This document shows, piece after piece, positions 1 through 34,178 of a DNA stretch of 34,178 bases. Position 1 is the first letter of the stretch, and each line of letters starts with the position of its first letter. Source of the DNA: a virus (Duplodnaviria; Heunggongvirae; Uroviricota; Caudoviricetes). Both the position numbers and the translations under genes were made by a program. The notes below the pieces were generated by a model. That model had not been told where the DNA came from. It made no database searches and saw nothing but the letters and a program-made list of their open reading frames with translations. The DNA is taken from the IMG/VR virus record IMGVR_UViG_2526164598_000024. The stretch is one strand, 5' to 3'.

Positions 1-981
1 TTATAACGTCACTCCGCCTTTTAGTGGATTCAGAGCGACGGCGTTCTGCAGGTAGTCAGGCGCAAGGTGCGCATAGGTCATTGTCTGCTGAATGCTCGCA
101 TGCCCCAGAATCTGTTGCAGTGCAATTATGTTGCCCCCATTCATCATGAAATGGCTTGCGAATGTATGCCGCAGAATGTGGGTTGCCTGATTGGGAGGTA
201 TATCAGGTTTCACTCTGCGTAAAATCCCGCAAAACTTCTCATAATCTACCTTGAACAATTTGGCGCTGGCCTCCTCTTTAACTTTTTTCTCCAGTTCCTC
301 AGAAATCGGCACTGTTCGCTTTTTACCGTTTTTGGTTTTCAGGAAGGTAACCCTGCAACTTGTAATCTGTGCTGGTTTTAGTGTGGCAACTTCCGTCCAC
401 CTTCCTCCAGTGCTCAGACATAAAAGCGCGACAAGTAAGTCATCACCAGTCAAAACATTTAGCAGTTTTTCGATTTCTGCTTTTTCCAGGAACGTCATTT
501 CAGGGTTAGCCTCCGTCAGTGGCGGCAGTCCGTGAATTGGGTGTTGCCCGGAAAATTCATCCAATTGAATTAATTTTGTGAACATGCCGGATAATCGGTA
601 CATGTCGCGGTTTATCGTTGCAGCACTGATGCCATCACGTAGTCGCATGGAGCGATAATCCATCAAAGCCCTTTTGTTCATCCGACTCACTGGTATATCA
701 CCTATGCCGCTGATGGTTTTGAGCAGATGATTAAACTCTTTTGTCCCATGCTCGTGGTTTTGCCCGTGGTATTTCCACCAGATGTCGAGCAATTCTGTCA
801 AAGTTCGGCGGTCTGCTCGCTGGCCTCCCCATTCTTTCTGACTGGCATTGGCGATTGTGTATCGCTCAAATGCTAGTGCTTCAGCTTTTCTTTCAAATTT
901 CCTGCGGATGCGTTTTCCGTTGCGACCGCGAGGTCTAATGTCCACTTCATAGCGACCATCATCGAGCTTCTTAATTGCCAT
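1..981 (-). CDS. int: P2-family tyrosine integrase
   Basis: Track ORF 1..1011 on minus strand; internal ATG at 981 is preceded by GGAGGG Shine-Dalgarno so it is the likelier start (MAIKKLDDGRYEV...). C-terminal region has the R..H..R..Y tyrosine-recombinase pattern (HILRHTFASH...MTYAHL). Sits next to a divergent repressor as in P2. Confidence 0.9.
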   Translation of the reverse strand: MAIKKLDDGRYEVDIRPRGRNGKRIRRKFERKAEALAFERYTIANASQKEWGGQRADRRTLTELLDIWWKYHGQNHEHGTKEFNHLLKTISGIGDIPVSRMNKRALMDYRSMRLRDGISAATINRDMYRLSGMFTKLIQLDEFSGQHPIHGLPPLTEANPEMTFLEKAEIEKLLNVLTGDDLLVALLCLSTGGRWTEVATLKPAQITSCRVTFLKTKNGKKRTVPISEELEKKVKEEASAKLFKVDYEKFCGILRRVKPDIPPNQATHILRHTFASHFMMNGGNIIALQQILGHASIQQTMTYAHLAPDYLQNAVALNPLKGGVTL

Positions 982-1050
982 AAGAAAGCCCTCCGGCGCT
1001 GTATTCACCATCTTGGTGGCAAATGGTGAAAATGTAATTTTTATATAGAG

Positions 1051-1344
1051 TTAGCCAATCCTTTTCGCGGAGTGGTTGGATTCTGTTGACTCTGGCCCAC
1101 TGTGCGCGAGAGCCGGTGCGATTTGTCCCGCTTCCGGCGCTGTTTTATCTGTCATGAGCCATAGTGTGTATTTTTGGAACTGAGGTGCATTGGTGACCTG
1201 CAACACAACTTGGATGCCAGGGTCTTGATGGCCTCCTTCGTAATTCTTTAGCGTTCCTAACGCTATGCCGCTGATTTCACTGAATTTTGCTTGAGTTAGC
1301 CCTTCCGATTGTCTTATTGCTCTTAATTTCTGTGCGATATTCAT
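1051..1344 (-). CDS. C: Immunity repressor, HTH XRE-like (P2 C-type)
   Basis: 97-aa ORF with ATG start; N-terminal helix-turn-helix (LTQAKFSEISGIALGTLKNYE); located between int and cox, transcribed divergently from cox as in the P2 switch. Confidence 0.8.
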   Translation of the reverse strand: MNIAQKLRAIRQSEGLTQAKFSEISGIALGTLKNYEGGHQDPGIQVVLQVTNAPQFQKYTLWLMTDKTAPEAGQIAPALAHSGPESTESNHSAKRIG

Positions 1345-1480
1345 TTGACATAGTCCTGACTTAATGACTATATTCCCCGAAAAAGGTCATTAATCCAGAA
1401 CCTTTTCGGGCGTGAGTCCAGCGCCGCTTAAACGGTTCCAAGCGGTTTTTAAGGGGCTGGATCCTATGAGGGTAACATAG
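1345..1480. promoter_or_regulatory. Lysis-lysogeny switch region (divergent/face-to-face Pc and Pe promoters and operators)
   Basis: Intergenic region between divergent C and cox; contains an imperfect inverted repeat ccgaaaaagg...ccttttcgg (about 1376-1410) and a GAGGG Shine-Dalgarno before cox ATG. Exact promoter elements not resolved. Confidence 0.5.
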
Positions 1481-1753
1481 ATGGAAGTTAATGATTATGT
1501 GATTAAGTACCCGCTTGATGCGGTACATGCGGAAAAGTTTGCAGATTTATTGGGTAAACCAAAAACCGCAGTTACAGAAATGATAAAGGCTAACAAGCTA
1601 CCGGTTATCGAGCTTCGAGATCCAAATAAGCCGAAGGCCCGCGCCGGTGAGAAATGGGTTTTCATTCCAGAGTTTAATCGCGCTGTACGTGAGGCGTTTT
1701 ATAACCGACCGGTTGAACAGCGTGATGCATGGCTTTTGTGGATGGGGTTGTGA
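1481..1753 (+). CDS. cox: Cox-like excisionase / transcriptional switch protein
   Basis: 90-aa ORF, ATG at 1481 with Shine-Dalgarno; first gene of the early operon opposite C; size and position as P2 Cox (about 91 aa). Confidence 0.8.
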   Translation: MEVNDYVIKYPLDAVHAEKFADLLGKPKTAVTEMIKANKLPVIELRDPNKPKARAGEKWVFIPEFNRAVREAFYNRPVEQRDAWLLWMGL

Positions 1754-1755
1754 TT

Positions 1756-1926
1756 ATGAATGAGCCGCGTTGTATTGCGCAGTTACTGCGTAACGAAAGC
1801 CCCAGGGCGATTGACTTCACCATCACCCACGGTAAGGGGCGTAAGGGAATCATTATCCGCACCAAAAAACAGAGTCCGTTAAAAAAGGCTCTGAACTTTC
1901 TGAAAAGCCGGAGGGTCTGGAAATGA
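1756..1926 (+). CDS. Small early protein (P2 orf78-like)
   Basis: ATG at 1756 overlapping cox stop (TGATTATG); 56 codons; position matches P2 orf78. Confidence 0.55.
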   Translation: MNEPRCIAQLLRNESPRAIDFTITHGKGRKGIIIRTKKQSPLKKALNFLKSRRVWK

Positions 1927-2423
1927 CAGTGATGACACTTAATCTCGTCGAAAAACAGCCAGCAGCTATGCGCCGGATAATTGGTAAGCATCTGGCCGTC
2001 CCTCGCTGGCAGGAGACATGTGATTATTATAATCAGATGATGGAACGTGAACGGCTAACGGTTTGCTTCCATGCGCAGTTAAAACAACGTCACGCAACGA
2101 TGCGTTTCGAAGAAATGAACGATGTCGAACGTGAACGGCTGGTTTGTGCAATTGATGAATTGCGTGGGGCATTCTCAAAACGCCGTCAGGTCGGTGCAAG
2201 TGAGTATGCATATATTAGTTTTTTAACAGTCAGTCAGCGGCGTACTTTATTTATGCATGCCAGATTGACAGAAAAAGAATTCAACCAGCCATACTGGCTA
2301 ATTAATGAAAAATCATGTTACTGGCGTGATGCTTTATTCCGTGCATTACGTGAATTATTCAGTCTGTTTGAGTATGCACCGACAATTCTGACATCGGTAA
2401 AACCAGAGCAATATCTGCATTAA
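1923..2423 (+). CDS. B: Replication protein B-like (helicase-loader-type early protein)
   Basis: 166-aa ORF, ATG at 1923 overlapping the previous stop (ATGA); length and position match P2 gpB. Confidence 0.7.
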   Translation: MTVMTLNLVEKQPAAMRRIIGKHLAVPRWQETCDYYNQMMERERLTVCFHAQLKQRHATMRFEEMNDVERERLVCAIDELRGAFSKRRQVGASEYAYISFLTVSQRRTLFMHARLTEKEFNQPYWLINEKSCYWRDALFRALRELFSLFEYAPTILTSVKPEQYLH

Positions 2424-2486
2424 GCAATTAACCAGAGTTTTTAACGCACTTAATTGTGCGGGGCTTCTTTTTGCCTGGAGAAAGTC

Positions 2487-2711
2487 ATGCATACAGTTTC
2501 TGAAAATCAGTGCGGTAAATACGCATTACTGCTGCAACAGGCCAGAACCGAAGCACAGGCCGACGCTGCGACGCGCTTTTCTTCTCATCTTGACGCCATG
2601 ATTCGCCACATCACAAAGGCGGAGTTATCCCGCGTGGAGATAGTTGAGCTGCTCAGTCAGGAGTCGGAAAAATTTCACAATATCGGATTGTCTCGCGGGG
2701 AGGTGCTTTGA
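2487..2711 (+). CDS. Small early protein (P2 orf80-like)
   Basis: ATG at 2487 preceded by GGAG; 74 codons; synteny with P2 early operon. Confidence 0.55.
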
Positions 2712-3013
2712 TGTCCTGTTCTCGTTCGGTTGTATTACTGAATAACGCCTTAAAAATCGCCGTTATGAAAAATGGTGATTTGTCTCTTATTCAACTTGGT
2801 ATTGATAAAGAGAAGCGCGAAATAACTGAATCTGTTATCGCGATTTATCAGAGTGAATTAAACCTCCTGTCTGATGTGGTCAATTTACTTGTTAAACGCG
2901 CTGTATTCCACAAGCAAATTTCCTCAGTGGATGAACTGACAAAATTAACGACAGAACTCGCCAGTTATTGCGCTGATGAATTTAAGAAGCTGAACGACAA
3001 AAGGAGCTGGTAA
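2711..3013 (+). CDS. Small early protein (P2 orf81-like)
   Basis: ATG at 2711 overlapping previous stop (TGATG); synteny. Confidence 0.55.
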   Translation: MSCSRSVVLLNNALKIAVMKNGDLSLIQLGIDKEKREITESVIAIYQSELNLLSDVVNLLVKRAVFHKQISSVDELTKLTTELASYCADEFKKLNDKRSW

Positions 3014-3237
3014 TGCCGGACAACGTGGATTTTATTCAGGAACAACAGGCTGAATTACTGGAGCGCCAGATTAACGCGGCAAGGGTAAAACATTGCGGTG
3101 TTTCTGCGCTGGTTTGCGAAGAGTGTGACGCGCCAATACCTGCTGCCCGTCGTGCGGCTTATCCGTCAGCCACGCGTTGTGTTTCCTGTCAGTCAGTCTT
3201 TGAAGCAAAAAACAAACATTACCGGAGAACGGCATGA
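3013..3237 (+). CDS. TraR/DksA-type C4 zinc-finger protein (P2 orf82-like)
   Basis: 74 aa with CxxC...CxxC pattern (CEECDAPIP...CVSCQ); AAGGAG Shine-Dalgarno before ATG 3013. Confidence 0.65.
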   Translation: MPDNVDFIQEQQAELLERQINAARVKHCGVSALVCEECDAPIPAARRAAYPSATRCVSCQSVFEAKNKHYRRTA

Positions 3238-3509
3238 GTATTCGTATTGAAATTGGCGAACGTTATGTCGTTACCAGTGACAGCTTTCAGTTTATTCTCC
3301 ACGAGAAAAAGAGAGCGGAAAGCGGTAAAAACGCCGGTCAGGAATGGCTGGCGGTGGTTGGTTATTACCCGAAATTAGGCCAGCTCGTTTCCGGCCTGAT
3401 GCATCACGATATTCTGACCGGAAGCGCAAAATCTTTTGCTGATTTAAACGCGCAGGTTGAGCAACTCAGCAAGCGTTGTTCAGAGGCTTTTGGCTCATAT
3501 GGCCGTTAA
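3234..3509 (+). CDS. Small early protein (P2 orf83-like)
   Basis: 91-aa ORF, ATG at 3234 overlapping previous stop; synteny. Confidence 0.55.
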   Translation: MSIRIEIGERYVVTSDSFQFILHEKKRAESGKNAGQEWLAVVGYYPKLGQLVSGLMHHDILTGSAKSFADLNAQVEQLSKRCSEAFGSYGR

Positions 3510-5775
3510 AGCCTCCGGGCGTTTTGTCCCTCCGTCAGCATTTACCGCAGGCACCGGTAAGGCGTTTACCGGTGCTTATGCATGGAACGCGCCACGCGAG
3601 GCTGTCGGGCGCGAAAGACCTCTTACACGTGACGAGATGCGTCAGGTGCAAGGTGTTTTATCCACGATTAACCGCCTGCCTTACTTTTTGCGCTCGCTGT
3701 TTACTTCACGCTATGACTACATCCGGCGCAATAAAAGCCCGGTGCACGGGTTTTATTTCCTCACATCCACTTTTCAGCGTCGTTTATGGCCGCGCATTGA
3801 GCGTGTGAATCAGCGCCATGAAATGAACACCGACGCGTCGTTGCTGTTTCTGGCAGAGCGTGACCACTATGCGCGCCTGCCGGGAATGAATGACAAGGAG
3901 CTGAAAAAGTTTGCCGCCCGTATCTCATCGCAGCTTTTCATGATGTATGAGGAACTCTGCGATGCATGGGTTGATGCGCATGGTGAAAAAGAATCGCTGT
4001 TTACGGATGAGGCGCAGGCTCACCTGTATGGTCATGTTGCTGGCGCTGCACGTGCTTTCAATATTTCCCCGCTCTACTGGAAAAAATACCGTAAAGGACA
4101 GATGACCACGAGGCAGGCATATTCTGCCATTGCCCGTCTGTTTAACGATGAGTGGTGGACTCATCAGCTTAAAGGCCAGCGTATGCGCTGGCATGAAGCG
4201 TTACTGATAGCTGTCGGGGAGGTCAATAAAGACCGTTCTCCTTATGCCAGTAAACACGCCATTCGTGATGTGCGTGCGCGCCGCCAGGCAAATCTGGAAT
4301 TTCTTAAATCGTGTGACCTTGAAAACAGGGAAACCGGCGAGCGCATCGACCTTATCAGTAAGGTGATGGGCAGTATTTCTAATCCTGAAATTCGCCGGAT
4401 GGAGCTGATGAACACCATTGCCGGTATTGAGCGTTACGCCGCCGCAGAGGGCGATGTGGGGATGTTTATCACGCTGACCGCACCGTCAAAGTATCACCCG
4501 ACACGTCAGGTCGGAAAAGGCGAAAGTAAAACCGTGCAGCTTAATCACGGCTGGAACGATGAGGCATTTAATCCAAAGGATGCGCAGCGTTATCTCTGCC
4601 GTATCTGGAGCCTGATGCGCACGGCATTCAAGGATAATGATTTACAGGTTTACGGTTTGCGAGTCGTCGAGCCACACCACGACGGAACGCCGCACTGGCA
4701 TATGATGCTTTTTTGTAATCCACGCCAGCGTAACCAGATTATTGAAATCATGCGTCGCTACGCGCTCAAAGAGGATGGCGACGAAAGAGGAGCTGCGCGA
4801 AACCGTTTTCAGGCAAAACACCTTAACCGGGGCGGTGCTGCGGGATATATCGCGAAATACATTTCAAAAAACATCGACGGCTATGCACTGGATGGTCAGC
4901 TCGATAACGATACCGGCAGGCCGCTGAAAGACACTGCCGCGGCTGTTACCGCATGGGCGTCAACGTGGCGCATTCCGCAATTTAAAACGGTTGGCCTGCC
5001 GACAATGGGGGCTTACCGTGAACTACGCAAATTGCCTCGCGGCGTCAGCATTGCTGATGAGTTTGACGAGCGCGTCGAGGCTGCACGCGCCGCCGCAGAC
5101 AGTGGTGATTTTGCGTTGTATATCAGCGCGCAGGGTGGGGCAAATGTCCCGCGCGATTGTCAGACTGTCAGGGTCGCCCGTAGCCCGTCGGATGACGTTA
5201 ACGAGTACGAGGAAGAAGTCGAGAGAGTGGTCGGCATTTACGCGCCGCATCTCGGCGCGCGTCATATTCATATCACCAGAACGACGGACTGGCGCATTGT
5301 GCCGAAAGTTCCGGTCGTTGAGCCTTTGACTTTAAAAAGCGGCATCGCCGCGCCTCGGAGTCCTGTCAATAACTGTGGAAAGCTCACCGGTGGTGATACT
5401 TCGTTACCGGCTCCCACACCTTCTGAGCACGCCGCAGCAGTGCTTAATCTGGTTGATGACGGTGTTATCGAATGGAATGACCCGGAGGTCGTGAGGGCGC
5501 TCAAAAGCGCATTAAAACACGGCCTGAGAAGACCAAACCGTCAGCAAAGAAACGGAAACCCGTTAAAACCACATGAAATTGCACCATCGGCCAGACTGAG
5601 CCGGTCGGAGCGATTGCAAATCACCCGTATCCGCGTTGACCTTGCTCAGAATGGAATCTTGCCCCAGCGATGGGAGCTTGAGGCGCTGGCGCGTGGGGCA
5701 ACCGTAAATTATGACGGGAAAAAATTCACGTATCCGGTTGCTGATGAGTGGTCGGTTTTTTCAATTAAACAATAA
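3499..5775 (+). CDS. A: Replication initiation protein A (rolling-circle nickase)
   Basis: Large ORF (track 3457..5775); ATG at 3499 overlaps end of the upstream gene and gives about 758 aa, close to P2 gpA. Contains a tyrosine-rich motif region (AGYIAKYISKNIDGY) typical of rolling-circle initiators. Confidence 0.85.
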   Translation: MAVKASGRFVPPSAFTAGTGKAFTGAYAWNAPREAVGRERPLTRDEMRQVQGVLSTINRLPYFLRSLFTSRYDYIRRNKSPVHGFYFLTSTFQRRLWPRIERVNQRHEMNTDASLLFLAERDHYARLPGMNDKELKKFAARISSQLFMMYEELCDAWVDAHGEKESLFTDEAQAHLYGHVAGAARAFNISPLYWKKYRKGQMTTRQAYSAIARLFNDEWWTHQLKGQRMRWHEALLIAVGEVNKDRSPYASKHAIRDVRARRQANLEFLKSCDLENRETGERIDLISKVMGSISNPEIRRMELMNTIAGIERYAAAEGDVGMFITLTAPSKYHPTRQVGKGESKTVQLNHGWNDEAFNPKDAQRYLCRIWSLMRTAFKDNDLQVYGLRVVEPHHDGTPHWHMMLFCNPRQRNQIIEIMRRYALKEDGDERGAARNRFQAKHLNRGGAAGYIAKYISKNIDGYALDGQLDNDTGRPLKDTAAAVTAWASTWRIPQFKTVGLPTMGAYRELRKLPRGVSIADEFDERVEAARAAADSGDFALYISAQGGANVPRDCQTVRVARSPSDDVNEYEEEVERVVGIYAPHLGARHIHITRTTDWRIVPKVPVVEPLTLKSGIAAPRSPVNNCGKLTGGDTSLPAPTPSEHAAAVLNLVDDGVIEWNDPEVVRALKSALKHGLRRPNRQQRNGNPLKPHEIAPSARLSRSERLQITRIRVDLAQNGILPQRWELEALARGATVNYDGKKFTYPVADEWSVFSIKQ

Positions 5776-5976
5776 TGGCTACTGCCGCAGCGTTGTGGGA
5801 ATGCTATAGTGTTTGTAGAATTATCCCATGAAAAACAACTAATTAATCTGTTTTTCATATTGAACTAATTTTTTATGGCCACAGTTGTTAAAAAGTGAGA
5901 ACATAATCTTGTTCAAAACCTGCTTCTATATACGGAGGCTTTCGCTATAATACGCGGTCGGTTTTAGGAGGGGATA

Positions 5977-6921
5977 ATGCCAACAGTAGTTTCACTTTTT
6001 TCTGGATGCGGTGGTTCCGATGCGGGGGTTCTGAGAGCTGGCTTTGATGTGCTTATGGCCAACGATATCTTGCCGTATGCGCGCGATGTTTATATTGCCA
6101 ATCATCCAGAAACTGATTACATTTTAGGCAATATTGCTGATGTAACTACTTTTCCTAAATCTGATTTGCTAGTAGGTTGTTATCCATGTCAGGGATTCAG
6201 CCAGGGTGGTGCGCGTAAGGCCGATCGAAAAATTAATACTCTTTATTTAGAGTTTGCTAGAGCTTTAAACAATATAAAGCCTAAAGCTTTTATAGTAGAA
6301 AACGTGTCTGGTATGGTTAGAAAAAACTTCGAGCATTTGTTATCTGACCAGATCAGGGTTTTTACTGAAGCAGGTTATGCTGTTTCAGCAAAAGTTTTGA
6401 ATGCGGCTGAATATGGAGTAGCGCAGGAAAGAAAAAGAATATTTATCGTAGGAATCCGTAATGATTTCAAAGTTAAGTACGAGTTCCCTCAGCCAACTCA
6501 TGGGCCGGCGACTGGCGTCAACTATGTTACTATTAAAGATGCTATAGGGCATTTACCTGAATGGCCAGAAGGTGAATTTTATGATATGGGGTTCCATTGG
6601 TATTATATGTCTCGCAATCGTCGCCAAGATTGGGATCAAATTTCAAAGACAATAGTTGCTAATGCAAGGCATATGCCGTTGCATCCTATCAGTCCTTCGA
6701 TGGAGAAAGTAAGAACTGATGAATGGAGGTTTGTTGAGGATCGGAGAGCTCGCAGATTCAGTTTTCGAGAGGCAGCACTATTACAAGGGTTTGAGGATCT
6801 AGTGTTTCCCGAAACAAATGCTGCAAGTCTTGGCATGAAATACACGGTGGTTGGTAATGCAGTGCCTCCGCCGCTTTTTGAAGCTGTAACGAAGGCATTG
6901 CCAATAGAATTATGGGATTGA
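5977..6921 (+). CDS. DNA (cytosine-5)-methyltransferase, Dcm family
   Basis: 314 aa; canonical C5-MTase motifs visible: FSGCGG (motif I, AdoMet binding), PCQGFS (motif IV catalytic Cys), IVENVSGM (motif VI), QERKRIFIVG (motif VIII), GNAVPPPL (motif X). Strong Shine-Dalgarno AGGAGG before ATG 5977. AT-rich compared with phage backbone. Confidence 0.9.
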   Translation: MPTVVSLFSGCGGSDAGVLRAGFDVLMANDILPYARDVYIANHPETDYILGNIADVTTFPKSDLLVGCYPCQGFSQGGARKADRKINTLYLEFARALNNIKPKAFIVENVSGMVRKNFEHLLSDQIRVFTEAGYAVSAKVLNAAEYGVAQERKRIFIVGIRNDFKVKYEFPQPTHGPATGVNYVTIKDAIGHLPEWPEGEFYDMGFHWYYMSRNRRQDWDQISKTIVANARHMPLHPISPSMEKVRTDEWRFVEDRRARRFSFREAALLQGFEDLVFPETNAASLGMKYTVVGNAVPPPLFEAVTKALPIELWD

Positions 6922-6928
6922 TAAGCTA

Positions 6929-7921
6929 TTAAGGCTCTGGATTTAATGTATAAAGTTCTTCTTCAAATTCGCGAAACCAATCAGAGGTAGTTATCGCTTC
7001 CCATTGGTTTGCCTTATCAAGTAGATATATGATCCTCAACCTATCTAATAATAATACACCAGCGGTTGCATGTGTGCTTACCCATTCGCCATTTGCTTCC
7101 CGATAGAAAACAGGCGTGAACATTGTTGATGGATGCTGGAAAGCAATTTGGAAATAGGTGGTCAGTTTTAACACGTTAGCCTCTAATGTTTTGCTTGGCC
7201 ACCCTGTTTCTTGTGCACCACATTGACCAAGAATTCCATAGTTGCTAGTTTGACCATCAGGAAATTCCACTGTAGCAATTAGGTCAAACCCAGCATCACC
7301 AGATGTGGGAGCTTTATTTATTTCCCTTGTGTTTAAACTACAAACTCCAAGATCTTTTCCTAAAATTTGTAGAGCATTCCGAAGATTCGTTCCATAATAT
7401 TTTTGCCTATCATCGGAGTTAGCATCAAAAATTCTTACGGTGCCATGTGCAGGTAAGAGAGAAATCATTGCAACTTTACATACTCTGGCAAAGCTCTTTG
7501 CCCAACGTTGTGCTGCTCCTCTAATCGACTTAAAGGATCTAAGTCTAGAGCAACAAAGGAGAAAAACATATATTCTTTGTTGTTGGTTTAGATTTTCTTT
7601 AATAATTATCTCATCACCTGAAATTATAAATGGATATATCTTTCCAAGAGCGCTTTCTCTATATTCGAGTTGTGTCCAAACATCTTCTAGTTGCTCTTCA
7701 AAACGATCATTTCTCTCTGCGTCTCCATCAATTTCTTCTTCAAAATTACATTCTTCATCAATTTCTTCAACACTTGTCATGCCGAATTTTCTTACTGAAT
7801 CTAAATCATTTTTATGCAGAGAGTTACGTCCGATATAATTAATCACCGTGAGTAACTCGGCTAAATCTGCAAACAAATGGGGAGAGTTGGGATGCATAAC
7901 TCCTACTTCAAAAGTCATCAT
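6929..7921 (-). CDS. Hypothetical protein, 330-aa, candidate nuclease/effector partner of the adjacent methyltransferase and ParB-like gene
   Basis: Long uninterrupted minus-strand ORF in AT-rich DNA; ATG at 7921/7918 preceded by GAGGTG; converges on the MTase with only a 7-bp gap between stop codons; overlaps the end of the upstream ParB-like gene by about 14 bp (operon-like). No motif I can assign with confidence. Confidence 0.7.
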   Translation of the reverse strand: MMTFEVGVMHPNSPHLFADLAELLTVINYIGRNSLHKNDLDSVRKFGMTSVEEIDEECNFEEEIDGDAERNDRFEEQLEDVWTQLEYRESALGKIYPFIISGDEIIIKENLNQQQRIYVFLLCCSRLRSFKSIRGAAQRWAKSFARVCKVAMISLLPAHGTVRIFDANSDDRQKYYGTNLRNALQILGKDLGVCSLNTREINKAPTSGDAGFDLIATVEFPDGQTSNYGILGQCGAQETGWPSKTLEANVLKLTTYFQIAFQHPSTMFTPVFYREANGEWVSTHATAGVLLLDRLRIIYLLDKANQWEAITTSDWFREFEEELYTLNPEP

Positions 7922-8350
7922 CACCTCTGCTATTTTTCTCTGCTATTTCAGAACCTATAAGCTTAATATGTTTATTGATTCTTCGTGCTACTTCATGAGC
8001 CTGTCTATCATACTCTACTGTGGCAACCATGCCTGCTGCATCTATCAAAGCCGCTTCAACTTGATAAAGTAACTGGAGAAAGTCCTTAGTAATATCAGAT
8101 GTCAATTGGTAGGCCACTGCGAGTGGAGCCCCCATTCGGAATTGCTCCAATGCCTTAGGGCTACTAACAACAGCAGCTAATTCTCTTAAATTACGTGACT
8201 CTCCAACACGAGTTTTTTTATCCTCACCTTTTTTATATAACCACTCAGTTAGCTCTTTTATTTCTTTGTTCTTTAAGCTATTAGAGTTGATAATAGGATG
8301 ACTTGGTATTGTGTCTCCATCGTCTTCGATTGAAACTCCGACAAATTGGC
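7908..8350 (-). pseudogene. C-terminal fragment of ParB/Srx-domain protein gene split by IS2
   Basis: Reading frame continues exactly from the N-terminal fragment (9682..10365) once IS2 and one TTGGC copy are removed: ...ERLGQ|FVGVSIEDDGDT.... The track ORF 7908..8387 borrows an in-frame GTG start inside the IS2 right end. Confidence 0.8.
8346..8350. repeat. IS2 target-site duplication TTGGC (copy 1)
   Basis: 5-bp direct repeat immediately flanking the IS2 terminus at 8351; identical to 9682..9686. Confidence 0.85.
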
Positions 8351-8361
8351 TGGATTTGCCC

Positions 8362-9267
8362 CTATATTTCCAGACACCTGTTATCACTTAACCCATTACT
8401 GGCCTGCTGCCGCAGATATTCCCGTGGCGAGCGATAACCCAGTGCACTATGCGGATGCCATTCGTTATAATGCTCGAACGCCTCTGCAAGGTTCTTTGCT
8501 GCCGTTAACCCGTCTGGTTTAGGCATGATACTGATGTAGTCACGCTTTATCGTTTTCACGAAGCTCTCTGCTATGCCGTTACTCTCCGGACTCCGCACCG
8601 CCGTGTTCTTCGGTTCAAGCCCCAACATCCGGGCAAACTGCCGTGTTTCATTAGCCCGGTAGCATGAACCATTATCCGTCAGCCACTCTACTGGAGACGC
8701 CGGAAGCTCGTTGCCGAAGCGGCGTTCCACCGCTCCCAGCATTACGTCCTGTACTGTTTCACTGTCGAAGCCGCCCGTAGTGACTGCCCAGTGCAGTGCC
8801 TCACGGTCACAGCAGTCCAGCGCGAACGTGACTCGCAGTTTTTCTCCGTTATCACAGCGGAACTCGAACCCGTCAGAGCACCATCGTTGATTGCTTTCTT
8901 TCACGGCCACTTTGCCAGTATGTGCCCGTTTCGATGGCGGTACAGCGGTTTTTCGCTCAAGCAACAGCGCATTCTGGCGCATGATCCGGTAAACACGTTT
9001 GGCATTGATCGCAGGCATACCATCAAGTTCGGCCTGTCTGCGAAGCAGCGCCCATACCCGACGATAACCATACGTGGGCAGCTCTCCGATAACATGGTGT
9101 ATACGGAGAAGCACATCCGTATCATCTGAGTGACGGCTGCGGCGACCATCTTTCCAGTCATCGGTTCGTCTGAGAATTACGTGCAACTGCGCACGCGACA
9201 CCCGGAGACAACGGCTGACTAAGCTTACTCCCCATCCCCGGGCAATAAGGGCGCGTGCGCTATCCAC
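8362..9267 (-). CDS. insD: IS2 transposase OrfB (InsD), DDE integrase domain
   Basis: 301-aa ORF inside IS2; recognisable IS2 InsD sequence (..[20 protein letters not shown]..); overlaps insC as expected for -1 frameshift fusion. Confidence 0.9.
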
Positions 9268-9590
9268 TTTTTTGCACGCCCGTATTCAACGGCTTCTTTA
9301 AGGAGTTCATTTTCCATCGTTTTTTTGCCGAGCAGGCGCTGGAGTTCTTTAATCTGCTTCATGGCAGCAGCAAGTTCAGAGGCAGGAACGACCTGCTCTC
9401 CTGCGGCCACAGCAGTAAGACTTCCCTCCTGGTATTGCTTGCGCCAGAGAAATAACTGGCTGGCTGCCACACCGTGTTGCCGGGCAACAAGGGAGACCGT
9501 CATTCCCGGTTCAAAACTCTGCTGAACAATAGCGATCTTTTCCTGTGTAGTACGCCGTCTGCGTTTCTCCGGTCCTAAGACATCAATCAT
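9225..9590 (-). CDS. insC: IS2 transposase OrfA (InsC), HTH DNA-binding
   Basis: ATG at 9590 gives 121 aa starting [18 protein letters not shown], recognisable as IS2 InsC; track ORF extends further upstream to an earlier start. Confidence 0.9.
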
Positions 9591-9678
9591 CTGCTCTCCA
9601 ATGACTAGTCTAAAAACTAGTATTAAGACTATCACTTATTTAAGTGATATTGGTTGTCTGGAGATTCAGGGGGCCAGT

Positions 9679-10365
9679 CTATTGGCCTAACCGCTCATCA
9701 GCAAGTGCTGTTGATAATACTGAAAATTTAATCGTTTCTTCATCTAGTTTTTCAATACCATAAAAATCATTTTCTTTAATGATTTCATACACCGCTAAAG
9801 CGTCTAGGTTACGCTTGATATGATCCCTACGACTGCCAATAGCTCTGGCAACCTCATAGTAGCGTAGCATCGGATCCTGATTTGCATTGGTATAATCAAA
9901 AAGCTGTTTAATATATCGAGCTTTTGATAAGGGCTCCCATTGTTTGACACCAGTAATATGTCTGAAACCAAGATACGGAAGAATCTCTTCTCTTGTTTGG
10001 CGCTCAATGACAGGAACACGATCGACTGTATGTTTTGCATTTGATGCAATTTCTCGTAGTCGAGCACTTGGATTTTCACATAGTGTCGGATCGCGTAATA
10101 ATTTAACTGCGGATAGGCGACGGTTTCCTTCAACTACAATGTACTTCCCCGGCGCGACACTGTCAGGAATGACAATCAATGGTTCTCCAGGGAAAAAACC
10201 ATTTTCCGCAATAGCACTCATTAGATCTTCGATAGATGTTGAGGTTGCTATGTAGTTAATCATTCCCAATTGGTCACGAGACACGCCTTCAGGAAGTCTT
10301 GGGTTTTCTGTGTCAAGTTCCAAATCATCTAGCGGAACATAAAGTATTTCTGAATCAGCAATCAT
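9679..10365 (-). pseudogene. N-terminal fragment of ParB/Srx N-domain protein gene, truncated by IS2 (stop codon supplied by IS2 terminus)
   Basis: 228-aa ORF with ATG at 10365 and GGAG Shine-Dalgarno; contains ParB-box-like motif IVVEGNRRLSAVKLL (GxxRxxA arginine patch of ParB/sulfiredoxin fold). The TAG stop at 9679..9681 is the first three bases of IS2 (TAGACTGG...). Confidence 0.8.
9682..9686. repeat. IS2 target-site duplication TTGGC (copy 2)
   Basis: Identical 5-mer to 8346..8350, directly abutting the other IS2 terminus. Confidence 0.85.
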
Positions 10366-10591
10366 CTGGATCTCCGTTGAACATGTCTACGAGAAGGAGC
10401 ACAAAGTTATTTCATAACATGCAATATACTCATTCTGTAGCCATAAATGAATTATTCATGATGTAAGATTCGCGTTGATGTGCGTGAATTCGCAAGTAAT
10501 TTTATAGCAAGGTTTGATTGGGTATCGTTAGCACTGGCGCGGTTTCAACGTATTCATGCACCTGCATTAAAACCGACCCATGAAGCGGGCG

Positions 10592-10610
10592 GGCGAGGCG
10601 GGGAAAGCAC
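10592..10610. other. cos site, 19-nt cohesive end sequence of P2-type phages
   Basis: Sequence GGCGAGGCGGGGAAAGCAC matches the P2 cohesive end as I recall it; located between the cargo island and the portal gene Q, as expected. Confidence 0.7.
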
Positions 10611-10779
10611 TGCGCGCTGGCGGTGGTGCTGATTTTATTTTTTCAGCGTCTGAGCGCGTCGTGATGGCGTTTAGATTGTTAGCCGGGGCGTTGGTGTGTC
10701 TGCGGGCTGTTTTGTGCGGTGGTGAGCGTGTGAGAGCGTGATGGCGGGTTGTAAAAAAGCCGCCCGCAGGCGGCGATGT

Positions 10780-11814
10780 TCAGCCGTTGTCAGTGTCCAG
10801 TGAGTAGTTTTTAAAGCGGATGACCTCCTGACCGAGCCAGCCGTTTATCTCGCGGATCCTGTCCTGTAACGGGATAAGTTCATTGCGGACAAAGACCTTT
10901 GCCACTTTCTCAATATCACCCAGCGACCCGACGTTCTCCGGCTTGCCACCCATCAACTGAAAGGGGATGCGGTGCGCGTCCAGCAGGTCAGCGGCGCTGG
11001 CTTTTTTGATATTAAAAAAATCGTCCTTCGTCGCCACTTCACTGAGGGGGATAATTTTAATGCCGTCGGCTTTCCCCTGTGGGGCATAGAGAAACAGGTT
11101 TTTAAAGTTGTTGCGGCCTTTCGACTTGACCATGTTTTCGCGAAGCATTTCGATATCGTTGCGGTCCTGCACGGCATCGGTGACGTACATGATGTATCCG
11201 GCATGTGCGCCGTTTTCGTAATACTTGCGGCGGAACAGCGTGGCCGACTCATTCAGCCAGGCAGAGTTAAGGGCGCTGAGATATTCCGGCAGACCGTACA
11301 GCTCCTGATTAATATCCGGCTCCAGCAGGTGAAACACGGAGCCGGGCGCGAAAGGTGTCGGCTCGTTGAAAGACGGCACCCACCAGTAAACATCCTCCTC
11401 CACGCCACGACGGGTATATTTGGCCGGTGAGGTTTCCAGTCTGATGACCTTACCGGTGGTGCTGTAACGCTTTTCCAGAAACGCATTACCGAACACCAGA
11501 AAATCCAGCACAAAACGGCTGAAATCCTGCTGGGAAAGCCACGGGTGCGGGATAAACGTTGAAGCCAGAATATTACGTTTGACGTAAATCGGTGAGCTGT
11601 GATGCACGGCAGCACGCAGACTTTTTGCCAGGCCGGTAAAGCTGACCGGTGGCTCATACCATCTGCCGTTACTGATGCACTCGACGTAATCCAGAATGTC
11701 ACGCCGGTCGAGTACCGGTACCGGCTCACCAAAGGTGAATGCCTCCATTTTCGGGGCGCTGGCGGTCATTGTTTTTGCCGCAGGTTGCGGTGTTTTCCCT
11801 TTTTTCTTGCTCAT
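10780..11814 (-). CDS. Q: Portal protein
   Basis: 344-aa ORF, ATG at 11814 overlapping the terminase stop (ATGA); divergent from O/N/M as in P2; length equals P2 gpQ. Confidence 0.9.
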   Translation of the reverse strand: MSKKKGKTPQPAAKTMTASAPKMEAFTFGEPVPVLDRRDILDYVECISNGRWYEPPVSFTGLAKSLRAAVHHSSPIYVKRNILASTFIPHPWLSQQDFSRFVLDFLVFGNAFLEKRYSTTGKVIRLETSPAKYTRRGVEEDVYWWVPSFNEPTPFAPGSVFHLLEPDINQELYGLPEYLSALNSAWLNESATLFRRKYYENGAHAGYIMYVTDAVQDRNDIEMLRENMVKSKGRNNFKNLFLYAPQGKADGIKIIPLSEVATKDDFFNIKKASAADLLDAHRIPFQLMGGKPENVGSLGDIEKVAKVFVRNELIPLQDRIREINGWLGQEVIRFKNYSLDTDNG

Positions 11815-13586
11815 CAGTAAAACTCCAGAATGGTGGATGTCAGCGGAGTGCTGATACCGGCGGTGAGTGGCTCATTTAACAGGGCGTGCATGGTCGCCCA
11901 GGCGAGGTCGGCGTGGCTGGCTTCCTCGCTGCGGCTGGCCTCATAGGTGGCACTGCGTCCGCTGCTGGTCATGGTCTTGCGGATAGCCATAAACGAGCTG
12001 GTGATGTCGGTGGCGCTGACGTCATATTCCAGACAGCCACGGCGGATAACGTCTTTTGCCTTGAGCACCATTGCGGTTTTCATTTCCGGCGTGTAGCGGA
12101 TATCGCGCGCGGCGGGATAGAACGAGCGCACGAGCTGGAACACGCCGACACCGAGGCCGGTGGCATCAATTCCGATGTATTCGACGTTGTATTTCTCGGT
12201 GAGTTTGCGGATGGATTCAGCCTGAGTGGCAAAGTCCATGCCTTTCCACTGGTGACGCTCAAGGATCCTGAATTTGCCACCGGCCACCACCGGCGGTGCC
12301 AGTACCACGCATCCGGCGCTGTCGCCACGGTGTGACGGGTCGTAACCAATCCATACCGGGCGGGAGCCGAACGGATTCGCGGCAAACGGCGCATAGTCTT
12401 CCCATTCTTCCAGCGTGTCGACCATGCAGCGTTGCAGCTCCTCGAACGGGAACACCGATGCCTTGTCGTCAACAAATTCACACATGAACAGGTTTTTAAA
12501 ATCGTCGGCGCTGTTTTCACGTTTGAGCTGCTCAATGTCGAACAGCGTGCAGCCGCCTTTCAGGGCATCCTCAATGGTGACAATCTGCCGCCACTGGCCG
12601 TCCGCACAGAGAAGACCTCCGGCAAGGGCGTTATGACTGACGTCGATTTCCACGCGTTCGGCGGCGCTGGCGCGTCCCCGGTTGAACAGTTCACCCGACC
12701 AGAACGGGTAGGCGTCGTGCGCCAGCGTGGACGGGGTGGAGAAATAGGTCGAGCGCAGGTGACTCTGTGAGGCCATACCTGATGCCACCTTACGCAGTAC
12801 CTGAAAATTCGGGATCCAGAAAATCTCGTCGACGTACAGGTCGCCGTTATGGCTCTGTGCGGTGTTGGAGTTGGTGCCGAGAAAAATCAGTTTTGCGCCG
12901 TTATTGCCCAGGACAATCGGGTCACCGGTCAGGTCAACGTCAACCAGTCGGGCAAAGGCGATGATGTATTCGCGGAACACATACGCCTGCGTTTTACTGG
13001 CCGACAGAAAAATCTGGTTATGACCGGTTTTCAGGGCGCGCAGCAGCGCCTCGCGGGAAAAATAAAACGTCGCGCCAATCTGGCGGGATTTCAGGATATC
13101 GCGGATGCGGTGCTCAAGCCCGGCGCGATACCAGTGCAACTGATATTCGAAAGACTGCTCAAAGAAAATCTGCTCCAGCTTTTCGATAGCCTCGTCGCTG
13201 AAAAAATTCTTTTTCGGTTTGCGCCGCCCGCCTTTGTTGCGGTTAGCGATGTTCGGATTAAGGTCTGCCTCGTTGCCGGTCTGGTTGTAGCGGTTTACCC
13301 GTGCCAGTCGTTCAATCTGGCGTCCGAGCAGGTCAATTTCCTTGAAGTCACCGCCGGTTTTCTGCGGTTTTATGATGAGCTGGGTCAGCCGCGCTTCCAG
13401 ACTCATTTCGACACGGCTGATGGGGGCAACGCTGTCCCAGCCGTCGCGCTGTTTCCAGCTCTGCACCGTCGGGCGTTTCATCTGCAACATGGCGGCAATC
13501 TGCGGCACGGAAAACCCCTGCCAGTACAGCAGCGCCGCCTGACGACGCGGGTCGTGTAAAAGAGTGGTGTCTGTGGTGATGGTCAT
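11814..13586 (-). CDS. P: Terminase large (ATPase/nuclease) subunit
   Basis: ATG at 13586 (MTITTDTT...) gives 590 aa, the P2 gpP length; track ORF extends 10 codons upstream. Confidence 0.9.
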   Translation of the reverse strand: MTITTDTTLLHDPRRQAALLYWQGFSVPQIAAMLQMKRPTVQSWKQRDGWDSVAPISRVEMSLEARLTQLIIKPQKTGGDFKEIDLLGRQIERLARVNRYNQTGNEADLNPNIANRNKGGRRKPKKNFFSDEAIEKLEQIFFEQSFEYQLHWYRAGLEHRIRDILKSRQIGATFYFSREALLRALKTGHNQIFLSASKTQAYVFREYIIAFARLVDVDLTGDPIVLGNNGAKLIFLGTNSNTAQSHNGDLYVDEIFWIPNFQVLRKVASGMASQSHLRSTYFSTPSTLAHDAYPFWSGELFNRGRASAAERVEIDVSHNALAGGLLCADGQWRQIVTIEDALKGGCTLFDIEQLKRENSADDFKNLFMCEFVDDKASVFPFEELQRCMVDTLEEWEDYAPFAANPFGSRPVWIGYDPSHRGDSAGCVVLAPPVVAGGKFRILERHQWKGMDFATQAESIRKLTEKYNVEYIGIDATGLGVGVFQLVRSFYPAARDIRYTPEMKTAMVLKAKDVIRRGCLEYDVSATDITSSFMAIRKTMTSSGRSATYEASRSEEASHADLAWATMHALLNEPLTAGISTPLTSTILEFY

Positions 13587-13759
13587 GAATACCTCGCCGT
13601 GATGAATACACGGCAAGGCTACTGAGTCGTGCCCTGCGATTCGCTAAGGTGCTGTTGTGTCAGTGATAAGCCATCCGGGACTGATGGCGGAGGATGCGCA
13701 TCGTCGGGAAACTGATGCCGACATGTGACTCCTCTAATCACTATTCAGGACTCCTGACA

Positions 13760-14614
13760 ATGGCAAAAAAAGTCTCAAAATTCTTTCGTATCGGCGTTGA
13801 GGGTGACACCTGTGACGGGCGTGTCATCAGTGCGCAGGATATTCAGGAAATGGCCGAAACCTTTGACCCGCGTGTCTATGGTTGCCGCATTAACCTGGAA
13901 CATCTGCGCGGCATCCTGCCTGACGGCATTTTTAAACGTTATGGCGATGTGGTCGAACTGAAGGCCGAAAAGATTGACGATGATTCGGCGCTGAAAGGCA
14001 AATGGGCGCTGTTTGCGAAAATCACCCCGACCGATGACCTTATCGCGATGAACAAGGCCGCGCAGAAGGTCTATACCTCAATGGAAATTCAGCCGAACTT
14101 TGCCAATACCGGCAAATGTTATCTGGTGGGTCTGGCCGTCACCGATGACCCGGCAAGCCTCGGCACGGAATACCTGGAATTCTGCCGCACGGCAAAACAC
14201 AACCCCCTGAACCGCTTCAAATTAAGCCCTGAAAACCTGATTTCAGTGGCAACGCCCGTTGAGCTGGAATTTGAAGACCTGCCTGAAACCGTGTTCACCG
14301 CCCTGACCGAAAAGGTGAAATCCATTTTTGGCCGCAAACAGGCCAGTGATGACGCCCGTCTGAATGACGTGCATGAAGCGGTGACCGCTGTTGCTGAACA
14401 TGTGCAGGAAAAGCTGAGTGCCACTGAGCAGCGCCTCGCTGAGATGGAAACCGCTTTTTCCGCACTTAAGCAGGATGTGACTGACAGGGCGGATGAAACC
14501 AGCCAGGCATTCACCCGCCTGAAAAACAGTCTCGACAGCACCGAAAGTCTGACCCAGCAGCGCCGCAGCAAGGCCACCGGCGGTGGCGGTGATGCCCTGA
14601 TGACGAACTGCTGA
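13760..14614 (+). CDS. O: Capsid scaffolding protein
   Basis: ATG at 13760 (MAKKVSKFF...) gives 284 aa as P2 gpO; coiled-coil-like C-terminus; immediately upstream of major capsid gene. Confidence 0.85.
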   Translation: MAKKVSKFFRIGVEGDTCDGRVISAQDIQEMAETFDPRVYGCRINLEHLRGILPDGIFKRYGDVVELKAEKIDDDSALKGKWALFAKITPTDDLIAMNKAAQKVYTSMEIQPNFANTGKCYLVGLAVTDDPASLGTEYLEFCRTAKHNPLNRFKLSPENLISVATPVELEFEDLPETVFTALTEKVKSIFGRKQASDDARLNDVHEAVTAVAEHVQEKLSATEQRLAEMETAFSALKQDVTDRADETSQAFTRLKNSLDSTESLTQQRRSKATGGGGDALMTNC

Positions 14615-14672
14615 CCGGCGTCAGTCAGTCCGGGAAAACCTTCACGATTAACCCTTAATTTCAGGAAAAACT

Positions 14673-15746
14673 ATGCGCCAGGAAACCCGCTTTAAATTTA
14701 ATGCCTACCTGTCCCGTGTTGCCGAACTGAACGGCATCGACGCCGGTGATGTGTCGAAAAAATTCACCGTTGAACCGTCGGTCACCCAGACCCTGATGAA
14801 CACCATGCAGGAGTCCTCTGACTTTCTGACCCGCATCAACATTGTGCCGGTCAGCGAAATGAAAGGGGAAAAAATTGGTATTGGTGTCACCGGCTCCATC
14901 GCCAGCACCACCGACACCGCCGGTGGCACCGAGCGTCAGCCGAAGGACTTCTCGAAGCTGGCGTCAAACAAGTACGAATGCGACCAGATTAACTTCGATT
15001 TTTATATCCGCTACAAAACGCTTGACCTGTGGGCGCGTTATCAGGATTTCCAGCTCCGTATCCGTAACGCCATTATCAAACGCCAGTCCCTTGATTTCAT
15101 CATGGCCGGTTTTAACGGCGTGAAGCGTGCCGAAACCTCTGACCGCAACAGCAATCCGATGTTGCAGGATGTGGCGGTCGGCTGGCTGCAGAAATACCGC
15201 AATGAAGCCCCGGCGCGCGTGATGAGCAAGGTCACTGACGAGGAAGGGCGCACCACCTCTGAGGTTATCCGCGTGGGTAAGGGCGGTGATTATGCCAGCC
15301 TTGACGCACTGGTGATGGATGCGACCAACAACCTGATTGAACCGTGGTATCAGGAAGACCCTGACCTTGTGGTGATTGTGGGACGTCAGCTACTGGCGGA
15401 CAAATATTTCCCCATCGTCAACAAGGAGCAGGACAACAGCGAAATGCTGGCCGCTGACGTCATCATCAGCCAGAAACGCATCGGTAACCTGCCGGCGGTA
15501 CGCGTCCCGTACTTCCCGGCGGATGCGATGCTCATCACGAAGCTGGAAAACCTGTCCATCTACTACATGGATGACAGCCATCGCCGCGTGATTGAGGAAA
15601 ACCCGAAACTCGACCGCGTGGAGAACTACGAGTCAATGAACATTGATTACGTGGTGGAAGACTACGCCGCCGGTTGTCTGGTGGAAAAAATTAAGGTCGG
15701 TGATTTCTCCACACCGGCTAAGGCGACCGCAGAGCCGGGAGCGTAA
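14673..15746 (+). CDS. N: Major capsid protein
   Basis: 357-aa ORF, same length as P2 gpN; position after scaffold gene. Confidence 0.9.
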   Translation: MRQETRFKFNAYLSRVAELNGIDAGDVSKKFTVEPSVTQTLMNTMQESSDFLTRINIVPVSEMKGEKIGIGVTGSIASTTDTAGGTERQPKDFSKLASNKYECDQINFDFYIRYKTLDLWARYQDFQLRIRNAIIKRQSLDFIMAGFNGVKRAETSDRNSNPMLQDVAVGWLQKYRNEAPARVMSKVTDEEGRTTSEVIRVGKGGDYASLDALVMDATNNLIEPWYQEDPDLVVIVGRQLLADKYFPIVNKEQDNSEMLAADVIISQKRIGNLPAVRVPYFPADAMLITKLENLSIYYMDDSHRRVIEENPKLDRVENYESMNIDYVVEDYAAGCLVEKIKVGDFSTPAKATAEPGA

Positions 15747-15749
15747 CCG

Positions 15750-16493
15750 ATGACGAGTCCCGCACAGCGCCACATGATGCGGGTCTCGGCAGCGATGACC
15801 GCGCAGCGGGAAGTCGCCCCGCTGCGACATGCAACTGTCTATGAGCAGATGCTGGTTAAGCTCGCCGCAGACCAGCGCACACTGAAAGCGATTTATTCAA
15901 AAGAGCTGAAGGCCGCGAAAAAACGCGAACTGCTGCCGTTCTGGTTGCCGTGGGTGAACGGCGTGCTGGAGCAGGGCAAAGGTGCACAGGATGACATTCT
16001 GATGACGGTCATGCTGTGGCGTCTGGATACCGGCGATATTGCCGGTGCGCTGGAGATTGCCCGTTATGCCCTGAAGTACGGTCTGACCATGCCGGGTAAA
16101 CACCGCCGCACCCCGCCGTACATGTTCACCGAGGAGGTGGCGCTCGCGGCCATGCGTGCTCACGCTGCCGGTGAGTCTGTGGATACCCGCCTGCTGACGG
16201 AGACCCTTGAACTGACCGCCACGGCTGACATGCCTGATGAAGTGCGCGCAAAGCTGCACAAAATCACCGGTCTGTTTCTGCGTGACGGTGGTGATGCCGC
16301 AGGGGCGCTGGCGCACCTGCAACGTGCGACACAGCTCGACTGTCAGGCAGGCGTCAAAAAAGAGATTGAACGACTGGAGCGGGAGCTGAAACCGAAGCCG
16401 GAGCCGCAGCCCAAAGCGGCCACCCGTACCCCGCGTAAGACCCGGAGCGTGACACCGGCAAAACGTGGACGCCCGAAAAAGAAAGCCAGTTAA
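15750..16493 (+). CDS. M: Terminase small (endonuclease) subunit
   Basis: 247-aa ORF, same length as P2 gpM; basic Lys/Arg-rich C-terminal tail. Confidence 0.85.
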   Translation: MTSPAQRHMMRVSAAMTAQREVAPLRHATVYEQMLVKLAADQRTLKAIYSKELKAAKKRELLPFWLPWVNGVLEQGKGAQDDILMTVMLWRLDTGDIAGALEIARYALKYGLTMPGKHRRTPPYMFTEEVALAAMRAHAAGESVDTRLLTETLELTATADMPDEVRAKLHKITGLFLRDGGDAAGALAHLQRATQLDCQAGVKKEIERLERELKPKPEPQPKAATRTPRKTRSVTPAKRGRPKKKAS

Positions 16494-16592
16494 CAACCGA
16501 ATGCGCCCCGCGCCAGGGCGGCACGCCGGTCAGTGAGGGTGAATCACCTGACACTGCACCGGCGTCCACCGCCCGACTTTTCAGAGGTGGTC

Positions 16593-17102
16593 ATGATGAC
16601 GCTGATTATTCCGCGAAAGGAGGCTCCCGTGTCCGGTGAGGGTACGGTGGTCATCCCGCAACCGGCAGGCGACGAGCCGGTGATTAAAAACACGTTCTTT
16701 TTTCCCGATATCGACCCGAAGCGCGTCCGGGAACGTATGCGCCTTGAGCAGACCGTCGCCCCCGCCCGTCTGCGTGAGGCTATCAAGTCAGGCATGGCGG
16801 AGACAAATGCGGAGCTGTACGAGTATCGCGAACAGAAAATTGCCGCCGGTTTTACGCGTCTGGCGGACGTCCCGGCGGACGACATCGACGGTGAAAGCAT
16901 CAAAGTTTTTTACTACGAGCGCGCCGTGTGTGCGATGGCGACCGCGTCGCTTTATGAGCGTTATCGCGGCGTGGATGCCAGTGCGAAAGGCGACAAGAAG
17001 GCCGACAGCATTGACAGCACCATTGATGAACTGTGGCGGGATATGCGCTGGGCGGTGGCGCGTATCCAGGACAAGCCGCGCTGCATCGTGAGTCAAATCT
17101 GA
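16593..17102 (+). CDS. L: Head completion/stabilisation protein
   Basis: ATG at 16593 gives 169 aa as P2 gpL; track ORF starts 20 codons earlier. Confidence 0.8.
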   Translation: MMTLIIPRKEAPVSGEGTVVIPQPAGDEPVIKNTFFFPDIDPKRVRERMRLEQTVAPARLREAIKSGMAETNAELYEYREQKIAAGFTRLADVPADDIDGESIKVFYYERAVCAMATASLYERYRGVDASAKGDKKADSIDSTIDELWRDMRWAVARIQDKPRCIVSQI

Positions 17103-17305
17103 TGAAGACCTTTGCGCTACAGGGCGACACGCTCGACGCCATTTGTGTCCGGTATTACGGGCGCACTGAGGGCGTGGTTGAGACCGTGCTCGCCGCAAAT
17201 CCGGGACTGGCTGAACTGGGTGCGGTGCTGCCACACGGCACCGCCGTCGAACTGCCCGACGTTCAGACCGCGCCCGTGGCTGAAACTGTCAATCTGTGGG
17301 AGTAA
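17102..17305 (+). CDS. X: Tail protein X (LysM-like)
   Basis: ATG at 17102 overlapping L stop (TGATG); 67 aa (MKTFALQGDTLDAICVRYYG...), same length as P2 gpX. Confidence 0.8.
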   Translation: MKTFALQGDTLDAICVRYYGRTEGVVETVLAANPGLAELGAVLPHGTAVELPDVQTAPVAETVNLWE

Positions 17306-17308
17306 CGC

Positions 17309-17590
17309 ATGACAGCAGAAGAAAAAAGCGTCCTGTCGCTTTTCATGATTGGGGTGCTGATTGTTGTCGGCAAGGTGCTTGCCGGTGGTGAACCCATCAC
17401 CCCGCGTCTGTTTATCGGGCGCATGTTGCTCGGCGGTTTTGTCTCGATGGTTGCCGGTGTTGTTCTGGTGCAGTTTCCTGACCTGTCACTGCCTGCGGTG
17501 TGCGGCATCGGTTCCATGCTGGGTATCGCCGGTTATCAGGTGATTGAGATTGCCATTCAGCGCCGCTTTAAGGGCAGGGGGAAACCGTAA
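17309..17590 (+). CDS. Y: Holin
   Basis: 93 aa, hydrophobic with predicted transmembrane segments (LSLFMIGVLIVVGKVLAGG.. and LLGGFVSMVAGVVLV); first gene of lysis cassette. Confidence 0.85.
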   Translation: MTAEEKSVLSLFMIGVLIVVGKVLAGGEPITPRLFIGRMLLGGFVSMVAGVVLVQFPDLSLPAVCGIGSMLGIAGYQVIEIAIQRRFKGRGKP

Positions 17591-18087
17591 TGCCGGTAAT
17601 TAACACGCATCAGAATATCGCCGCCTTTCTCGACATGCTGGCCGTGTCCGAAGGGACGGCGAATCATCCGCTGACGAAAAACCGGGGCTATGACGTGATA
17701 GTCACCGGACTGGACGGAAAGCCGGAAATTTTCACCGACTACAGTGACCACCCGTTCGCGCATGGCCGACCGGCGAAGGTGTTTAACCGTCGCGGTGAAA
17801 AATCCACGGCCTCCGGTCGCTATCAGCAGCTTTACCTGTTCTGGCCGCACTACCGCAAACAGCTTGCCCTGCCGGATTTCAGTCCGTTGTCACAGGACAG
17901 GCTCGCCATTCAGTTGATCCGCGAACGCGGTGCACTGGATGACATCCGGGCGGGACGCATTGAGCGCGCCATTTCACGCTGTCGCAATATCTGGGCGTCC
18001 CTGCCGGGTGCCGGTTACGGTCAGCGTGAGCATTCACTGGAAAAACTGGTCACCGTCTGGCGTACCGCCGGCGGCGTACCGGCTTAA
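17590..18087 (+). CDS. K: Endolysin (lysozyme)
   Basis: 165 aa; start ATG overlaps holin stop; phage lysozyme-like N-terminus (FLDMLAVSEGT) with catalytic Glu context; P2 gpK length. Confidence 0.85.
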   Translation: MPVINTHQNIAAFLDMLAVSEGTANHPLTKNRGYDVIVTGLDGKPEIFTDYSDHPFAHGRPAKVFNRRGEKSTASGRYQQLYLFWPHYRKQLALPDFSPLSQDRLAIQLIRERGALDDIRAGRIERAISRCRNIWASLPGAGYGQREHSLEKLVTVWRTAGGVPA

Positions 18088-18101
18088 ACGGAGTAAACAC
18101 C

Positions 18102-18527
18102 ATGAAGAAATTATCCCTTTCACTGATGCTGAACGTGTCGCTGGCGCTGATGCTGGCACTGTCCCTGATTTACCCGCAGAGCGTGGCCGTCAGTTTTGTC
18201 GCCACCTGGGCGATTCTGGCGACGGTTATCTGTGTGGTTGCCGGTGGTGTCGGCGTGTATGCCACGGAGTATGTGCTGGAACGCTACGGGCGGGAGCTGC
18301 CGCCGGAATCGCTGGCCGTGAAGATTGTCACGTCGCTGTTTTTGCAGCCGGTGCCGTGGCGCAGACGGGCGGCGGCTCTGGTGGTGATGGTGGCGACGTT
18401 TATCTCGCTGGTCGCTGCCGGGTGGATTTTTACCGCGCTGATTTATCTCGTGGCGTCGCTGTTTTTCCGGTTGATGCATACGGCCTGCCGCCAGCGTCTT
18501 GAGGGGCGGAAACCATGTCAAGGCTGA
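18102..18527 (+). CDS. lysA: LysA, membrane protein of lysis cassette (antiholin-like)
   Basis: 141 aa, multiple hydrophobic helices; position after endolysin as in P2. Confidence 0.75.
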   Translation: MKKLSLSLMLNVSLALMLALSLIYPQSVAVSFVATWAILATVICVVAGGVGVYATEYVLERYGRELPPESLAVKIVTSLFLQPVPWRRRAAALVVMVATFISLVAAGWIFTALIYLVASLFFRLMHTACRQRLEGRKPCQG

Positions 18528-18958
18528 TGACTGTGCTGATTGTGTTGTTATCGCTGGCGGTGGCCGGTCTGTTTCTGGTGAAACACAAAAATGCCAGCCT
18601 GCGCGCCTCGCTGGACAGGGCGAACAATGTCGCCAGTGGGCAGCAGACGACCATCACCATGCTGAAAAATCAGCTTCATGTTGCACTCACCAGGGCAGAC
18701 AAAAACGAGCTGGCGCAGGTGGCACTGCGTCAGGAACTGGAGAACGCCGCGAAGCGTGAAGCACAGCGCGAGAAAACCATCACGAGGTTACTCAATGAAA
18801 ACGAAGATTTTCGCCGCTGGTACGGTGCTGACCTGCCTGATGCTGTGCGCCGGTTGCACCAGCGCCCCGCCTGCACCGACGCCAGTGATTGTCCACAACG
18901 CCTGCCCGAAAGTGAGTCTTTGCCCGATGCCGGGCAGCGACCCGCAGACGAACGGTGA
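18515..18958 (+). CDS. lysB: LysB, Rz-like inner-membrane spanin (i-spanin)
   Basis: N-terminal TM segment (MTVLIVLLSLAVAGLFLV) followed by coiled-coil region; contains embedded +1 frame lipoprotein gene. Confidence 0.75.
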   Translation: MSRLMTVLIVLLSLAVAGLFLVKHKNASLRASLDRANNVASGQQTTITMLKNQLHVALTRADKNELAQVALRQELENAAKREAQREKTITRLLNENEDFRRWYGADLPDAVRRLHQRPACTDASDCPQRLPESESLPDAGQRPADER

Positions 18959-19085
18959 TTTAAGTGCCGATATCCGGCAGCTTGAGAACGCGCTGGCGCG
19001 CTGTGCCAGCCAGGTAAAAATGATTAAACACTGTCAGGACGAAAACGATGCTCAAACCCGACAGCCTGCGCAGGGCGCTGACTGA
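18795..19085 (+). CDS. lysC: LysC, Rz1-like outer-membrane lipoprotein spanin (o-spanin)
   Basis: ATG at 18795 in +1 frame relative to lysB; lipoprotein signal with lipobox (MKTKIFAAGTVLTCLMLCAGC|TS); proline-rich mature part; 96 aa. Confidence 0.75.
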   Translation: MKTKIFAAGTVLTCLMLCAGCTSAPPAPTPVIVHNACPKVSLCPMPGSDPQTNGDLSADIRQLENALARCASQVKMIKHCQDENDAQTRQPAQGAD

Positions 19086-19515
19086 TGCCGTCACGGTGCT
19101 GAAAACTAACCCCGATATGCTGCGGATATTCGTGGATAACGGGAGTATTGCCTCCACACTGGCGGCGTCGCTGTCATTCGAAAAGCGTTACACGCTCAAT
19201 GTGATTGTGACCGACTTTACCGGTGATTTTGACCTGCTCATTGTGCCGGTGCTGGCGTGGCTGCGGGAAAATCAGCCCGACATCATGACCACCGACGAAG
19301 GCCAGAAAAAGGGCTTCACGTTTTATGCAGACATCAACAATGACAGCAGCTTTGATATCAGTATCAGCCTGATGCTGACCGAGCGCACGCTGGTCAGTGA
19401 GGTGGACGGCGCACTGCATGTGAAGAATATCCCGGAACCCCCGCCGCCGGAGCCGGTCACCCGCCCGATGGAGCTTTATATCAATGGCGAACTGGTGAGT
19501 AAGTGGGATGAATGA
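19048..19515 (+). CDS. R: Tail completion protein R
   Basis: 155 aa, P2 gpR length and position. Confidence 0.8.
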   Translation: MLKPDSLRRALTDAVTVLKTNPDMLRIFVDNGSIASTLAASLSFEKRYTLNVIVTDFTGDFDLLIVPVLAWLRENQPDIMTTDEGQKKGFTFYADINNDSSFDISISLMLTERTLVSEVDGALHVKNIPEPPPPEPVTRPMELYINGELVSKWDE

Positions 19516-19960
19516 GTTTAAGCGTTTTGAAGACCGGCTGACCGGGCTGATTGAATCGCTGTCACCGTCAGGGCGTCGGCGACTGAGCGCCGAACTGGCG
19601 AAACGTCTGCGTCAGAGTCAGCAGCGTCGGGTGATGGCACAGAAAGCCCCGGACGGCACCCCCTACGCGCCACGTCAGCAGCAGAGCGCCAGAAAAAAGA
19701 CCGGTCGCGTTAAGCGAAAAATGTTTGCGAAACTTATCACCAGTCGTTTTTTGCATATCCGCGCCAGCCCGGAACAGGCATCAATGGAATTTTACGGCGG
19801 GAAGTCGCCGAAAATCGCCAGTGTGCATCAGTTCGGTCTGTCGGAAGAAACCCGGAAAGACGGTAAGAAAATTGATTATCCGGCGCGTCCTCTGCTCGGC
19901 TTTACCGGTGAGGATGTGCAGATGATTGAAGAGATTATCCTGGCTCACCTCGACCGTTAG
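19508..19960 (+). CDS. S: Tail completion protein S
   Basis: 150 aa, P2 gpS length and position; start overlaps R stop. Confidence 0.8.
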   Translation: MNEFKRFEDRLTGLIESLSPSGRRRLSAELAKRLRQSQQRRVMAQKAPDGTPYAPRQQQSARKKTGRVKRKMFAKLITSRFLHIRASPEQASMEFYGGKSPKIASVHQFGLSEETRKDGKKIDYPARPLLGFTGEDVQMIEEIILAHLDR

Positions 19961-20026
19961 TTGTGCCATTCCCGACACCTCATCGTCACATTGCCGCCGG
20001 TATGACCCGGCGGCATCCTTCCCGTT

Positions 20027-20662
20027 ATGAACACTCTCGCAAATATTCAGGAACTCGCGCGCGCACTGCGCAACATGATACGCACCGGCATTATCGTCGA
20101 AACCGACCTTAACGCCGGTCGCTGCCGTGTGCAGACCGGCGGCATGTGCACCGACTGGCTTCAGTGGCTGACCCATCGCGCCGGACGTTCGCGCACGTGG
20201 TGGGCACCTTCCGAGGGGGAACAGGTGCTGATTCTGGCCGTGGGCGGTGAACTCGACACAGCGTTCGTTCTGCCGGGGATTTATTCCGGTGATAACCCCG
20301 CGCCGTCTGCGTCGGCGGATGCCCTGCATATCCGTTTCCCTGACGGGGCGGTGATTGAGTATGAACCCGAAACCAGTGCACTCACGGTAAGCGGAATTAA
20401 AACGGCCAGCGTGACGGCTTCTGATTCTGTTACTGCCACGGTGCCGGTGGTCATGGTGAAAGCGTCAACCCGCATCACCCTGGACACCCCGGAGGTGGTC
20501 TGCACCAACAGACTGATTACCGGCGCGCTGGAAGTGCAGAAGGGCGGGACGATGCGCGGCAACATTAAACATACCGGCGGTGAACTCTCATCAAACGGTA
20601 AGGTACTGCATACCCATAAACACCCCGGCGACAGCGGCGGCACAACCGGGAGTCCTCTATGA
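20027..20662 (+). CDS. V: Baseplate central spike protein V
   Basis: 211 aa, P2 gpV length; begins baseplate operon. Confidence 0.85.
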   Translation: MNTLANIQELARALRNMIRTGIIVETDLNAGRCRVQTGGMCTDWLQWLTHRAGRSRTWWAPSEGEQVLILAVGGELDTAFVLPGIYSGDNPAPSASADALHIRFPDGAVIEYEPETSALTVSGIKTASVTASDSVTATVPVVMVKASTRITLDTPEVVCTNRLITGALEVQKGGTMRGNIKHTGGELSSNGKVLHTHKHPGDSGGTTGSPL

Positions 20663-21006
20663 CAGCGCGTTATCTTGGAATGAATCGCAGTGATGGCCTG
20701 ACTGTCACTGACCTTGAGCATATCAGCCAGAGTATCGGCGATATCCTGCGCACGCCGGTCGGCTCACGGGTGATGCGTCGTGATTACGGCTCATTGCTGG
20801 CGTCAATGATTGACCAGCCGCAGACCCCGGCGCTTGAGTTACAGATTAAGGTCGCCTGTTACATGGCGGTGCTGAAATGGGAACCCCGCGTCACCCTGTC
20901 ATCCGTCACCACTGAGCGCAGTTTTGACGGGCGAATGACAGTTACGTTAACCGGCCAGCACAACGACACCGGCCAGCAACTTTCGTTAACCATCCCTGTG
21001 AGTTGA
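20659..21006 (+). CDS. W: Baseplate wedge protein W (gp25-like)
   Basis: 115 aa; overlapping start/stop with V; P2 gpW length. Confidence 0.85.
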   Translation: MTARYLGMNRSDGLTVTDLEHISQSIGDILRTPVGSRVMRRDYGSLLASMIDQPQTPALELQIKVACYMAVLKWEPRVTLSSVTTERSFDGRMTVTLTGQHNDTGQQLSLTIPVS

Positions 21007-21010
21007 AACC

Positions 21011-21919
21011 ATGCCGATTATCGACCTGAACCAGCTACCCGCACCGGATGTGGTCGAGGAGCTGGACTTTGAAACCATTCTTGCCGAACGCAAGGCGACA
21101 CTGATTTCCCTTTACCCGGAAGACCAGCAGGAGGCGGTTGCCCGTACCCTGACGCTGGAATCCGAGCCTCTCGTCAAACTGCTGGAGGAAAATGCTTATC
21201 GTGAGCTTATCTGGCGTCAGCGTGTGAATGAGGCCGCACGGGCGGTAATGCTGGCCTGTGCCGCCGGTAATGACCTTGATGTGATTGGTGCCAATTACAA
21301 CACCACACGCCTGATTATCACCCCGGCAGATGATTCGACCATCCCGCCGACACCGGCAGTGATGGAATCTGACACCGATTATCGGCTGCGTATTCAGCAG
21401 GCGTTTGAAGGTTTAAGCGTCGCCGGGTCGGTGGGTGCCTATCAGTATCATGGCCGCAGTGCCGACGGGCGTGTCGCGGATATCTCTGTCACCAGTCCGT
21501 CTCCGGCCTGCGTCACTATCTCTGTGCTGTCACGTGAAAATAACGGTGTCGCATCCGAAGACCTGCTGGCGGTGGTGCGTAACGCCCTTAATGGCGAGGA
21601 CGTCAGGCCGGTGGCCGACCGCGTGACCGTGCAGTCTGCCGCCATCGTTGAATACCAGATAAACGCCACGCTTTACCTTTACCCTGGTCCCGAAAGCGAA
21701 CCCATACGCGCTGCCGCCGTGAAAAAACTGGAAGCGTATATCACGGCACAGCACCGGCTGGGGCGCGATATCCGACTGTCTGCCATTTATGCCGCTTTGC
21801 ATGTGGAAGGCGTGCAGCGTGTCGAACTGGCTGCACCGCTGGCCGATATCGTGCTTAACAGCACGCAGGCGTCTTTCTGTACCGAATACCGCGTCGTGAC
21901 CGGAGGCTCGGATGAGTGA
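21011..21919 (+). CDS. J: Baseplate protein J
   Basis: 302 aa; P2 gpJ length and order. Confidence 0.85.
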   Translation: MPIIDLNQLPAPDVVEELDFETILAERKATLISLYPEDQQEAVARTLTLESEPLVKLLEENAYRELIWRQRVNEAARAVMLACAAGNDLDVIGANYNTTRLIITPADDSTIPPTPAVMESDTDYRLRIQQAFEGLSVAGSVGAYQYHGRSADGRVADISVTSPSPACVTISVLSRENNGVASEDLLAVVRNALNGEDVRPVADRVTVQSAAIVEYQINATLYLYPGPESEPIRAAAVKKLEAYITAQHRLGRDIRLSAIYAALHVEGVQRVELAAPLADIVLNSTQASFCTEYRVVTGGSDE

Positions 21920-22442
21920 TTCGCGACTGCTGCCGACCGGCTCATCACCGCTTGAAGTCGCCGCCGCAAAAGCCTGTGCGGAAATTGAAAAAACGCCGGT
22001 CAGGATTCGTGAGCTGTGGAACCCGGACACCTGCCCGGCAAATTTGCTGCCGTGGCTGGCGTGGGCGTTTTCGGTCGACAGATGGGATGAAAAGTGGCCG
22101 GAAGCGACAAAACGCGCCGTTATCCGCGATGCCTATTTCATCCACTGTCATAAAGGCACTATCGGCGCAATCCGGCGTGTGGTGGAGCCGCTCGGCTATC
22201 TCATCAACGTGACGGAGTGGTGGGAAAACAGTGACCCGCCCGGCACCTTCCGGCTCGATATTGGTGTACTGGAAAGCGGTATCACAGAGGCAATGTATCA
22301 GGAAATGGAACGGCTGATTGCTGATGCCAAACCTGCAAGCCGTCACCTTATTGGTCTGAACATTACCCGGGACATTCCCGGCTACCTGTTCGCCGGTGGT
22401 GTGGCTTATGACGGCGATGTAATTACGGTTTACCCCGGATAA
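21912..22442 (+). CDS. I: Baseplate protein I
   Basis: 176 aa; overlaps J stop; P2 gpI length. Confidence 0.85.
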   Translation: MSDSRLLPTGSSPLEVAAAKACAEIEKTPVRIRELWNPDTCPANLLPWLAWAFSVDRWDEKWPEATKRAVIRDAYFIHCHKGTIGAIRRVVEPLGYLINVTEWWENSDPPGTFRLDIGVLESGITEAMYQEMERLIADAKPASRHLIGLNITRDIPGYLFAGGVAYDGDVITVYPG

Positions 22443-22452
22443 GTGAGGAATA

Positions 22453-24474
22453 ATGAGCACAAAATTCAGAACCGTTATCACCACTGCCGGTGCAGCAAAG
22501 CTGGCAGCGGCAACCGCGCCGGGAGGGCGGAAGGTCAACATTACCACGATGGCCGTCGGGGATGGCGGTGGTAAATTGCCTGTCCCGGATGCCGGACAGA
22601 CCGGGCTTATCCACGAAGTCTGGCGACATGCGCTGAACAAAATCAGCCAGGACAAACGAAACAGTAATTATATTATCGCAGAGCTGGTTATTCCGCCGGA
22701 GGTGGGCGGTTTCTGGATGCGTGAGCTTGGCCTGTACGATGATGCGGGAACGTTAATTGCCGTGGCGAACATGGCCGAAAGTTATAAGCCAGCTCTTGCC
22801 GAAGGCTCAGGGCGTTCGCAGACCTGCCGCATGGTCATCATCGTCAGCAGTGTGGCCTCAGTGGAGCTGACCATTGACACCACAACGGTGATGGCGACGC
22901 AGGATTACGTTGATGACAAAATTGCAGAGCACGAACAGTCACGACGTCACCCGGACGCCTCGCTGACCGCAAAAGGTTTTACTCAGTTAAGCAGTGCGAC
23001 CAACAGCATGTCTGAAATGCTTGCCGCAACGCCAAAAGCCGTTAAGACGGTAATGGATGAAACGAACAAGAAAGCGCCATTAAACAGCCCTGTACTGACC
23101 GGAACGCCAACGACGCCAACTGCGCGACAGGGAACGAATAATACTCAGATCGCAAACACGGCTTTCGTTATGGCCGCGATTGCCGCCCTTGTAGACTCGT
23201 CGCCTGACGCACTGAATACGCTGAACGAGCTGGCGGCGGCGCTGGGCAATGACCCGAATTTTGCTACCACCATGACTAATGCGCTTGCGGGTAAGCAACC
23301 GAAAGATGCTACCCTGACGGCGCTGGCGGGGCTTGCTACTGCGGCAGACAGGTTTCCGTATTTTACGGGGAATGATGTTGCCAGCCTGGCAACCCTGACA
23401 AAAGTCGGGCGGGATATTCTGGCTAAATCGACCGTTGCCGCCGTTATCGAATATCTCGGTTTACAGGAAACGGTAAACCGAGCCGGGAACGCCGTGCAAA
23501 AAAATGGCGATACCTTGTCCGGTGGACTTACTTTTGAAAACGACTCAATCCTTGCCTGGATTCGAAATACTGACTGGGCGAAGATTGGATTTAAAAATGA
23601 TGCCGATGGTGACACTGATTCATTCATGTGGTTTGAAACGGGGGATAACGGCAATGAATATTTCAAATGGAGAAGCCGCCAGAGTACTACAACAAAAGAC
23701 CTGATGAATCTTAAATGGGATGCTTTGTATGTTCTTGTCAATGCCATTGTAAATGGCGAAGTCATATCAAAATCAGCAAACGGCCTACGTATTGCTTATG
23801 GTAATTACGGATTCTTTATTCGTAATGATGGTTCAAATACATACTTCATGTTGACAAACTCCGGTGACAACATGGGGACTTATAACGGATTAAGGCCATT
23901 ATGGATTAATAACGCTACTGGCGCTGTTTCGATGGGGCGTGGCCTTAATGTTTCAGGGGAGACGCTTTCAGACCGTTTTGCTATTAACAGCAGTAATGGT
24001 ATGTGGATTCAGATGCGCGATAACAACGCTATCTTTGGGAAAAATATAGTTAACACTGATAGCGCTCAGGCGTTGCTTCGCCAGAATCACGCTGACCGCA
24101 AGTTCATGATAGGTGGACTGGGGAACAAGCAATTTGGCATCTACATGATTAATAACTCAAGGACAGCCAATGGCACCGATGGTCAGGCGTACATGGATAA
24201 TAACGGTAACTGGCTTTGTGGCTCGCAAGTTATTCCCGGCAACTATGGCAATTTTGATTCCAGATATGTGAAAGATGTTCGACTTGGTTCACAGCAATAT
24301 TATGGAGTTAACAACTGGCAAACATGGAATTTCCAGTGCCCGTCAGGTCATGTATTGTCTGGTATTAATGTTCAGGATACAGGGTCCAACTCTGCCGATA
24401 ATATAGCGGGCGTTTATTACAGACCCGTTCAAAAGTATATAAATGGCACCTGGTATAATGTAGCGAGCGTTTAA
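22453..24474 (+). CDS. H: Tail fibre protein H
   Basis: 673 aa; Ala/Thr-rich repeats in the N-terminal half, Asn/Gly-rich C-terminal receptor-binding part; followed by tail-fibre assembly gene. Confidence 0.85.
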
Positions 24475-24475
24475 T

Positions 24476-25003
24476 ATGATGCACTTAAAGAACATAAAAG
24501 CGGGTAACGCTAAAACACTGGAACAGTATGAGTTAACAAAGAAACACGGAGTTATCTGGCTTTACTCTGAGGACGGAAAAAACTGGTATGAGGAAGTGAA
24601 GAACTTTCAGCCAGACACAATAAAGATTGTTTACGATGAAAATAATATTATTGTCGCTATCACCAGAGATGCTTCAACGCTTAATCCTGAAGGTTTTAGC
24701 GTTGTTGAGGTTCCTGATATTACCTCCAACCGACGTGCTGACGACTCAGGTAAATGGATGTTTAAGGATGGTGCTGTGGTTAAACGGATTTATACGGCAG
24801 ATGAACAGCAACAACAGGCAGAATCACAAAAGGCAGCGTTACTTTCCGAAGCGGAAAGCGTTATTCAGCCACTGGAACGCGCTGTCAGGCTGAATATGGC
24901 GACGGATGAGGAACGTGCACGACTGGAGTCATGGGAACGCTACAGCGTTCTGGTCAGCCGTGTGGATCCTGCAAATCCTGAATGGCCGGAAATGCCGCAA
25001 TAA
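24476..25003 (+). CDS. G: Tail fibre assembly chaperone G
   Basis: 175 aa; ATG 2 bp after H stop; P2 gpG length. Confidence 0.85.
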
Positions 25004-25218
25004 GTTGTATGAGCTCTAGTGTGGGCTTACATATCTATGGCACAGAGTAAAGCCTAATCTGACAGTCCACTCTGTGCCAGAGGTGGGCATTGCTGATGTC
25101 ATAAAATATTATGCCAGCAGCCGTCTTAGGGGAGTGTTTACATTTCAATGATCGGGTATGATCTCGGCATGTTAATGGTTTATTACTAAATGCTTGCGCC
25201 TATCTTTATGGAGGAGTA

Positions 25219-26118
25219 ATGAGTGGTATTCGTATAACTCAGGCTATTGATAACAATCAGATTTTAGTCAATGTAAATACTTTTAATTATAGTGTTAATC
25301 CCTATCCACTCAAATGTCCTGACCCAAATTGCTCTGCTCATTTGGTGTATGTCAAAAGCCATATTCGTCGGAGTTTTAATAAAACCTTGCATATCCCCGC
25401 CTTCTTTAGACTGGAAAAAAATTTCACGCATGACAAATTATGTCAGTATGGAACTTCAGGATTGAATACAATTTATGCAAGTGATTCCAGTCATGATATC
25501 AGCCGTGCGCTTGCCACAGGTAATAATATATTCCGTATACATATACTCGATGAAGATGATATCTCTAAATTAAGCAGAAAAGCTGCAGCTATGCAGGCAA
25601 ATCCACCTTCTGATACTACAGACCGCGTTTATGTCAAGAGAGGTCGGAAAGCCCCCTATGTGAAGAACATGGATAGCTTACGGGAGATCTATGAATATGG
25701 AAAAGCTCACCCCAACAAGAGAAACAGCATAAAAATTGTTACTGGAACAAGTACTGTAACGTGGTCTGATTTTTTCTATGAAACAACGCAGTTAGAACGA
25801 TTGTCAACTTACCTCCAGAAAGTAAAAATAGCTCAGGTTGCTGTAATTATGAAAGTGCATGTGGCGAGAATCCCTATGGCGAAATTTAATTATCGACACT
25901 TCATTGAAGGTTCGCCAATGAGGATAAAAGGGGGCTTTAATATATATCCTACGATTCAATTAGGAAATGTTACTCCAAAATTATTTCCGTTGAGTAGCAT
26001 TGTCATGGTACTCGGTAAATTTACTATTCCAACAAATAGAAAAATGATAATGGATCCAACATTTGAGCGTGAAGTCAGAACCATAGTTTCTAGTGAAGAG
26101 CAAGTGCTAATTCTTTGA
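25219..26118 (+). CDS. Hypothetical protein in the Z/fun cargo locus (candidate phage-exclusion/defence gene)
   Basis: 299-aa ORF with strong GGAGGA Shine-Dalgarno, visibly AT-rich, flanked by long non-coding spacers between G and FI (the P2 Z/fun position). N-terminal Cys/His cluster (CPDPNCSAHLVYVKSH). May be the P2 Z/fun homologue; I cannot confirm from memory. Confidence 0.65.
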   Translation: MSGIRITQAIDNNQILVNVNTFNYSVNPYPLKCPDPNCSAHLVYVKSHIRRSFNKTLHIPAFFRLEKNFTHDKLCQYGTSGLNTIYASDSSHDISRALATGNNIFRIHILDEDDISKLSRKAAAMQANPPSDTTDRVYVKRGRKAPYVKNMDSLREIYEYGKAHPNKRNSIKIVTGTSTVTWSDFFYETTQLERLSTYLQKVKIAQVAVIMKVHVARIPMAKFNYRHFIEGSPMRIKGGFNIYPTIQLGNVTPKLFPLSSIVMVLGKFTIPTNRKMIMDPTFEREVRTIVSSEEQVLIL

Positions 26119-26437
26119 AATCAAGAGGATTTGGCTCGGATGATTATGTGCGGCTTATAACCATAACGTAATGAGCGGATTTTTCTACTGCTTTTTATCA
26201 TTTTGGTTAACTAAAACTAATCTCTGCTCCTCGCTCAAAGCAGACTGTCAGATTTGATAGCGTTTTGGCTATGTAAATTGTCAGTCGGAAAATGAGTGAG
26301 TACAAATCAGGACAGGCGGGCGAATTGCCTGCCTTTTCTTTATCTGTTGTTTCATCCACTGACCAGCCAGGTCAAATAGCGTCTCATGCTCTGCACAACA
26401 GAAAATAGTTGCACCCATTAACCACGGAGTTAAACGG

Positions 26438-27628
26438 ATGAGCGACTATCATCATGGCGTGCAGGTGCTGGAGATTAACGACGGCACCCGCGTCATTTCC
26501 ACTGTATCCACCGCCATTGTCGGCATGGTCTGCACGGCCAGCGATGCGGATGCGGAAACCTTCCCCCTCAATAAACCGGTGCTGATTACCAATGTGCAGA
26601 GCGCAATTGCAAAGGCTGGTAAAAAAGGCACGCTGGCGGCATCGTTGCAGGCCATCGCTGACCAGTCAAAACCGGTCACCGTTGTTGTGCGTGTGGAAGA
26701 CGGCACCGGCGACGACGAGGAAACGAAACTCGCGCAGACCGTATCCAATATCATCGGCACCACCGACGAAAACGGTCAGTACACCGGACTGAAAGCCCTG
26801 CTGGCGGCGGAGTCGGTAACCGGTGTTAAACCGCGTATTCTCGGCGTGCCGGGGCTGGATACCAAAGAGGTGGCTGTTGCACTGGCATCAGTCTGTCAGA
26901 AGCTGCGCGCTTTCGGGTATATCAGCGCATGGGGCTGTAAAACCATTTCCGAGGTGAAAGCCTACCGCCAGAATTTCAGCCAGCGTGAGCTGATGGTCAT
27001 CTGGCCAGATTTCCTCGCATGGGATACGGTCACCAGTACCACCGCCACCGCGTATGCCACCGCCCGTGCGCTGGGTCTGCGCGCTAAAATCGACCAGGAG
27101 CAGGGCTGGCATAAAACGCTGTCCAATGTCGGGGTAAACGGTGTTACCGGCATCAGTGCCTCTGTATTCTGGGATTTGCAGGAGTCCGGCACCGATGCTG
27201 ACCTGTTGAACGAGTCAGGTGTCACAACGCTGATTCGCCGTGACGGTTTCCGCTTCTGGGGTAACCGTACCTGCTCTGATGACCCGCTGTTCCTCTTTGA
27301 AAACTACACCCGCACCGCGCAGGTGCTGGCCGACACGATGGCTGAGGCGCACATGTGGGCGGTGGACAAGCCCATCACCGCAACGCTGATTCGCGACATC
27401 GTTGACGGCATCAATGCCAAATTCCGTGAGCTGAAAACAAACGGCTATATCGTGGATGCGACCTGCTGGTTCAGCGAAGAATCCAACGATGCGGAAACCC
27501 TCAAGGCCGGAAAACTGTATATCGACTACGACTATACACCGGTGCCTCCTCTTGAAAACCTGACCCTGCGCCAGCGTATTACCGATAAATACCTGGCAAA
27601 TCTGGTCACCTCGGTTAACAGCAATTAA
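26438..27628 (+). CDS. FI: Contractile tail sheath protein FI
   Basis: 396 aa, P2 gpFI length; ACGGAG Shine-Dalgarno; followed by tube gene. Confidence 0.9.
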   Translation: MSDYHHGVQVLEINDGTRVISTVSTAIVGMVCTASDADAETFPLNKPVLITNVQSAIAKAGKKGTLAASLQAIADQSKPVTVVVRVEDGTGDDEETKLAQTVSNIIGTTDENGQYTGLKALLAAESVTGVKPRILGVPGLDTKEVAVALASVCQKLRAFGYISAWGCKTISEVKAYRQNFSQRELMVIWPDFLAWDTVTSTTATAYATARALGLRAKIDQEQGWHKTLSNVGVNGVTGISASVFWDLQESGTDADLLNESGVTTLIRRDGFRFWGNRTCSDDPLFLFENYTRTAQVLADTMAEAHMWAVDKPITATLIRDIVDGINAKFRELKTNGYIVDATCWFSEESNDAETLKAGKLYIDYDYTPVPPLENLTLRQRITDKYLANLVTSVNSN

Positions 27629-27640
27629 GGAGCCTGACCG

Positions 27641-28159
27641 ATGGCAATGCCGCGCAAACTCAAGTTAATGAACGTCTTTCTGAACGGCTACAGCTATCAG
27701 GGCGTCGCGAAGTCCGTCACGCTACCAAAACTGACCCGTAAGCTCGAAAACTATCGCGGTGCGGGGATGAACGGCAGCGCACCGGTAGACCTCGGCCTTG
27801 ATGACGATGCGCTGTCAATGGAGTGGTCGCTCGGTGGCTTCCCGGATTCGGTTATCTGGGAGCTTTACGCCGCAACCGGTGTGGATGCCGTACCGATTCG
27901 TTTTGCAGGCTCTTACCAGCGCGACGATACCGGCGAAACGGTGGCCGTCGAGGTGGTCATGCGTGGACGTCAGAAAGAAATCGACACCGGCGAGGGCAAA
28001 CAGGGAGAAGACACCGAGTCGAAAATCTCCGTGGTCTGCACCTATTTCCGGCTGACGATGGACGGTAAGGAGCTGGTCGAAATCGACACCATCAACATGA
28101 TTGAGAAGGTGAACGGCGTCGACCGGCTGGAGCAACACCGCCGCAATATCGGCCTGTGA
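27641..28159 (+). CDS. FII: Tail tube protein FII
   Basis: 172 aa, P2 gpFII length; AAGGAG Shine-Dalgarno. Confidence 0.9.
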   Translation: MAMPRKLKLMNVFLNGYSYQGVAKSVTLPKLTRKLENYRGAGMNGSAPVDLGLDDDALSMEWSLGGFPDSVIWELYAATGVDAVPIRFAGSYQRDDTGETVAVEVVMRGRQKEIDTGEGKQGEDTESKISVVCTYFRLTMDGKELVEIDTINMIEKVNGVDRLEQHRRNIGL

Positions 28160-28215
28160 TTTTCATCCGGTCAGCCTGGCTGACCGGTTAACCCCGATTC
28201 AGAAGTGAGAAAACC

Positions 28216-28491
28216 ATGAACAAAGAAAATGTGATTACCCTGGACAATCCGGTCAAGCGTGGTGAGCAGGTTATCGAACAGGTCACGCTGATGAAACCTA
28301 ATGCCGGGACGCTGCGCGGTGTCAGTCTGGCTGCGGTCGCAAACTCCGAAGTCGATGCACTGATTAAGGTGCTGCCGCGCATGACGGCACCGATGCTGAC
28401 CGAGCAGGAGGTCGCCGCGCTGGAACTGCCTGACCTTGTGGCGCTGGCCGGTAAGGTGGTCGGTTTTTTGTCGCCGAACTCGGTGCAGTGA
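28216..28491 (+). CDS. E: Tail assembly chaperone E
   Basis: 91 aa; ends just after a TTTTTTG slippery heptamer. Confidence 0.8.
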   Translation: MNKENVITLDNPVKRGEQVIEQVTLMKPNAGTLRGVSLAAVANSEVDALIKVLPRMTAPMLTEQEVAALELPDLVALAGKVVGFLSPNSVQ

Positions 28492-28643
28492 CGTTTCCGA
28501 AAAATCTCTCGGTCGATGACCTGATGGCAGATGTGGCTGTGATATTTCACTGGCCGCCATCAGAACTGTATCCCATGAGTCTGACCGAACTCATCACATG
28601 GCGCGAAAAGGCGCTCCGGCGAAGCGGAAACACGAATGAGTAA
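28216..28643 (+). CDS. E': Tail assembly chaperone E+E' (-1 programmed frameshift product)
   Basis: Slippery site GGTTTTTTG at 28462..28470; in the -1 frame the ORF continues (FVAELGAVTFPKNLSVDDLMADVAVIFHWPPSELYPMSLTELITWREKALRRSGNTNE) to TAA at 28641..28643, overlapping the tape-measure start. Same arrangement as P2 E/E' and lambda G/GT. Confidence 0.7.
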
Positions 28644-31083
28644 CAATGTAAAATTACAGGTATTGCTCAGGGCTGTTGACCAGGCATCCCGCCCGTTTAA
28701 ATCCATCCGCACAGCGAGCAAATCGCTGTCGGGGGATATCCGGGAAACACAAAAATCACTGCGCGAGCTGAACGGTCAGGCATCCCGTATTGAGGGATTT
28801 CGCAAGACCAGTGCACAGCTCGCCGTGACTGGTCATGCACTTGAAAAGGCACGGCAGGAGGCCGAAGCCCTTGCCACACAGTTTAAAAACACCGAACGTC
28901 CGACACGTGCTCAGGCGAAAGTGCTGGAATCCGCGAAGCGTGCGGCGGAGGACTTACAGGCGAAATATAACCGCCTGACGGATTCCGTTAAACGCCAGCA
29001 GCGGGAACTGGCCGTTGTGGGAATTAATACCCGCAATCTTGCACATGATGAGCAGGGACTGAAAAACCGTATCAGTGAAACCACCGCACAGCTTAACCGT
29101 CAGCGTGACGCGCTGGCGCGTGTCAGTGCGCAACAGGCAAAACTTAACGCAGTAAAACAGCGTTATCAGGCAGGCAAGGAACTGGCCGGAAATATGGCCT
29201 CAGTGGGCGCTGCCGGTGTGGGGATTGCGGCGGCGGGAACGATGGCCGGAGTTAAGTTGCTGATGCCAGGTTATGAGTTTGCGCAGAAAAACTCAGAATT
29301 GCTGGCCGTGCTCGGAGTGGCAAAAGACTCCGCCGAAATGACCGCACTACGCAAACAGGCGCGCCAGCTCGGCGACAATACCGCCGCCTCGGCGGATGAT
29401 GCGGCCGGTGCACAGATAATCATCGCGAAAGCCGGTGGGGATGTTGATGCCATTCAGGCGGCAACGCCGGTCACGCTGAATATGGCGCTGGCGAACCGCC
29501 GCACGATGGAAGAAAACGCCGCCCTGCTGATGGGGATGAAATCCGCCTTTCAGCTTTCAAACGATAAGGTCGCTCATATCGGGGATGTTCTCTCCATGAC
29601 GATGAACAAAACCGCCGCCGATTTTGACGGCATGAGCGATGCGCTGACCTATGCCGCACCTGTGGCAAAAAATGCCGGTGTCAGCATTGAAGAAACCGCC
29701 GCAATGGTCGGGGCGCTGCATGATGCAAAAATCACAGGCTCAATGGCGGGGACGGGAAGCCGTGCCGTGTTAAGCCGCCTGCAGGCACCGACGGGAAAAG
29801 CGTGGGATGCACTGAAAGAGCTTGGTGTGAAAACCTCAGACAGCAAGGGAAACACCCGACCAGTATTTACCATTCTGAAAGAAATGCAGGCCAGTTTTGA
29901 GAAAAACCGGCTCGGTACTGCCCAGCAGGCAGAATACATGAAAACCATTTTCGGGGAGGAGGCCAGCTCAGCCGCCGCTGTGCTGATGACTGCCGCGTCA
30001 ACCGGAAAGCTGGACAAACTGACCGCTGCGTTTAAAGCCTCAGACGGAAAGACCGCAGAACTGGTAAATATCATGCAGGACAACCTCGGCGGTGACTTTA
30101 AGGAGTTTCAGTCCGCTTATGAGGCGGTGGGGACTGACCTGTTTGACCAGCAGGAAGGCGCACTGCGTAAGCTCACTCAGACGGCCACAAAGTATGTGTT
30201 AAAACTCGACGGCTGGATCCAGAAAAACAAATCACTGGCGTCAACCATCGGCATCATTGCCGGTGGCGCACTGGCGCTGACTGGCATCATCGGTGCCATT
30301 GGTCTTGTAGCCTGGCCGGTTATCACCGGCATCAATGCCATCATCGCGGCAGCAGGCGCAATGGGGGCAATCTTCACGACGGTTGGCAGTGCTGTTATGA
30401 CGGCCATCGGGGCGATTAGCTGGCCGGTTGTGGCCGTGGTGGCCGCCATTGTCGCCGGGGTGTTGCTTATCCGTAAATACTGGGAGCCTGTCAGCGCATT
30501 CTTTGGCGGTGTGGTGGAAGGGCTGAAAGCGGCATTTGCGCCGGTGGGGGAACTGTTCACGCCACTTAAGCCGGTGTTTGACTGGCTGGGCGAAAAGTTA
30601 CAGGCCGCGTGGCAGTGGTTTAAAAACCTGATTGCCCCGGTCAAAGCCACACAGGACACCCTGAACCGTTGCCGTGACACGGGCGTCATGTTCGGGCAGG
30701 CACTGGCTGACGCGCTGATGCTGCCGCTTAATGCGTTCAACAAACTGCGCAGCGGCATTGACTGGGTACTGGAAAAGCTCGGGGTCATCAACAAAGAGTC
30801 AGACACACTTGACCAGACCGCCGCCAGAACTCATGCCGCCACGTATGGCACCGGTGGTTATATTCCGGCGACCAGCTCTTATGCAGGCTATCAGGCTTAT
30901 CAGCCGGTCACGGCACCGGCTGGCCGCTCTTATGTGGACCAGAGTAAAAACGAATATCACATCAGCCTGACGGGTGGTACTGCGCCGGGGACACAGCTTG
31001 ACCGCCAGTTACAGGATGCGCTCGAAAAATACGAGCGGGATAAACGTGCGCGCGCCCGTGCCAGCATGATGCATGACGGTTAA
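28636..31083 (+). CDS. T: Tail tape-measure protein T
   Basis: 815 aa, P2 gpT length; Ala-rich coiled-coil N-terminal half and glycine/hydrophobic transmembrane-like block (about aa 530-600). Confidence 0.9.
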   Translation: MSNNVKLQVLLRAVDQASRPFKSIRTASKSLSGDIRETQKSLRELNGQASRIEGFRKTSAQLAVTGHALEKARQEAEALATQFKNTERPTRAQAKVLESAKRAAEDLQAKYNRLTDSVKRQQRELAVVGINTRNLAHDEQGLKNRISETTAQLNRQRDALARVSAQQAKLNAVKQRYQAGKELAGNMASVGAAGVGIAAAGTMAGVKLLMPGYEFAQKNSELLAVLGVAKDSAEMTALRKQARQLGDNTAASADDAAGAQIIIAKAGGDVDAIQAATPVTLNMALANRRTMEENAALLMGMKSAFQLSNDKVAHIGDVLSMTMNKTAADFDGMSDALTYAAPVAKNAGVSIEETAAMVGALHDAKITGSMAGTGSRAVLSRLQAPTGKAWDALKELGVKTSDSKGNTRPVFTILKEMQASFEKNRLGTAQQAEYMKTIFGEEASSAAAVLMTAASTGKLDKLTAAFKASDGKTAELVNIMQDNLGGDFKEFQSAYEAVGTDLFDQQEGALRKLTQTATKYVLKLDGWIQKNKSLASTIGIIAGGALALTGIIGAIGLVAWPVITGINAIIAAAGAMGAIFTTVGSAVMTAIGAISWPVVAVVAAIVAGVLLIRKYWEPVSAFFGGVVEGLKAAFAPVGELFTPLKPVFDWLGEKLQAAWQWFKNLIAPVKATQDTLNRCRDTGVMFGQALADALMLPLNAFNKLRSGIDWVLEKLGVINKESDTLDQTAARTHAATYGTGGYIPATSSYAGYQAYQPVTAPAGRSYVDQSKNEYHISLTGGTAPGTQLDRQLQDALEKYERDKRARARASMMHDG

Positions 31084-31097
31084 GGAGGTGACGAAAA

Positions 31098-31577
31098 ATG
31101 ATGCTCGCGTTAGGTATGTTTGTTTTTATGCGCCAGACGCTGCCACACCAGACCATGCAGCGTGAATCAGATTATCGCTGGCCGTCAAATTCCCGTATCG
31201 GTAAACGGGATGCCTACCAGTTTCTCGGCGTTGGCGAGGAAAACATGACGCTGGCCGGTGTGCTTTATCCCGAACTGACCGGCGGCAAGCTGACGATGAC
31301 CACGCTCAGGCTGATGGCAGAGGAAGGTCGGGCGTGGCCGTTGCTGGATGGCACCGGCATGATTTACGGCATGTATGTCATCAGCAGGGTGAGTGAAACA
31401 GGGAGTATTTTCTTTGCAGACGGCACACCCCGAAAAATTGATTTTACGCTGTCGCTCACCCGCGTTGACGAATCACTGGCCGCGCTTTATGGCGATATCG
31501 GTAAACAGGCGGAATCGCTCATCGGTAAGGCTGGCAGTATGGCGACTAAATTCACAGGTATGACGGGGGCGGGATAA
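31098..31577 (+). CDS. U: Tail protein U
   Basis: 159 aa; AGGAGG Shine-Dalgarno; P2 gpU length. Confidence 0.85.
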   Translation: MMLALGMFVFMRQTLPHQTMQRESDYRWPSNSRIGKRDAYQFLGVGEENMTLAGVLYPELTGGKLTMTTLRLMAEEGRAWPLLDGTGMIYGMYVISRVSETGSIFFADGTPRKIDFTLSLTRVDESLAALYGDIGKQAESLIGKAGSMATKFTGMTGAG

Positions 31578-32740
31578 TGCTGGATGCACTGACATTTGAT
31601 GCAGGCAGTACGCTGACGCCGGATTACATGCTGATGCTCGACAGCAGGGATATTACCGGCAATATCAGCGACCGTCTAATGAGCATGACTCTGACGGATA
31701 ACCGGGGCTTTGAGGCTGACCAGCTTGATATTGAACTGAACGATGCCGACGGGCAGGTCGGGCTGCCGATTCGTGGCGCTGTCCTGACGGTGTATATCGG
31801 CTGGAAAGGTTTTGCCCTGGTATGCAAAGGGAAATTTACCGTTGATGAGGTTGAACACCGGGGCGCGCCGGATGTGGTCACCATCCGCGCCCGGAGTGCA
31901 GATTTTCGCGGGACGCTCAATTCCCGCCGTGAAGGCTCCTGGCATGACACCACGCTCGGTGCGATTGTTGAGGCAATAGCCTCCCGTAACAGGCTGGAAG
32001 CCAGTGTCGCGCCGTCACTGGCCGGAATTAAAATCCCGCACATCGACCAGTCGCAGGAGTCTGATGCAAAATTCCTGACCCGCCTTGCTGAACGCAACGG
32101 CGGTGAGGTGTCGGTAAAAATGGGAAAATTGTTGTTTCTCAAAGCGGGGCAGGGGGTGACGGCCAGCGGTAAAAAAATCCAGCAGGTCACCATCACCCGC
32201 AGCGACGGCGACCGTCATCATTTTGCGATTGCTGACCGTGGAGCCTACACCGGCGTAACGGCAAAGTGGTTACACACCAAAGACCCGAAGCCGCAAAAGC
32301 AGAAGGTAAAACTGAAACGCAAAAAGAAAGAGAAACACCTGCGCGCACTGGAGCACCCGAAAGCGAAACCGGTCAGGCAGAAGAAAGCGCCAAAAGTACC
32401 GGAAGCGCGCGAAGGTGAATACATGGCCGGTGAGGCTGACAACGTTTTTGCCCTGACCACGGTATATGCCACGAAAGCACAGGCCATGCGCGCCGCTCAG
32501 GCTAAGTGGGATAAACTGCAACGGAGTGTAGCAGAGTTCTCCATCAGCCTGGCTACCGGTCGGGCCGATATTTACACGGAAACACCGGTTAAAGTGTCAG
32601 GCTTTAAGCGCGTCATAGACGAGCAGGACTGGACAATCACTAAGGTGACACATTTTCTTAATAATAGCGGCTTCACGACGTCCTTAGATCTTGAGGTCAG
32701 GCTTTCTGATGTGGAGTACGAAACAGAAGATGATGAGTGA
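31577..32740 (+). CDS. D: Tail protein D (late gene D)
   Basis: 387 aa; ATG overlaps U stop (TAATG); P2 gpD length; internal Lys-rich stretch. Confidence 0.85.
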   Translation: MLDALTFDAGSTLTPDYMLMLDSRDITGNISDRLMSMTLTDNRGFEADQLDIELNDADGQVGLPIRGAVLTVYIGWKGFALVCKGKFTVDEVEHRGAPDVVTIRARSADFRGTLNSRREGSWHDTTLGAIVEAIASRNRLEASVAPSLAGIKIPHIDQSQESDAKFLTRLAERNGGEVSVKMGKLLFLKAGQGVTASGKKIQQVTITRSDGDRHHFAIADRGAYTGVTAKWLHTKDPKPQKQKVKLKRKKKEKHLRALEHPKAKPVRQKKAPKVPEAREGEYMAGEADNVFALTTVYATKAQAMRAAQAKWDKLQRSVAEFSISLATGRADIYTETPVKVSGFKRVIDEQDWTITKVTHFLNNSGFTTSLDLEVRLSDVEYETEDDE

Positions 32741-32821
32741 TGTTTTTATTTTATCTGTTTGTTTTGTAAGGATAAATTAACTAAAATGACACCATCAACA
32801 AAACCGGAAGAGGTGCTCGCG

Positions 32822-33040
32822 ATGTTTCATTGTCCTTTATGCCAGCATGCCGCACATGCGCGTACAAGCCGCTATATCACTGACACGACAAAAGAGCGTT
32901 ATCACCAGTGTCAGAACGTGAATTGCAGCGCCACGTTCATCACTTATGAGTCGGTGCAGCGATACATCGTGAAGCCGGGAGAAGTCCACGCCGTAAGGCC
33001 GCACCCGTTGCCGTCAGGACAGCAAATTATGTGGATGTGA
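32822..33040 (+). CDS. ogr: Late transcription activator Ogr (C4 zinc finger)
   Basis: ATG at 32822 gives 72 aa MFHCPLCQHAAHARTSRYITDTTKERYHQCQNVNCSATF... with the CxxC-N22-CxxxxC zinc-binding pattern; recognisably Ogr; last phage gene before host DNA. Confidence 0.9.
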   Translation: MFHCPLCQHAAHARTSRYITDTTKERYHQCQNVNCSATFITYESVQRYIVKPGEVHAVRPHPLPSGQQIMWM

Positions 33041-33051
33041 TCACAAAAATA

Positions 33052-33076
33052 GCCCCTCAGTTGAGGGGCTTTATTT
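33052..33076 (+). terminator. Rho-independent terminator after ogr
   Basis: GC-rich hairpin GCCCCTCA-GT-TGAGGGGC followed by TTTATTT. Confidence 0.7.
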
Positions 33077-33167
33077 ATGGTCGATGTGGACGCTATGTGG
33101 ACAGAGTTTGATATAAATCCATTTATATCATCAGGTTAGGTGCTTTTTTGTGACACCATCCCTGTCT

Positions 33168-33194
33168 TCCCCCACATGATGTGGGGTTTTTTTT
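33168..33194 (+). terminator. Rho-independent terminator-like hairpin with T8 tract
   Basis: CCCCCACAT-GATGTGGGG stem followed by TTTTTTTT; may belong to the host gene upstream of fieF or to the att region. Confidence 0.6.
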
Positions 33195-33275
33195 ATCCTC
33201 AATTTGCCTGCTGCTTAATGCATTGCAGATGATTTGCTTCCGTTATACTAGCGTCAGTTGATAGCGGGAGTATTT

Positions 33276-34178
33276 ATGAATCAATCTTATGGACGGCTGG
33301 TCAGTCGGGCGGCGATTGCTGCGACGGCGATGGCTTCGTTGCTATTGCTGATTAAAATTTTTGCATGGTGGTATACCGGGTCGGTGAGTATTCTCGCCGC
33401 GCTGGTGGATTCGCTGGTGGATATCGGCGCGTCGTTGACGAATTTATTGGTGGTGCGATATTCCCTGCAACCTGCCGACGATAATCACTCGTTTGGTCAC
33501 GGTAAAGCTGAGTCCCTCGCGGCGCTGGCGCAAAGTATGTTTATCTCCGGTTCGGCACTATTCCTGTTTTTGACGGGTATTCAACATCTGATATCTCCAA
33601 CACCGATGACAGATCCAGGCGTCGGGGTTATCGTGACAATTGTGGCGCTAATTTGTACGATTATCCTTGTCTCGTTTCAGCGTTGGGTGGTGCGGCGGAC
33701 GCAAAGCCAGGCGGTGCGGGCTGATATGCTACATTACCAGTCTGATGTTATGATGAACGGCGCAATTCTGCTGGCGCTGGGGTTGTCCTGGTACGGCTGG
33801 CATCGCGCCGATGCTCTGTTTGCATTGGGAATCGGCATCTATATTTTATATAGCGCGTTACGCATGGGATATGAGGCGGTACAGTCATTACTGGATCGCG
33901 CATTGCCTGATGAGGAACGGCAAGAAATTATTGATATCGTGACTTCCTGGCCGGGTGTTAGCGGCGCTCACGATCTTCGCACGCGGCAGTCAGGGCCGAC
34001 CCGCTTTATTCAGATTCATTTGGAAATGGAAGACTCTCTGCCTTTGGTTCAGGCACATATGGTGGCGGATCAGGTAGAGCAGGCTATTTTACGGCGTTTT
34101 CCGGGATCGGATGTAATTATCCATCAGGACCCCTGTTCCGTCGTACCCAGGGAGGGTAAACGGTCTATGCTTTCATAA
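33276..34178 (+). CDS. fieF: Cation-diffusion-facilitator family metal efflux transporter FieF (YiiP)
   Basis: 300-aa protein starting [49 protein letters not shown]..., recognisable as E. coli FieF/YiiP; six hydrophobic helices then cytoplasmic C-terminal domain; marks host chromosome to the right of the prophage. Confidence 0.9.

Follow-up and report, generated by a model that had tools for sequence, protein, structure and literature searches.

The right attachment site of a P2-like prophage points to WPhi-type integration into the Escherichia coli sRNA gene cpxQ

Layout of the window and limits of the attachment core

The window, by which we mean the whole stretch of 34,178 nucleotides analysed here (IMG/VR record IMGVR_UViG_2526164598_000024), holds a complete P2-like prophage and a single host gene, fieF (Table 1). 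As a reading made from the sequence alone had recognised, the window starts at the stop codon of the integrase gene, and attL lies outside it. At the other end, positions 33041–33275 form exactly the spacer between ogr and fieF, the last of them being the base just before the fieF ATG. The sequence-only reading had taken fieF to be host DNA and had placed attR somewhere in this spacer. Both proposals hold: in a sibling genome fieF is followed by pfkA, and no phage genes are seen to the right of fieF there; within the spacer, a block common to phage and host is found at 33152–33197.

Two hairpins stand out in the spacer. The first, predicted to follow ogr as a terminator, is indeed present, and it aligns with the terminator annotated for the "ogr transcript and F operon" in the P2 record NC_001895. 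The second carries eight T residues on its 3′ side and equals the terminator of K-12 and BL21 except for one loop allele and a missing G. The DNA between the two hairpins is AT-rich as described (GC 0.35–0.38, against 0.52 for the window), although it is 98 bp long rather than the "about 150 bp" first given.

Table 1 Features of the window, with positions counted from its first letter
Feature	Position	Strand	Remarks
Integrase gene int	1–981	minus	Window position 1 is the int stop codon; 326 aa; Pfam Int_N and Phage_integrase
C-5 cytosine methylase	5977–6921	+	Cargo
Hypothetical gene	6929–7924	minus	Cargo
ParB-N / PD-Lambda-5_A-like gene	fragments 9679–10365 and 7908–8387		Split by an IS3-family insertion
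IS3-family insertion genes	orfA 9225–9635, orfB 8362–9267		
Gene D	31577–32740		Phage gene preceding ogr
ogr	32822–33040	+	Last phage gene, late transcription activator; Pfam Ogr_Delta 1e-21; annotated ogrK at the same place in sibling TW10590
ogr Rho-independent terminator	33051–33078	+	Terminator scan; 8-bp G+C-rich stem at 33051–33070, then a T-rich tail
P arm, arm-type integrase binding sites	33084–33103	+	Direct TGTGGAC repeats at 33085–33091 and 33096–33102, 11 bp apart; predicted by homology
AT-rich bend region homologous to the P2 IHF site	33110–33143	+	Aligns with the NC_001895 IHF protein_bind feature; GC 0.35
attR common core	33152–33197	+	46 bp; CpxQ nt 15–58 plus ATC; canonical length 47 bp
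Permitted strand-exchange segment	33152–33178	+	Bounded by the loop SNP; includes the dyad GACA-CCATCCC-TGTC
cpxP/CpxQ Rho-independent terminator copy	33170–33194	+	Hairpin 33170–33186, 7-bp stem (canonical 8 bp), 3-nt loop, T8
Undisturbed host DNA, fieF upstream/leader	33198–33275	+	Identical to the K-12 and BL21 empty sites
fieF, host CDF metal exporter	33276–34178	+	Pfam Cation_efflux and ZT_dimer; every listed E. coli chromosome carries a fieF annotation at the match

To delimit the core, a query spanning 33041–33500 was searched against 5,426 complete E. coli genomes, all of which match. The whole attR query aligns in 793 of these, which carry an occupied site. The 4,633 prophage-free genomes match only from 33152 (query base 112) rightwards and represent the empty site, whose discovery had been anticipated from an alignment to E. 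coli lacking the prophage. These host-only genomes align from 33152 to the end of the window, at 98.6–99.7% identity, which puts the junction far beyond chance. The claim that the prophage ends after ogr is borne out. In a search of a phage collection with ogr and the spacer, at least 39 P2-like phage genomes align only up to 33197 (query base 412), among them WPhi, L-413C, fiAA91-ss, P2_AC1 and the vB_EcoM-12474 phages. Since the host match begins at 33152 and the phage match ends at 33197, the segment between these two positions is the common core.

The canonical core, GACACCATCCCTGTCTTCCCCCACATGATGTGGGGGTTTTTTTTATC, is 47 bp long, and the window copy is short of one G in its run of five. 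The same 47-mer recurs at all four types of junction. BL21(DE3) has it exactly as attB, with the 5′ part of cpxQ to its left and the fieF leader to its right, and the attP of WPhi has an identical copy between the same P arm as in the window and the P′ arm. In the sibling lysogens TW10590, S7, AR435 and E-ge-1, where cpxP adjoins int, attL reads cpxP, the 5′ part of cpxQ, the 47-mer, the P′ arm and int, while attR of lysogens reads P arm, 47-mer and host-right DNA. A direct repeat shared by the two prophage ends had been expected, and in the siblings the 47-bp core is that repeat (the attL of the window lies outside it). The best sibling has an int 100% identical over 700 bp and an attR 99.8% identical to those of the window. 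In the window itself, fieF starts 79 bp to the right of the core and cpxP lies beyond the limits.

The core run reads G4T8 in the window, compared with the canonical G5T8, and G4T9 in the attR of TW10590, the closest relative. None of the 5,426 E. coli genomes is 100% identical over the attR stretch (best 99.8%). The missing G could be a real lesion private to the source genome, or it could be a homopolymer error of sequencing or assembly. Viewed together, the attR copies of the cpxQ terminator (33183–33194 in the window; L002 2143–2155) are eroding from G5T8 to G4T9 or G4T8, and the attL copies examined are all canonical. This erosion fits relaxed selection on a remnant, or else homopolymer sequencing error.

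Such changes might also be expected if the interval were the degenerate scar of a defective prophage that no longer excises, its attR having ceased to work. The base lost from G5T8, the G4T9 run of TW10590 and the IS3-family insertion in a cargo gene of the prophage all speak in that direction. However, the missing base lies to the right of the region in which strands are probably exchanged (see below), and a one-base homopolymer difference may have arisen in assembly. Core positions 1–35, like the arm sites and the IHF region, are intact and identical to those of WPhi attP, and int, cox, C and all morphogenesis ORFs are full-length. We therefore consider a non-functional scar unlikely, and we prefer to read the interval as the attR of a WPhi-type integration.

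The sRNA gene cpxQ as target and the segment of strand exchange

In the K-12 RefSeq annotation, cpxQ (b4716) occupies 4106330–4106387 (L001 1831–1888) and begins 10 nt past the cpxP stop codon. The core starts at L001 1845, which is nucleotide 15 of CpxQ, and ends 3 nt past the CpxQ 3′ end. Lying inside annotated cpxQ, it places the integration in an sRNA gene, not in plain intergenic DNA. The sequence-only reading had seen no tRNA and proposed an intergenic or protein-gene-proximal site. Its first part is confirmed, ARAGORN having detected neither a tRNA nor a tmRNA over the full window; its second part needs amending, given that the core lies in cpxQ, which is the cpxP 3′ UTR and terminator. 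Because the core overlaps the CpxQ 3′ end, the second of the two hairpins can be identified as the Rho-independent terminator shared by cpxP and CpxQ. That reading had correctly seen this hairpin, but took it for a separate feature, whereas it belongs to the attachment core itself and is common to phage and host.

RNase E cuts CpxQ out of the cpxP mRNA. The sRNA depends on Hfq and serves as the non-coding arm of the Cpx envelope-stress response (PMC9438474, PMC4817254), and its seed for nhaB and cfa is the 5′ end (PMC6755755). At the attL of the four lysogens, the full 58-nt cpxQ is present, with a predicted fold the same as that of K-12 CpxQ. At attR, phage DNA stands in place of nucleotides 1–14 and cpxP lies at a distance of 33 kb, while only stem-loop 1 and the terminator remain. 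A sigma-70 promoter scan found no promoter-like sites in 32700–33400, so an independently transcribed chimeric sRNA at attR is unsupported. Having lost nucleotides 1–14, standing 33 kb from cpxP and lacking a detectable promoter in that scan, the attR copy of cpxQ is therefore a remnant and not a second gene.

This arrangement closely resembles that of elements integrated into tRNA and tmRNA genes, such as phage 186 (tRNA-Ile), Fels-2/SopEPhi (ssrA) and HP1 (tRNA-Leu). There, too, the target is a small, structured and highly conserved RNA gene. The identity block begins at the crossover and reaches the 3′ end of this gene or just beyond it, so that the gene is rebuilt beside int, with a truncated 3′ copy left at the far end. 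Restoration of a gene 3′ end has been described for 186-type phages (PMC3448106), and rybB is listed as an insertion site (PMC3032704). The two types differ in their target, which is a tRNA or tmRNA in those elements and a 3′-UTR-derived regulatory sRNA, with a putative 7-nt-loop overlap, in ours. The cpxP–fieF attachment site of WPhi is already known. A partial literature search found no paper linking cpxQ with the WPhi site, prophage, attB or integration. CpxQ was named in 2016, after the WPhi site papers that we found (2011), and the overlap with cpxQ can be read straight from present-day annotation.

Rfam has no family named CpxQ. The sole match at the locus, RF02628 "Hrs1" (Hfq-regulated sRNA 1), lies on the strand opposite to cpxP/CpxQ; it scores below threshold in E. 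coli (28.8 and 41.4 bits) and above the gathering score in Mixta, Kalamiella and an Erwinia MAG (58–68 bits). The matched loci are 33129–33194 of the window (minus strand), L001 1816–1888, L020 5282–5355, L018 3532–3605 and L027 182–255. The reverse complement of the Hrs1 consensus resembles CpxQ, and Hrs1 looks, from this likeness, like a CpxQ homologue filed on the wrong strand.

A single-nucleotide polymorphism in the terminator loop helps to locate strand exchange. Core position 28 (window 33179) is C in K-12-like strains and A in all phage copies, in most E. coli and in 117 of 117 species-representative enterobacterial genomes examined. In the C-allele hosts AR435 and E-ge-1, attL has the A of the phage and attR the C of the host, which places the exchange to the left of 33179, within 33152–33178. 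A constructed attL query with C gave no full-length exact match among the 5,426 genomes. The phage origin of the attL 3′ end is evident, independently, in other genera as well, where the host reads T8-GCC but the junction beside a WPhi-like int reads T8-ATCAA. The C-allele genomes number 1,053, of which 895 are empty and 158 are lysogens that may descend from a few integration events and are not independent; the resulting occupancy (15.0%) is similar to that of the remaining genomes (~635 of 4,373, 14.5%), so the polymorphism does not hinder integration. The permitted segment contains the dyad GACA-CCATCCC-TGTC (33152–33166), which coincides with the predicted stem-loop 1 of CpxQ and its 7-nt loop. 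By analogy with anticodon-loop crossovers, GACA-N7-TGTC may provide the core-type sites that flank a 7-bp overlap.

Alternatively, strands could be exchanged in the terminator hairpin, with its perfect dyad CCCCCACAT/ATGTGGGGG acting as the two core-type Int sites and its loop as the overlap. Two points would suit this model: no other inverted repeat in the core is as strong as the terminator, and the P2 core is likewise the terminator end of an sRNA. However, 33179 would then fall within the overlap, and the C allele should depress integration, at odds with the nearly equal occupancy of the two host classes. Segregation of the heteroduplex should also yield the reciprocal combination attL(C)/attR(A), yet attL(C) occurs in 0 of the 5,426 genomes, a count to be read with the clonal relatedness of the lysogens and a possible bias of mismatch repair in mind. 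Exchange in the terminator thus seems unlikely to us, and the left part of the core, 33152–33178, is retained as the exchange segment.

Integrase, P arm and cargo of the prophage

The window Int shares 315 of 326 residues (97%) with WPhi Int, with no gaps, but its identity to P2 Int is only 52%. Over the first ~30 residues, which make up the arm-binding part, it is near-identical to P2 Int, whereas the core-binding residues 60–160 are divergent. The P arm agrees with this division. In an alignment with the P2 record, its TGTGGAC pair falls on the "Int P arm" protein_bind feature; WPhi attP has an identical pair, and the repeats match the P2-type arm consensus tgTGGaCa (PMC3448106). The motif shows no enrichment across the window, and it is the tandem pair at a conserved position that counts. 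Next to the P arm, a match to the IHF consensus, TATCATCAGGTTA, is found at 33126–33138 with one mismatch; taken alone, it is at chance level window-wide, and we infer IHF binding at 33110–33143 from homology to the site annotated in P2.

Positions 33041–33197 align with the ogr–attP region of WPhi (Peduovirus Wphi, AY135739 / NC_005056), with 46 of the 47 core positions in common. Across the P arm, the IHF region and the core, the two phages are the same but for 2–3 substitutions and the one G. They also share fieF as chromosomal neighbour, WPhi being represented by the prophage "Wphi1" in E. coli W. The same attP is carried by L-413C, fiAA91-ss, the vB_EcoM-12474 phages, several "Yersinia" P2-like phages and others, and L-413C is reported to have the same core as WPhi (PMC3448106). 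Previous work supports the location. The insertion-site list of the E. coli W genome paper gives "cpxP-fieF: Wphi1 (P2)" (PMC3032704), and the WPhi integration site has been placed at MG1655 coordinate 4104392 (Nilsson et al. 2011, PMC3448106). The sequence-only reading had raised the question of whether the junction corresponds to a known P2 chromosomal location; it is not P2's own site, but it is the published site of the heteroimmune relative WPhi. Adding the old-to-current offset, which we take to be 1,977 bp, converts the MG1655 coordinate to 4106369, which is inside the core. Karlsson et al. 2006 is the likely primary source for WPhi attB.

P2 itself is annotated (NC_001895) with the same att architecture, showing the ogr terminator, Int P-arm repeats, IHF site, core, Cox sites/P′ arm and int in the same order. 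Its core likewise consists of the 3′ terminator end of an Hfq-dependent sRNA. However, the P2 core is 27 bp long rather than 47 bp, differs in sequence and target gene, and has the opposite orientation relative to the sRNA: AAAAAATAAGCCCGTGTAAGGGAGATT corresponds, as reverse complement, to the final 27 nt of K-12 cyaR, located by the ogrK–yegZ remnant (locH region). The K-12 P2 remnant PR-X (L129 884–1512) starts 18 nt inside cyaR (L129 815–901), an overlap that supports a general pattern in which P2-like phages target sRNA 3′ ends.

Integration at one of the P2 sites (locI, locH, locII or locIII) through a P2 integrase and the 27-bp core can be set aside almost entirely. In its favour, the prophage resembles P2 in gene order and in most late genes, its ogr terminator, P-arm Int sites and IHF region give a good alignment to P2 attP, and the cpx–fieF region is near what we take to be the classical map position of P2 location II. 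However, the P2 core from the end of cyaR is absent at the junction and the window Int is far closer to that of WPhi, so that the P2 loc sites are rejected on core sequence and Int identity. We instead hold it to be very probable that the interval is an attR (P-O-B′) formed when a WPhi-type P2-like phage integrated into E. coli cpxQ.

The prophage differs from WPhi in its cargo, which comprises Dcm and an IS-disrupted PD-Lambda-5-like pair. This cargo region (5977–10365) lies between replication gene A (3457–5775) and the portal gene (10780–11814). In the sibling prophage of TW10590, the PD-Lambda-5_A-like gene is intact (373 aa), and a different IS3 copy is present in a tail-fibre gene. A 299-aa ORF at 25219–26118, in a Z/fun-type variable spot between the tail-fibre assembly and tail sheath genes, is annotated as hypothetical in TW10590 and has no Pfam or PADLOC match. 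At L008 32885–35040, the WPhi-type prophage of E. coli AR435 has an IS150 copy and a hypothetical gene of 213 aa, both placed between ogr and the P arm, which shows that the ogr–attP spacer can carry cargo; two further insertion sequences of this prophage are ISEc12, in gene A, and ISEc22, near the tail fibre genes.

Distribution of the site and a proposed mechanism

This int is found in 789 and the full attR in 793 of the 5,426 complete E. coli genomes (~15%). Beyond E. coli, an exact 36-nt core pattern occurs in 117 stretches of one-genome-per-species contigs, spread over Escherichia, Salmonella, Citrobacter, Klebsiella, Raoultella, Enterobacter, Kosakonia, Yokenella, Kluyvera, Lelliottia, Mixta, Kalamiella, Erwinia and others. 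Most of these (95/117) are empty cpxP–core–fieF sites and one is an attR. Nine have a WPhi-like int (66–98% identity) 110–140 bp past the core, or 28 bp in the case of one truncated int remnant. The attB is near-invariant in more than 100 enterobacterial species because it is cpxQ, which presumably also accounts for the 47-bp identity. The target is thus conserved on account of being CpxQ, and the integrase–target pair is used across the family.

The cpxQ–fieF spacers of Citrobacter, Salmonella arizonae and others contain 0.7–2 kb of extra DNA with one to three ORFs (L044 1081–3000; L100 5035–6570; L058; L112; L023). In C. amalonaticus P55, this spacer holds a 373-aa ORF and a 157-aa ORF. Some of the spacers begin with a P′-arm-like "ATCAAnnACTTAG" but are without an integrase. 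These spacers resemble remnants or islets that stayed behind where the phage attaches.

These comparisons suggest a model of WPhi-type integration. The attP is ordered as ogr terminator, two arm-type Int sites, IHF-bending region, 47-bp core, P′ arm and int, its core being a phage-borne copy of CpxQ nucleotides 15–58 plus 3 nt, which covers stem-loop 1 and the cpxP/CpxQ terminator. Int, a tyrosine recombinase, probably exchanges strands in the left part of the identity block (33152–33178), possibly in or beside the 7-nt loop of the GACA/TGTC dyad, much as tRNA-targeting integrases use the anticodon loop. After integration, attL has cpxP and, as the sibling lysogens show, a complete cpxQ, the 3′ portion of which is supplied by the phage. 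The attR retains a 5′-truncated, promoterless cpxQ remnant that has no 5′ seed and is fused to phage DNA. The terminator of this remnant then stands between ogr and the untouched fieF promoter region, where it may act as an insulator.

Lambda offers the classical parallel: its tyrosine integrase has both arm-type and core-type sites, IHF bends its P arm, and a small DNA-binding protein, Xis, sets the direction of recombination, the analogue of Xis in the window prophage being Cox. The lambda core, located between gal and bio, measures 15 bp and restores no gene. The 47 bp kept identical in the WPhi type, by comparison, go far beyond the needs of recombination and are presumably maintained to preserve cpxQ and its terminator.

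A bolder version of the model, which we regard as quite improbable, holds that the WPhi-type Int uses CpxQ stem-loop 1 in the manner of an anticodon loop and swaps the 3′ two-thirds of the sRNA for the phage allele, and that readthrough from ogr at attR produces a chimeric Hfq-binding RNA that perturbs the Cpx circuit during induction. If this were true, every lysogen (~15% of E. coli) would make CpxQ with a 3′ end and terminator that come from the phage, and a chimeric attR RNA with a phage-derived 5′ end would be read from ogr in late transcription.

The comparisons fix the prophage boundary to the base and assign the element to the WPhi integration type. The "intergenic" cpxP–fieF site of the older literature is the sRNA gene cpxQ, which becomes the third case, after cyaR and rybB, of P2-like phages attaching at the 3′ ends of genes for Hfq-dependent sRNAs. 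This matters for the annotation of prophage boundaries and for work on CpxQ in natural isolates, ~15% of which have a CpxQ 3′ end donated by a phage, together with a truncated second copy.
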